A stretch of DNA of 64,000 nucleotides from Schmidtea nova (taxonomy: Eukaryota). Positions 1 through 64,000 of the stretch are shown here, in pieces (within the stretch, counting starts at the first letter, position 1; every line of letters begins with the position of its first letter). Location of the stretch: contig CM097882.1 in the NCBI GenBank assembly GCA_044892505.1, forward strand, positions 381,424,001 through 381,488,000, in the 5' to 3' direction. The position numbers and the translations under genes are program-made. A model generated the notes under the pieces. It was not told where the DNA came from. It saw only the letters and a list, made by a program, of their open reading frames with translations, and did not search any database.

Positions 1-1261
1 ATTGTCTTTGAAAATCCTTTGAAAACTTAACAAATTTGTATATGTAGAAAAATGTACAAATACAGTTTAAGAGGCTTGTTTAATTTTCGTAGACAGTCTG
101 GCGTATCACCTTTTATGAATAAAATTTTAAACTGTCAGCGTCATCTGGGTATTCAAGTCAGCTGAATCAAAGGAATCCTGCGGATTATGATGTGAATGTT
201 TCTATATGTTCTCTTCTGTGTACATGTGCACTTATTTACAAATATTATAATTTAATTAAAATGATATATTTTTCCTTAATTTTTTAACTTCCTTTTTTTG
301 ATCAGTGATTTTGGAAATCCAGCAACCGTCTATGGTAGACCACCTATCTATACTCTAAATACTTTTTAGTTAATTTAACTTTAACTTTGAATCGATTTCT
401 TTTCACCTTGCTTTTATTCGCTGCTTCTCATAGGTTTTCCTTTTGACCAATTGGTAATTTTTATAAGGTTTCTTCATTTATTTGCAATCTAAACATCAAA
501 AATTAAAAAACAATTAAATTAGATAGGCTGAAGAACAGTGGCATTGTTAAAAACAAAATAATCAGCAGGTGGCTTTTCGCCTGTAATACCAAGCCAAGCT
601 AATTTGTTTGCGAATGGAAAACTCAATAACTTATTTAATTATTATGTTTGCCGTAAAGGCCGACACCTCGGGCATTTCACTACCCAATAAAATAAATTTT
701 TTTGTTTAATTATGTAATTGATTAGATTTTATTTTTTGTATAAATTTTTCTTGGAAACCCGTTGTTTTTTATTATTCGTATTCATCTCAACATTTACCAT
801 CTGCACATATATGTTTCGCCCAAAAAATGTTAATTTTTTCCATTTTTAATTAATTTTTTTAATTTGCTGAATTCCAACTAATCTTGACCCTTTTTATTGA
901 TTTACACAAAATTCTGTTTAATCAACTTTATTTTTGTACCAACCTAGACAATTACAAATAAACAACTTTGGTGTTCATGGCCGTCATATTTAATTTAAGT
1001 GATATATTAGTGCTAAAGTGATATTAGACGCGAAAATAAAATAAAGCTAAGGCAGTCGGATGTGTTTGCAAACAGTTTCTGTTGAACACTTTTAGTGCGC
1101 ATAGGCGAATATCAATTTCATACGAAATGTTTGCAAGTTACAGATTTTCTGTAAGACCTTGCATTTTCAAGTGATGCGATATCCTGTGTATCAGAAAAAA
1201 ATTGTTTCGATTTTTATTATACTTACCTGGCGAGAAGAGCAATTTTCGAGTCCTCAGCATA

Positions 1262-1297
1262 GCACTGATGAGAGCCAAAAGCTCGAAACAAGTCTGC
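1262..1297 (+). ncRNA. Minimal type I hammerhead ribozyme motif (canonical core)
   Basis: GCA-CTGATGA-GAGC caaaa GCTC-GAAAC aa GTC-TGC: CUGAUGA core, 4-bp stem II, GAAA, GUC cleavage triplet, 3-bp stem I (GCA/TGC). This is the architecture of Penelope-associated minimal hammerheads. Confidence 0.7.
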
Positions 1298-3528
1298 AAT
1301 TAAGGTTTTTCATTGTGTATCACAAAGCTTTACCTTTTTTTACTTGTATGAAAACAAACAGTCATCCGACAAATATTTTTCAAAATTTATAATTTAGTTA
1401 CGATAGATTCTTTAGAAAAAAATATTTTGAAATAAATGTTTTTAAAGCAAAAATAATGGGCGATTTTCAGAACTTATAAAGTAAAGGCGGAAATATATTC
1501 TTTTCTATCAATTTACAAAATAGTTAGAAATTAAAAAATATTTTTAAAAATATAGAAAAAATAAACTCAAAATGAAGTTCAGTATGAAGAATTTCTAAAA
1601 AAATTATTCCCATGCTTGTTTAAACGAAATTGTTAGACTTTATTGTCAATTATCGCAAGGTCAAAGTAATGAGATTAGAAAAATTTAGAGAGAGAAAGTC
1701 TAAATCGAAATTATCTAATCTGTCATAATTACTGATTTTTTAATCGCACTAAATTCGGATCAAAAACTTTTTAACTTATAAAAATTTCGCTTGTCCTAAA
1801 ATTAGATTAAGAATTTTATGTTAATTTTTTATTTTGTCCGAAATTAATTTTGAAATATTTTCCCCGTAAAAGGATTTGTCATTAAGTCAACACCGCCTAC
1901 TATGACACAAAATAATGAATAATTTCATAAACAAGATTAATTCTAAATGCATTTTTGAGAGTCATTAAAACATTCAATAAAACAAAAACAACATAGAAAT
2001 AAATTTACATTTTTGTTTATTGCGTGCCACTTGTAATGATGCGGTATTTCAAATAATAATTTTTTAATCCAAAATTTGTTCGTGACTTGCGCATTTCAAT
2101 TTTTGTTTGATTTTTAAAAATTTTAATCTGTGGAAACAAAGTTATGACGGTTTAAATCCGAAACAAACAAAATCTAGTAAAATAAAAACAAAGGATTAAA
2201 ATTTTATCACATTTTACTAGCGCAAATATTATTATTGCAATTTTATAACAATAATAAATTCATACATCCCAATTTAATTACCTACAATTTTTAACTTAAA
2301 AACTGCAATTTTAATCGGTTGATTTTTTTACATTAACTTTGACCATTATCACCACAATCTTAATAGAATTCAATGAGTTGGTGGGCTCTTGGTAACAATG
2401 GTTAAATGAGCTTTATATAAATTAAATACTCAAGGACTTTGTTTATGTCGAAGAAATTGTTGACAGAAAACTTAAATAAATTCTGGCTTCATGATTAGGA
2501 AATTAAATAATTTTCTTCTAAACAAAGAGAAAAACATATTTTTCAGGACTCATTTTAATTGACTGAAATATAAAGTACTTATTTGAAGGAAAACAAAAAA
2601 TTGTTTATGGGAAATATTATTCAAACAACAATATTCTATTAGTACATATGAATTGAAAATAGTGTTTTCCAAAACAAATTTTATTACATATTTATATCAC
2701 AATAAAATTTGCTGACGATATTTATGAGTTTAAATTATTAATTCATTTTTAACAATAAATTTAATAAATATTATTTTCTTACGGATTTAAATTTTTTCAA
2801 GTTATTGTAAATGTACGAAATAAATTTCTAACAATTAAAACCTCCTTTAAGTCATATAGCCATTTCTTTATAACCATACCACAAAATTGTTTTCAAAAAA
2901 TATTAACTTTAATTACTACGTTATTTTTGTCAGATTAAAGTTAAATTTCAAAGGCTGATAATAATGCGTAAATAAGCTTTTATTGGTTTATAGCCAAAAC
3001 AACATTAGTTAGTACTAACCAAAAATATTTTTAAGATAATAATAAAATTGTTAACTTATTTAAAAAGAAGTTAATAAACTTATTAATTCATAAAAAATTG
3101 AGTTTTATTGTTTTAAAAACAATTTATTCTTAAAAATATTTAAAATTAAATATTTTGAAAACTCATTTGAAAACTTTAAAAATGCATTCAAAATTAAATC
3201 TGAAAAATATAATTAGTGCAATAATTAAAATTTTTTAATTTCTAAATGCAATACTTAAAACAACATTTTACATATTTTGACTATAGTATATTGTTATAAA
3301 AGTGCTGGTTTCTTGGTAGCAGCACTAATAAAATATTAAATAATTAATAAATATAAAGATAAGCATTAGCTGCAAAATTTTATTGGGTGAAAATTTTCAA
3401 TAAAAAATAATCATCAATTTGATTGATAAAGATTATTTAAAATCGAATATTGTCACAAAATAAAACTTTGCTGCTAAGTGCTGGTTCGTTGGTATGGTGT
3501 TTGAACTGAGATTTTATTGATGTTATTA

Positions 3529-5600
3529 TTAGGGTAATCTCACCAACATAAAAATATTCACCCCGCTGTTACCCATGACTTGTCCCTAATTACTCGTCAT
3601 GTTGGTAATATATCTAGCGTTGTAGAATGATGAGGCAGGTGAGCAACCTTGCGGCTACTATTCCGTCATTTATCTACGGGTCCACCACTGCTGATAGAAA
3701 GCCTGTGTGGTTTTATTACGGTCCCCATTTACATTTCCCACTAAGTTTAATTATGTCTAGGGTTCTATTTATTGTAGTTTTTTCCAGCTACTCGTAAATG
3801 AATTGTGTATATTATTATTTACTCAGACATTTCATCTATTTCATCATACAATGCTCATCGAATCATAAAACAAGACTTTTAGACTCAATATATTTATTTA
3901 TACAGAAAAATATTCGTATTAATGACGTCGACGAGCTGTTTTTCAGTTAGTCCGCTTAGAAGATTGACTTCGATTCCGAGCCTCTCTGCATAGACCCTTC
4001 TTTCACGGCGTCGTTTCGCGCCCAGGTGGTTTCTCCTTTTCTTCCGCAATGACCCTTCTGGTATGGATCCTGTATTCCGTGTTTCCTTTCCCACAATAGG
4101 TGCAAAGTTTTCCTCCGTTTGGCTTTCACTGTTTGTACGTGTTGAAGTTACCCAGTGATTGAAAGTGCTGGCGCGAATTAATGGTCGTAACTGCTATTTG
4201 ATGAATTTTCGGGTCGACACTCGCAGATAGTTATTCAACTCTAGCCGGACAGCGGCTGCCTCTCGCGCCTGTTCCTCCAGAGCTCTTTCAGCTCTATATC
4301 GATGTTTCTGGATTTTCCTGACTCTTTCGGGATTGAACCAGGTTGTTCTCAATGTATCGATCTCTGCTTCCTGACGTTTTAAGTGACACTCTATTACCTT
4401 CATTCGCTTTTGTAACCGACGGTTATCACTAGCATTGGGGTTGCTCATGCTTCTATCCATCTGAAATTATGGCGATCATTAGATACTACTTCCCGAAATC
4501 TATGGACATCACTCCACTCTCACTCAACCCTCGGGTCAACCCCACCCCATTCGCACTCATTCGATCAGTTCCCATTGTGTTTTCGACCTGACTTTCCGAC
4601 TCTCACACAACATTCATCTCTCATCATTGAAGTTAACAAAACAATTTATTTTACTGCAAACACATATATGGAAGACTTGCGTCTTTATCGTAGTTCATCA
4701 AATTTCGACCCATTCTTGGTCGCACTCGCTATTCGCCTTCCGGGTACCATCCATCTCGAAATACTCCGAGCACGGCTTCCAACATAGCCTGTCATCATAA
4801 ATAAAAATTTCCCTAAGATGCATATACAGCTTCCACTGATCCTTGTCCATATCTACGTTTCCCGGAGAGTTCATATGGGGCGTAGTTTTCCAGTGAGTAT
4901 GCATCTTGGGCGTTTTAGAAGGATGAAGCCCATCTGTCGAAATATTTGTCCCGAGATAGGTATGAACGATAGTAGCCATCAGGGGTTAGTGGTGTGGTAC
5001 GTCGATGTCAACCCACCTGATTGAACGCGTATCGATGGTTTACTCGGGTGGTTGAAAACTTAAATAATGTAATGATAATTGAATGAAAATGATCATACCT
5101 TCTGAACCACGCTTGGTTTAAAACGGCACATATCGTCGTCTTTAGGTATCAGATTCGCACACCATATCTACTCTCATTCATCAGGCATCATCATCAACAA
5201 CATTTATCATAAATTATTTTTACAACATTCTTATCATACCATGCAATCGATTGGGAATGTTAACTTTCGATAATTTTCTGCTGTGTGCTTGTGACTATTT
5301 CTCGCTGTGCCTTCCTAGTGAACTTCAATGAATTGTATACGTCTCATTGCTTTTGTTAGATATTCTACTACCCGCCATCGTTTTAAACTATAGGGTTTCA
5401 CGCGGACCCTTCCATCTCAGGAAATTTACTATTTATGTTTCTGTCTGTTCAGTTCTTTATGTGCACCCTTCCCGCATGTTATGATACTACGCCACATCAG
5501 CCCTCGTCTGAAGGTGTTGCACTGAGAGGCCCAAACGCCCGGCAGGTCCGATGACCTTTGGGATACCTTATTCATTTTAATAGACAATCATGAGGGTTTA
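3529..5600 (-). mobile_element. Unclassified dispersed element, copy E1 (5' boundary uncertain)
   Basis: GC-elevated island. Its ORF is homologous to remnants at 12.5-12.8 kb and 28.7-29.1 kb. Its 3' structured region is shared with 13.64-13.82, 24.45-24.59 and 34.07-36.02 kb. It ends CCCTAA|T. Confidence 0.55.
3894..4460 (-). pseudogene. 189-codon frame with one internal TAG (4194-4196): coiled-coil N-terminus, Arg/Lys-rich C-terminus; unknown function
   Basis: Track ORFs 4194..4460 and 3894..4094 are in the same frame, and the 33 codons between them are open (QLRPLIRASTFNHWVTSTRTNSESQTEENFAPI). Confidence 0.6.
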
Positions 5601-7044
5601 AATCAGAAATAACACGAGTTGTCAAAGATTTACCTTTATTTCCACAAATGGGTTCGGTTACAAAATGTTCTGTTTGAAGTTACACTTGATACACTTACTG
5701 GTAAAAATGACATTACATTACTGAATTTGGCTGCCGAATTTATACTAATTTTCACTGACGGCCAGGCAATCACAATTCAGTGTGTATGCAAATATGTTAT
5801 GTTTTTATTCTTTCTGCTTGTGATTATGTTATTAACTCTGTAAGTTTTCTGTAGTTACTCATGCGTTTATGTTTAAATGGTTTTTATTTTATTTTAGGTT
5901 TACGTATTATTCGAGCGATCCACCCCCTCGCTGTCAATCCTGAGTGATTCAGCGCATCATTTCACTTTTTCTCGTTTCGGTTCACCTGATTTTACGTAAA
6001 TTTTATGTTTTTCATTGTTGATTTATTGTTATGACAATTGATTCATGTCTCGACTATTTTCTGCTTGTCTGTGGTAATTTAATTGTTACATATTTCATTA
6101 TTTATACTTCGTTTTGGTTTTTTATTTAACTTGGTTGGCCCAACATAAGGCTTATCTTGCTTTTAACTTCAAATTTAATATATGCATCAAATATGTACTT
6201 CCCCTCAAAAAGAAATTCTGTCAAGCATTGCCATCTCAGACAATAATCAACTTATTGTGAAAAATTAACAATTTAAATCATAAAAAATCCACTGATTGTT
6301 AACTTAAAATCTTAAAGAATTTTTTCTCATCAATTATTGTTTATTCTTTTGAAACGACCAATAATAATTAAATATTAACTATAAAAAAATTATCATTAAT
6401 CCTGTAATACATGGCTCCAACCTTGTGCGGGCAGTATTAATTGCCACGATGTTTTTGCAGATGTTCGCCCACAGATCAAGTGCATTTACTGACACCCTTA
6501 ATATGTCTTGATAACAAAACAAATTTTTAACTTTAGATTATGTATTATTGAGATCAAAATTACTATAATTTGAATCTACCATCTTGAAAAAAATATTTAT
6601 GATTTGCCTGGTTAAATGACAACAATTTTTGAATCCCTTCATTTAAATATGAGAAAAATCACACAAATAATGAACATTTTAAATTACATCTCAATTAACT
6701 AAAGACAAACACAAGAATTCAGAAATGTATATTTTACTTTTCAATTTTATTCCAGCTCAAATAAGTCTAAATATTATCATCATTTTTAAGACAATTTGAA
6801 AGAATTTCGCAAAGGAGTTATCAGGATCTTTATAAGATCGAAATATTTCATCAAACAAACATCGTGAAGAAAGGCCTAACGTTTTTACCTTATTATATAT
6901 TATTAATATTATTATTCACACAGAAATAAACTATTTGACAAAACAACCAATATCATATTTACAGAAAGAAAACAATTTATACAAAAAATGAAACTAATCT
7001 TTAAAAATAAAGAAATAAGGCATTCTGTTTAAAATAGAGTTAGT

Positions 7045-7250
7045 TCAAGTCCATTGAATCAGAAACTCGGCCATTGAACAGTCGGATGGCAAATGCTGAC
7101 AAAATAAATGTCGCATGTGATTTTCTGTTATCTCAGACAGGTCTTGGATCAATTTGAAAATGGATTCCAGTTGGATTTTATCCACAGTCAAATTTTTCAG
7201 TTTGCATATGATCACTTCGTGAGACATGAAGAACACATCGGGATACCCAT
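7045..7250 (-). CDS. Probable terminal coding exon of an unidentified gene (DGYPDVFFMSHEVIICKLK...AEFLIQWT*)
   Basis: ttttcag acceptor immediately upstream, protein-like composition, higher GC than the flanks. Upstream exons not resolved. Confidence 0.4.
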
Positions 7251-8500
7251 CTGAAAAGAATACTATAATAAAAACAAATTTATTTTTTGCACATTTAGTT
7301 AAAAATAAAAATAAATGATATGACTATCAATCGCGTTATTTATAGAAATATCAAGCAGAATGTAGATGAGTATTTATAATGAAACCATTGCTAAGAGAAC
7401 TTTAGATGGTTCCCCACCATTGTTAACTCTTTCGTTACCCTCATTAACCAATTAAAGCATCATTTTACCACATAGGTTATAAATATATATAAATAAATAC
7501 TTTTACAAGATGGGAAACATTGAAACAAAAAATAATTTCGAAAACTAGAAGGCATGTTACGAATACACAGTTTATCTAATATAATCCTAATGTAAGTGAA
7601 ATGAAATAAAATATTCAAATCCCCATTTGAAGATTGCGATAACGAATGGACTAGTAAAACTAGCTGTACCAGAGGTTCTCAACTGCGGACGAAGTGTTCA
7701 GGGTTTAAACATCAAACCAAAATTAAAAAGATTCTTATAATTAATATACATTAAATATATCATCGACACTAATAATTTTCTAATAAAGCTCTTGTTTGGT
7801 ACTATTTAGAACAGGATTATAATTTGTCTTTAGAAGTATTATTGAATTCCAGAAGCCAAAAAAATTCTTTAAATAATTTATGCGAGTAATATTTTATTCT
7901 TTTTCTAATGGAAAATATTCGGCAAAATCTTAATGAATATCTTTTATCAAGTTTTATAAATAACGCAAAAGACCCAAAATGACCAAAAATGTCACGTGCT
8001 TTCCCCTTTCGCACAAAGCAAATATGCAAAAACATCGGTAGAAAATGAATAACCCCATTTAATATTTTTAACAAAAATATATTGTTCAAAGATAATTTAA
8101 AAAGCGAAGAAAAATTAATGGTGATGGATTGATTGCCTTCTATAAAATTGAGAAATAATTACAACGGTTGGAAGCGCGTATGATAATTGATGTTGTACTA
8201 ACTTAATAAAATAAATTATATTTGATTATACTTAATATTTTTGGAAACTGAGCCACTAATATTTTGATAGTTCATTATCAGTTATTCAGTATTCAGCAAC
8301 ATTCTTTGAGAACAATATCATTTTCATAAAATTTTCGATATTTTATTTTTTATTTTAAGACTAGATTATAATAATTTTTAATTGGTACACGAAATTTTGG
8401 CACTACCTTTATAAAGTATATAAAGAACTTTGATCTAATATTTAAAGAAAATGAAAATATTGAAAACTGAAAAGATCAACGGTTTTTTTTATAAACAATA

Positions 8501-8535
8501 ACACAATATTTCGGCACAGCCTTTATCAAGTGTGT
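8501..8535 (-). ncRNA. Minimal hammerhead variant (U3:A8 core)
   Basis: Reverse strand ACAC-TTGATAA-A-GGC tgt GCC-GAAA-TAT-T-GTGT; stem I extends AATA/TATT past a bulged C. Confidence 0.65.
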
Positions 8536-8694
8536 ATTTCTATCGTTATATTTACTTAATCCTAAATAGTAGCCTTAATTATTTTTTTAATATTTTATAA
8601 TGATTTTATTTTATCATCCAATAAAATCATTATAAAATATTAAAAAAATAATTAAGGCTACTATTTAGGATTAAGTAAATATAACGATAGAAAT

Positions 8695-8729
8695 ACACAC
8701 TTGATAAAGGCTGTGCCTAAATATTGTGT
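8695..8729 (+). ncRNA. Hammerhead variant copy with G12->U (predicted inactive)
   Basis: ACACACTTGATAAAGGCTGTGCC-TAAA-TATTGTGT; GAAA is changed to TAAA at 8718. Confidence 0.55.
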
Positions 8730-8781
8730 TATTGTTTATAAAAAAAAAATTTGATCTATAGTCATGAGAATTATTGATAAT

Positions 8782-8826
<45 letters not shown>

Positions 8827-9306
8827 CTGATTTATTATCAGCGTTACATACACATACATACAGTGACAAGGCTTTAAGTATTCAAACTATTTACCCGTGC
8901 TAGCACTGGATAAAGCTTAGTGGGTTAAAAAAATTCCTATGATAACCATAAATTTTTAACAAAATTTATCAAGTGGAATTCAATCAATCTTAGGTTATTG
9001 ATTACATATTGGAATAAGAATTAATAAAACTATATTGTAGATAAAGTTTTAAAGTTAATTATTTAAAATAATTAAAGAAAATTAAAAGAAAATTATTTCA
9101 AGTGTTAAGGTATGGCGAAAGACAACTTATTATTTAATGACATTTTGAAAATTAAAACTAATGAAAAAAATGAAAAATATTAATAAAATGTCTAAAAATA
9201 CAAAAGAAATTTTAGGATAATAATAAATATTAAGGGAAAAGGTCATAATACGAGTGAGAATAATAATTGTGTATTAATTAAAAAAACAAAATATTATTTC
9301 AATTTA

Positions 9307-9510
9307 NNNNNNNNNNNNNNNNNNNNNNNNNNNNNNNNNNNNNNNNNNNNNNNNNNNNNNNNNNNNNNNNNNNNNNNNNNNNNNNNNNNNNNNNNNNNNN
9401 NNNNNNNNNNNNNNNNNNNNNNNNNNNNNNNNNNNNNNNNNNNNNNNNNNNNNNNNNNNNNNNNNNNNNNNNNNNNNNNNNNNNNNNNNNNNNNNNNNNN
9501 NNNNNNNNNN
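9307..9510. other. Assembly gap (N run)
   Basis: Run of n. Confidence 1.
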
Positions 9511-9745
9511 TGTATAATGATTTGTTTTTTATTATTTGTGTCGGGTATATATTGCTTGGATTCCCCCCCTCCTTGTATATTAAGGGCAACATTTATTTTT
9601 ATTATTATTTTTAATTATAATTTTAATTTAAAATTTTAATTTGGCTTACTATAGCAAATGCTATAGTAAGCCCAATCACAAATTAATGCAATCGATTTTT
9701 TTATTAACAAAATAAACTATTGTGGGAAACAAATTTAAAAAGACA

Positions 9746-10050
9746 ATTTTATTTACACAGAAGATTAATCAAATCTTATACGTTTAACCAATTTACAATA
9801 TCAATATCAAGCTATTTCAACTGAAGAATATTAGAAATTAAAGCTTGAAGAAAATTCCAGCCAATTTCATTTACATAGAAGATTAATCAAATTTTATACA
9901 TTTTTCCAATTTACAATCTCCATTAATATCAAGTTATTTCAACTGAAGAAAATAAGAAATTAAAAGCTTAAAAACAATTCCAGTCAATTTAATTTACGCA
10001 TAAAGTTAATCCAATTCTATATCTCTTTCTGATTTACTATTTCCATCCAT
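9746..10050. repeat. Diverged tandem repeat, about 118-bp unit, about 2.5 copies
   Basis: The block atttaca(c/t)agaagattaatcaaat...caatttacaat...tatttcaactgaagaa...aattccag recurs. Confidence 0.75.
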
Positions 10051-10371
10051 ATTAAGAGAACAGACGACATATTGTAAAAAGAAAATTCGAGAAATCCTTT
10101 GAAACTCAGACCGATCTTTAAGAGTAATCATTACTAAAGTAACTTTTGTGATTTTGGTTCGATAATTTTCTGTTAATATAATTGTTATAATATAATTTGT
10201 TGGTTGTTCAATTTTTGTTAATTATTAGTTATTTTAGAGCTTTTAGTATATATACACGCACGCACACAAAAGTATATAAGCATACACCCTGACTGTCTCC
10301 ACATAATTGTGGAGGACTCTCGGGCTATACAGTATCTCTTTACACTCATTCATTCACAATATATATACTAT

Positions 10372-10506
10372 NNNNNNNNNNNNNNNNNNNNNNNNNNNNN
10401 NNNNNNNNNNNNNNNNNNNNNNNNNNNNNNNNNNNNNNNNNNNNNNNNNNNNNNNNNNNNNNNNNNNNNNNNNNNNNNNNNNNNNNNNNNNNNNNNNNNN
10501 NNNNNN
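10372..10506. other. Assembly gap (N run)
   Basis: Run of n. Confidence 1.
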
Positions 10507-12519
10507 ATAATATTTTGTTTTCATTTACTACGTTATACATGGACAGTAAACAGACAAATTTATTTTTATTATTAATTTCTAACCATATCTTCAATTTTAT
10601 TAATATATATTATTAATACTTAAATAGGCCCAAAAGACTTTTCAAGCAAAAAACAATTAAATTGTCACTTTTCAATATTTCCATAAAAGCATTTATATAA
10701 TTTACGTTATTTAAGTTTTTTGTGACTCAAAACGTACTATTTTCTTCATTTTTGGATATTTCATATTCTTACCATTTTTATTATTTCTAATCTTAGTTTA
10801 CAATGTATTAGAACAAGAAATGTTGAAATTATATTTTCTGATATTGTTGTTTCTTCCTTTCTTAACTTTATCGCATATTATATTACGGGGTATAACCTGT
10901 CATCTAGACGTAGAAGATCTACTGATAGCAGAATTATGACCTTAAATGTTTATTTATTGCGCCTTTTTAGACCTGGTTTCATTTCATCAACGTTTTTTGC
11001 TGCCTGATATACACTGACACTGATAAAAACAATAAAGTTAAATCTGGAAATAAATGCAATATATATATATATATATTTAATATAAATTCCAAAATATATT
11101 TATTTCGCAGATCACTCAGATCAACAATACATCCATGATACTATAAAAAACTCAAATTGATCTATGTAACAATACGCATATAATAGAAAAGTGACATTTG
11201 GTCTTTCTATGATACTAAGTAATCATTATATTTTAAAATAATTATAATTTTTTTTGTTTTAGTTTAAATAATCTGCTATATTAATCATGTGCTCAAGTTA
11301 ACTATTTATGTATATTTTTGACTTTGAAAATTTTTTAGTAAAGTCAATTTAATACTTAATTTATAAAATTTTCAATTTTATTAAAAAAAATTATCTAATT
11401 TAAAATTTTTTTATAAGTGTGGGTTAAGTCGGTGCCGGCAAACCAACGCATTGATAATAAAAAAACGGAATTTCTTTAAGAACTTGAAACAGTGATATAA
11501 AAATATAAGTTTTATCTTTTTTTCTTTATAAAATCCTCTATTTTAGTAACTGAATTTATTAAAACAAACAAAACAATATTTGCATTTGTATCAAACATGA
11601 ATATCGGAAAATATTATAAGCGTTTCAACAATGATTTTACAAATTCATTTTGCAATTCAAGTTTAACAAAAATTATATGTTCTTGGTTTTCTTTGAATAT
11701 TTCAGCTTTTTGGTTTTCTTTGTTATTTCAATTTCAATACTAATCTTTGCTTTATTATTGTAACGAATTAAAAAATTGAATTTCATAGAAAATATTTCTA
11801 ATTTCATTTCAACAAATTTGAATAAAAGGAAGCAAAAAATTGTATTAATTCCAAAACAGTCCAATAATTTAATATTAGCTTAAATTTCTTATAATTATAC
11901 AACCATAATATAAATAGATTATAAATATATTTTATTAATCATAAAATGAGCGTTTTATTTTGAAAAGTGAGTCAAATCCATTTTGTTGTTATAACAAGAT
12001 ATTTAAAGTTGTGTCTAAATAAATTTAAAAATATTGATAAGCTTTAGCAGCCAACTTTTGTGTGTTTTGTTGTTATAGATAACGTAAATTTATTATCCAA
12101 TGTTTACTATAATTGTTTTTTGCTACATCCAAATAGACTTATCCCACTTTTTAATTTTATGCTTAAGTATTCGAATATAAAAATAACAATTTAAGTCCTG
12201 AAGTATACAAGCATATTGATATCATTAACATCTTTTATTTTCACAATTGATCTCTTCGTTTTGAGAAATTTTCATTTTTTTATAATGACTCAATAAAAAA
12301 AATTTTTAAAAAAAGTTTACCTATTATCTAAAAAATTGATCTATTCTTTATAAAAAAATTAAAATTTTTGAAAGATTATTAATATTTAATAATCTTGACT
12401 TGAAAAAGAAGATTAAAGATAATAAGATTACCAATTACTGCTCCATTTGTGATAGTGTAAAAGCACTGTTAGCATATTAGTGTTGGGCTGGTGAAATCAA
12501 AAATAAATTTAATTAAAAT

Positions 12520-13824
12520 TTATTAAAAATTAAATACATACAAAGAGAAACAAAGAGAAACGCACGACAAGACGTTAAGCAGTAAAATAACGCAAGGGAA
12601 AATAAAAACAGTTAAGTACAATAGTATCATACGAACCACATCCTTTAAGTCGGTCAAGATAGGGTTGAAGCGATAAAAAAAGAGGCATCTCAAAAGAGAG
12701 CACACAATTTAAGTGCAGGTCGAATTAACATACGAAGGATCGCACGAGAATTGAATGGGGAAGATCAGTGCTTGTAAAGTGATTATGAAAAGCATGATCA
12801 AAGAATAAAATCGATATCAGAATAAAGAAAATAATTTATTAAAAATTATAGAATAAATCCTCATTGAAATATCGCAAAATTAACAGAGATAGGAATGTAA
12901 ATAGATTTAAAATTAAATTGTTTTAATCAATAAATGCACAATAAAACAATAGATACACACCTAATTTAATATAATTAAAAACAAATATTTTCGAAAATAA
13001 ATAAATCAAATTATAAAGTTAAATTTATGAAAGATAAATAAATGCTCACTTATTAGAACTAATAAGTAAGTATAAATCATTAATAAATTATGTAAACAAC
13101 AAAATAAGTAAGCGTCAGTGAAATTAGTATAAATAGATGTTGAAAAATCACAATCTAAACTTACTTGGCATTAATTTACTGAGAGCAAAAATTTGGTTTT
13201 TGATTTCGCCAGCCGTGTGGATCAAATTTGAGCGGGTATTTTTGTTATTTTGGTGATATGTGTTGGGTCAATTGTTGTTCAGTGGTCACAATAAAGTTTT
13301 GAGGCTAAATCTTTGCTTAAGGGATTCCCGATTAAAATCTGGATAGGGGCGTCCCTCTGTGGTGCAATCCACGAGGGTGAATCCGTGGCTGTGGAGCTCA
13401 GTAGTTCCACGTCATGGTGAGTGACTAATTTAATAAAACTGGAATAGTAAATAATTTGTAAGGGCGGGGAATGCACACGGAATGTTCGAAGTACGAATGT
13501 ACACCAAATGTTGTATTAGTTACGAATACACCTAGGTAGTTAGTTGTGGTCAACCACCAAGTCACGTAGGATATGGTTATTAAATTGAGAGCTAGAGATC
13601 GAGAGAAATTTAAGTCGACGGATATAAAGAATCAAGCGTAAGACCTTCTATCGGCAGCACGAACCCGAGGGGAAAATAAATGGGGAGTAGTTTCGGTGAC
13701 GGAGCTCACCTGCCCATCATTTTTCCACCACCGTATGCAGTACCAACTTGACTAGTAGGGAATAGTCAAGGGCATACGCGTGTAGTAGTCATTTTATGTA
13801 TGGTTATGGGTGCGGAATCCCTAG
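12520..13824 (+). mobile_element. Unclassified element copy E2 (frameshifted ORF remnant 12540-12777; structured 3' region 13640-13824)
   Basis: Translations SIIRTTSFK and KRAHNLSAGRINIRRIARELNGE align with E1 PLIRASTFN and KRRNHLGAKRRRERRVYAERLGIE. Shared GCTCACCTGCC and TACCAAC hairpin. Ends ATCCCTAG|T. Confidence 0.55.
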
Positions 13825-14733
13825 TATACTTATTTATCATTATTCGTTTAATTATTTATTAATTATTTATTAATAATTATCTAAAACCCACCCATAAACC
13901 CCAACATTAGCAAAGAAAATAAGCACCAATTAATTATAGAGTATCAGAATTATAATTGGGGATGCAACAGTAAAATAAACGATTCCGAATAATCTTTTTA
14001 AGAATCTTCAAACATGCAGTTTAACATTAATACTTTTAGGTGAAATATATAATTAGAAAGGCAAATTTTCACATACTTAGGTTGTTCCGCTTACTATAAA
14101 ATTATAATCTGAATATTCAAGCCACTCTATAGATATTCGATCATCTAGCTATTTCTTCATATCATTAATGGAAAATTAGCGAGAAAAATAAGATTTAAAC
14201 TCTATTTCTTACAACTAACTCATGGAGATACTTTCTGAATATTTTTATCGTCAGTTAAAAATAATTTCTTTAAAAATATATTTTACAATATACTATTGAA
14301 TAGGGGTTTGCTGACTTTAAAGGAAAGGTAATTTTAATGATTTTCTGAATTTATTATATAATATTATTTCCAGCTAGTGTAAATGCTACATATGTATGTA
14401 TAATTAACAGAGTGGCCACAGCTATATGGTCATCAGAGTGTTGTTTTGGCCGCTACACTCGACATCAGTTAGATAGAAATATTTTTCAAATTATATTATA
14501 ATTTTAAAAACAATTGATTGATTCAATGTCACTTAGTTCTGATTCTTACAGAATGTATTCACCCTTCATAAACACTAATATGGCCACCCATAAATGTTGT
14601 TTAGATACATTTATTCAAAAGTGATGAGGTGGATAAAACAAAATACTTAGTATTTTATATTATTTGACATAAATATTGATATTATCTTACACGTCTTGTA
14701 ATATCTACGAGCATATATGAAAAGGACATCAAG

Positions 14734-14734
<1 letters not shown>

Positions 14735-14801
<67 letters not shown>
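14735..14801. repeat. (TA)n microsatellite
   Basis: Uninterrupted TA run; others at about 8790, 16950, 27285, 44360 and 50040. Confidence 0.95.
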
Positions 14802-14803
<2 letters not shown>

Positions 14804-16940
14804 CAAGCAAATATATATAGTTACTCTGATTTTATGCACTATTTTGATTATTAAATTTTTAATTGTTGTACATTGTGTTATACTCTGAGTAAAAAATATC
14901 ATATTTCTTGCTTTATTTATTAGATGAAACGGGCGCCAAAATGTCTAGGGTCGGTTCTGCATATTGAAAGATGATATTTAAATTTATTAACAAAATTTCT
15001 AAATCCATAAACTAATGGGCTCTGACTCAATAAATATTTGAGTCCAAATTTCAATATTCAGCCTATATTAATAATAGCTAAGTTAAAAAAAAATTTTTTA
15101 ACAGTTTATGAAAATAAAATGACAATTTTAAACTCAAAAATCAAAAGAAATATTTTAATAATTATTTTTTAGTGAAATGTTTCATCATTCCCACCATTCA
15201 TCTATTTCATTTTTAATTACCTATATCATAATTTCTTTAGACATTTTTTAATGTGAATGTTTATTTTTCATTAGATATGAATTTTCGGCACAGACTTTTC
15301 AAGTGTTCATGTTTTTAAAATCATATAATAGTTATTAATATATGAACCATAGTTTCCTTGCATATACGTATTGATATGTGTATATGTTTAACATTAATAA
15401 TATTTATATTATTTTGAACTTTCAATAAAATCAAAGACCAAGGTTGGATGTTGAAGTGTAACAACACTTATGCTAATAATAAGTCGTACTCATATTTTAC
15501 TTAAGCTTTCACACCAACGATTTTCAAACGTTTACGTTAAATAAGACTTAACCTTTTAAAAATGTTCTATTTATGATTTCATTTTAGCATTTATTAAATA
15601 TAATAGTCAATATAAGCACCAACTAATGATAAATAAAAAATATTACTCACAATATGTTAAATGTTATGTAATCGTATTCTAAACCAATTAAGTGATATAT
15701 ATTATACATTTATTTCTGATAATTAACAATCAAACAAATTATTGACAGCAGAAAATTATTATTATACAATTAAATAATAATTTATACAAAGTATTGAATG
15801 TTATGTAATCATATTCATTATCTATCAAATTATGTTATTTATATGAAAAATTATATTTATAGTTGGTAATTATAAGAAAATAGCAATTAAAAAGACAATC
15901 AATTTAGACAACAGAAAAATTTATTATTATTATTATTATCATATATAATTAAATATTTTTTACAAATTATTAAATATTAATAAATAATATATAAATATAA
16001 CCGAGGATTGAGTACATAAACCGATCAATAAATATTGTTTTCACGAAAACTTCTATTTACTGTTAATAATTTCAACAGAAAAATAAAACTTAAATTGACA
16101 GTCAGCAAACTCAGCATAGTTGCAGAAAAATATTATTATTAATCATATATCCAAAACATAAAAACACTCACTAAAGTGCGCAGTTGAAATATTCTAACTC
16201 GGTAAAGGTCATAAACAAAGAACAGACAAAATATACAGTAAATCAAAAAATTCACTTATAAAAATAAACACCGCCACCAGAAGTGTTTGTTTTTTCCACT
16301 TTTTGTAAATAAAGTTATTTTTAACTTCAATAATTTTACGGTTTTGAAAGTATGAAACAGAAAAACAGTTTCCTACTACTTTCTAAGAAATAATTGGTTA
16401 GACTAATGCAAAACAAAGCAACGCTTGTCAGATTTATTGTTTTGATATTTCATATTTATCTGTAACTTTGTTTATTTGCACTTTTACTTATTTATTATTG
16501 CTAAATATATGTATATAAATATGCTGTAAATGACAACAAATAGTTCTCGTAAGAAAGCTTTGAATGAAAAATAAATCACTTCAACAAAAAATAGTTTATT
16601 TATAAAGTTTGTTTGTCTCATTTTTTAGAATAGAATGAATTTTTTAAAAATAATTTTCAGAATTTAGATGAAAAAAATAAATTCTATTTTTACATGGAGA
16701 CATTTATAATTGCATCCAGTCAGTAACGTAGGATTTGTGTGAATGAAATAGAATATAATACAATTAACTGATTTATTTTATCGAAAAAATATGATATTGT
16801 TTAACAATAATAGAGGCTTTAAATTAATTTAATTTAATGGAATTCAACAATAACTTGTTATTATTTATCGGATTTTGATCAAATTACATTGAAATTACCC
16901 AATGAAACTCGTATGGCGTCGAACAAAATTTCATTATAAT

Positions 16941-16982
<42 letters not shown>

Positions 16983-17695
16983 AAAAACCTTTAATTTTGT
17001 AAATATTATCAATTTCAATTAAATAAAAAAATAAAACAATTAAATTATTTTAATTCAATGATTACTAATATTAAGATTTTAAATGATTTGTAATATATAT
17101 TAAATAAGCAATTTTTATTAGATGATATTAGAGCCTTATAAAATTAAATAAAATTTTTAAAATAGAAAACATTTGCTCTAAATTATCTCGAATGTAATTA
17201 TCTCTAAATTACACATGCCTACATTATTTGCAATAAAAATATAACAAATTTGCGTCAGAAGACAAAAACAATACAAACTCGCGATTCTTCCTTTAAATCA
17301 CCTATCATTTTGGCATAGTTATTATATTATATTCAGATACCTAATTGGATATTTTTATACAATTTTATTTATTCAATTTCGAAATTCATTTATTGAAGAC
17401 AAACAATCAGTGGTTAGCTATAAAATATTAAAAGGCTTGGAATTATAGATTTTTACATGATAGATAAAAATTATTAATACAATAAGTAGTATTTACTAAA
17501 GTGATACTTGAAATACAAATTAAATAATTAATATTTGTGTAAGGTAAATTGAAGAAAATTTCTGCTCTTTATTAAAGCAACAAAACTGTAAAAAATAAGT
17601 TCGGAAAATTACCATAGATAAAATAAACTTATTTGTTTTCGTATTTTTGTTGCCTAGCACTAAAACAGGTCGGTGACTTTTAAGAAACGGTTTAA

Positions 17696-17928
17696 CCCTT
17701 TCGCCCCTATTGGGACAATACGTCCCAGAAACTTTCATCATGATCCTACTGGGATATTTTCAAAGCAATTTGCGGTGTTAAAGTTTATTTTCAGTGTTTC
17801 ATTGTTCTAGGATATTCAGAAGCGCCACGATTACAAAAATGAGAATATTTCATATTTAGGTCAATATTAACAAGTTCCAATATATAAATTTAGCATAGTG
17901 TCATTAGCGGAAAGTCGGTGCGAAAGGG
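17696..17928. mobile_element. piggyBac-type MITE (233 bp)
   Basis: TTAA|CCCTTTCGC ... GCGAAAGGG|TTAA: TTAA target duplication and 9-bp TIR. Confidence 0.8.
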
Positions 17929-20562
17929 TTAACATAAGGAACTAGAGTCAAATTTATCAAGAGATTTTCCATTTTTAATAAAATGTCATAAATTAAAAAA
18001 TACATATTTAATAATATTGAAAGCTCGATCAGCTTTTGCAATGCTCTGACCGCAATATTATTCATAATATTTTTTTGCTTTTTTAATTGAGATTGAAATC
18101 TATCTCAGATTTTAAATTTTGATTTATCATTACATATTGGTTAATTCCAATAAAAATATTTTCCCCATATTTTAAATATTGAATTTGCAATATATACTCT
18201 ACAAAGTTATTGAAATATGTTAATGTTTTTGATTTATATATTTTTATAAAAATCAATTCTTAAGGGAAAAAACAACGAGTTCAGATGATCCAATTTTTAC
18301 AACTCATCGCTACAAAAAACAACAAATTAAAAAAATTTCTATTTGACACGGAATATAAAAATCGGAAGATTTGTTTTATCTTATCAAACGATAAAATAAC
18401 CATTCAACAGTTTATTAATATTTGATTTTCAATGTAATTTTTATCTTATATTTACAGATTTATGTATTTGGTAAAGTCAGTTATTTACATGATATTAATT
18501 TATATAATGAGAATAGTATCAGACTTGATAAGAAAACAATCCGATTAAATTATTGTGATCTTAGAAATTTGGTCTATTACCGCCAGATGTACACACCAAT
18601 TAGTTGAATTCATTGAAATATTTACATTTATTTATTTATTTATTTATATGTATTTATTGACCGAAATAATATTAAAAATAATAAAATGTCAGTCTAAGAA
18701 AATAAATTCCAAATACCTGAACATTCTTTATTATCTTTTCCAAAAAACAGTTATTTTAAATAAATATTTTTAAACGGTTTTAATTAAAAAATTTATTCGT
18801 TCCACTTTTTGAAAATGTCTGCATTTTATATTTCCTTTAAATTAAGTATGTCCTTGAGAGTAGTACGAGTGGATCAATAAATTTGGATAGCTTCTGCATT
18901 AGACAAATCGCAGTACCATTGATGCTTATTGGTTGATGTTTTAAAAAATAGCGTAATATGAAAAAAACATGTAAATAGATGAATTATTGATATTTGATAT
19001 TAATTTTAAATAAAAGTTATGTTTTGTATTATTTCATTTTTTCATTTAAATGCTTAAGATCTTATTCAGCAAAAATTCATAAAAATTTATTCTAAAATTA
19101 GAGTTAAAAAATGATTTATGACCATTGAAAAATATTGATGTGCGTAAAAGATTGGCGATGAACTCACGTAACCTCAGATGCATAATATTGTTTTTCTACG
19201 TCATTCACATATGAATTTTCTCAATCACATTTATAATATTAATATAACATAATTTGTTCTTTTAAAAAACACTTTTTGTACGTAACGTTATTTTAGCCCT
19301 TAATTTCAGCTACAAAGCTATTTAAAAAGTCAGCAATTCAAAAATATATTTGTAACCATTAATCATTATTTTAGAGCAAATAACTTTTTTTGAACTCATA
19401 CTTTACCTTTTAGTTGACTCAATATTTTAAGCTTAAACGGAGTTACCTTGGTGATTCCAAAAGTGGAAAATTTGTATAAAATATATATTATTATAAAAAT
19501 GGTAATATATGGACAATTATGTATATTGAATTACTGTTGCAGCAAAAGTTTATAAGTACAAATTTATGCTTAATGTGGGTCAATATTTATGTTCTAAATA
19601 TATTGTACTTTCGCGCAGGATTAAATTCTGAAATATATCATACTTATTCAAAAATGTTAAAGCACTCAACAGAGACTAATCAAGTTGTGTAGAATCAAAT
19701 GTTAAAAAAATTGTTTAAATTTATAATTAATGATCAATAAATTTTTAATACAAATAATTTAAAACAAATATTTATTGGAATAGGAATAATGCAAAATTAA
19801 TTCCAATTTGTTCGGTTAATAATCTCGTTTGGGATAAAATTTACTTTTACATGTAACACAACAAATATAAGTACAAAATTTATTAAATGTTATTTTTCGT
19901 GTTTTTAACTGGTGCAAAATTTTTAATAGAAACTAAAAAAGTCATTTAAAATAGATAAGAACGTAAAAGTGAATTGTTTTTGATACTATTTTTTATAAAT
20001 TTATTTCAATAATTAGTTCGAAAAATAAAAAAATAAAATAATTTTTATTTAATTTTGGACACAATCCCTCTACTCCAGGACCGGCCCTGATAATTAAAAC
20101 ACAATATTTCTCTTAATTGATAGCCAAAAACAAGTTTAATTTTTATGCACTTATATCATAATAATTATAATTAACGTGTTCTCGCTAATACAAGCCAGTG
20201 AATTTTATTAGACATTTTAAGCATTGATTTGTATTTAAGATGCCACCTTACATATTATTATGTTGGTTTCTTCAACCTTCAAAATTTTAATAATAAATAA
20301 CTTTCTATGAATTTAAACATTGTTTACAACATGAGTCAAATATACATAGTTTTTCGCAAATTCTATGGGACAAGAAATCAAATCATTAACATTTACAATT
20401 TGTCTACCCTTAATCTTTTCTTTACAATTTTAGATCTTTTAATATAAAAAACAGTACTGTAAATTGGTATATTGAATTTTTTTCAACTAGTCTTAATAAA
20501 ATAAAAGTATCTTAAATGAATCAAAAGAATAAAACAGTGCATAAATACAAAAGTGGTCTCAC

Positions 20563-21675
20563 CGATGTATAATATAAACAAAAACGGGATTACAAGGTTT
20601 ATCGTCTTATTTTAAGTAGAGATACCATAATAAAATGTATTTATTGTTATTGAATACCATATTATTAAATTTCTTAAAAAGGTAATATTTTAAATAAAGG
20701 TTCATGAAATAAAACTCACATTTCCCCATAAACCAAAAAAGAACGCAGTGAAACATTTCCGTGTTGGATTTCAGCCAGAAGTACGACCGAACTAATTCCT
20801 GGAGTTTTTCCATCAATAAAATCTGATCCCGCCGACTGCAGCCGATTTCATCCTTACCATTGAACACCGACAACAACAACCACCGAAACAGGAATCGGCA
20901 ATTTTCTGGTTCCATTTGAACGATAATCAAAACCATAATCTTATGCCACAATTCTGCAACAAAATTCAGTCGCCTAGGTTCGGAACTCGATGAATAATTG
21001 GAATAATATTTTATTATTTGCATTATTTTCTTTAAAAGGGAATTGATTTGTTGTCGCAATCGCTTTGTTTCGTCTGTAGAAATTGTTGATTGAGATAATT
21101 TCAATGTAGACGAGCTCGAATTTTCCAGTCGGTTGTCTGAATTTGGAATAAGCAACGGTTCTGAATTGTTAAGATTATGTTGATGAAAATTGATAAAGCT
21201 TTTTGGAATTGATTTGTTTGAATTTGGAGTAAGAATCTGAGATATTAAATCGTTTTTCGTTTCTTTTGTCAATGATTCATATAAAATACTTTTCTTATGA
21301 GATATGTTTGTTTCACCAAGTTGGTTATTTTTTCGCTTGCGGTTGATATAATTATTATCTAGTAACCTATTAGACATATACATACCACTTTGAGGAGCGG
21401 TATCAGATCTGGGTCGGTGGAAACTGTTTTGAGTTAGAGTTTTATTACTTTGCAAAAAGGCCGATTGGCATCTTTTAACTTTAGAATCCTCTTGGGATAA
21501 AAGGGCACTTTCAACTAAACAACCATTCAAAAGATTTTTCAACAAATTAGCGTCTTTATCAAACACAGTATCTTGATTGTTGGAAGTTGTCGATATTTCA
21601 CCATTGGAAACGATAGAGTTTTCTAATTTCTTATCCATTGTACCAGATTTAATGGAAAGTGCTTCAGCACCCAAT
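20563..21675 (-). CDS. Unidentified protein: large exon 20720-21675 plus small exon 20563-20605 (partial model)
   Basis: Over 300 open codons in AT-rich DNA. tttccag acceptor at 21676, GTGAG donor after ...WFMGK, 114-nt intron, next exon YDKPCNPVFVYIIHR in phase. Low-complexity S/N-rich N-terminus, helical-looking C-terminal domain. Confidence 0.7.
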
Positions 21676-21699
21676 CTGGAAATTCAATACATAAATTTA

Positions 21700-22431
21700 A
21701 AAAAATACAATTAAAAAACCATATTACTTTATTATAAACATTTTTCTGACAAATTCTTTGACAAATATATATTCAGATAAATTTATTCAAATTCCATTCA
21801 TAATTTAATTGAACAAATTTAAGCGAATTATTAAAACTAGTTTATTAGCCAATGAAATTGTAAAGTACAGTCATGTTATAATTATTAAGGTCGCAATCAG
21901 AGACTAATAAACAATTTTTGTCATATTAATTTATGCACTTTAAAGAAACGGTCGATAGTCTAAAATATTTAATCTACAAATAACCAAAGCAAGTAAACGA
22001 CACACAGAACTGAAACACAATTTCTTTAGCGCAGGGAAAAACTACACACATAGACGCATATGTCTAGTAAATTTTTGTTAAAATTGTTTAATGTTTGAAT
22101 AAGTTTGAACTGTACTTTAATCTAAGTTTTCCATTTTTGAGGATGATTTAAATCAAAAAAATGGAAATCGGTTTATTTGATCAATAAAATTAATAATTGA
22201 AAAACTACTACTATTTTTTTAAAGATTTTGATATTTAAGCATAAAACTTGTAGACAGACAATTTTATATAAATTAAACTAAAATTATTAATAATAAAATT
22301 TATTAATATAATAAAATTTAATCAAGAATTTATTGTAGAATTTTGCCTTAAATCTGTAAATTAAAATTAAACGATAATTAGGTTGTTTGTTTGTAATAGC
22401 TACGATTTGTTTTAAATTTCTAACAATTTAA
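21700..22431. promoter_or_regulatory. Probable bidirectional promoter region between the unknown gene (-) and NudCD3 (+)
   Basis: Head-to-head arrangement of two coding genes less than 0.8 kb apart. Confidence 0.45.
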
Positions 22432-25400
22432 ATGGATTTTAAAGATGATGAAAAATTTGATAATGTATTATTAGATATTATTCAACGGGTAAATACTCTA
22501 CCAAATTTTTTGGACGTATTGTTTGGATTTTTAAGAAGGAGGTTTATATTCAACAGTTATAATTAATATTTCGTGTGGTTTTCTAGAACTGATTTATATT
22601 ACATAATGGATAATAATCAATCAAAAATGGGGTTTTTCCCAGGTAAAGCAGAAAAATTAATTTTAGATGTATTTTTTATAGAATATCATTTATATTTTAA
22701 TTTGTTTTAAGGCTTTTAAGAAACATAAAGACATATACGAGTCTTGTTTACCAAATAATTGTAGGCTTATTAACAATTCATAATGATATTAACAATCGTT
22801 AATTTAAGCAGCATTAAGTGAAGCAAGACAATTAATTCCAAGCAAATCTGAACCCTGTGAAAGAAATGAAAATCAAATTAAAAAAACTTTTAATGATAAT
22901 AGTAAAATATCGGAATCGGAAAACAATGGGTACCAATTAAAAGTGTAGATTTGTAATTTTTTGTAATAGTTTATTCTATGTTGCTGATGCGGAGTCATAC
23001 AACGGGTCGATTGGGGATAATTATACTTGGAGTCAAACAATTGGTGAATTGGATATTCGCGTGAAGGTTTGTATGTTTTTATTTTAAACTCAATCTATAA
23101 TTTGTTATAAATTAATATGTATGTTTTCATTTGATTAAGTTTTTAAATTCTATTAAAATTTTTATATTTGTTTGGAATTATATTAGTAATAATCATAAAG
23201 TATATCATTATATTTAACATCTTATTCTAATACTAAGTATCGAGGGAGAAAATTCTTAATTTGAACGGTACTAAGGAACAACGAGTTTGTGAACAAGATA
23301 TTACTGTAGTGTTGTAAAACTTTTTTAATAAGGCAAAGTAAAACTTAGTTAAAATAACAAAAATGATACTTTCCAAAATAATATAAATGCTACACCTTCT
23401 GTCTGAAAATATTGTATACGTTTCAATTCTTGTTTGACAATCAGCGAAAGAAAGAAACATCCTAATTTTTAGGAATAATTTTTAAATTTTAAATCGAAAT
23501 TTTTTCTCTTAGGTAACATTTTCATTCCAAATACTGCTTTCGAGCGATGTGATAAATTCTATTCACAGTCAAACGACTTAATATATATTTTGCTGTAACC
23601 TTATTAATTGAACCGAGGTCAAATTTTTCTGTTTTATAGTCATAGCAGCTTTTGTAACTACGTCCTCTTTGATTTGAAATTAGAAAATTTCTCTTAAAGT
23701 TTTCATTTTGTCATAATTTCTCCAAAAAATATTGATTTTTTAAAATATTTTGCACTCGTTTTTTTAAAATTATTAAAAATTAACATTTTATTTTACATTA
23801 ATTACATCATTTATTAAAAATTTAAAAACGTGATGATAACGAAATTATTACGCATCTTTTTACTATTAGCTTGTTTAATAGTAAATTGACGGTAGGCTGT
23901 AATGACTTCACGGGCTCTTTATAACAAATTTTTTAAAAAACACTAACAATAGGTCTGATGTGATTTCTGTTGCGCTGTTGGTGAAATATAGAATTAACAA
24001 TTAATTACCTGACTTCGAGTGCTTTTCAATCGACCAACAAATGAATTTGTACCAAACCAATCCCACTAAACGCATAAAAACCCTCTTTGGGTATAGTCCA
24101 GCATTAAGTGTCAGAATCGGCGCTTGTCCGAGGAAAAGCCATTGTTTTTTTCGTTTAATATTTGAATAGAGATCTCACTTTTCATGACCAGTAGCAAAGC
24201 ATTACAAACTGTTCATCGCTGTTCTTTTCGGAAAGATTGTGATGAAACCAAATCCCATGCCTATCCACCTTTTAATTCTCCTTTAAATGTTCCTGTACTG
24301 TTGACTATTATGAGTTTACATTATTCGACAATTACTGTATGTTTTAACGCGGGTCAGACTCAATAGATAGCGTAAGCAAGTCATCATCCAGATTGGGTGA
24401 CCTTCCGGAACGTGAACCACTAGAAAGATAAAAAAACTTTCCAAACCAACGTTGACATCAGTTCACCTTCAATATATCCCAGAGGTTTTCGTAGCCTCGG
24501 TTGTATTCATCCATTAGCAAAGGTAACGAGTCAAATGCCGGTAGGTAACTGCGGGGAAAATATCTATTTGCGGGGTTACTGTTTTTTGATAAGATAAATC
24601 GGTAAACGATGAATTAACAAACATCTACTATGAAAAATCAAATAAAACTAATAATTATTATTATCATAATTATCTTTTTGTTTCACCTTTGATCTTTTTT
24701 TAATTTTAATATCAATAATTCCCACAATGATAAGACTAGATCAAAATTTCTTTAAACAAGTACCCAATATTTCGGCAAAGCCTTTAATACACACTTGATA
24801 AAGTCTGCCTAAATATTGTGTACTTATTTAAAGAAATTTTTATCAATAGTTTTACCATTATGGAAATTATTGATATTATTATTATAATTATCAGCAGCAA
24901 CAATATCAAATTCATTTTCGGTATCCATTAAAAAAATCAAAAACAGCTACAAAATTTATTAAATTTAAAAACTACGCTTTTTCTCCTAATATTTAAACAA
25001 AAACTTGAAGACTATTCTTCTTTAATTCTGATGTTGATTTGAATGCTGGCTAATTTTTTAAATAAGAAATAACATATATTTTAAGGTTAATTTAAATTAT
25101 TAATTTAAGATGTTTAAATAAAAATTTATGAAATCTGACAAATACAATTTAAATGTTTATTAGCAATTTTAATTTAAACGTGAATTNNNNNNNNNNNNNN
25201 NNNNNNNNNNNNNNNNNNNNNNNNNNNNNNNNNNNNNNNNNNNNNNNNNNNNNNNNNNNNNNNNNNNNNNNNNNNNNNNNNNNNNNNNNNNNNNNNNNNN
25301 NNNNNNNNNNNNNNNNNNNNNNNNNNNNNNNNNNNNNNNNNNNNNNNNNNNNNNNNNNNNNNNNNNNNNNNNNNNNNNNNNNNNNNNNNNNNNNNNNNNN

Positions 25401-27220
25401 NNNNNNNNNNNNNNNNNNNNNNNNNNNNNNNNNNNNNNNNNNNNNNNNNNNNNNNNNNNNNNNNNNNNNNNNNNNNNNNNNNNNNNNNNNNNNNNTGATT
25501 ATTTTTACTATTATCATTATTATTAATCATAATCATTAATTCATCCCGACGGGTGAAACGCGGGAAACCCCGCGTTTCATCCGGTACCCTTAGCAAAGCA
25601 AAAACTCTGCAATGTTTGAATGTTTTTTTTATCAACTTCCACGTCGGATCCTTCAATCCGGATTATTTCATATAATTTTGAAAATAATTTGTTTCTTCTC
25701 GTTACACACACACATATATATATGTGTGTGTGTGCTTTAACAGAGATGGCCAAACTTCATGTCACTACGAGCCACATCAAATAATCTCAAAGACAGGAGA
25801 GCCGCGATCACTTTTTCGAACGAATCATAAACAATGATTTTTATCTAAGATTTTTAAACTAAGACCCGATGGTTTTCTTTTTTTATCAATAAATGCTGAA
25901 TCTTTTTCCAAACTACTCTTAAAATTTCTATTTCATTCTTCTTGCTTTTCGAATCCATAATAAAGGATTTTATTTCTATTTACATCAGTTAAGGAGTCTT
26001 TTAACTACAGAAATATCAATTTCAACCAACTTTGACCTTACGTTTTACCTACAGAGAAATTCAACATCTGATTGGCTATCCTACAAAATTGATAATATTG
26101 AAATTATTCATTTATTTTACGGATATGTAATGTCAAATAAGTTTTATCCTCTTTTGAAAATTTAATTAATTTTCAACTGTCGTCACGAATATTGATTTCT
26201 TTATTATTCATATATATATATATATGGAAGTAATCGTTAAATGTATTCGGTTTATTTCAACAATTTTTACTAAATTACCCTTTTTATGTTTCACCGCCAA
26301 AAATACATATCAATAATGAAGCTGACATAGGTTGAAGGATATTTGTGTAGATGGACATTTACTGATGAAATTGTAAGATATAAAGATAACATATGCCATG
26401 TTTTCTGTAAATTCTTAATATACTAATCCCAAAGAATGGACACTAATAATATCATCATTATATTCCGGTTTCCCTTTTGATCTTTTTTTCTTTCAGTAAT
26501 TTTTCTAAGACTAGATCAAAACAATTTTTCTTATTTCGTAAACGATATTTCGGCACAGCCCTTATCAAGTGTGTACATTGATTGAAATTCATAATATTTC
26601 CGTGACACACAAAATTTAAAAAGCAGTGCTATGAAATTAAATGTTTAGTTTACATTTTAATCGACAGTAGAAATATTGAAAAATTTTCGTTAGATTCCTG
26701 AGGCTATATCAAACAGTAAAGATCTCAGAGTGTCAGTTGATAAAAAGCATATTAGTGTCTGTGCTAATATTCAAAACGAGGTTCAATCTGTAATCGATAA
26801 GGATTTAAGCTGGGAAGTCAAGAAGAACGAAGTGTTTTGGTCATATGATCGAAAAGAGAGTAAAATTTTAATATCCGTAGAAAAAGTCCAAGAACGTTGG
26901 TGGGAAGCGCTTTTTATTGGAGAATCTACAATTAATACTCGTAAAATCGACTGCAGTCGCCCAATGTCCGATTTGGATGATGAAGCTCAAGCAAAAATTC
27001 ACAAATTAATGTACGATAATCGCCAGAAACAGTTGGGTTTGCCTACCAGTGATGAGCAGGTTATATCGTTATCTTTTTGTTTTTCTGGTATATTCAGCTT
27101 ATATTGACGATTTAGGGAATGAATAATGCTCTAAAGAAGGCGTGGAATCTCGAAGGCTCTCCTTTCAAAGGAAAAGAATTCGACCTTTCAAATATTGATA
27201 TTGTTGATAAAGGAAATTGA
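22432..27220 (+). CDS. NUDCD3: NudC domain-containing protein 3-like. Exons 22432-22541, 22587-22668, 22712-22760, 22809-22929, 22970-23066, 26694-27059, 27116-27220
   Basis: Phase-consistent GT-AG introns. Motifs FLDVLFGFLRRRTD, MGFFPGKAE, SYNG..GDNYTWSQT, ERWWEALF.GE, LKKAWNLEGSPFKG match the NudC/NudCD3 family. Confidence 0.88.
24440..24590 (+). mobile_element. Unclassified element copy E4 (degenerate 3' region only)
   Basis: GTTCACCTTC and GGTAACTGCGGGGAAAATAT resemble E1 GCTCACCTGC and GGTAACAGCGGGGTGAATAT. Confidence 0.35.
24710..24870. repeat. Degenerate head-to-head palindrome of the Penelope tail with damaged hammerheads (in NudCD3 intron 5)
   Basis: tttaaacaagtacccaatatttcggcaaagccttt followed by aatacacacttgataaagtctgcctaaatattgtgtacttatttaaa. 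Confidence 0.75.
25187..25495. other. Assembly gap (N run)
   Basis: Run of n. Confidence 1.
26542..26574 (-). ncRNA. Hammerhead variant copy (U3:A8, AUC triplet)
   Basis: Reverse strand ACACAC-TTGATAA-G-GGC tgt GCC-GAAA-TAT-C-GT. Confidence 0.5.
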
Positions 27221-27273
27221 TTTTAATAAAATATTTATTTTCCCTTTCTTGATTCTCATTATATATATGTATG

Positions 27274-27305
<32 letters not shown>

Positions 27306-27312
27306 AACAAGT

Positions 27313-27780
27313 ACACAATATTTCGGCACAGCCTTTATCAAGTGTGTATTTCAATCGTTATATTAACTCAATCTTAAATATTATCATTGGATGAAAAAAA
27401 TTTAATTTTCTTTTAACATGATTTTTTTGTGCGAATTGAATGTTGATGGACGGTTTGTATTTTTTGATGTAAAAAGTCTCGGAAGCTAATCTTTGTAATG
27501 AATTTTTGAATCCCTATTGTAGAATCTGGCATTTTGTTTCTTCTATAGATGGAGTTGTTTTATGTACTTTTTCCCAGTGTTCGTAATAATTACTGGTTTT
27601 GTTTTTAGTGTGTTTATTAAGTGTGGTGAGAAAAGTTATATGTGTTTCTCCTATGTAAGTGGCGTGACGCTGCTGGCTGAATTTTTGAGCATTTAAACTA
27701 TTGAAAGTTCTGGCATTATGGAATGTACCAATGTGACAAACTTACCTTTTTTATTAGACTCCCGAATATTAAGTCATCGT
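27313..27780 (-). mobile_element. Penelope-like element 3' remnant: GIY-YIG endonuclease pseudogene plus hammerhead (27313-27347)
   Basis: Translation TYIGETHITFLTTLNKH...SNYYEHW...RLASETFYIKKYKPSINIQ with a stop, followed by an intact U3:A8 hammerhead motif. Confidence 0.85.
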
Positions 27781-27787
27781 ATGTTGT

Positions 27788-28220
27788 TGTTGGGTATTTA
27801 TCAATTAGTCGGTGCTGTTTTTATGACTCATTGGTGTTCTTATAGGATTGATTCAAGAAAACCACAACATAGTAAAATTCATTCGAAAGTATGAAACTTT
27901 ACAACTATTTGAAACAATTTTTGATAAAAAATATGCCTCTACACAATTTCAAAAACTTTTATTCTCACTGCTTTTCCGATTGAGCACAGGGATAAGTCCC
28001 CCAACGGAATATCTCTCTTTCTGGTACCCTAACTACAGCTGATTGTCGACCTCTTGTTTAGCAAATATTTTCTAACATATGTCTTTGACCACTTTGGTGA
28101 ACTTTGGATTTTGCTTCTTTTTTTATACCGTCAGCTTGATGAATTTTTCTTATCTGTTTAGGTTGTCTGGTGGATCCCTCTCAAGACACTTCCTAATCTA
28201 ATTCATAATAAAATTGTTAA
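27788..28220 (-). mobile_element. Gypsy-like LTR plus internal remnant (paralog of 59866-60270)
   Basis: Near-identical tgttgggtatttatcaattagtcggtgctgttt start and gataagtccccca...tctctctttctggtac block in both copies. Confidence 0.55.
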
Positions 28221-28402
28221 TTACCCGTCTATAAATTTGGTTTTTCGGATTTCGTTTCAAATCAATTTTTCCGGGAATAATTAACTGTCTCGCTGATCAT
28301 CCGTTCTTCCCACGCTACTCGGGTTCTCTATTAGCCAATTATTTTTTTTCTTCTGGGGAACCTCATTAATTTTATTTTACCATTTTTAGATTCGTTTCAT
28401 AA

Positions 28403-29560
28403 TTAGGCATGCACCCATACCTATTTCCCCGCTAAATCTACATTTTTCAATCTTTAATAAATTTTCATTGTTTAATTATTAGTTTTTGTGTTTTTTATTT
28501 TTGTATTTGAGCTTATTTTATTTAACCCCAACATTATTTATGAAGTCAAGAATACCCTTGGAACGTCTCCTGTTTTATGGATCATATTTTGTTTAATAAA
28601 ATATCTAAAAAACAGTTTTGTGTATAAAATAAATATTGAAATTAGATATGAAGTAAAATTTACGTTCGCTTTCTTTCGATTACTCCTGCTGGCTTCCCGG
28701 GTGTTGTCTTAGTTGCGACTGGATTAAGGGTCAGTTCCTCCACTAAGCCTGTTCAAATCGAACAGGTTGGTCTGTGATGGGCCGAATGTGGGATTTCAGC
28801 TAGGCTTTAATGAACGACTTGGCCATGGAATGGAGACACTTAAGCAACTCGATCCTCATTGCTTCAATTTCGATCTTGGTTTCCTCCACAGCTCCCTGGG
28901 CGCGTTCGGTACGACTGATCTGGTCCTTCATTTCTACAGGAGCGAACCAATTCTGTCATAAATATTGATTTTGAGCCTCGAACCGGGCAGCCTATGCCTT
29001 CCATTGTCCTATCTCCTTCTCCATACTTTTCCTGATCCGTAGAGCTTTTTCCCGTTCAGCCTGCTGGTTGGAGTGTTTAGTCATACTATAAATACATAAT
29101 TATAAATAATAATAAGACTTGTTTGTTATTTAATTCATTCTATAATCTCTACAAATGGGTCATTTCCCAGTCAAAATTTACACTTTCGAATCTATTAAGG
29201 GGAAATTTTAGTAACTAAAAGAAACTTTTCAACCGAATACTATTTTATTTGAAACAAAACACTTCAATCAAACTTGCCGAATGTGCAGATCCTCACACAG
29301 GAGTTTCTTTCGCAACCCCGAGATGGAGAACTTGGCTAATTTATCTGTCTGGGATTTCTGGTGAGGCCTCTTGGACCATAGTTCAGCAAATTTTGATAAA
29401 GGAAAATGACCCCAGTAGACCACTATCTGTGGTCGGTGTTTTTTATCCTTTATTAGGAGGATCAATCATGCGAATTTGTTAGGGTAGGATTGATCGGTCG
29501 GAATCGGCGAGCCGGGGTCTCCGTGATATAGGATTTTGTCGTTTGATGTCCTCCAGATGG
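28403..29560 (-). mobile_element. Unclassified element copy E5 (ORF remnant 28690-29084 with several stops)
   Basis: MTKHSNQQ...L*QNWFAP...RTERAQG...MRIELLKCLHSMAKSFIKA*LKSHIR aligns with E1 LRTTWFNP...RAERALEE...VRLELNNYLRVSTRKFIK*QLRPLIR. Ends GCGGGGAAATA...ATGGGTGCATGCCTAA|T. Confidence 0.6.
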
Positions 29561-29578
29561 TAATTGGGCATTTTAATT

Positions 29579-30250
29579 AAATACACACTTGATAAAGGCT
29601 GTGCCGAAATATTGTGTTATTGTTTAAAAAACATTTTGATCTATAGTCATCATTATGAGAATTATTGATAATAATAATAATAATTATTATTATTGTTATC
29701 ATAATTATCTTTTTTTACCTTTGATCTTTTTTTATTATTATTATCAAAAATTCTCATAATGACTATAGATCAAAAATTTTTTTTTATAAACAATAACACA
29801 ATATTTCGGCACAGCCTTTATCAAGTGTGTATTTCTATCGTTATATTTACTTAATCCTAAATAGTAGCCTTAATTATTTTTTTAATATTTTATAATGATT
29901 TTATTGGATGAAAAAATTTATTTTAATTTTTTTGTGCGAATTGAATGTTGATGGACGGTTTGTATTTTTTTATGTAAAAAGTCTCGGAAGCTAATCTTTG
30001 TAATGAATTTTTGAATCCCTCTTGTAGAATCTGGCATTTTGTTTCTTCTATAGATGGAGTTTTTTTATGTACTTTCTCCCAGTGTTCGTAATAATTACTG
30101 GTTTTGATTTTAGTGTGTTCATTAAGTCGGATGCGAAAAGTTCTATGTGTTTCTCCTATGTAAGTAGCGTCACATTTTTGACAAGAAAGTTTATATACTA
30201 TATTTTTGGAAAAGCAAAAGCATTGGGTTGTGGAACGGCAAAGACATTTA
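29579..30250 (-). mobile_element. Penelope-like element 3' part: GIY-YIG endonuclease (about 29940-30215), tail with hammerhead (29796-29830, -) and inverted tail copy with hammerhead (29583-29617, +)
   Basis: NIVYKLSCQKCDATYIGETHRTFRIRLNEH...SETFYIKKYKPSINIQ is the PLE GIY-YIG signature (VY..C..C...YIGET.R...R..EH). 29579-29690 and 29735-29834 are inverted repeats. Confidence 0.9.
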
Positions 30251-30361
30251 TTATTGTTATTATTATTATTGTTGTTATAATTATTATATTTATTATTGTT
30301 ATTATATTTATATTATTATATTATTATTGTTATTATATTATTATTGTTATTATATTTATTA

Positions 30362-30427
<66 letters not shown>

Positions 30428-30540
30428 TTATTGGTATTGATATTGGCATTGGTATTGGTATTGGTATTGTTACTGTCATTATTATTATATCGCTATTATT
30501 GTTATCATTATAACTATTACTGTTTAAATTAGCATTGGTA
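30245..30540. repeat. (ATT)n-rich microsatellite truncating the PLE
   Basis: Degenerate ATT/ATTGGT runs; explains the spurious poly-I, poly-Y and poly-L ORFs. Confidence 0.95.
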
Positions 30541-30558
30541 TTATTGTTATTAATTTAA

Positions 30559-30779
30559 CCCTTAGTAGCCTGATTTACGAAAGTGATTTTTGCCGCGCAA
30601 GTAATATGTCATAGATAAAATAAAACAATAATGACATTTGTTTTTTTTTTAATTTCGTTGGAAAGAATATTATACAACAGTAAAATACGAACAGTTAACT
30701 TTAAAAAAAAAACTAATAGTAATGTGAACATTAGGTTTAAAAGATTGGTATCAAAATTGAAACTCTAGGTTATTAAGGG
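30559..30779. mobile_element. piggyBac-type MITE (221 bp)
   Basis: TTAA|CCCTTAGTAGCCT ... AGGTTATTAAGGG|TTAA (11/13 TIR match). Confidence 0.75.
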
Positions 30780-30899
30780 TTAAGTATTAATACAAAATTG
30801 GTAAAATTATTAAATCATAGCGAATTATAAAGTATGATTGCTACCATTATTGTTAAATTATATTATAACTTTTTAAGGGATAAATTTTAAAATTTCACC

Positions 30900-31805
30900 G
30901 AGTAAAACTTAAATATTAAATTTGAGGACGAATTTTCTAATGGGGGGAAATATGTTGAGGATACCTAAATAACAAATAATATTATAAATAATTGGAAAAA
31001 CATGGATAAAATCGATAGATGATTGAAAGGAAAGTGCAAGAAAACAACATTATACTCCTGAATTGGGAAAAAACTGGTATCTTGACAGATGTCAAATATA
31101 ACATGAGAACTGGGAAAACATAGGGAACTGGCAGCGACAAAATGGAAAAAAGTAAATTGTCCCGAGCGCCGAACGGCTATGGGCAATACGGGCGCAAAAA
31201 AGTAAATTGGAAATGCCAGCGGCAGGAATAGGAGAAAACGTTAGAACTGCAAGTACCGGAGAATTGCAAACTATAAAAAGGAAAAGACAACAGTTTTAGA
31301 CAGACATTTTGCCGAGAAGTTTGCTAAGAAGTTTTGGAGAGAAAATTTGTGAAATGTATTGTGGAAAAAATTGTGCAAAAATTAAAAAGAAAGGTTTTGT
31401 AGAGAAGTTTGTGACGAAATTTGCGGAGAAAATTGATCGAAAAAAGTTGATTGTGAAATTGATTATTGAAAAATTATTGGAAGTTGATTATTGAAAAATT
31501 TACTGAAAAGTTTGTAAGCCAAAGCTCAAGTCAAAGCAAAGAAATCAAATAGTTGGTTAACCATTTTTGAATATAAATCAGTAGTTGGTGATCGTTAGAT
31601 AAAAATTATACACGAGTGATATTCCTCAAAATAGTGTTGTGATAATCACTTTATAATTGTTTCAGATTGATTGGTTATATCAGTATACTTGTGAAACCAG
31701 TTGTGATATCAATAAAGATTCCTATTGTAATTGTTATTCGATTGATTAATAAAGCACGCATTTGAAGTCAGAAATTTGATATGTAATTTTTAAACTTCAC
31801 TAACA
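30900..31805 (+). mobile_element. Gypsy 3' end: integrase tail, polypurine tract and LTR (30953-31805)
   Basis: LRTNFLMGGN overlaps GGGGGGAAA-TA-TGTTG. Internal CTATAAAA and AATAAA. Ends cttcacTAACA. Confidence 0.6.
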
Positions 31806-31819
31806 ACCCAATAATTCAA

Positions 31820-32455
31820 CAAAAGGAAAAATCAAATTATCCCGAGTGTCAAACGGATATGGGTAACACAGAAGCTGAAAAAGAAAAAACGGGAAATGCC
31901 AGCGACAGGAAGGGGAAAAGGCGAATTGCCATGAGTGCTCGACGATGGTGAACTATAAAAGCGAAAGTCATCTTAGGTGAATCAGAAGTGAAGTGGTGTT
32001 AAAATTGGATTAGGAAAGTTGAGCGATAACTGAAAAGCGGTAGAAGATTTAAATTGTACAATGTCGTGATATTGTGGAGAACCGAGATCGAGATAATTAT
32101 TGAACGGTGTGACGAAATTTGGATTGATTAAAAGAATCAGAGTATAGTTGATAAAGTCAAGTCAAAGCACAAGGGTAATCGAAAGCAATTTACTCAATTG
32201 TTAAGTCAAATCAACGGTTAGTGATTATTAGAGTATTTGGGTACTATAAACTTGGAGATATTCCTCACGAAGTGTTGTAATAAGCTCCGTATAATTGTGT
32301 ACTTGAGTGTTGAATCGATCGTGTTGTTATAATTCGTGCAATAAACTGTGATATTCAATAAAGGTTTATATTGTCTGAGAATTGTTATTTTGTGGATCAA
32401 ACAAAGTACGCTTTGGAGTCAGGGTTTGATTGGTAATTTTTAAACTTCACCAACA
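31820..32455 (+). mobile_element. Second, diverged, 5'-truncated LTR copy in tandem
   Basis: Shares ggaaatgccagcg.cagga, ctataaaa, aagtcaaagca and taatttttaaacttcac(c/t)aaca with the preceding LTR. Confidence 0.55.
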
Positions 32456-33999
32456 TTCCAATAACCCAAATATTTGACGAGGAAAGGAAATGAGGAATAC
32501 ATTTTTGAAATGAATGTGTATGATGTTAATGTGATAATTTATATTATAGATATAGTCGAAGCTCGTTTATCGGGTCAGATAGAGATTAAGAAGCCCAAAT
32601 TGATGGACACATCGGTGGTGAATGTTTCAATAAGCTACACAATTACATTTTTATAGTCAATTTAATTTTCTAGTGTATTTATCGTATTTTCATATAGTTG
32701 TACGTTGTTTTCCACTTTGTTGAATTTACTCAATAATAAAAGTATTAATGACTGATTTTACGTTATTTTCTTTGAACGAATGTGAATCTCTTCTATTAAA
32801 TTAAGATTCGCGTATTGGTGGGTTGTTGACCGTCAATATGACCTTGACGTTACTATGGCTCACATCAACAACTCAACATATAAAACATCAGTTTAACCAT
32901 CCTGTTGCCCGTCACAATGTAACGTTGGTAATGCAACAAATGGGTGGGTATTCGCAATCAATGAGCGTCGAAAATTCGAAACTATGATTGACCGAAAATC
33001 TCCTGGGTCCAAGGGCTATCGATAGAAGATTTAATGCCCGTTTTGTCCCTTCTTCAACAGTTTATCTATAAATATTCAATAAGATTTTTAACCGGCAAAC
33101 TGTTTCAATCGATTTTCATGCACTGTATCATCTCAAAAACGCAAACATCGTCCAAAATTTTATTTCGGTTATATAATTATACTCAAACCAATTGTTACGA
33201 CTCAAATCGGTATTTATTTATATCATTATTTTAATTTTAATCTAATATAGGGTTAAATTTAGGAACAAAATTCATTTAGGTCTATTTTACGTCTAATTAA
33301 TACGGGTAATTTCGTTAAATTTATGTTAAAATTAAATTAATCAAAAACAAAAATTATATTTCAATTTATCGCCAAGGCTTTGACAATGGCAACGGTTACA
33401 GCTAATATTAAAAAAGGGAAACTTGGGTTTGTTAAACCTTAGGATTTCCGTGTATATAAATGCGAGGAGATGGTAATTTTAATTTTATATTACAAACTTT
33501 GGTTTTGCCCCGTTCCCTTACCCTTCGAAACGGAATATTTCAATTTTTAAATGAAGCTAAAAGGACATTTCAAAATTAAATGATTGCCATTGGAATGTTG
33601 TGTTGTTGAGGAAGATTGAAGAGCCCGACAGAGTCACCAGTAAAACTTGTGTCGGGACTGTTTGGGTGCGTGTTGTGTATATTTATGTATGCGATGCTTG
33701 TAGGAGTATATTTTTATAACAATAACAAATCAAGAACTAACAATAGATAAGTTTACAAAATTTATTATTTTTAAACCGCAAATAAACTATAAAGGTAAAC
33801 GAACACTCACGAAATCCCTAATCTTGCATAAATTTTTCCTAAAAGTTTTCCATCGATGTCTCTTCTGTTTTTAATTTTAGTCAATTTTCTTTTAATTTCT
33901 GTTTATTTTTTGCCTTAGCAATTTTTTATTTTAATTCCAATTTGATATTGAGATTTTAAGAAATTAACATTATACAAAAATAAATTGCATTCACCACAA

Positions 34000-36015
34000 A
34001 CGGGATTGGGGGAATGAATTTATAAATACAATGCCCACAATTGGCAACAAATTATTATGTTTTGGCAGCAAAGCTCACCTTCTCACTAAATTCTCGTTTC
34101 ACCATGTGTATTACCAACATAGCTTAGTAAAGAGTAACTATGGGTAGACGAATAAGGAATTTTTTACATTTCCATGACGGTGCATGGTAGGGTGGCCCTT
34201 AAAAATTAAAGTTTGAAATCATCTTCTGGCTCCCCTTCAATGTATTCCACTTACAGAAATAAAATTATGTACAAAAAATCTTGCGAATTGGACAATATTA
34301 GAGGTGGCTCTCTAGCTTTGAAGTTTTACCAAATCCGTTAAATTTAAATAAAGTTGTGAAACTTGTTTCGCGTGTTGTATAATATGTTGTATTGTAGCTA
34401 TGCATGTATTAACAATAACTTATAAAGTTAGACACCTACTTCTGCAGTCGTTCAATGTTTGGAAGAGTGGGGTGTCGAAAATCAGGTCGCTGCTCTTTGT
34501 TTTGATACGACCGCATCTAATACTGGTCATCGTTCAGGAGCATGTTCTCTGATCGAGCACAAACTAAACAAAGATCTTCTATTCCTGGCCTGTCGTCACC
34601 ACGTTATGGAGCTAATTGTCGTGGCAGTATTTGATAAGACTTCGATTGGCACTTCAACAGGACCAGACTTTCTCATATTCAAGCGGTTCCTCGATCAATG
34701 GTCATTCATAGACCGTGACAGCTTTCAGGTTGCTTCATCAGACCCATCTGTTGAGTTACTAGTTGCTCCATATCGTTCTGATATCCTGATTTTTGAAAGA
34801 ACATATTTGCAAGCTGAACAGCCAAGAGATGACTACAGAGAATTCCTTGAGCTTGCAGTCATATTTCTTGGCGCTGTTCCTGAACGTGGAATTCACTTTC
34901 AAATGCCTGGCGCAACGCATAGGGCACGATGGATGGCAAAAGTCCTCTATTCCATCAAAATGTGGCTTTTTCGCAGTCAGTTCAAGATGACTGCTTCAGA
35001 AGAGCGTGGTATTTGTGATGTCGCCATCTTTTCCGTTATCATCCACCTCAAAGCCTGGATGACTGCACCACTGGCTGTTGAAGCACCTCTGAATGACTTC
35101 AAGCTTATGGGACAACTTCTGAACTAACCTCATGTGGCTATTTCTGCTGCAACCAGCAAGAAGCTTGGTCTACATTTGTGGTATCTATCCGAGGAGCTCA
35201 TTGGTCTGGCTCTGTTTGACTCCAGATTATCGCATGACTCAAAGAGACTGATGATTGCCGCGATGAACGAAGAAGCTCCGGATCATCCATCGAAGCGACC
35301 CAGCATAAAGTCTGATGCATTCCTGGGAAAACATGGTTTGGAGCAGTTCTGTACATCAAACTCCAAGAAACTGTTCTAGATCTGCCCGAAGAACTGGTCG
35401 ACAAGGATCCATCAGACTGGGAACAGGATGAGTCGTACACACGAGCACTGGGCATTGTCAAGAGCTTGGCGGTTTCAGGATTACAACAAGAAATTGACCG
35501 AAAATGAAGATCAACTCCAGTTTCTTCTTTAAATTGTGAATGAACACAGGCGACAATTCCCTGACTGTACCAAACGAATCCTAGCGAATTGTACTAGTAC
35601 TGGTGAACAATTGGACACTGTGAAATAACAGTAATATGGATGAACAGTTGACAGTCTGGCAGAGACATAATTCTTAACATTTGCACTTTGCAGTTTGAGT
35701 TATTTCTGAATAAGTGATATTACATTAAACTGAACTTTTACAAGCTGTTGTGTGTGACTGTGTGTGGAATAAATGTGAACTAAACAAGAAAACTGTGGCA
35801 ATTTAACATTGCAAGCTTCAAATAGTGGTACTTACAAAACTTAAACACTCGAGGGCCACCTCTAAAAAAATTGACCAATCGTAATGATTTTTTGCACAAT
35901 TCATTATTTCTATATTTGGCACAGATTGGATTGGTGCCAGAGTTGAAATTATGACTTCCATTTTTTTGCTATGTGCTAAGGGCCACCCTAGTGCACGGGT
36001 TACAGTAATCCCTAG
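34000..36015 (+). mobile_element. Unclassified element copy E3 (3' region), interrupted by a hAT insertion
   Basis: GCTCACCT, TTACC-AA-CATAG...CTATG-GGTAG hairpin. After removing the hAT it continues GGGTTACAGTAATCCCTAG|T. Confidence 0.55.
34188..35990 (+). mobile_element. Internally deleted hAT (hATm-like) element with transposase C-terminal fragment (about 34440-35590)
   Basis: 14-bp TIR TAGGGTGGCCCTTA/TAAGGGCCACCCTA; 8-bp TSD GTGCATGG/GTGCACGG; CFDTTASNTG and LACRHH motifs; stops and frameshifts; subterminal inverted AGAGGTGGC. Confidence 0.9.
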
Positions 36016-36580
36016 TAATAATAATTTTTAACGACTTATACGCCAAATAACTAATTTTAGTTTTTGCCAAACCATTGTTTGTTTTTCACCATCTACGACT
36101 CTACATAACATAATAATTAATTTGATTTTAAATTGACTACGATAAAGCATAACTTCATTTACAAATGCAATTCAAAAATTAATTTTGTGAAAAAGTACAA
36201 TCTTAGAATTTAGTACATTTTATTGAATAGAAAAAGTTTTGCATATTTCATAATAATAAATTTAGACATTAATTGTATTTGTCACTTTTGCTAAATATTT
36301 AAAAAACAAACATTTAATTAAAAAAATCAATGAATATATGATTTTTTATCTTTTGGTAACCTTGTAATTTAATTACACGACCTTAACTTATAATCTTATA
36401 TTTACTTCATTTATTAAGTGTTAATTTTAAAATTCACTAACAATTTGTTGTTATTAACTTTGTTTAAATATATAGTTCACAACTTTTTCAAGAATTACTT
36501 ATTTTTTTCTTAGTATAAATTAATATAAATTAAATTAATTTTTATTGTGTATTATTAAAAAAAAATCAATTTACGCCAGG

Positions 36581-39500
36581 ATGGAGAAGCGTACAAACAT
36601 TCCAGCAGATATTCAAGACATGATTTTAGCAATTCCTCGTGTATTTTATGATCCAACAGAGGGAGCAATTCTTAACTTCTTGGTAATTTCCCATGAATAT
36701 TTTGACACACATTTCTATCATTTTCATTATCAACAGATCCGTTATAATTATCTCAGTGAGCAGCAATTAGTTGAGAAATCTGAATTTGATTTCCAAATGG
36801 TCAGATCTTCATTAAATAAATTGCGGAAAGATAAATTAGTCGACATGAAAATGCAAGTTTCCACCGATGAAAATGGAAAATCAATAAATACTTCTTATTT
36901 TTTTATAAATTTTAAAGTAAAAATTTTTCTAATTTAAAATTAAACTAGTTTTTCTCATTTGATAATTTCATCTAAACTCAGCAAGCCTTGAACTGCTTCA
37001 TGTACAGACTGGAAAGCAGTTATAAGAAACTAGAAGAAGCTCAAAGACAAAATATTAGCAGTGGTGATTATTGTTGCACGGAATGCGGTCAAACTTATTG
37101 CGATTTGGATATTATGTCGCTGTTCAATTTTGAACGGGAATGCATTCTATGTGGTATATGTAATGGTGTCGTTGAGTCAATTGAGGACAAAGAGAAACGT
37201 CACAATGCTCGCGAGGAAATTGCCAGATTTAACACAAAAGTAATTAATTAATTGATTTTTTATTTTTATTATACATCTTTTTGAGATTATGAAATTATAA
37301 ATTTAATTAATAAATTGATAACCAATATAATATCACGTGCTTTGTGTTATTTTAATAACATCAAAGTGCTATCATTAATTTTTTATATAAAAAAACCTAA
37401 ATATGAAACCTTTTGACGCCAAACAGTGCATTTGATTCTCAATAAACAACTGAAACATTATCCGCCAATATCTTGTTTTCATTAAATCCATATTCAATGA
37501 CAATATTGATTCTCTTCACAATTGCTTATAATTCTGCTAAGTTGATGTGCAGTGTATCATCCTTCTTTCTAATCCAAGCTGCCCCTTTATATTATCTTAC
37601 CATCGACTTCTAAATATACTCTGTTATCATAATAATAATAACTCACATCTCATCATAAATTCACCGGTTTCTTTTTATCGGCATAACAAACACAACAACA
37701 CAAGTCATACAATTTCGCCATATCAATCATTTTCTTTAATTTCTTTCTAAAATTGAACTTCAGTAGTCTGTTTTCGCTTCTGAGCTTTGATGTTATTCAA
37801 AGCTCAAGTCGAAAATTGTAACAAATCTGATATTCTCTTTGTTGAAATACAAAATTTAACAACAGGCACCATCAAGTGTATTTGGCGTGAAAAAAACATT
37901 TATGAATGGATTTCGAATCCAGTCGTATTTTTCCATATTATAATATAATTTGTTATTATAATTCAGTTCAGGTGCATGTTCAGGTGACCTAATAAAATTT
38001 CGCGGCCCATGGATTACTTAACATTACTTTAACATCTACCTTAAAACCGTGATATAATGCTTTTATAATCTATTCGCAACTTGAATTGATCTGGAGGCCG
38101 GTTAAGAAATTTGCACTGTTGTGGGGAGCCGGACAAACAATAATGATACATTTTCGACATTACTTGAATTTAAACCAGACAAAATTTAAGGTTAAATAAA
38201 TTGAAATCGTTTTACCGCAATATTGTTTAAAATATAAAGATGTATTCTGTAATTTTGCATATTAAACATATTTTAGTTATTCAGTAAATCCAGTTTCATT
38301 ACCTAAAATTAGAAATAAAGTACTAATCAATGACCTTTTGTCACGGTATGTTCATAAGTCTTTTTTGCATTATGAAGTTGATTTGACAAGCTAATAGAAA
38401 CCATGTGTTATTTTGATATTCCGACTAATCTCAGTGAAACTATTACATGACCAGGTACCGGATAAAATCAATCAATCGGCCAAAACTTGATCATGCTTGA
38501 TATTAATATTCAAAATAAAAACACCTCTATACACAGCGTCCATTTCCCGACTGTTTATGTAATCCCGGGATCGGGAAATTTAAACCATTCGATCTTAGGA
38601 ATCTCATGATTATCTTTTTAATAATGGTTTTTATAATCAATTAGCTATTTTAACAAAAATAAAATAATGAATTCATTAAAACATAAAATACAATTTAATA
38701 ATAACAATAACAAAAAGCTTAACAATCAATAATTTTTTCCACATTAAATAAAATATGTTATTAAGAAACAAAAAATCTTTAAAACTTGCTCGTTTTTTAA
38801 AGAAAAACGATAAAACAATTGAGAATACTCTTTCTGATTCCGTTAGATAAACTCTAGGAAAAATAAATTGCAAGTTAATAACCGGGTGTTATTCTCCTTT
38901 TTAGTTAACGGGTTACCTCCGGAAAGGAATAACTCTCAAGGAATAACACAATGATTAGTGAGATTTCTAAATTCCATATCAATAGTTCCCACTAGATATA
39001 AACACCCATCTTAAGTCTGTATACCTGCTCAAGGTAATATATGGAAATACCCTGAAAAGCTATTTAGTTTCTCATCACTAATCGGATCTGATCGAAATGA
39101 GACCCTCATTTAATTTGACAACCTCACACTGGCTACGCTATAGGAATCCGTGTCAAATTTTCAGTTTTCCGTTCAAGAAGTGTAATCATACGGCCCGCAT
39201 TTTTAATTACTATGGCGTGCTGAATATTTGCATAATCAGTTACTGAATTCCTTTCACCAGTTACCATAATAGTCATAATGCCGATTAAGATTATACGACC
39301 CATGAATACTGGTTTCTTTCGATTCTAGCCAACTAATTCATTTAAAGATAAATGTATGCGAGGATACCATTAATTAGTTCTAATATATCTCATGAGCATA
39401 TAATCATTGATTTGGGAGCCAGATTAACAATTATGTGACATCGGTTCAGATATCAATAGATCGCACTATATTAAGTTTAATATATAACCGCTGATTTTAA

Positions 39501-42500
39501 GCATATCACTTCTGTTCACGCCTATCCGGTTTGTCACAGTGCCAGATACCTGGTCAAATGCTGGAGATGATTCATGCTTGCTTTGAACTAGAATACCACT
39601 CGCTCTCCAGATTGTAACAAATTTTTATGATGGTTTTAAGTCCGTTGGAATCGACGCTGGCATTTACCTGGCATTTACTTTACCTTATACTTTGACTCCG
39701 TCTTAAACAGCCTCTTTTCTAGCCTATAAAATTGATTACAATAAATAATGACTAATTTTCAGATTATGTAAAGATTGAAATGATTTTAAAATATAATTTA
39801 CACAAACGAACAAATGTTTTTGTAAAAGAAAAATTTGTTTATGCAGAAAACATGATAAATAGAATAATTAATTTACATATTTATTTTATCAAACAAGTTG
39901 TACGATTCATATATGAATCGCTGCGCACTAGTAATTCATGTAATAAAGGATAAGGAATTACAATTTATGAAATGCAGCAAAATAATTTTTATCTTTGTTG
40001 AAACAAAAATATGTGTTACATTTTTCACAATCTACAATAGTTCGTGACTCACAATATCTGACTCTGGTTTCATTTCATTTTTGATTTTTTTTATCTAATC
40101 CAACATCTTTCGTAGGTAGGGGAGTAACACAAGGGGTTTTTCTCTTTGCTTCAATTCTTTTTGTAAATCTGAAGGTCTACTTCGTTTTATTTTATTATAA
40201 GAGCCAATATTGCACAACGTAGAAGCTAATTCGAGTAGAAAATCTATAAGTTTCATAGTTGGCAATCCTTTGTCGCATATTCGGTATAACAACCAAATAT
40301 TTATTATTGTAATGCTGAGAAGATAATAACATAATCTTGTATACCATTTGCGTAATCTCATTCTTGATCAATACTTCCCAATAAAACTGTCCGGTAAATC
40401 AACCAATCCCATATGTTTGTTTTATTGTTTACAACAGCTGAAAAGACACTTATATTCCTTCCTTCCTTTCTATCATATGCTTGAACAAACGAAGATAACA
40501 ATATTACTGTCTTTTTTGTTCTTCCAACAAACACTAGTTATATGATTCCCATTAAAATTTGTAAGAAACTCCTTACTTTCTACTTTCTACATTCCATTTT
40601 TTATATTTAAGTTCTGTTGGCATCTTGTATAGCGGAATTCTATTCCTTTTATAGTCTCTAGAGAATGTATCCCATTTTTCAAGATAATTTATCAATAAAA
40701 TGGAGCTATAATAATTGCCAAAGTTCTATTTATAATAATTAATAATAACATCTCAAGCTAAACGTACAATCACATTAGAACTTGATCCTATAATAGACTC
40801 ACATGGCAATCGTTTACTATGGTAATTTTGGTGTTTCAGTATGCATTTCGTATTTATAACAATACCTTTTAAATTCCGATAATTAAAAAAATTTAATATC
40901 CCAATATGTTTGGTTTTTGGGGCATGTATTGATTCAAATGATACCGATTTCTTGTGAAACAAATTTGCACATCAACTAAGAGTATTTTTGCCATAGGATC
41001 TGACACAAAATTCGATGCAAGTGAATCTAATACCAGTCTCAAGTTTTGAAGTTTATCATTAGATACCAAAGAATTATCATTAAAATTTAAATTCGAACAG
41101 ATTTTTTCAAAAGTTTTTTTATTCAAAGTATCTAGAAAAATGTCAAGTCCAATTTACTCCCATACATTCTCATATTAGGCATATAATCAACTGATGATAC
41201 AATAAATATATCGAGATACTTCATAAATTCGATTTTTGAAAAACTGAATGCTTTAGAGTTTTAGAAATGATGTACCTTCTACTTTTCTCAAGAATTTTAA
41301 CCATAAGTTCATCATTGAAAAAAATTTGAAAAATTGTAATGGTGTTTGCTAGGTTAGAATTCTCTCAAGTAATGTTCTTGTCTTAGAAACTTTTATAAAT
41401 ACAGAATATGACGCAGATTGTTGTTCAAGTGTTTTTTCTGTAATTGTCTTCTATTGAATTTTGTGACAAACACTTTTGGTGAAATTTTTCTACACCTTTC
41501 TTGTCCAATTCGATATCTTCAAATTCATTTTGCAATTAGAACAATAAAATTTAATCATATAAAAGAACAAAAAAAATTGTACAAATCAACAAAATGCTAA
41601 AATGTAAATATGATGTAGTTGATTCATTTGTGCACCAGGATACACTGTAGGGTTAAACGTTAATTATTGGTTCGTCTAGCTAATTCATTTCTATTCACAT
41701 ATTTATAATAATAATGATTCAAATAAGAAAAATAAGTACATTCCAACACCAACAAATCAATTTAATACAAAATCTACATTATATGCTAAAATTTAGAGAA
41801 AACTATAACTTAAGAATAAAATACGTTAAAAAATAAAAATAACAAATATCATTTCTACTGGGAACTGAAAATTCTTGCTTCATTTGTTTTATTTTGGCTC
41901 ATTAACTAAATCAGATTAAATAATTTTTACCGCGGAAAATAAACACTACTAAAATTTGCGTCACTTGCACTGCTGTGACAGTCAATGGTGGATCTTGAAT
42001 GATTTGTGGATATTGCTGTTTTAATATCTATTTTGAAAAACGGCCGATTTCATTTATCTTTAACAGAGCATTGTAAGGAGTTTGAGTTGACAGTGTTCAT
42101 GATTTCTCAACTTTTTACTTTTTTCGAGAAGAGAAAATATTACATTGATTTCTCGAGAAATAAAAAATGTTTTCTAAATTTTTTTAAAAATTATCAAAAC
42201 CTATACTCAACTACATTCAGTTATGCTCACAAATACTCAAATACGCTCAACTGCACTCAACTATGGAAACTTCTCTCAACTATGCTAAAATACGCTCACA
42301 TATATTCAAATACGCTCAACTTCTCAACTACGCTAAATTACTCTCAACTATACTCAAATAAGCTCAACTACATTCACCTATACTCAACCCTACTCAACTA
42401 CTCGAAACTATGCTTAAATACGCTCACCTATCCTCAAATACGCTCAAACTGTGCTCAACTACGCTCAAACTGTGTTCAACTACTCTCTACTATGCTAATA

Positions 42501-44349
42501 TACGCTCACCTATACTTAACCCTACTCAACTACTCACAACTATGCTTAACTATGCTCACCTATAATCCAATACGCTCAAACTACGCTTAACTACTCGCAA
42601 CTATACTCAAATACACTCAACTGTGCTAAAATACGCTCAAATATGCTTAACTACATTCACTTATACTCAACCCTGCTCAACTACTCGCAACTATGCTTAA
42701 ATACACTTATCTATAATCAAATACGCTCAAACTACGCTCAACTACTCGCAACTATCCTCAAATACGCTCAAACTGTGCTCAACTACTCTCTACTATGCTA
42801 ATATACGCTCACCTATACTCAACTGCACTCAAATATGCTCAACTACACTCACTTATACTCAACTACACTCACCTATACTCAACTGGACTCAAATATGCTC
42901 AACTACGCTCACCTATACTCAAATATGCTCAACTACACTCACCTATACTCAAATATGCTCAACTACACTCACCTATACTCAAATATGCTCAACTACACTC
43001 ACCTATACTCAACTGCACTCAAATATGCTCAACTACACTCACCTATACTCAAATATGCTCAACTACACTCACCTATACTCAACTGGGCTCAAATATGCTC
43101 AACTACGCTCACCTATACTCAAATATGCTCAACTACACTCACCTATACTCAAATATGCTCAACTACACTCACCTATACTCAACTGCACTCAAATATGGTC
43201 AACTACACTCACCTATACTCAAATATGCTCAACTACACTCACCTATACTCAACTGGACTCAGATATGCTCAACTACGCTCACATATACTCAACTGCACTC
43301 AAATATGCTCAACTACACTCACCTATACTCAACTGCACTCAAATATGCTCAACTACGCTCACCTATACTCAACTGCACTCAAATATGCTCAACTACACTC
43401 ACCTATACTTAACTGCACTCAAATATGCTCAACTACACTCACCTATACTCAACTGCACTCAAATATGCTCAACTACACACACTTATACTCAACTGCAATC
43501 AAATATGCTCAACTACGCTCACATATACTCAACTGCACTCAAATATGCTCAACTACGCTCACATATACTCAAATTCGCTCAACTGTGCTCAAATACGCTC
43601 AACTATGATCTTTTGAACATAAACTACCTTCAAAACGGCTTTGTAGCCCATTATTATAACAAATCTGCTGATGCGTAGGAGGCAATCTCTCAAATATTTG
43701 CATAACAGCAGTACCATCACTTAATGTGTATATTATATCTTGAAGAGATAGACCAAATTGGCCTTATTTCTCAATAATTAATATCAAAACTTTGCTACGG
43801 GACAGTTTCCATCTCTCAATACCAACCCAAAATTATCTAAATATATTTCATTGTAATATAAATGTACATCCACGTATCTTTTTTTCATACTAGTCCATTC
43901 ATCAATAGATTTAATGAATTTTTTCTGATTTGTTTTAAAATTTTGTATTTTCTGTACTTGATCTGGGTTTTTCTGTTTACAAAATTCTAACATTGATTTC
44001 TTTATATCTGTAGGATTTTGTGGAAGAATAAACCTATTCAATTTCATACTTTGTCTAATGAATTCACTTTTGACAATTCTGTAAAATCCAACCAAATTTA
44101 CTCATTGTTTTATTATCACCACGTTCACATATGTTGCTCGCTCCATATTGAGCACCATATTGTTCTATGTACACTTTCAAGGTGACTATGAAGTCCAATA
44201 CTTGCAGATCCTTTGATGGAGATAGACTTACCACATATACTACAGTTAGCTAATTATTTGTCGTTATTTCCAAGGATCTTGATGAATTATTATCGTTTTT
44301 CTGGGTTCTTTACAATAAAAACGTTTGACAGCACAAAAATAATTAATTT

Positions 44350-44391
<42 letters not shown>

Positions 44392-47300
44392 CTTTTTATC
44401 GGGGTTGCAACTTTCGTTGCCGATACCCCTAAAACAAAAGTTAATAAAACAAAATAAGGAATAAACATTTATTCAAAAGATATCTTCTAGGTTAAATGCT
44501 TATTGGTTAAAATGTTTCTTGGTTAAAAATTCGAATTCTTCTGCGTGTTCGATTATAATTCTACTTGTTATTTAATTTTCAAAAAAACTCCTTTTCAATC
44601 TAACTTGTTAATTAAAACAACCTTTCTATATATCTCAATAATTTAATTTAATATACATATGTATATATAATATATAAAATTATTTAAAATATAAATAATT
44701 ATATATATATGACGCAGGCACTACACTTTTCAATATTAAAAAATATGTAAGAATATATTTACGGATTTTTCATTATTATATTATATTAAATGTGTTATAT
44801 TATTATATTAAATCTCTTTGGATGAAACAGAAACATCTATAATTCCCAGTAAAATATATTAAAATGAAATGTACATAGCGTTACCATACTGACAACATTT
44901 AAAGAGTGCATGGGGGTGTGAAAATTCAAAAATCACTCGAAAATAAGTCGCTTCTTTTTTAATTAAAAAATAAAAGATAAAATTACAAAAATTACAAAAA
45001 AAAAATTACAAATACAATTTCAAATTGTATGCAAAATAACATTACATAATATATAAATACTTATTCAAACTGATATTTAGCTTTATTTCTGATTTCTAAT
45101 AAAAGCTCTTTATTATTTAAGCAATAATTATAAAATTCCGAACAGTCAAAATTTTTATAATTAAATTGCTCCATGAAAGTATTGTTTACCGATTCAGGTA
45201 AAAGTCTGTTTCTTTCATCGGTCCACCGTGCCTTCATTGGGCTGAACACCCTCAATACGTTTGCGTTATGTGCTGGTATTGCAAAATAAAAATTGCATAT
45301 TTTTAAAAACTCTCCCGAAGTGTTATTGTTTTGACTTTTAAAATTACTTGTCCATTTATCCGCACTGTGTTGGTTTGAAAATTCTTCACAAGGTATTTTT
45401 TTATCTAAAAAATGATTTAACCTTAAAGATTGATCAAACAATAATGATTCCATTTATATCTATTCTTTTTTATAAATATTCCACTGCATCTTGGATTTCG
45501 TGCCACTCTGGCTTACTTTTTAGCAACATCCATTTAAAGACTTTAAATTAATCCAAAGAGTAAGTCCACATCTTTAAATTTTCTAATCCTCTTTCATATA
45601 CGTGAATTAATTCATTTTATATTACATGGCTTCTCGGTTGATCGTTATTAGAGCGAATGGGATAAATTCATTATCTCTTCTTTGTATTAATATTTCTTCT
45701 ATGGAAAATAATATTTCGCTTATTTCCATTAAGGAATTTTTCTTGCTCCATACTTTCTATTTTTGAATGGAAAACATACATTAAAGAATAAATGAACCAT
45801 AAATAGCACTCATTAAGTGGTTTTTCAAAAAAAGTTTTGATTATTATGGGAGGCGGAATATGGGACAAAAAAAAGATTTAAGCGCTGGATACAGTTGCAA
45901 AATTCTATTCACTGCAGGAAATAAAGACAGCCATCGCGTTTTGGAGTGGAACAACAACTTCTTATATGCAATATCAACGAAATCACAAAAATCTTTTAAT
46001 GCCTCTGTGTATATAGAAAAATTGATTATATATTTTTAAAATTATTGATTCCACGTCTAGAGGTAAGCCATCTAATGCATGCTGCACGCAATTATTTAAA
46101 ATATGTAGAGGACAACCCACTCCAATGATATCCCTCCTTAACCCGTTTTGTAAACGACAAAAACATTGTTCTGGCTTCTTCTTTCGACACCACCTGTTTG
46201 ATCCAAGCCAGTTAATCAAGGCTTGAGAGAAGAAATAAGCAAGATCCAATAAAGAAACTTTAACTGGCGGACTACTTCCGAAGAAAAACCCAATCATATA
46301 TACCATAATATCATTACATAAATTCATAGAAACTGTCATTGAAAACCACATAATTCCATTGATTAAACTGTCAATCATAAAATACGAAGACGCGCCTATT
46401 ATTAGCAGTGTCACATGAGTCCATCCAAACAATGTAAATTGTTGCAGATAATGCTTCTTCACCAAGACGAGAGCGAACCACCTAATGGCACAACTCAATA
46501 TATAGAACGATATAAACTGATAGTAAGAAAATTCTTTTGCCATTAATCTACGTATATTTCCATTTTTATAAACTTTGAAGCAATCTTCAAGTAGATTTTC
46601 GTCAGATACACGCGAAAACATTAACACAATTGTTTTATTTAAGTCACGAAGATAATGAGGACATTCATTTGAATTGAAATAATTCCCATGGCATCTACGA
46701 ATAAAACTTGCGGTGGCTTTTTTCATATTGTCATAATCCGTCCCGATATCGGTTTCATTTAATAAATCATTTCCCATTGAACCATAACACATCATATTGA
46801 CATCAATTTTGTCCATCTTTCAAATTTAAATACCACCAAGTTCAAATTTCCAATAATTCAGCCAATTTTAAAAATTATCAAAAACTAAAAAATCCAAATA
46901 GTTTGACAAAACAAACTCCAAATCAATGCGCACACAGGCGCGTGTATCAAAAATATCAACGCGCACACAGACGCGACTTAATTAAATAACCGCAAGAGCG
47001 CACACGACGCGACAATAATAAAAAAGCAATGCGCACACATATGCGTACAACCCCACACACCCAGAAATCACCACCACCAAAATTTGTGTTACAATTTCCC
47101 CTGTGAAAGTAACACACTTCAGCTAAATTATTTTTTGGAGTGTAGCTTTAATTACATCACAAATTGTCTCACATTTCTCATTTTGTACCGATTTCATTTC
47201 CAATAAACGATGTTGAATGCCAAATTCCTTGTCAAAAATTTGAATTAATATAGGGAACAATTTTAATGCACCTATATGAGAAATGTATTCATCATGTATT

Positions 47301-50040
47301 TTTTTAAGTGTCATCTTTAATGAGTTAGGTGCCATAACATTATTTACTATTGCTTCTGTTTTTGTTCTGGCAGAAGAAATCTTTGAAGCTACTTCAGAGT
47401 CGGCAAACAACCTGCGATATAAATTTATTGAACAGTCGCAACTATGGTGATCTTTTGCAGTGTGAAAAGCCAGCGTAGCTTCTGCAGCTAAATTTTTTTC
47501 TTCTGTCTTACTATTTTTCTGAACAAAAATTAAATCTCATTTTGCATTAGTACTGGACGATTGGAATCGTGATCTGTGTTTTGCAGATTGTATATGTTGC
47601 TCCAAATCACATTTCCTCTTATTTGAAATCGAAACTATAATCTGACAAATGTCACAAAAAGCTTCATGCTCAAGTTTAGATTTTTTGAACCTCGGATACT
47701 TTTTACCCAAATCATCATTGAATTTACATTTGCTACGTGACATTCTTAATGGCTAAAAATTTCTAATAATTAAATTTCTAAAAAGAAATAAGATTATATT
47801 TACCAAATTGTTCAAATTGTCAAAATTGAAAAATAAACTTTTTACTGAAAAGTTTATTTTTAAATTTGGACAATTTGAACAATTTGGTAAATATATATTT
47901 TTATTTCTTTTTATAAATTTAATTATTAGAAATTTTTTAATAAAAGTTTTATTAAAAAATAAAAATTATCTAGGTAGTTTTTTCAATAGTTTTAAATTAA
48001 GAGTAAATACTACAAAGTAAATTAGAATGAAATACTTTAATTGAAAATATAAGTAGTAGTTTCACATGTATATGGCTAATATTGAATAAACATATTTAAT
48101 TTCTAAAAATGTTTAATTGTTAATCTTTTTTTCGGTTTTCGACTGTTTTCCTTTAATTTCAAATCAGTTGATGTAGAAATTACAATAACTATTTGACAGT
48201 TAACTCCAAGCAATAAATATTTTTAAAAAAAAAGTGATTTTGCCGCTTAACTTTAAGGTTTGGTCAACGCAGTTTGGTGTTGCAAATGCTGTTTTTCAAA
48301 TATTTTTTTAAAGAGTACTTTTGTGGAAAAATAGTACTGTACTCTTTAAAAGAGTACAGTTGGTATCCCTGAATGCACCGAAGAATTGTAAACATAAAAA
48401 ATGGGAAAAAACATTAACTTTTTTCAAGAAATAATACATTTTTTCGAGAATTGCGAAACGTGAAAATTTAATGCACCCAGTAATTTTTCATTGCTTCTTG
48501 TCAATTCTCATGTTACATCAAATATTTCTAATTGTTATTATTGGCTGTCTTTTGATCGTTTTCCAGTTTAAAATTCGACTAACTTCTTATTTTTTGATTC
48601 AAAAAATATTTTCCCAATAGCAGTAGTTTATTAAATGTCGTTTTGCTCGTTTTTAACAACGGTTTGAGTATTTGATTTTTAAAACTTTGGACTTTGGATA
48701 GTGGAGGGATTAAGAATCTCCTCGCTTGTTAAAAGAGTAACAACACGCTCAGATAATGCTTCTACTTCGATGGTTTGAATACATTCAATATCGACCCTAT
48801 ATATAGTATGAGTTCTTCATTAAAAATGAGTCATTTGTAAATCACTTTTGATACTTTTTAGTATAAAAATCGCCACAGCACTAGCTATACTATATTACCA
48901 TTTTTCACAATTAACGCGTAAGAGACATTTCCTACGGCTGAAACTTGTTGTATTTTTGATTTATCTTCATCAATTTTCTGTAAAATTCTTTTAATATATT
49001 TATTTGCCATTTGGCCTTTCTATACTGACTCTCAATCATTTCTTAAATCTTCTTTCGATAATTTTACTTTCAGCAAATTTTCCATCATTTCATATTTTTT
49101 TTCTTCTTCATTATCAAGACAATGCTTTTGGAAGAATGTTGTCAAATTTGACATTGTTAGCTTGTGCTTCAGAATTTTCTGAACACCTTTCTCAATTTTA
49201 CTGATGTAAGTTTCTGCATCATCTTCCCTCTTTCGATAATTTAGCAAATATTCCAAATCCCCAGCTAAATCCTGGTTTGCTTCGAATGCTAATCTAAGCC
49301 TTTTCGCATAATCTTCCTCATCTGGAATCTTGTCATATTTGTTGCGGCAATTTTCGTCCAAATAAGCTCGAACAATTACCTTTCTTTGACTATTGTCTAA
49401 CTGAATAATTGAAAAATATGATTCAATTTTCTCAATAAACTCTTCCAAATCGTCTCCAATTGAATAGATTTTCGGCTGTGGGGAATCCATAATAATTCTT
49501 GAGTTGAAAGCGTGGTCGCCATGTAAAGAATAAGAATAACTTTTGAAGTTCTTAAATTTTATTTAAGAAATCTTGGTACTATTTATAGTACCCGGTGTGC
49601 CGACACCAGCACAATCAGCAATAGCTTCTTGGGAAATAATAAACAATGATGTCATCTGAGGACCCAGACAATCAAGCATAATCAATCACACATGAAGGCA
49701 TTACTCAATATATAATAGGGGTTAGGAAAATCAAATATCCCATTATAATTACATCACAATATGGCAGTGCAGTTTTAAAATAACGAGAGCTCTCTTCCAT
49801 GACCGTTTTTCATTATTTTGCAAGATATTGTTTCAAGCCGATGATGACTTAATTTTTTCGAAGCCGAAAGCGGGACTTGTTTCAGTTGAAGGCTATTGTT
49901 TTCTAATTCATCCGATTCTTAATAATCTTCTCCATTGTCATCAAAATACGAACTCGCCAAATTTGTTTCCTTTTCTAAATTCGAATATGTTTATTTATTC
50001 AGAAATTAAACTACTTTCAGCTAATAGCGCTATTAGTTAA

Positions 50041-50071
<31 letters not shown>

Positions 50072-53000
50072 TATTAAATTATAATTCTATTAAAATTAAT
50101 AATTTTTGAACAAATATTCCTTTCTAATAACATATTGAAATATTTTTTAAATCCGGGGAAATTTGAAATTTATCTCTGAAATTGCAAAAACAGATAATCT
50201 TTATTTCCCCAGGAAATCCCGGAATAGATAGTATGTATAAATGTGTTTTGTGTTATATTATTAACTTTTTACATAAATTAAATTGAATAAGCAACGTTAA
50301 TAATTATTTTCAACAATTATTATTAGACTAGGATTTTAATGAGCTATAAATCTCAAAGAAATTATGTGTTCATTTATAACTCATAATATAACCAAATTCA
50401 TCTTTCTTACTTTTTGCGTTCTCAAACTAATTTGCTTAGTCAACTGTTTACCTCTTGCCACCATCTTTGCTGCTCGTTTTTCAGCCTCTATTTTACCTTT
50501 GCTACAAATGTTTTATTTATTCTATCGTTTCCCCATTGTTCTCATTAGACTAACAATAAATCCTTTTCTTCTTTTAAAACCGCCCTCTTAACCACGTAAA
50601 AGTTATAATCTAACCTGGAAAGAAAAACCGACTCTCTCACGCGCTGGACTCGTAACGTTCACTATTTGTTCTTCAGTATATGACATTTTTCAAACTTGAT
50701 TTGACAGTTCTGATAATTTCTCATTTCGATTCTAGCTTCCGACAAAACAATTTGCTTTTTCTTGATTCTATTTCAGCCCGATTTAAGGATTTATAACGAG
50801 CAGTAGCAATAACTGCAATTTGCTACCATGGAGCCACCGAAAATACACAACTCAAGTTGTAATTTTTTTGCTTTACCAACATACGGCATTTTCTAAACTG
50901 TAACTTATCTTGATAATTAAGTATCATTGGTATCCGGCATAAAATTGCACTAACTACGAAATATCATAAAATATAGATGAAAGGTTATTTTGATATATTT
51001 CGCAATATGAATATAGTCTAATCAACTTTTAGTGTTTTATAAATTTTAATTGGCTTATTTGTATAATATATAACATCATTTCTTACATTATGGAATTGTT
51101 AGGAAGGAATTAGAACATGAAACTTTTCATTCAGATCTACCTTACTTACAAAGTACACCTGGAACACATTCTAAATTAGACATATGTGACAACCCTAAAC
51201 CATAATGAAAAAATGAATAATTTTATAGTATAGGAAACACACAAACACTTATGCTATGTAATGTTCTTATTGGATGGCCGTTAATATCTATAAAAATAAG
51301 TGAGCCAGAAAACATAATAAATAAAAGCATATAGACATTGGTTATTTATTATTTGATTGCCAGAATTGAAGATATTAATGTGTATTATATTGCATACAGT
51401 TTGACAAATTTAGTGAAATTTTTTCGGGCATGCTAGATTTACGATTATAAGTAAGAGAAACAATTTGAACATTTTCATCATTGTTGATTGCTATTTCTTC
51501 TTCTTCATCAATTACTATTGTTTACGTATGATTTGATTTCGTCATAGCTATCGTCAACTTTTTTCATATAATCGATTTCAGACAATTAATTAGAAAATCT
51601 CCATAATTAATAAAAATATCACTTGACAAGTTTTTATGCAAATTTTCATCAATAAATTATTGACTAGCCCTATTTCCAAAATTATCATCATCAAATAATG
51701 ATTTAGAGTTAAATTTTTCAGGACCAGAAGACATTTATCAGCTTACATTTTTAAAAATAACTCGAGAATTATTCCACAATTTATTTATTTTCAAATTGTA
51801 CAGAAATGTTACAATAATATTAAAATAATTACATTTAAAAACCGATCAAATTTAATTTAATTATTGCCATTTTTGAATATTATCCAACCTCGATTCCTAT
51901 AATAAAAGCGATATGTTTATTCACAACAAAATTCAATTATTTCACAGAAGAAAAATGAGAAAAATTGAATTAGTGAATAAACAAATTAAAAAAGAACTAA
52001 TCAGTAACATCATTTATTATTTTCAATTTCTTATACACATAAAAAGATAGAAAAACTTGATTTATAAAGACATTTCGTATTTTTCTATAGAAAAAGGAAG
52101 CCAAATATTTTGTTAAAAACAGCTTAATAATAGTTTCAATTTCCATTAATAATCTTTCTTCATCTGCCAGGAACTGATTGAAGAGTCACTTTTACTCGTT
52201 TTAAGTTCACTAAATGCTTTACACTTTTACCAAAGTTGATTTTGAATATTTCTAAAGAAATAAAATCCAATGGAGCAATATAGCGGATATATATATTGAT
52301 AATATTTCTCAACTAAATTCTTGCAATTTTTCTAGAGTCTTCAAAGCCTTATTTGGTCTTGAATTATATTGGTGAAATATTGCTCCTTTTATGTTGATAG
52401 AATTTGGCCTCTTTTCGTATAAATCTTCCGTTCATCTGTCGAGTTGCTCACAATATTTATCGTTTTGTCAGCTTTCCGAAGTTCTAGGTAAACAATACCT
52501 TTTCAATCCCACAAAAAACATGATCACTTTGTTTTGGTGCAAATCAGCTTTGTCAACATTTATTCTTTCTCGAACCGCATTATCGTAGACATACTAGTTT
52601 TCATTATCGTTACAATTCGGTTCACACTCAAGACGACTTAATAATGAGGAGCAAGCACTGTATCGGTCTAACAAATTCTTTTCACATAAATTGCGTGGTA
52701 CCCGAAAATCCAGAATACAAATCATGTTTAAAGATTCTAAATGACTGAAGACTGTTGTATGACCAACTTCAAGGTTCGCTGTTAAGCTTTTATCGTTTGC
52801 CGTTAAGATATCGTATTCATATTTCCTATTGTCTTTAGAACGTTGCCATCAATAGCCGATGGTGCACCAGAACGGAATTTTGCACACCAAATTTGACATT
52901 CTTAAATATTTCAAATTAAAACACTTTACATTTATTCTGGAAACAAATACATTTTCTAAATTCATCTAACATTATCGACCGAAATCACGCACTAATATCC

Positions 53001-56000
53001 TCCTTGTCCGCACTATTTAAGGGTAGCATTAATGCTGATAATTACTAGCACAGTTAATGGCTGATCCAAATATGACCAATAAGCAACTTATTCGCTGCGT
53101 ACTTAGAAATGAGTCAAAGTAAGTATAGGAAAATATACCAAGGATTAATGAACAACCTAATAATTTGTTTCGTATTATTTTTTATTTTTTTCTCCTTTTT
53201 TAAGATAAGGAATCCATTTGTATCTCTATTTGAAAAATGCAACAAATATTTGTTAACTCCTGATATGATTCGTCCTGATTTTAAGGATCCAAATGTAAGT
53301 TTTTTTGTTGAATTATTTAATCATTATATCTAAAATGTAAATAAACCAAAAACATAATTCATATCAACCCACAAACTCTTTTTCTGGAAACTATAGTATA
53401 AGTTCCTTATAAATATGTTATAAATAAATAAATGCATTTTTTCCCATTAAATGTTCTAAATTTTTTAAAAAATTGTTAAAAAATGACTGAAATGTTTAAA
53501 AAACGATCTTAAATATTTGGTTTCTTCCAAAAACAAAAGAAGATTTACTCCCAATGTCTGAAAATATGAATTAATTAGAATTATGGAAAAGAATTGAATA
53601 TAAAGCAAGTTTATTGGTCATATAAATTTAAAATATACCGGCATTAATGCAATTTCAATTTAAACGAAACCTGGCCTTGTCGAAGCTCGCTGGGAACTCA
53701 CTAAATTTGCGGGAAATTTATCTAACTTGTTTTTATCCGTTAGAACAAATTTAATTGTTCATGATATACGCCTAAATCATTTCTCGGTTTACAAATATAA
53801 AAAGTGTGGATTTAGGGATACCAACAGCAAAGGAAAGAGTTAGAATCGATCCTTGACAATTCAAATGGAAATATTTAATTTTTGCCAAACTTTCGAAATA
53901 ATGTTTAAGTTTTCTGTATCATTTTTTCTATTTTGAAGCAACACCTACAAAAATTTCCATTCCTAATACTACCCCCCCTCATATCCGATACAACTTTATT
54001 TATTGCACCGTGCTCAAAATTTTCTAATTTTTCAGTTGCAACATCTTTTGCAATATATCATTTCGATCAATATCCGTTATTTACGCCATTTGATGGTTCT
54101 TCTATGCAGTTCAACATAATTTCCATTTCCTTAACTCAGCGGGTTTTTATTTTCCATAAAATTCAATATTTTTCTTTTTGGAAATTTGAGACTTAACTAA
54201 ACGTAATTGTTAGTCCGCAACTATTCGTCATTTCACAATTACAAACTAGACTATTTTGCAGGTAATTAATTTGATTAATTTGTTCAATTTATTTTAAAAT
54301 GTTTACCATATTTTCGGACAGAGGGAGTACAATTTTAGCAAGGTTAATGAATGTAGCTGACGTAGAAGTTGTTATAAATATGAGCGATAATTTTTAGCTT
54401 TAAATTTAATTTTAACAGAACATTCATCTTTATTAATTAGAACTATCAGATTTACTGTTTATAAAACTTGTCTGTCCTCCACTCATTTCGATCGCAAAAT
54501 TTTTTATCTTGTACATGTTTCTATAAAATTAACTGATATTTATTGAATTTTGTATATATTTCTATTATCATTTACACCAGGGGTAGCCAACCCAAATGAT
54601 CTTGTGGGCCTCTTTGGAAAGGCACAATAACTTCGCGGGCCACATAAAATTATATATACCCATATTAGATTTAGATACAATATAAACATTGAAACATAAA
54701 TAGTTATTATTATTACTAATATTTTTTGTTTCTAGTATAAATAAAGTGATACATATGTGTACCAGGAGTAGGAGAAAGGTTAATCAGTTTAAAATAAAAA
54801 TATTATTCTTACATGTAATATTATTCTACATGTTCAGTTATTTTCGTTCACTATTCTTCTTTTCTTTGCAGTCATACTTCATATTACCGACAATACAATA
54901 AAAAACGTTTGTTTATTGATATAATTAGAATGTTTAAATTACGCCGGCCATTATAAAATAAATATAGTTTGTAAAATTGTGATGAAAAATGTTCAAGGCG
55001 GCCCGTGGACCGCGGGTTGATTACCTCTGATTTATATATTTATTATGAACTGTCTTTTACGTGTGGAGTAATTTGTCAAAGTAATTAAAAAGATTATTAC
55101 TTTCGTTATTGTGGTAAATCTAAAAAGTCCTTAGACTCCCATAGAAATTATAAAGTTAGTGAAACCAAATTAATTATTATCAATAAGACAGATATGTAGG
55201 ATTTAGTTCTCGACACAATATCAATAAACACTGATGTACTTTTTCTAACGGTTCACCATTGATTCGAAAGCCACTTTGAAGAAGTTTTTCCACATTTTTC
55301 TTTAAACAATGCTTTTAATCAAATATTTTACCTCTCAAATATTTCTTCGCGTGATTGAACAATTAGATTTTACTAGGTGCAAGATCTGGACTGTACGGTG
55401 GATGGTTCAACTGCACAAATCCTCACTCAGGATAGCTAGTAGTACATTAATAATTGACACTCAGGATAAACTCTTAAGTAGTTAAAGACTCCTTTAACAT
55501 CCAAAATTATACTCAAAATCACTCATTTGTGACGTGAATTTTGGTAGCTTCTTTCCGTGTACTACCTACTCTTTAGATTTTCGTTTAGAATGGGGCGTGT
55601 AAAGCTAAAAGGTGTCTCATCATCTGTCACGATATTTGGTAGAAAGTTTCGTCCAATGCAATCCGATAAGAAAAGGCTATTTTCATAAGCAACCATCTCT
55701 GTCGTTATATACCGTACAAAAAACCTGCTAAACAATTTCCTGATTTCCAATTGATCCACCATAAGCTATTGTATTGTTCTCTTGCAAACATTTAGTTATA
55801 CAGATAACTCCGTTTGTGTAATTTTCCTATTCTTAGACACAATTTTCTTCAATTTTTAGTGTTTCCTCCAATCTTATTTGACTGCCAGAAGCACTTGTTT
55901 TGTCAGAAGAAAACTCCCCAATTCACAAACACACACATATATATATATATATATATCTTGCTGTTCACGATACTTCACGATACTGTTCCATATACTTCTT

Positions 56001-59000
56001 CAGTCTGTTGAATACTTTTTTTCTTTTCTACTTTAAGTAAAAATTCCAATTCATGAAACATTTCTTTTAAGCATTACCGAAACAAACTTTATATTTATAA
56101 CCTTTTAACGTGTCTTATTTCAAAAACACAATAACTTTGTTTTTTTATGCTAGCCTAAAGACTTTTTTGACTTACCACGTATTTGCTAATATTATGTAAT
56201 ATTTCATTTATCTTTTTAATGCTTTATAGTTTATTAACAATTACAAATATTTTACTAATTTATTCTAAATTGGAAAAATTATGCATTTTTTATAGAGACA
56301 AGTCATTTTTCAGATTTTATTAGAATAAAAATGTCATGCACAATAAATTTTATAGATATTGTAAAAGTTTAAATTATTTACGACGGTTAATTACACAATA
56401 ATTATGAGTTGTAAACTTATTTTTCTGTAACATTGCATAGCTATTATTACTTAATTATTCAACATGGAAAATTTAAAATTAAACAATTTTCATTTTTATA
56501 GATTGAATTAATTTTTTTAATTATTAAAAAAAGGATACGAATTTTCGACACAGACGCTTCTCAAGCGTGCAAACACACTTAGTCTTTATAAAAAAAATGA
56601 AAATTTCTAAAATGAAAACGATAAGATCAAAGATTAAATAAGATATGCTTATTTAAAACTTAATGTTTTCATTACAATAGTGTTTGAAAATATTAGTACG
56701 TGGTGTGCCAAATAAGTCATATGCCTAACAAAGAAAAACAAGTGCAATGTCCAAAATTTTATTTTTTATTAAAAATACAATATAAATAGCGGATCTAGTA
56801 TTTTTTTCTCCCATAGTCTTAAAAAGGTGTGAAATTTTCCCATATATTGAAATGACGAAATGATGATAAGGGACATTGAAAATTAGGTAACAGAGTTTTT
56901 ATTATTAGAAATATGTTCAAATAATGAGCTTTTGCACATAGAAACCATCACAGAATAGGTTCTGCTACTAGGGTTCTTGTATTTTTTCCCCATAGTCTTA
57001 TAAAGGTGTGAAATTTTCCCATATATTGAAATGATGATAAGGGACATTGAAAATTAGGTAACAGTATATTTATGATGTTCAAGTAATGAGCTTTTGCACA
57101 TAAAAACCATCACAGAATAGGCTCTGCTACTAGGGTTCTGCTCGCAATGTTCTGCTAGCAATGTTCTGTCACTATGATAAATACATGAAAAGTTATTATA
57201 CTATTTAGATAATCACACACGGGAATAAATATACATACATATTAAAATTTTTGCATTAATTATTTGCATTAATTTTAATATGGTATTTAATTTTCCCATA
57301 TACCAGTACCTAAATAGCTTATTATTTTTCAATTTAATTTCCTTTAGCCTCGATACGTTTTTCCCAGTGAACTGTTAACTAAAAAAAAGGCTTTTTCAAA
57401 GAAATCGGCTGTTTTATCGGCAAAGAAAAAAGTCACTACCTCTTTCAAATTCTCTTTCGTTCCAAACTGCCTACCCCTCAGACTTCTTTTGAGATGGTTG
57501 AAGAGGTAGAAATCTGACGGGGCCAAATCTGGACCGTACGGAGGACGTTGCATTACTTTAAACCCACACTCCTGAATTACTGCTGTTGAAAGTGCACTAG
57601 TGTGCATTGGTGCATTGTCGTGCAAATAATGCAAATCACACTCTGCTCTTTCTTCTTAACTTCCTTACTTGTACAAGATCTGAATAATACTCACTGATGA
57701 TTCGAACAGAGGCATCTGCAAAATCATTGAGTATGACCCCTTTTTAAATCCCGGAATGTTGTCAGCATGAGATCTTTCTTATGGCACGTCGATGACCTCA
57801 TCTTCTTAGTTCTAGTTTCTCCAGGTAATTTCCACTCCTCTGACTCACATTTTCAATCATGTACATAAAGTGCAAATGGAGTTTCATCCATTGTTACAAT
57901 ATTAGACAATAAAATCGTTCCAACTCGATTAAAAAGGTCAATGTTCTCCTGAGAGCAATACAAACGTCTACTTTTCATTTCTGCTGGTAAGAATCGTGGC
58001 ACGAAACGAGAACACAACTTTCGTATGCCACATTCATTTAGTAAAGTAGTAATAGTACCTTTGCTAACATTTAACCGTGTCGTCATTTCTCTGGTAGTTA
58101 TTCTGCGTTCATTATGCAATATTTCTTTCAGCTTTTGAGTTATTTCCGAGCTGATTTCAGAAGACCTTCCAGATCTTTCATCATCCATTACAGACGTCCT
58201 ACCTCTTTGGAATTCATTATACCAACGTTTTATTGTAGCTATGGATGGACAGTCTTCAAAATACACATCTTTCATTTCGTTGAATATATCTTCTCTACTT
58301 TTTCCTTGGAGGAATAAAATCCTAATTCCGCGCGGATATTGTACAATTTCTAGGGACATTTTCGAAATATTACAATTTAAATCTAAAAAAATTTAAGTAA
58401 AATAAAAACAAACATTATTTAAGAAACCCATCCATTGCGTAGTTTGTAAATTCAAAAATTTGTAGAGTTTAAAGTTGTTTTTCTTTGTTAGGCTCATGAC
58501 TTATTGGGCACACCACGTAGGTACCTTTTTCCACGAGCTTGTCATTTATACCAAATCTTGTATTACAGAAGTAGAATCTTTTCAGAGAATAGAATAATAC
58601 ATTTAATACTGTCCATCTCATACTATACATGCACGTAACCTCACAGAGCTTCGAAACAGTGATGTTTGTTCTTTCTTCCATTTCTTCTTTCATTATAGAG
58701 ACTGTTCTAATTGTATGCTTAATTTCTCATTTATTAATTACTTTATTTTTCATAATATATTTTCACTTCCGTCACTCATTGTTCCCTTGTTAGTCTGTGT
58801 GTTGTTTTCATACAAGAAATCTGGAACACAAATGTTCAAGTCAACACTTTTATCTGTTATAATTAAAATTTTATTTATTTTCTTTAAGATTTGGTATAAA
58901 TTACAATCTCATGAAAAGGCGTTAAATACAACATACACCTATACCTCGTTATACAGACTAGTTAGGTTCTTTAAAAATTAACCGAAAACCGAAATATCGA

Positions 59001-59790
59001 ATAACTAAGCAATCCAAAAAATAGTTCCAAAAAATTTTAACCAACACTGCCTTTTTGTATTAAATTAAAAATTATTTTCTGGTCAACTTTCGCTGCGATA
59101 TCCGATAATGCATTAAATTACATTTCAGACTGTAAATGACTCGGTTGATAATATAAAATCAAATAATGTAAACATGATGAAAGGGGATGAGATATCAGTT
59201 AATCTCAATTCCAATGCCACTTGGGGTGATACATATAATTCTGCAGACAAAGAAGCTAAAGAAAATCCTGCATGGATCAGTTCAAATGTTGCAAATAACT
59301 TTATTTCCAATATTAACCAACCAGAAAATAATTTAGATAAAAACTCATCTGTTCAAGGTTGTTAAATAGTTTTTACTGAAATTGAATAAATTAAATTTCC
59401 ACCAGATGATAATATTACATTGACTATGGCTCCTGGTCGGGTTCCCGGAGCCGTAACAACGGTTAATTCTTCGATGCCTGTCGCAGATATTATGAGTGTC
59501 CTTTTAGCCAATGAATATTGTGTAGAAAATTCGATAAAGTTCTATGAAAATTTAAGTAATTAAGTTTATAAAAGAAAATGTTTATAAAAGAAAATCATTT
59601 AGAAAAAGATCTCCACTATAAACCTGTGCAATCTAATTTCTCTAAAGTATCTGTCAACGGTAACAGTTATGATATCTGGAATGTTACAGAGGAAATGTTT
59701 GAACGCATGACCAAAGAAGAAATCATCCAATTTAAATCATTAGGGCGACGCATTCATGATTATTGCTACGATTCGATGTATATTTGTTAA
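36581..59790 (+). CDS. GTF2E1: General transcription factor IIE subunit alpha. Exons 36581-36682, 36737-36916, 36982-37239, 53205-53294, 59129-59357, 59406-59521, 59575-59790
   Basis: Winged helix (LNKLRKDKLV..YFFINFK), zinc ribbon (CTEC..C..C), ARFN, then IRNPFVSLF..., KEAKENPAWI, DIMSVLLANE and the C-terminal VSVNG..MTKEE motif, all in TFIIE-alpha order. All junctions are GT-AG and phase-consistent. The last junction is the least certain. Confidence 0.82.
39955..41652 (-). mobile_element. piggyBac transposase remnant
   Basis: LNFNDN..DKL, QYMPQKP, KWYTRL..INIWLLY and Cys-rich tail CEKC..FC..FH; end ...GGG|TTAA at 41652; many stops. Confidence 0.8.
42205..43605. repeat. Satellite of 10-bp monomers (aaatatgctc, aactacactc, acctatactc, aactgcactc) in 30/40-bp higher-order units
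   Basis: Exact decamer periodicity from about 42800 to 43570; more degenerate on the left. Confidence 0.95.
44876..48371 (-). mobile_element. hAT transposon (degenerate) with a captured host-gene fragment
   Basis: Zinc-finger ORF (AFCDIC..DLEQHIQSAKH), ARTKTEAIV, GCPLHILNNC and PAHNANV.RVFS..W..ERNRL dimerisation motif. Ends CAGGGATACCA / TAGCGTTACCA-like. Flanks AATGTACA/AATGCACC (6/8). Confidence 0.8.
46253..46816 (-). pseudogene. Intronless fragment of CDP-diacylglycerol synthase (phosphatidate cytidylyltransferase, CDS1/CDS2-like)
   Basis: YQFISF..FALVLVKKHYLQQFTLFGWTHVTLLII..LINGIMWF..VSMNLCNDIMVYMIGFFFGSSPPVKVS matches the conserved CDS segment LVKKHY..F..FGWTHVTLLI..CND..AY.FGFFFG.TP..KLS. 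It breaks off before KKTWEG. Confidence 0.85.
49032..49753 (-). mobile_element. Gypsy 5' end: LTR (49522-49753), PBS (49512-49521) and truncated gag (49032-49490)
   Basis: TGTAA...TTACA LTR with TATAAA and AATAAA, followed directly by TGGCGACCAC and a gag-like ORF (DDLEEFIEKIESYF..RAYL). Confidence 0.75.
52090..52930 (-). mobile_element. Highly degenerate mariner transposase remnant
   Basis: KADLHQNKVIM..KGIVY.EL..TIN followed by a decayed catalytic and C-terminal region. Confidence 0.55.
54578..55029. mobile_element. hAT (Charlie/Buster-type) MITE
   Basis: CAGGGGTAGCCAAC ... GTTGATTACCTCTG; flanks ATTTACAC/ATTTATAT with central TA; GC-rich subterminal gcgggcc/ggcccg motifs. Confidence 0.7.
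55270..55800 (-). mobile_element. mariner remnant
   Basis: RKLFSRF, NIVTDDETPF and HPPYSPDLAP motifs. Confidence 0.75.
56699..58517 (-). mobile_element. mariner (DD34D) element with both TIRs and a disrupted transposase
   Basis: About 45-bp TIRs (TA|CGTGGTGTGCC.AATAAGTCAT..GCCTAACAAAGAAAAACAA), HTH ORF, IVTMDET, HDNAP-34aa-SDFYLF. Internal about 180-bp tandem duplication at 56800-57140. Confidence 0.9.
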
Positions 59791-59865
59791 TAAAATTCAA
59801 GAGTTATTTTTTGATATAATTATTTTAATAATCTTTCCAATAAACGGAAATCAAAACGATAAAAT

Positions 59866-60270
59866 TGTTGGGTATTTATCAATTAGTCGGTGCTGTTTGT
59901 CTGACTTATTGGTGTTCTTATAGAATTGATTCAAGAAACCAAACGCAGTAAATTTTATTCGAATATATGAAAACTTTACAACACTTATTCAATGCCATAT
60001 TTATGACAATTTTCTTTACATAATTTCAACTTGCCTATGATACTTTTCCGATTAAAGCGCATTGATAAGTCCCCCAAAGGGAAATCTCTCTTTCTGGTAC
60101 GCAACATAGAATAAATTTGATTTGAATCTAACTTTTCCCTTGTCCTACAGCTTATTTTTATTTGAACACTCTGGCGCACTTTGAAATTTGTCGCTCCTTT
60201 TTATACTATTCGTTCTAATTGAATCCTCCTATCTGATTTAGGTATTTTGTTTGTGCCTCTCACAGTTTTC
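59866..60270 (-). mobile_element. Gypsy-like integrase tail plus 241-bp LTR (59866-60106)
   Basis: TGTTG...CAACA termini; FKVRQSVQIK..EKLD resembles an integrase C-terminus; paralog at 27788-28220. Confidence 0.55.
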
Positions 60271-60399
60271 TCACAATTTTATCCAAGTTTCGAATTATCC
60301 GATAACGATTTGATATTCATATTAGCAGTGATATTCAAAGGCTCTCTTATATAAAATTTATTACTTAAACATTTCTGGTATCGTCAGTTGACGCTGTCG

Positions 60400-62229
60400 A
60401 TCCACTTGCAAATTCATTACAAAATTCTTCACGCGATGCTTTGGATGATTAGATAGACAGGTTATCATCAACGTCTTCACAATCACTCTCATCGACGACA
60501 TTAGCTCCTTTCTTCTTGTGTACGACCTCTGCTGCTTTTTCTTCCGTTAATATGCCAGAGATAGTTACATCATTATCAACTGCGTTGTAACTGACCCATG
60601 TGTCATTGCTTTTGACGAGCCCCAGTTGAAGTCAGTCACATATGTTCCTGTACTCATTAGGAATATAGAATTTCTATTATTTATTCAGCCTACCTGGTAC
60701 TCTTCCTGAGTGGTTCTTCAATGTTCTCTTCAGTGGTTAAGAGCATGTCATCTGAAATTTTGAATCCGCAGTGCTTAAAGCAATTTGCAATGGTAATCTG
60801 CTTTACAGAATTCCAAACATATCTCGTTGTGTGCAAAGCTTCCAAAAGGTTCACTCGAAATTCCTTGCCATCTTCAAGATCTGTGAGAAGAAGAGAGAGT
60901 AATCGAGAGTGGTAGTGCATTTTCAAGTTTTGAATAAAGCCTTGATCCATTGGCTGCGTTTTGCTCATCGTATTGGGAAAACTAGTTTTAAGGCTTATTT
61001 GTAAGAATGTATAAAATGTAAGGATTTATAAAATGATGCTTACCGTGGGTCCCTATACATCAGGATGAGCTGCACAACTATCCACAATAAAGGCCACGTT
61101 TCTCTTTTGTTTTGCAAATTTTCTCTCACATTTTTTGAGCTTTCCTCGAATAATGGGGCTGTCATCCATACTTTTTTATTAAAAACGTATTCAACGGTAA
61201 CGACTTGATATTCTTAAAGCATCGTTGTTGTATTTAGCGTCCGATTACAAGGAGAGGAAGTTTCTCAGCCAGTCATGTTGGCAGCAATTATGATTGTGAC
61301 ACGTTGCTTTCCTTTCTTACCTCCTTGAAACCCATTGTTTTGTCGGGTAAGAGTTCAAAAAGCAAACCAGCCTCGTCAACATTAAATATATCATCGGCTT
61401 TGTATCTGTTAAGCAGTTCCGGGAGAAGGGAATTTTGCCAAGATAACATTTCCGAATGTTATTCCATGTCTCACTTTGAAACGATCCAGCCATCCATTAC
61501 TACACTGAAAATATGGAAACCCCATGATACCAGCGAGCTGAACCGCCTTTTTTCATAAGGGGACCAGAAATAGGGACATATTGGCCAAGAACTTTAGTAA
61601 AACATTGCAGCAAGGCCTCCTCCAAGTCTTATAACTTTATAGTTCGGTTTCTTTTACGATCTGGATTTAAGAACCTTCCATCTAGAAAGCATGCTCAGAG
61701 GGACTCAAAACTGGTGTGCGATATCAGACATCTTCCCATCATCTAACTCACGCAGTGCTTTAAGCTTTGCCTCTACGTCTTGTGTTTTACTTCGCCATGA
61801 TGAAATTATGAAGTGTGCGATTATCACATTCACACCAATATATAGGCAGCGTGCTAGCTTTGCACGACGAGTCATCCATTTACTAAAATAATTTCAATTG
61901 ACATGCATGTTTATAATGTTAATAATAACCTTTATTACATAACCCATTTAATGACTGTGACCTTTCAGAAAATGCAGAAAAACTCATCCTTTTAAAATTA
62001 AATTTGCATTTGTTTGATTCATGAACTTTCTTATTTAGAATTAAAAATGCAAATATGTACATGGAACTGACTGAAACTGTTCGTATTAACAGAGTTTTCG
62101 AATTATCCGATTACGATTTATCTAAGTCTCTTGCCATTATAAAATCCCAGAAACGGTTGGTACTTAAATATTTTTTCGAATTAACAGAGTTTTCGAATTA
62201 ACCGAGTTCGAATTAACGAGGTTCTAGTG
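60400..62229 (-). mobile_element. pogo/Tigger (CENP-B-like) transposon remnant
   Basis: CENP-B HTH (LEEALLQ..SNGWLDRFK), DIFNVDEAGL, QPMDQGFIQNLK, TIANCFKHCGF. Terminus CACTAGAACCTCGTTAATTCG flanked by TA, with repeated TTAATTCGAA subterminal boxes. Confidence 0.85.
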
Positions 62230-62809
62230 TATACAAAAAATAAGATGTTCACCTTGAAAATTAAAGGATTATTTTTTTAAACTTTTGTATGTTCCCTCTG
62301 CAAACTGTTTCTACTTGCTATTACCTGAGCTCGGTTATGTAAAATTGTATACTCGAAATTGTATTTCAATATTAACTACTGAATTTGCAATTCTTCTTAG
62401 TAAATAATTTTTGGGTGGTTTGACTGAAAAATCAGTCAGTTTATATACTAAATTTTAAAGTACTTAATTTACCAATAATGATTGTTATTTTGCTTCTTGA
62501 GTTGATTGAAATTTTTTTTTGAAAATAGAGTTGTTTTCAAAACAGAATTGTTTTCAAAATAGAATTATTTTTTAACATTGGAATATTATTTCATTTTGCT
62601 GATCTTTGTATGTCATAAATATAATTTATTTAAACAAACAGTAATTTATTTATTTTTAATTTATAATAAACAATCTATATTATTTATTTATTTTATTATT
62701 ATAATTTATTAAATAAAAATATTAAAATATAAATAAAATTATAATCCATTTTCTGAAGATGTTTTGTAAAATAATTTCGTGAAGATGTTTTGTAAAATAA
62801 TTGTAATTT

Positions 62810-63975
62810 ACTTCATTTATTTTGATGGATAATTGTTGTTTGCCATAAGTTTTTATGTTGCTGCCATTCGCTGCGCAAACTTTGCAATTTTCTTCTATTA
62901 GTATTTGAATAAATACCTTTGTAGTAAGTTAACTATTGAACCTGTGTCAACAAGGAATTTTGTAATTTTGCTTTGCACTTAATGTTTCCAGTCAGTGCTG
63001 TCATTGCCGACTTTAGTTGTTTTCCGAATTCTTGTTGTAGAAAAAACAAGGTGCTTTGTATTCGAAAGCCTTGTCTCCGAATCTGTTGTCATAGTAACAC
63101 CAGTTTTGTTGTTTGAATTGTGTGTATTGCTGGAGTGGTTGTTAAAGTTTGGTCTATATTCTGTGTATTTGTTTTGGTAATTTTGTTTGTATTGGTTTTA
63201 TCCTTGCTTCTATCGTTTGTGCTTCTTGTAGATTATTTTGAAGTGTCTTGTTCTTTGTTATAAGTTTGTCTACCTTTTTTATTTAAGAGTTAAATAGTTT
63301 GTTAGTTTCATAGTTAGTATTTTTGTTGTTGTTGACAGCTGTCTTGTTTGGTTTCCCACGGGTTTTATTTTCTGTATGTTTTGCAGATTGTTGGGTATAT
63401 TTCGTCATTTATTTTGTCAGCTATTTCGGCAATCGTGTCAAGATCTATGTAGTTGTTTGCGACCAAAATGTGTCCGATTTCCGGTGGTATTGCCCTCATA
63501 AACAACTCTTTTATGAATTTGTTTGAACCAGAGCTTGTTAATTTGGGTTGTATGTAGTCCAGCTTGGTTTCCAGGTTCCTTAAAAATTCGCTGGGTCTGT
63601 CGTTTCTTAATTGTATATCTTTTAGGCAGGATTTTAGTACTTCTCTTCTATTTACTTTATTTCTATTTATTAGGGTTGTGTAAAGTAAATTGAAAGTAAT
63701 TGAAAAGTAAATTATATTTCGTTTATCCTATCGGCTATTTCGTTAAGGATGTTGCTGGATAGAGCGGCAATTATGTGAGAACACAATGTTTTCGTTGATT
63801 TAACTCCGGAGAGGGTAAGAGTAAAATTTTCAAAGTCTAACCCTTTTTTGAGGTGTGCCGTTTTGATCTGTAAAATAAATTGGGATGTTTGGTTTTGGAT
63901 TAATTATTGAATGTATAGTTTGTGGATGTTTTGGGGGTGTGGTAGTAATTACTGTTTGGTTCATTAGATGCCATT
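62810..63975 (-). mobile_element. Gypsy gag-protease pseudogene
   Basis: Gag HIIAAL..L.EIAD, RPSEFLR, ELFMRAIP..IL, IAEIADKI; protease FLVDTGS and AANGSNIKTYG; stops present. Confidence 0.8.
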
Positions 63976-64000
63976 GTTTTTTATTTGTTTGTTGTTTGTT

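What the first reader, a model, noticed from the sequence alone, without database searches (positions are those of the whole stretch)
29579..29834. Penelope tails carry a minimal hammerhead ribozyme with a U3:A8 core swap and a palindromic AUAU stem III
Seen: the repeat ACAC-UUGAUAA-A-GGC ugu GCC-GAAA-UAU-U-GUGU sits just 3' of both GIY-YIG remnants. It occurs at 8501, 8695, 24765/24789, 26542, 27313, 29583 and 29796. Known: the hammerhead core is C3UGANG8A...GAAA, C3-G8 is a Watson-Crick pair, and PLE hammerheads are often minimal, have a palindromic stem III and cleave as dimers. Here both partners change together (U3:A8), stem II is 3 bp, stem III is the self-complementary AUAU, and the predicted cut follows AUU. 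Inference: a functional variant ribozyme that standard CUGANGA searches would miss.
Basis: partly seen in the sequence, partly recalled or inferred. Interest (0 to 1): 0.8.

Follow-up and report, generated by a model that had tools for sequence, protein, structure and literature searches.

The report
Penelope retrotransposon mini-hammerhead motif, known U3-A8 type
The repeated 33-base motif is real and fits a minimal hammerhead ribozyme carried by a very abundant Penelope-like retrotransposon, but this swapped-core variant was already described in flatworm Penelope elements in 2014 and nothing here shows that it cuts.

Summary
Observation confirmed. The 33-nt motif occurs 7-8 times in the window, against 0.01 expected by chance, and about 65,500 times in this 1.25 Gb genome. 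It belongs to a Penelope-like element (PLE) with an 865-876 aa RT + GIY-YIG ORF and tandem units of about 2.75 kb. The motif lies in the 152-nt spacer between ORFs, 99 nt after the stop and about 37 nt before the next ATG. The flagged interval 29579-29834 is two copies inserted tail-to-tail in an (AAT)n microsatellite.

The hammerhead reading is supported by comparison between families. The same genome holds at least six other min-hammerhead families, about 13,750 canonical C3-G8 copies plus a U3.G8 family. All share the 9/10.1 bulge, G10.1-C11.1, GAAA and a palindromic helix III. Helices I and II differ in sequence but stay complementary, and the base before the cut is U, C or A, never G. No family carries the unpairable C3/A8.

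It is not new. Cervera and De la Pena 2014 reported U3-A8 PLE min-hammerheads in Schistosoma, with the same bulge and dimer model and low activity in vitro. This scan had already noted the motif on other pieces of this genome. Cleavage is untested: the available runs are contigs, and none of 78 genomic copies starts at the predicted cut. Verdict: new member of a known kind, low interest.

The parts
29585..29617 (+). Exact 33-nt min-hammerhead motif: helix I ACAC/GUGU, core UUGAUAA, bulge A, helix II GGC-UGU-GCC, GAAA, palindrome AUAU, U17. The predicted cut lies between 29613 and 29614.
   Evidence: the minimum-free-energy fold of the 33-mer is helix I + helix II, -5.9 kcal/mol
29796..29828 (-). 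Exact 33-nt motif on the - strand. The predicted cut lies between 29800 and 29799.
29579..29683 (+). PLE copy consisting of the pseudo-LTR only, short 3' form. It runs from about 6 nt upstream of helix I, through the motif and the ORF start (ATGAGAATT..), and ends in (AAT)n.
   Evidence: the same locus as L033 aligns to reference positions 1706-1810 of L063; sequence
29684..30312 (-). 5'-truncated PLE copy, long 3' form. It holds the C-terminal GIY-YIG ORF remnant (29926-30312), about 99 nt of spacer, the motif and the ORF-start segment, and ends in the same microsatellite, tail-to-tail with the + copy.
   Evidence: 100% self hit; reference end 1842
27313..27345 (-). Exact motif copy downstream of the second GIY-YIG remnant (27361-27741). 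This copy ends early and abuts (TA)n at 27259-27312.
26540..26572 (-). Diverged motif copy (bulge A>G, U17>C, G1.3>U) in a pseudo-LTR-only insertion.
8473..8757 (.). Head-to-head pair of PLE copies with 138-nt arms, 97% complementary. Motifs lie at 8501-8533(-) and 8697-8729(+); the + copy carries G12>U.
24739..24844 (.). Decayed head-to-head pair from an older subfamily. The - copy is truncated inside the core. The + copy has a helix II deletion and G12>U.

Best explanation
The motif is the minimal type I hammerhead (min-HHR) of a very abundant, recently active canonical Penelope-like retrotransposon. It is the U3-A8 core variant.

Shown here:
- The element has one ORF of 865-876 aa (RT, then a C-terminal GIY-YIG with an internal CxxC) and forms tandem arrays with a period of 2,752-2,769 nt.
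- The motif sits once per unit in the 152-nt spacer between ORFs, 99 nt after the stop and about 37 nt before the next ATG.
- Most of the roughly 65,500 genomic copies are short pieces of about 100-140 nt holding only the pseudo-LTR. They start 0-10 nt upstream of helix I and end at either of two sites about 35-40 nt apart inside the ORF start. They usually lie as head-to-head twins in (TAA)n, (ATT)n or (TA)n microsatellites.
- The window's copies, including 29579-29834, are such insertions.

Inferred: in multimeric or paired transcripts two motifs pair through their AUAU segments to form helix III and cleave slowly after U17 (AUU|G), 41 nt upstream of the ATG. This would separate unit-length RNAs or trim the 5' leader. 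Activity is probably weak and may need a protein. The RNAs that were actually copied into the genome were uncleaved.
For: Abundance and non-randomness.

PLE identity: GIY-YIG remnants; 150 scored hits at 88-100% identity with open frames up to 876 aa and tandem periods of 2,752-2,769 nt; ORF, motif and ATG layout; RVT_1 at 32 bits against a cutoff of 29.6.

Boundaries: 5' ends at reference 1702-1716 and 3' ends at about 1804-1811 and 1841-1849, with a matching depth step in the contig data. The same layout is published for the Anolis PLE, including the two RT start sites and the optional tail of about 35 nt (PMC11167929).

Structure: the minimum-free-energy fold of the 33-mer equals the proposed helices.

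Covariation between families in this genome:
- The canonical-core pattern gives 13,753 hits against 79 for the control.
- Families share the 9/10.1 bulge, G10.1-C11.1 and GAAA + palindrome.
- Helix II differs but is compensated: GAGAAU/GUUCUC, GACAGC/GCUGUC, GAUUGU/ACAAUC, GAUGGU/ACCAUC, GAUUAU/AUAAUC, GGC/GCC.
- Helix I differs but is complementary: ACAC/GUGU, GCAC/GUGC, UUGC/GCAA, YGC/GCG, GGA/UCC, UAC/GUA, GAGA/UCUC.
- The formal helix II count is 100% paired, with 3 of 6 pairs changed on both sides and slid controls at 17-57%.
- H17 is U, C or A, never G.
- For positions 3:8, C-G, U-A and U.G families exist, and no C/A family does.

Precedent for every 'variant' feature: PMC4209133.
Against: - No cleavage evidence. 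The only runs holding the sequence are contigs of unknown library type with Tn5 adapter remnants.
- None of 78 local copies begins at G1.1 (reference position 1741). All keep the whole motif, so the retrotransposed RNA was uncut.
- Helix II is only 3 bp and the helix III palindrome only 4 A-U pairs. These are the weakest in this genome; the other families have 6 bp and 6 nt.
- Published min-HHRs cleave poorly even as dimers, and hammerhead mutants do not affect PLE insertion in vitro.
- Variation within the family carries no information: 48 C3/A8, 53 U3/G8 and 2 C3/G8 copies among 33,797 exact ones.
- Rfam models do not match. They also miss the canonical-core copies, so this is weak evidence.
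Confidence: 0.78

Rival explanations
1. It is a hammerhead-derived relic that no longer cleaves. On this view the motif descends from a PLE hammerhead but is now kept for another RNA-level role in the pseudo-LTR, such as recognition or packaging by the PLE protein or an element at the transcript's 5' end. Alternatively it is simply hitch-hiking in a young, explosively amplified family.
For: It has the shortest helix II (3 bp) and the shortest helix III palindrome (4 nt) of all families here. The family is so young that selection on the motif cannot be read from its copies. All inserted copies derive from uncut RNA. Hammerhead mutants do not change insertion in vitro, and no RNA-seq ends were found at the hammerhead site in Anolis. 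Naiad PLEs thrive without hammerheads (PMC8557442).
Against: All catalytic-core positions are intact and the 3:8 pair is compensated rather than broken. Older, diverged subfamilies sampled without bias still carry U3-A8 and intact helices. The H17 rule is obeyed. The same architecture is maintained in at least six other families with compensatory changes, which argues that the hammerhead fold itself is under selection in this genome's PLEs.
Confidence: 0.3
2. It is a terminal inverted repeat of a DNA transposon, MITE or foldback element. On this view the 256-bp interval is a palindromic DNA element whose arms merely resemble a hammerhead.
For: 29579-29834 and 8473-8757 are long inverted repeats that fold as near-perfect hairpins. 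They give sub-threshold hairpin-type Rfam hits, for example mir-31 at 44.5 bits against a gathering score of 51.
Against: The two palindromes have opposite polarity, one tail-to-tail and one head-to-head. The arms are the pseudo-LTR of an RT + GIY-YIG element and continue into its ORF. Single copies and tandem 2.75-kb arrays are common. Inverted 5'-truncated partners are a published PLE hallmark (PMC8557442).
Confidence: 0.02
3. It is a chance resemblance of an AT-rich repeat to the hammerhead consensus.
For: The core was read with two substitutions and one insertion relative to CUGANGA. Helices I and II are short. Rfam gives no hit.
Against: The motif lies exactly where PLEs carry their hammerheads. 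Sister families in the same genome have canonical cores and covarying helices at the same architecture. The reversed-pattern controls give 0-79 hits against thousands.
Confidence: 0.03

Closest known systems
U3-A8 min-hammerheads of Schistosoma mansoni Cercyon PLEs (Cervera and De la Pena 2014, PMC4209133)
   Same: A type I minimal hammerhead in the PLE pseudo-LTR. It has U3-A8 instead of C3-G8, an unpaired nucleotide between A9 and 10.1, G10.1-C11.1, a short helix I of 4-5 bp and a palindromic 15.2-16.2 with essentially no helix III. Dimeric action is proposed. There are thousands of dispersed, mostly solitary copies, and some pairs lie on opposite strands 100-700 bp apart.
   Different: Helix II here is 3 bp with a UGU loop, against 7-8 bp reported for Schistosoma. 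The copy number is about 50 times higher (about 65,500 against about 1,300). The family is almost uniform rather than highly heterogeneous. The host species is different and was not identified here.
Canonical-core (C3-G8) and U3.G8 PLE min-hammerhead families of the same genome
   Same: The same order of parts: a helix I arm of 3-4 nt, YUGANRA, one bulged nucleotide, a helix II starting G and ending C, GAAA, an A/U palindrome, H17, then the second helix I arm. They show the same head-to-head twins. One of them (helix II GACAGC/GCUGUC) forms tandem arrays with a period of about 2.7 kb.
   Different: They have a 6-bp helix II and a 6-nt palindrome (AUAUAU), or AAUU in the U.G family. Together they are about five times less abundant than this family.
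Hammerhead of the Anolis carolinensis Poseidon PLE, PAc (Frangieh et al. 2024, PMC11167929)
   Same: The hammerhead sits at the ORF start inside the pseudo-LTR. Insertions end about 110-150 nt into the next ORF, at two alternative sites that give the optional tail of about 35 nt. Compensation at the C3:G8 pair matters for cleavage.
   Different: PAc has the canonical C3-G8 and its ORF starts inside the hammerhead. Here the ATG lies 41 nt after the cut site. PAc cleavage was shown in vitro; this one is untested.
Animal non-LTR retrozymes (tandem hammerhead repeats giving circular RNAs)
   Same: These are short, non-autonomous units that carry a hammerhead and derive from PLE pseudo-LTRs. A head-to-tail junction of the 135-nt unit is present in all four runs laid.
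   Different: Here the dominant arrangement is solitary copies or inverted twins, not tandem arrays. No circular RNA evidence is available.

Membership tests
PLE minimal hammerhead (min-HHR, Cervera and De la Pena 2014) | Located in the pseudo-LTR of a Penelope-like element (RT + GIY-YIG) | tested here: met
   The motif lies in the 152-nt spacer between tandem ORFs of 865-876 aa. RVT_1 scores above its cutoff, and the C-terminal GIY..YIG carries a CxxC.
PLE minimal hammerhead (min-HHR, Cervera and De la Pena 2014) | Catalytic boxes CUGANGA and GAAA, with positions 3 and 8 able to pair (C-G, or the published U-A covariation) | tested here: met
   The boxes are UUGAUAA and GAAA. The genome has C-G, U-A and U.G families but no C/A family.
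PLE minimal hammerhead (min-HHR, Cervera and De la Pena 2014) | One unpaired nucleotide between A9 and 10.1, and a G10.1-C11.1 pair | tested here: met
   There is a bulged A followed by GGC..GCC. The same bulge (A, U or G) and G..C closure occur in all other families.
PLE minimal hammerhead (min-HHR, Cervera and De la Pena 2014) | Helix II of 7-8 bp ('larger than usual' in Schistosoma) | tested here: not met
   Helix II is 3 bp with a 3-nt loop here. The sister families in this genome have 6 bp. This is a descriptive trait of the Schistosoma families, not of the general descriptor.
PLE minimal hammerhead (min-HHR, Cervera and De la Pena 2014) | Palindromic 15.x-16.x segment that allows a dimeric helix III | tested here: met
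   The segment is AUAU here, AUAUAU in the canonical families and AAUU in the U.G family.
Hammerhead ribozyme, type I (general) | Helix I formed by the sequences flanking the core, supported by covariation | tested here: met
   ACAC/GUGU is the minimum-free-energy fold. Seven families have different but complementary arms of 3-4 bp. The helix I count was made by direct reading, not with the pair-count tool.
Hammerhead ribozyme, type I (general) | Cleavage-site nucleotide 17 is H (not G), preceded by U16.1 | tested here: met
   The site is AUU| here and AUU|, AUC| or AUA| in the other families. There is no G among the family consensus sequences.
Hammerhead ribozyme, type I (general) | Site-specific self-cleavage | not testable with these tools
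   Only contig-level runs of unknown type were available. The genomic copies give no support: 0 of 78 start at G1.1.
Rfam hammerhead families (covariance models) | Match at or near the gathering score | tested here: not met
   There is no hammerhead hit at the gathering score or at E<=10. The control shows that the same models also miss the canonical-core PLE copies in L011 and L008, so the models do not cover min-HHRs.

The most novel reading that the evidence does not exclude
The most stripped-down hammerhead in this genome (U3-A8 core, 3-bp helix II, 4-nt palindrome) belongs to by far the most prolific PLE lineage: about 65,500 copies against about 13,750 for all canonical-core families together. 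Cleavage at the downstream pseudo-LTR would cut the reverse-transcription start region off the template. An attenuated ribozyme may therefore have been selected because it favours retrotransposition. On this reading the U3-A8 and short-helix state is an adaptive 'dimmer' rather than a neutral variant.
Probability: 0.15. Interest if true: 0.55.

Novelty: new member of a known kind. Interest (0 to 1): 0.22.

Why it matters
The finding documents one more genome in which PLE mini-hammerheads make up a sizeable part of the sequence. That is about 65,500 copies of roughly 100-140 nt, on the order of 0.5-0.7% of the genome by my estimate. It also gives a clean natural set of sister families (C-G, U-A and U.G at positions 3:8, with helix II of 3 or 6 bp) for asking how much catalytic activity a PLE hammerhead needs. 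It does not reveal a new ribozyme class or a new core variant.

Tried and rejected
- Rfam at the gathering score and at E<=10 gave no hammerhead hit. It also misses the canonical-core copies, so this says nothing either way.
- Covariation of 3:8 within the family was tested with exact counts: 33,797 / 48 / 53 / 2. The family is too young and uniform to be informative. The two C-G copies belong to an older diverged subfamily, and one is twinned with a U-A copy, so they cannot be interpreted.
- RNA evidence: the single run search found four runs from one study, all stored as contigs, of unknown type and with Tn5 adapter remnants. They cannot show RNA ends.
- Dimer cofolding of two 45-mers paired the helix II strands between molecules instead of forming helix III. 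It does not help to judge the dimer model.
I split them into two patterns within the limit.
- A formal pair count for helix I was not possible, because family B's longer palindrome shifts its 3' arm in the alignment. Only helix II was counted with the tool.
- Pfam on the isolated GIY-YIG remnants gave no hit, and the ORF has no relatives in the PDB by sequence.
- Literature searches for C3U/G8A activity data found nothing in the held library.
So the position of the canonical hammerheads inside their own elements was inferred only from their tandem period of about 2.7 kb.
- The organism was not identified.
- The MITE/foldback reading and the chance-resemblance reading were rejected, as set out under the rival explanations.

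Full report
**Observation.** The motif is real and far beyond chance. It has 7 matches in the window against 0.01 expected. In the 1.25 Gb assembly it has 65,486 matches at up to 2 mismatches, against 0 for the reversed control, and 33,797 exact 33-mers.

Read in hammerhead register, four window copies are exact: 8501(-), 27313(-), 29585(+) and 29796(-). The copy at 8697(+) has only G12>U. The copy at 26540(-) has three changes. The pair at 24762/24791 is decayed. GIY-YIG remnants lie about 100 nt upstream of the - strand copies at 27313 and 29796.

**What the element is.** With the GIY-YIG remnant as query, the genome returns 150 scored hits at 88-100% identity. Their open frames reach 876 aa, and they form tandem arrays with periods of 2,752-2,769 nt.

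In three fetched arrays each unit has one ORF. RVT_1 lies at residues 383-569 and scores above the Pfam cutoff. The C-terminal GIY..YIG has the internal CxxC that PMC8557442 gives as typical of canonical EN+ PLEs.

The motif lies in the 152-nt spacer, 99 nt after the stop and about 37 nt before the next ATG (MRIIDNNNKK..). So the 'tail' after the motif is the start of the ORF, which makes it a pseudo-LTR.

**Copy boundaries.** Local alignment of 78 copies to the array reference shows 5' ends clustered at reference 1702-1716, which is 0-10 nt upstream of helix I. The 3' ends fall in two clusters, about 1804-1811 and 1841-1849, next to (TAA)n, (ATT)n or (TA)n. The contig depth profile shows the same step.

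This matches the in vitro study of the Anolis PLE. There the hammerhead sits at the ORF start, reverse transcription starts at two adjacent sites about 111-118 bp into the ORF, and that explains the optional tail of 30-40 bp (PMC11167929).

Many short copies are head-to-head twins. An inverted 5'-truncated partner is a known PLE arrangement (PMC8557442).

The flagged interval 29579-29834 is a + copy of the short 3' form and a - copy of the long 3' form, meeting tail-to-tail in (AAT)n. The - copy continues into its GIY-YIG remnant. A single transcript across the interval would fold as a hairpin of about 100 bp (-125.6 kcal/mol, z -25.5), so this locus is not a place where the hammerhead fold would form.

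**Is it a hammerhead?** The minimum-free-energy fold of the 33-mer is exactly helix I (ACAC/GUGU) plus helix II (GGC-UGU-GCC). It is weak, at -5.9 kcal/mol, and with flanks helix I can extend.

Variation within the family carries no information, because the family is young: 48 C3/A8, 53 U3/G8 and 2 C3/G8 copies among 33,797 exact ones.

The useful test is between families. A canonical-core pattern gives 13,753 hits against 79 for the control. The hits fall into families that share the bulged nucleotide after A9, G10.1-C11.1, and GAAA followed by an A/U palindrome.

- Helix II sequences differ but are compensated: GAGAAU/GUUCUC, GACAGC/GCUGUC, GAUUGU/ACAAUC and GAUGGU/ACCAUC.
- A further family has U3.G8, with helix II GAUUAU/AUAAUC and palindrome AAUU. 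It has a few thousand copies, plus U-A and rare C-G derivatives.
- The unpairable C3/A8 pattern returns only decay products of the other families and two unrelated repeats.
- Flank lists and local copies show helix I arms that differ between families but stay complementary: ACAC/GUGU, GCAC/GUGC, UUGC/GCAA, YGC/GCG, GGA/UCC, UAC/GUA and GAGA/UCUC.
- The nucleotide before the cut is U, C or A, never G.

On the three families that I hold with flanks, helix II is 100% paired, with 3 of 6 pairs changed on both sides. The slid controls give 17-57% paired.

One canonical family forms arrays with a period of about 2.7 kb, so it is a sister PLE with a canonical hammerhead once per unit.

Rfam finds none of these motifs, the canonical-core ones included. 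Its silence therefore carries no weight.

**Does it cut?** Unknown. The only runs that hold the sequence are contigs of unknown type with Tn5 adapter remnants, and they cannot show RNA ends.

The genomic record argues that the RNA used for insertion was uncut. All copies keep the whole motif, and none of 78 begins at G1.1. This agrees with the Anolis result that hammerhead mutants do not affect insertion and that no RNA-seq ends map to the site.

This family also has the shortest helix II and the shortest palindrome in the genome. Published min-HHRs cleave poorly and only as dimers or trimers.

**Comparison and novelty.**
- the U3-A8 covariation in S. mansoni Cercyon PLEs, with about 1,300 hits from a U3-A8 descriptor;
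- the conserved G10.1-C11.1 pair;
- the palindromic 15.2-16.2 segment;
- the dimer model and the low activity.

What differs here is the 3-bp helix II, the very high copy number and the uniformity of the family.

Earlier notes of this scan reached the same reading on other pieces of this genome. I treated them as leads and re-derived the points above.

**Verdict.** This is a genuine PLE min-hammerhead motif of the published U3-A8 type. It is a new member of a known kind, its cleavage is unproven, and interest is low.

Noticed in passing
own genome, (pattern TTGANAANGN{8,18}CGAAANNTH): There is a strong strand asymmetry: 10,310 forward against 1,007 reverse hits. The first 50 Mb of C1 gives only about 2 hits per Mb. 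This suggests a large one-strand tandem array (satellite or retrozyme-like) somewhere with a U3-A8-type core.
   Followed up: no
L063:1708-1842 (equivalent to window 29581-29683 plus the long form): All four runs contain a contig junction joining reference 1842 to 1708 with one T between. This is a head-to-tail tandem of the 135-nt short unit, a retrozyme-like arrangement. It is rare relative to total depth.
   Followed up: partly
L031:-:1501 and L032:+:1501 (G000:C2:5263901 and C2:390860858): These are the only two genomic copies of the otherwise exact 33-mer that have the canonical C3-G8. They belong to an older diverged subfamily (ORF start MEII.. rather than MRII..). In L031 the head-to-head partner carries U3-A8.
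   Followed up: partly
G000:C1:4728064-4741588: A tandem array with a period of about 2,698 nt, with one canonical-core min-hammerhead (helix II GACAGC/GCUGUC) per unit. It is presumably a sister PLE family.
   Followed up: no
own genome: Two unrelated dispersed repeats mimic a C3/A8 core without hammerhead helices: CTGATAAAGCAGAGATCGGACGAAAGGTT and CTGAAAATGACCTTAAGCGAAAAATT.
   Followed up: no
L008:1909-1992, L008:1485-1586, L011:1485-1572: Head-to-head twin insertions of the motif give sub-threshold microRNA-precursor hits in Rfam: mir-3688 at 55.7 bits against a gathering score of 84, and mir-31 at 44.5 against 51. Hairpin-based miRNA predictors would probably flag these false positives.
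   Followed up: no
window 8718: In the 283-bp head-to-head palindrome 8473-8757, the + copy's only difference inside the motif is G12>U, a position essential for hammerhead catalysis. This is consistent with neutral decay after insertion.
   Followed up: yes
window 9307-9510, 10372-10506, 25187-25495: Three runs of N (assembly gaps or masking). I left them untouched.
   Followed up: no

Follow-up and report, generated by a model that had tools for sequence, protein, structure and literature searches.

The 277-codon open reading frame (ORF) found in the 64-kb stretch of DNA analyzed here (the window) is probably the outcome of a nested event, in which an RNA-derived piece of DNA was inserted into a dead hAT transposon and a chimeric frame was fortuitously created. 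An intron of the gene for TFIIE-alpha (GTF2E1) received, in antisense orientation, a hAT DNA transposon that then died, and 877 bp of foreign DNA were afterwards integrated into its transposase gene, with a 7-bp target-site duplication and without loss of hAT sequence. An origin of this foreign DNA from RNA, with a layout produced by template switching or internal priming, fits what was found inside the insert. The intronic, antisense position of the element, already given in a preliminary description of this DNA, was confirmed: the intron of about 22 kb lies between plus-strand exons at 36539-37248, which match the Pfam profile TFIIE_alpha above its cut-off (E 1.4e-7), and plus-strand exons at 59117-59787, which match TFIIE-A_C below the cut-off (E 0.003). 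A zinc-ribbon-like TFIIE-alpha exon was also noticed by eye.

The hAT carrier and the site of insertion

The carrier is a dead, near full-length hAT transposase gene (45067-47743, minus strand), delimited by colinear tblastn matches and interrupted by the insert. Its relatives were found with the 137-residue stop-free piece upstream of the ORF (47536-47126), which was compared with 1.84 billion representatives; 467 relatives were obtained, many of them proteins of 596-644 residues. In tblastn the carrier is colinear with relatives of 600-640 amino acids over residues 1-625 of 633, at E 1e-36 to 1e-40. For one of these relatives, P0133 (633 aa), residues 1-228 match 47743-47096 and residues from 235 onward match from 46194 onward, with residues 249-496 at 46153-45452 and residues 501-625 at 45438-45067. 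Assignment to the hAT superfamily is based on this homology over the transposase length and on the presence of the C-terminal dimerization domain in several of the relatives, whose scores for the Dimer_Tnp_hAT profile (PF05699), 23.3 and 30.1 bits, exceed the cut-off of 21.4, while the C-terminal piece of the window's own hAT matches the same profile weakly (16.8 bits, E 0.006). The carrier has accumulated about seven frameshifts and about five in-frame stops in ~1.8 kb, as well as a deletion of seven amino acids in the region of the first catalytic D, where relatives have the motif TD.SN; it does not have an intact ORF with its catalytic residues. Around this old copy no convincing pair of terminal inverted repeats (TIRs) was found at 44.7-48.6 kb, and there are no other copies of the carrier hAT in the 64-kb window.

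An insert of about 0.87 kb had been proposed to split the transposase. It measures 877 bp (46195-47071, minus strand), its limits being set by the break in hAT homology between the codons for NFGG and VERR, and the halves on both sides of it are colinear with the relatives. Homology to hAT ends at 47072 and restarts at 46194; the NFGG codons occupy about 47083-47072, and VERRSQNNVF is encoded from 46188 onward. At this site the relatives read ...NTNFGG followed by V/I-x-R..., and none of the 600-aa relatives has the insert. Reading of the sequence showed a perfect direct repeat of 7 bp, GGTGGTG, on both sides of the insert (upstream copy at 47072-47078, downstream copy at 46188-46194, both on the minus strand), which had not been noticed in the earlier reading. 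When the insert is removed together with one copy of the repeat, the hAT frame becomes NFGGVERRSQNNVF, which matches the relatives (e.g. NTNFGGVNRRGVNNIF) and has the same length as they do. Since the frame can be restored and no hAT bases are missing, this was a clean insertion with a target-site-like duplication.

The ends of the insert were checked for signs of known elements. Inverted terminal repeats were not found and there are no TG..CA ends with a matching duplication, so the insert was dropped as a candidate DNA transposon or solo LTR. Neither end has poly(A). No hAT protein matches lie within the insert, and no second copy of it, of its head or of its tail is present within the 64-kb window. 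A search of 44800-48400 against Rfam gave no hammerhead and no SL RNA, only sub-threshold hairpin matches at 47802-47888.

The 621 nt of the ORF that are carried by the insert contain no stops and no frameshifts, where about four disabling lesions would be expected if insert and carrier were of equal age, the hAT around the insert having about 12 in ~1.8 kb. The insert is therefore probably younger than much of the hAT decay. The perfect state of the 7-bp duplication points to the same order of events.

Contents of the insert

Read on the minus strand, the insert consists of 255 non-coding nucleotides, of nt 256-528, which form codons 1-91 of the ORF, of nt 529-819 (codons 92-188), and of a tail, nt 820-877 (codons 189-207). 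A source could be assigned to only about 290 of the 877 bp and not to the other 600 or so. The assigned part (46253-46543, minus strand) is a putative fragment of a spliced mRNA for CDP-diacylglycerol synthase (CDS; phosphatidate cytidylyltransferase), recognized by HMM, tblastn and exon joins. Some 188 N-terminal codons had at first been described as CDS-like; codons 92-188 are indeed so, but codons 1-91 score no better than shuffles. Against a CDS profile of 447 positions that we built from 120 animal CDS proteins, codons 92-188 (46543-46253) align with positions 161-257 at E 2e-39. They correspond to about residues 173-269 of the ~460-aa enzyme, a region that in flatworm genes is encoded by exons 4 and 5 and the beginning of exon 6, and in BLAST and tblastn they are 53-56% identical, without gaps, to flatworm, nemertean and mollusc enzymes. 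The Pfam profile CTP_transf_1 (PF01148) is matched by residues 100-185 with 22.5 bits, under the cut-off of 24, and only its positions 76-164 of 264 are covered, so that the domain is not present as a whole; genuine CDS proteins reach 242-255 bits and cover positions 2-264. The match stops at the equivalent of S269, inside an exon, and the whole C-terminal catalytic half is missing. We looked for further CDS pieces or exons in the 64-kb window and found none; a hydrophobic match at 53154-53077 was rejected as a second CDS piece, being due to chance. As there is no other CDS exon in the window, the insert is not a real CDS gene, and the possibility that this is the true CDS locus was rejected.

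The description of the CDS-like part as intronless was borne out across two conserved intron positions. Exons were mapped in the CDS genes of Macrostomum lignano, Paragonimus westermani, Schistosoma spindalis and the annelid Capitella teleta, and all four share introns at two positions, which in Paragonimus numbering are 210|211 and 238|239. The fragment in the window crosses both positions uninterrupted, with exact exon-exon joins, and its nucleotide matches to the S. spindalis exons (71-82%) abut at the exon ends. Exact joins at two conserved positions imply that the fragment derives from spliced RNA, a conclusion that takes the intron positions from the genes of other animals and is to be read with that qualification.

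The fragment is extremely diverged. Of 61 columns that are conserved in at least 90% of 97 animal enzymes, 20 are changed in it, and its end branch, with 4-8 changes per site, far exceeds the median of 0.23-0.29. Judged from these features, it could not be a working enzyme. In a first maximum-likelihood tree the fragment was placed in a set of nine flatworm rows (SH-aLRT 99), and in a second tree, to which schistosome and cestode sequences were added, in the neodermatan part, with 80/98 on the separating branch; the trees have no sequences of free-living triclads, and a branch of this length is placed with some uncertainty. The top matches of a word search were snails. Horizontal acquisition from a snail host was considered and rejected: the fragment attaches among flatworm sequences and away from molluscs, as far as so long a branch can be placed, and there is thus no sign of such a transfer. 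The recency that had been suggested for the insertion holds in part. The unbroken insert fits an insertion that came after much of the damage to the hAT. The CDS piece, however, has diverged too far to be a recent copy of an ordinary CDS gene.

The remaining parts of the insert are less telling. In its 5' 255 nt Tandem Repeats Finder detected a 33-bp tandem repeat (46924-47039; 3.4 copies, core GCGCACACA). Codons 1-91 (46544-46816, minus strand) form a hydrophilic stretch without a single stop, where the two alternative frames have 5 and 12, and are most likely of coding origin; no relatives of them were found by word search or in Pfam, PDB or NCBIfam. Could they be exons 2-3 of CDS? The CDS profile is silent on them, though 1309 of 2000 shuffles were reported, and a frameshift-aware alignment of nt 1-543 of the insert with the N-terminal part of three CDS proteins scored below shuffled DNA, so this candidate was rejected. 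The string LMAKE, which directly precedes a 6-residue gap where exons 3 and 4 meet, resembles neodermatan LLAKE, which is anecdotal. A hAT origin of codons 1-91 was also rejected: BLAST pointed to an N-terminal hAT motif (E 0.011), a hAT HMM aligned them to its C-terminal region instead, with a score equaled by 18 of 2000 shuffles, and hhalign gave a probability of 0.55%, results which are contradictory and not significant. The 58-nt tail (46195-46252, minus strand), read between the CDS match and hAT, matches neither CDS nor hAT in any frame, and nothing similar was found elsewhere in the window.

The chimeric open reading frame

The ORF was found exactly where it had been described (45983-46816, minus strand, 277 aa), with an ATG two codons after an in-frame stop and its own stop at 45985-45983. 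It is the second-longest in the 64-kb window when the tandem-repeat array is excluded, and as the GC content of the window is 29%, chance would hardly produce so long an open frame. The insert itself supplies the open frame of codons 1-207, and codon 208 takes up the first base past the insert. Codons 208-220 are hAT read out of frame; a hAT frameshift near 46158 then brings back the old transposase frame from about codon 221, and the last 57 or so codons (~221-277) are hAT in frame, among them those for the hAT core motif GVGCPLHILNN. Another frameshift of the hAT, near 46000, then leads to the stop. Because its reading is set by hAT frameshifts, this tail of the chimeric ORF is incidental. 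The earlier identification of GGVERRSQNNVF as hAT in another frame and of the part CRLQ..GVGCPLHILNNC as hAT in the ORF frame was correct, while the run of about 30 out-of-frame hAT codons proposed with it comes down to 13 (208-220), the other 19 (189-207) being the tail of the insert.

We simulated neutral decay in place, on the premise that the strong divergence of the CDS part arose neutrally and at this site: the 207 codons stay open with a probability of about 0.003-0.02, and the 97 CDS codons alone with about 0.07-0.2 (0.07 at d = 0.18). The 97 CDS codons also have no indel. The unbroken 207 codons, the indel-free CDS part and the stop-free codons 1-91 together suggest that coding evolution took place somewhere, in the source or here. 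These observations would be reconciled most simply if the RNA that was copied had been a sequence of CDS derivation which had by then diverged with its frame preserved. The ORF itself is most likely a fortuitous by-product of the insertion and not a gene at all, and an enzymatic role is not to be expected of its product, since it would have neither the C-terminal half of the synthase, which is catalytic, nor the catalytic core of hAT.

Origin of the insert and related systems

In the explanation that we favor, the insert would have been made from RNA. A spliced internal fragment of flatworm CDS mRNA (exons 4, 5 and part of 6), with about 540 nt of upstream sequence before it and the 58-nt tail after it, would be the product of a reverse transcriptase, formed by template switching or internal priming and integrated at a staggered nick; its open frame would then have entered hAT in the wrong frame for 13 codons and continued in the old transposase frame for about 57. 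Retrocopy insertion, one of two options offered in the preliminary description, is supported by the exact exon joins at two conserved positions, the clean insertion and the 7-bp duplication. As in retrocopies, introns of the parent type are absent, with exact joins, and a target-site duplication flanks the piece; at the 3' side there is neither poly(A) nor an mRNA 3' end, only the 58-nt tail, which is not A-rich. For this reason the insert is not a textbook LINE-made retrocopy. Processed pseudogenes and partial retrocopies, including chimeric ones made by template switching of the reverse transcriptase, are products of LINE-mediated retroposition.

Several other explanations have to be weighed against this one. 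Instead of coming from endonuclease-primed retrotransposition, the insert might be cDNA or filler that the hAT copy acquired when a double-strand break in it was repaired, by end joining or in a synthesis-dependent manner. An internal mRNA fragment without poly(A) and parts that appear to be of different origins would agree with this, and filler DNA is a known outcome of hAT excision and gap repair. However, break repair usually leaves deletions and one-sided microhomology, while here no hAT sequence was lost and 7 bp of the target are duplicated on both sides, as happens when a staggered cut is filled in after integration; capture during repair therefore appears unlikely. We also give little credit to the idea that the ORF, or its 207 insert codons, is now or was recently a real lineage-specific coding sequence kept by selection, with a small protein of soluble N-terminus and CDS-derived hydrophobic helices as its proposed product. 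It would account for 277 codons of 29% GC DNA without stops or frameshifts, for the low simulated probability of their staying open under neutral decay, for the ATG two codons past an in-frame stop and for uneven divergence, conserved columns being kept in 41 of 61 cases in codons 92-188 versus 7 of 22 in codons 37-91. Yet one third of the invariant CDS residues are gone, the end of the ORF is fixed by random hAT frameshifts, and for the 97 CDS codons by themselves an open frame is only mildly improbable (0.07 at d = 0.18). Moreover, no identical or near-identical protein was found in a collection of 5.8 billion proteins that includes transcriptome assemblies, and the four sequencing runs that match 44900-47800 belong to one study, none of them being recorded as RNA. 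Similarly doubtful is the reading in which the insert is one copy of a family of cargo-carrying mosaics in this flatworm, made by reverse transcriptase and inserting repeatedly into hAT transposase genes. In each copy a head with 33-bp repeats would be followed by a piece of host mRNA and then by a short tail, and the frame would be kept because it is translated, be it within the source element or into a small membrane protein that is new.

Transduplication, in which an active hAT took up the CDS fragment and the composite was mobilized by transposase in trans, is the other option of the preliminary description, where a Pack-TE-like capture was proposed. A gene fragment does lie within a hAT, in the same orientation as the transposase, but we found no support for such capture and regard it as very unlikely. 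Pack-TYPE transposons are non-autonomous Class II elements with captured coding DNA between TIRs (PMC8903248). By that definition, with no transposase gene and the fragment between TIRs, the carrier does not belong to them: it keeps a near full-length transposase gene instead of being a short non-autonomous element, and neither its TIRs nor an 8-bp target-site duplication were found in the region searched (44.7-48.6 kb). Moreover, the fragment is spliced and has a flanking duplication of its own, no second copy is present in the window, all 600-aa relatives are without the insert, and the insert looks younger than the hAT decay. A misjoin in the assembly, or a true CDS locus, is hardly credible. 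A single intron-free partial CDS piece in 64 kb, boundaries exact to the base, a target duplication from which the hAT frame can be restored, and the presence in the four runs of 50-60% of the words of 44900-47800 all speak against it.

On the explanation that we favor, the locus would be the fossil of one RNA-derived insertion into a dead intronic transposon, that is, ordinary genome debris which matters little alone. Its ORF warrants annotation neither as a CDP-diacylglycerol synthase gene nor as a transposase. What it does offer is an empty site that can be reconstructed to the base, through the restorable hAT frame and the 7-bp duplication, and so a clean view of the integration of one fragment. 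The unbroken frame in a very diverged fragment is a mildly odd property. If the ORF were found to be expressed and conserved, it would be a new gene assembled from a retro-copied enzyme fragment and transposase sequence.

Compared with the eukaryotic enzymes CDS1/CDS2 (PF01148), codons 92-188 match the central membrane helices in a gapless alignment, but the fragment covers about one fifth of the protein and is without the C-terminal catalytic half. The insert resembles processed pseudogenes in being an intron-free, non-functional copy with a short target-site duplication, nested in repeat DNA. It differs from them in having neither poly(A) nor an mRNA 3' end and in that only about 290 of its 877 bp are parental, and also in that the fragment is far more diverged from any known CDS than is usual for processed pseudogenes, yet has no stop or indel. 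With Pack-TYPE elements (Pack-MULE, Pack-CACTA, Pack-hAT) it shares a host gene fragment inside a Class II element, in this case a hAT; the difference lies in a carrier that keeps its transposase gene, in a fragment that is spliced and has its own duplication, and in that neither TIRs, at 44.7-48.6 kb, nor extra copies, within the window, were found. Pack-TYPE elements have been described from plants, whereas the present case comes from a flatworm.

Coding-like and repetitive stretches elsewhere in the window

On the plus strand, an exon-like stretch at positions 26694-27104 resembles, by eye, the C-terminus of NudC, the nuclear migration protein, and a Pfam search of it returned no significant match. 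The plus-strand stretch at 34432-35124 runs for 231 codons without a stop and carries a transposase-like motif, 'CFDTTASNTG ... ACRHHVMEL'; none of the Pfam families matched it. Between positions 42000 and 43700 lies a C-rich tandem-repeat array with a GC skew of about -0.65, which gives rise to several overlapping repeat ORFs of 200-325 codons on the plus strand.

Surroundings of the hAT transposase gene

Just downstream of the dead, near full-length hAT transposase gene, on the minus strand at 43787-44253, is a stretch which looks, by eye, like the remnant of a different, second hAT-like element. It includes a BED-finger-like piece (44253-44128), and its 105-aa ORF (44101-43787) carries the motif 'DEWTS'; Pfam gave no match for this remnant. 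On the upstream side, a near-perfect hairpin of about 183 nt (47755-47937) adjoins the hAT start codon, its arms pairing at 86% over the inner 63 nt and at 93% over the outer 45 nt. The hairpin may have arrived by insertion of a foldback element or a MITE, or it may belong to the hAT subterminal region; a search against Rfam yielded miRNA-precursor matches below threshold only.

The nested insert and the edge of the CDP-diacylglycerol synthase match

The non-coding 5' part of the insert nested in the hAT gene contains a 33-bp tandem repeat in 3.4 copies (46924-47039, core GCGCACACA). In the chimeric ORF, codons 91-96 (46529-46546, minus strand), directly upstream of the solid CDP-diacylglycerol synthase match, read LMAKE, after which six residues are missing. 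Perhaps because the source mRNA used an alternative acceptor, or perhaps by coincidence, the six-residue gap after LMAKE lies exactly at the exon 3/4 junction of neodermatan CDP-diacylglycerol synthase genes (LLAKE|DFLQP.).
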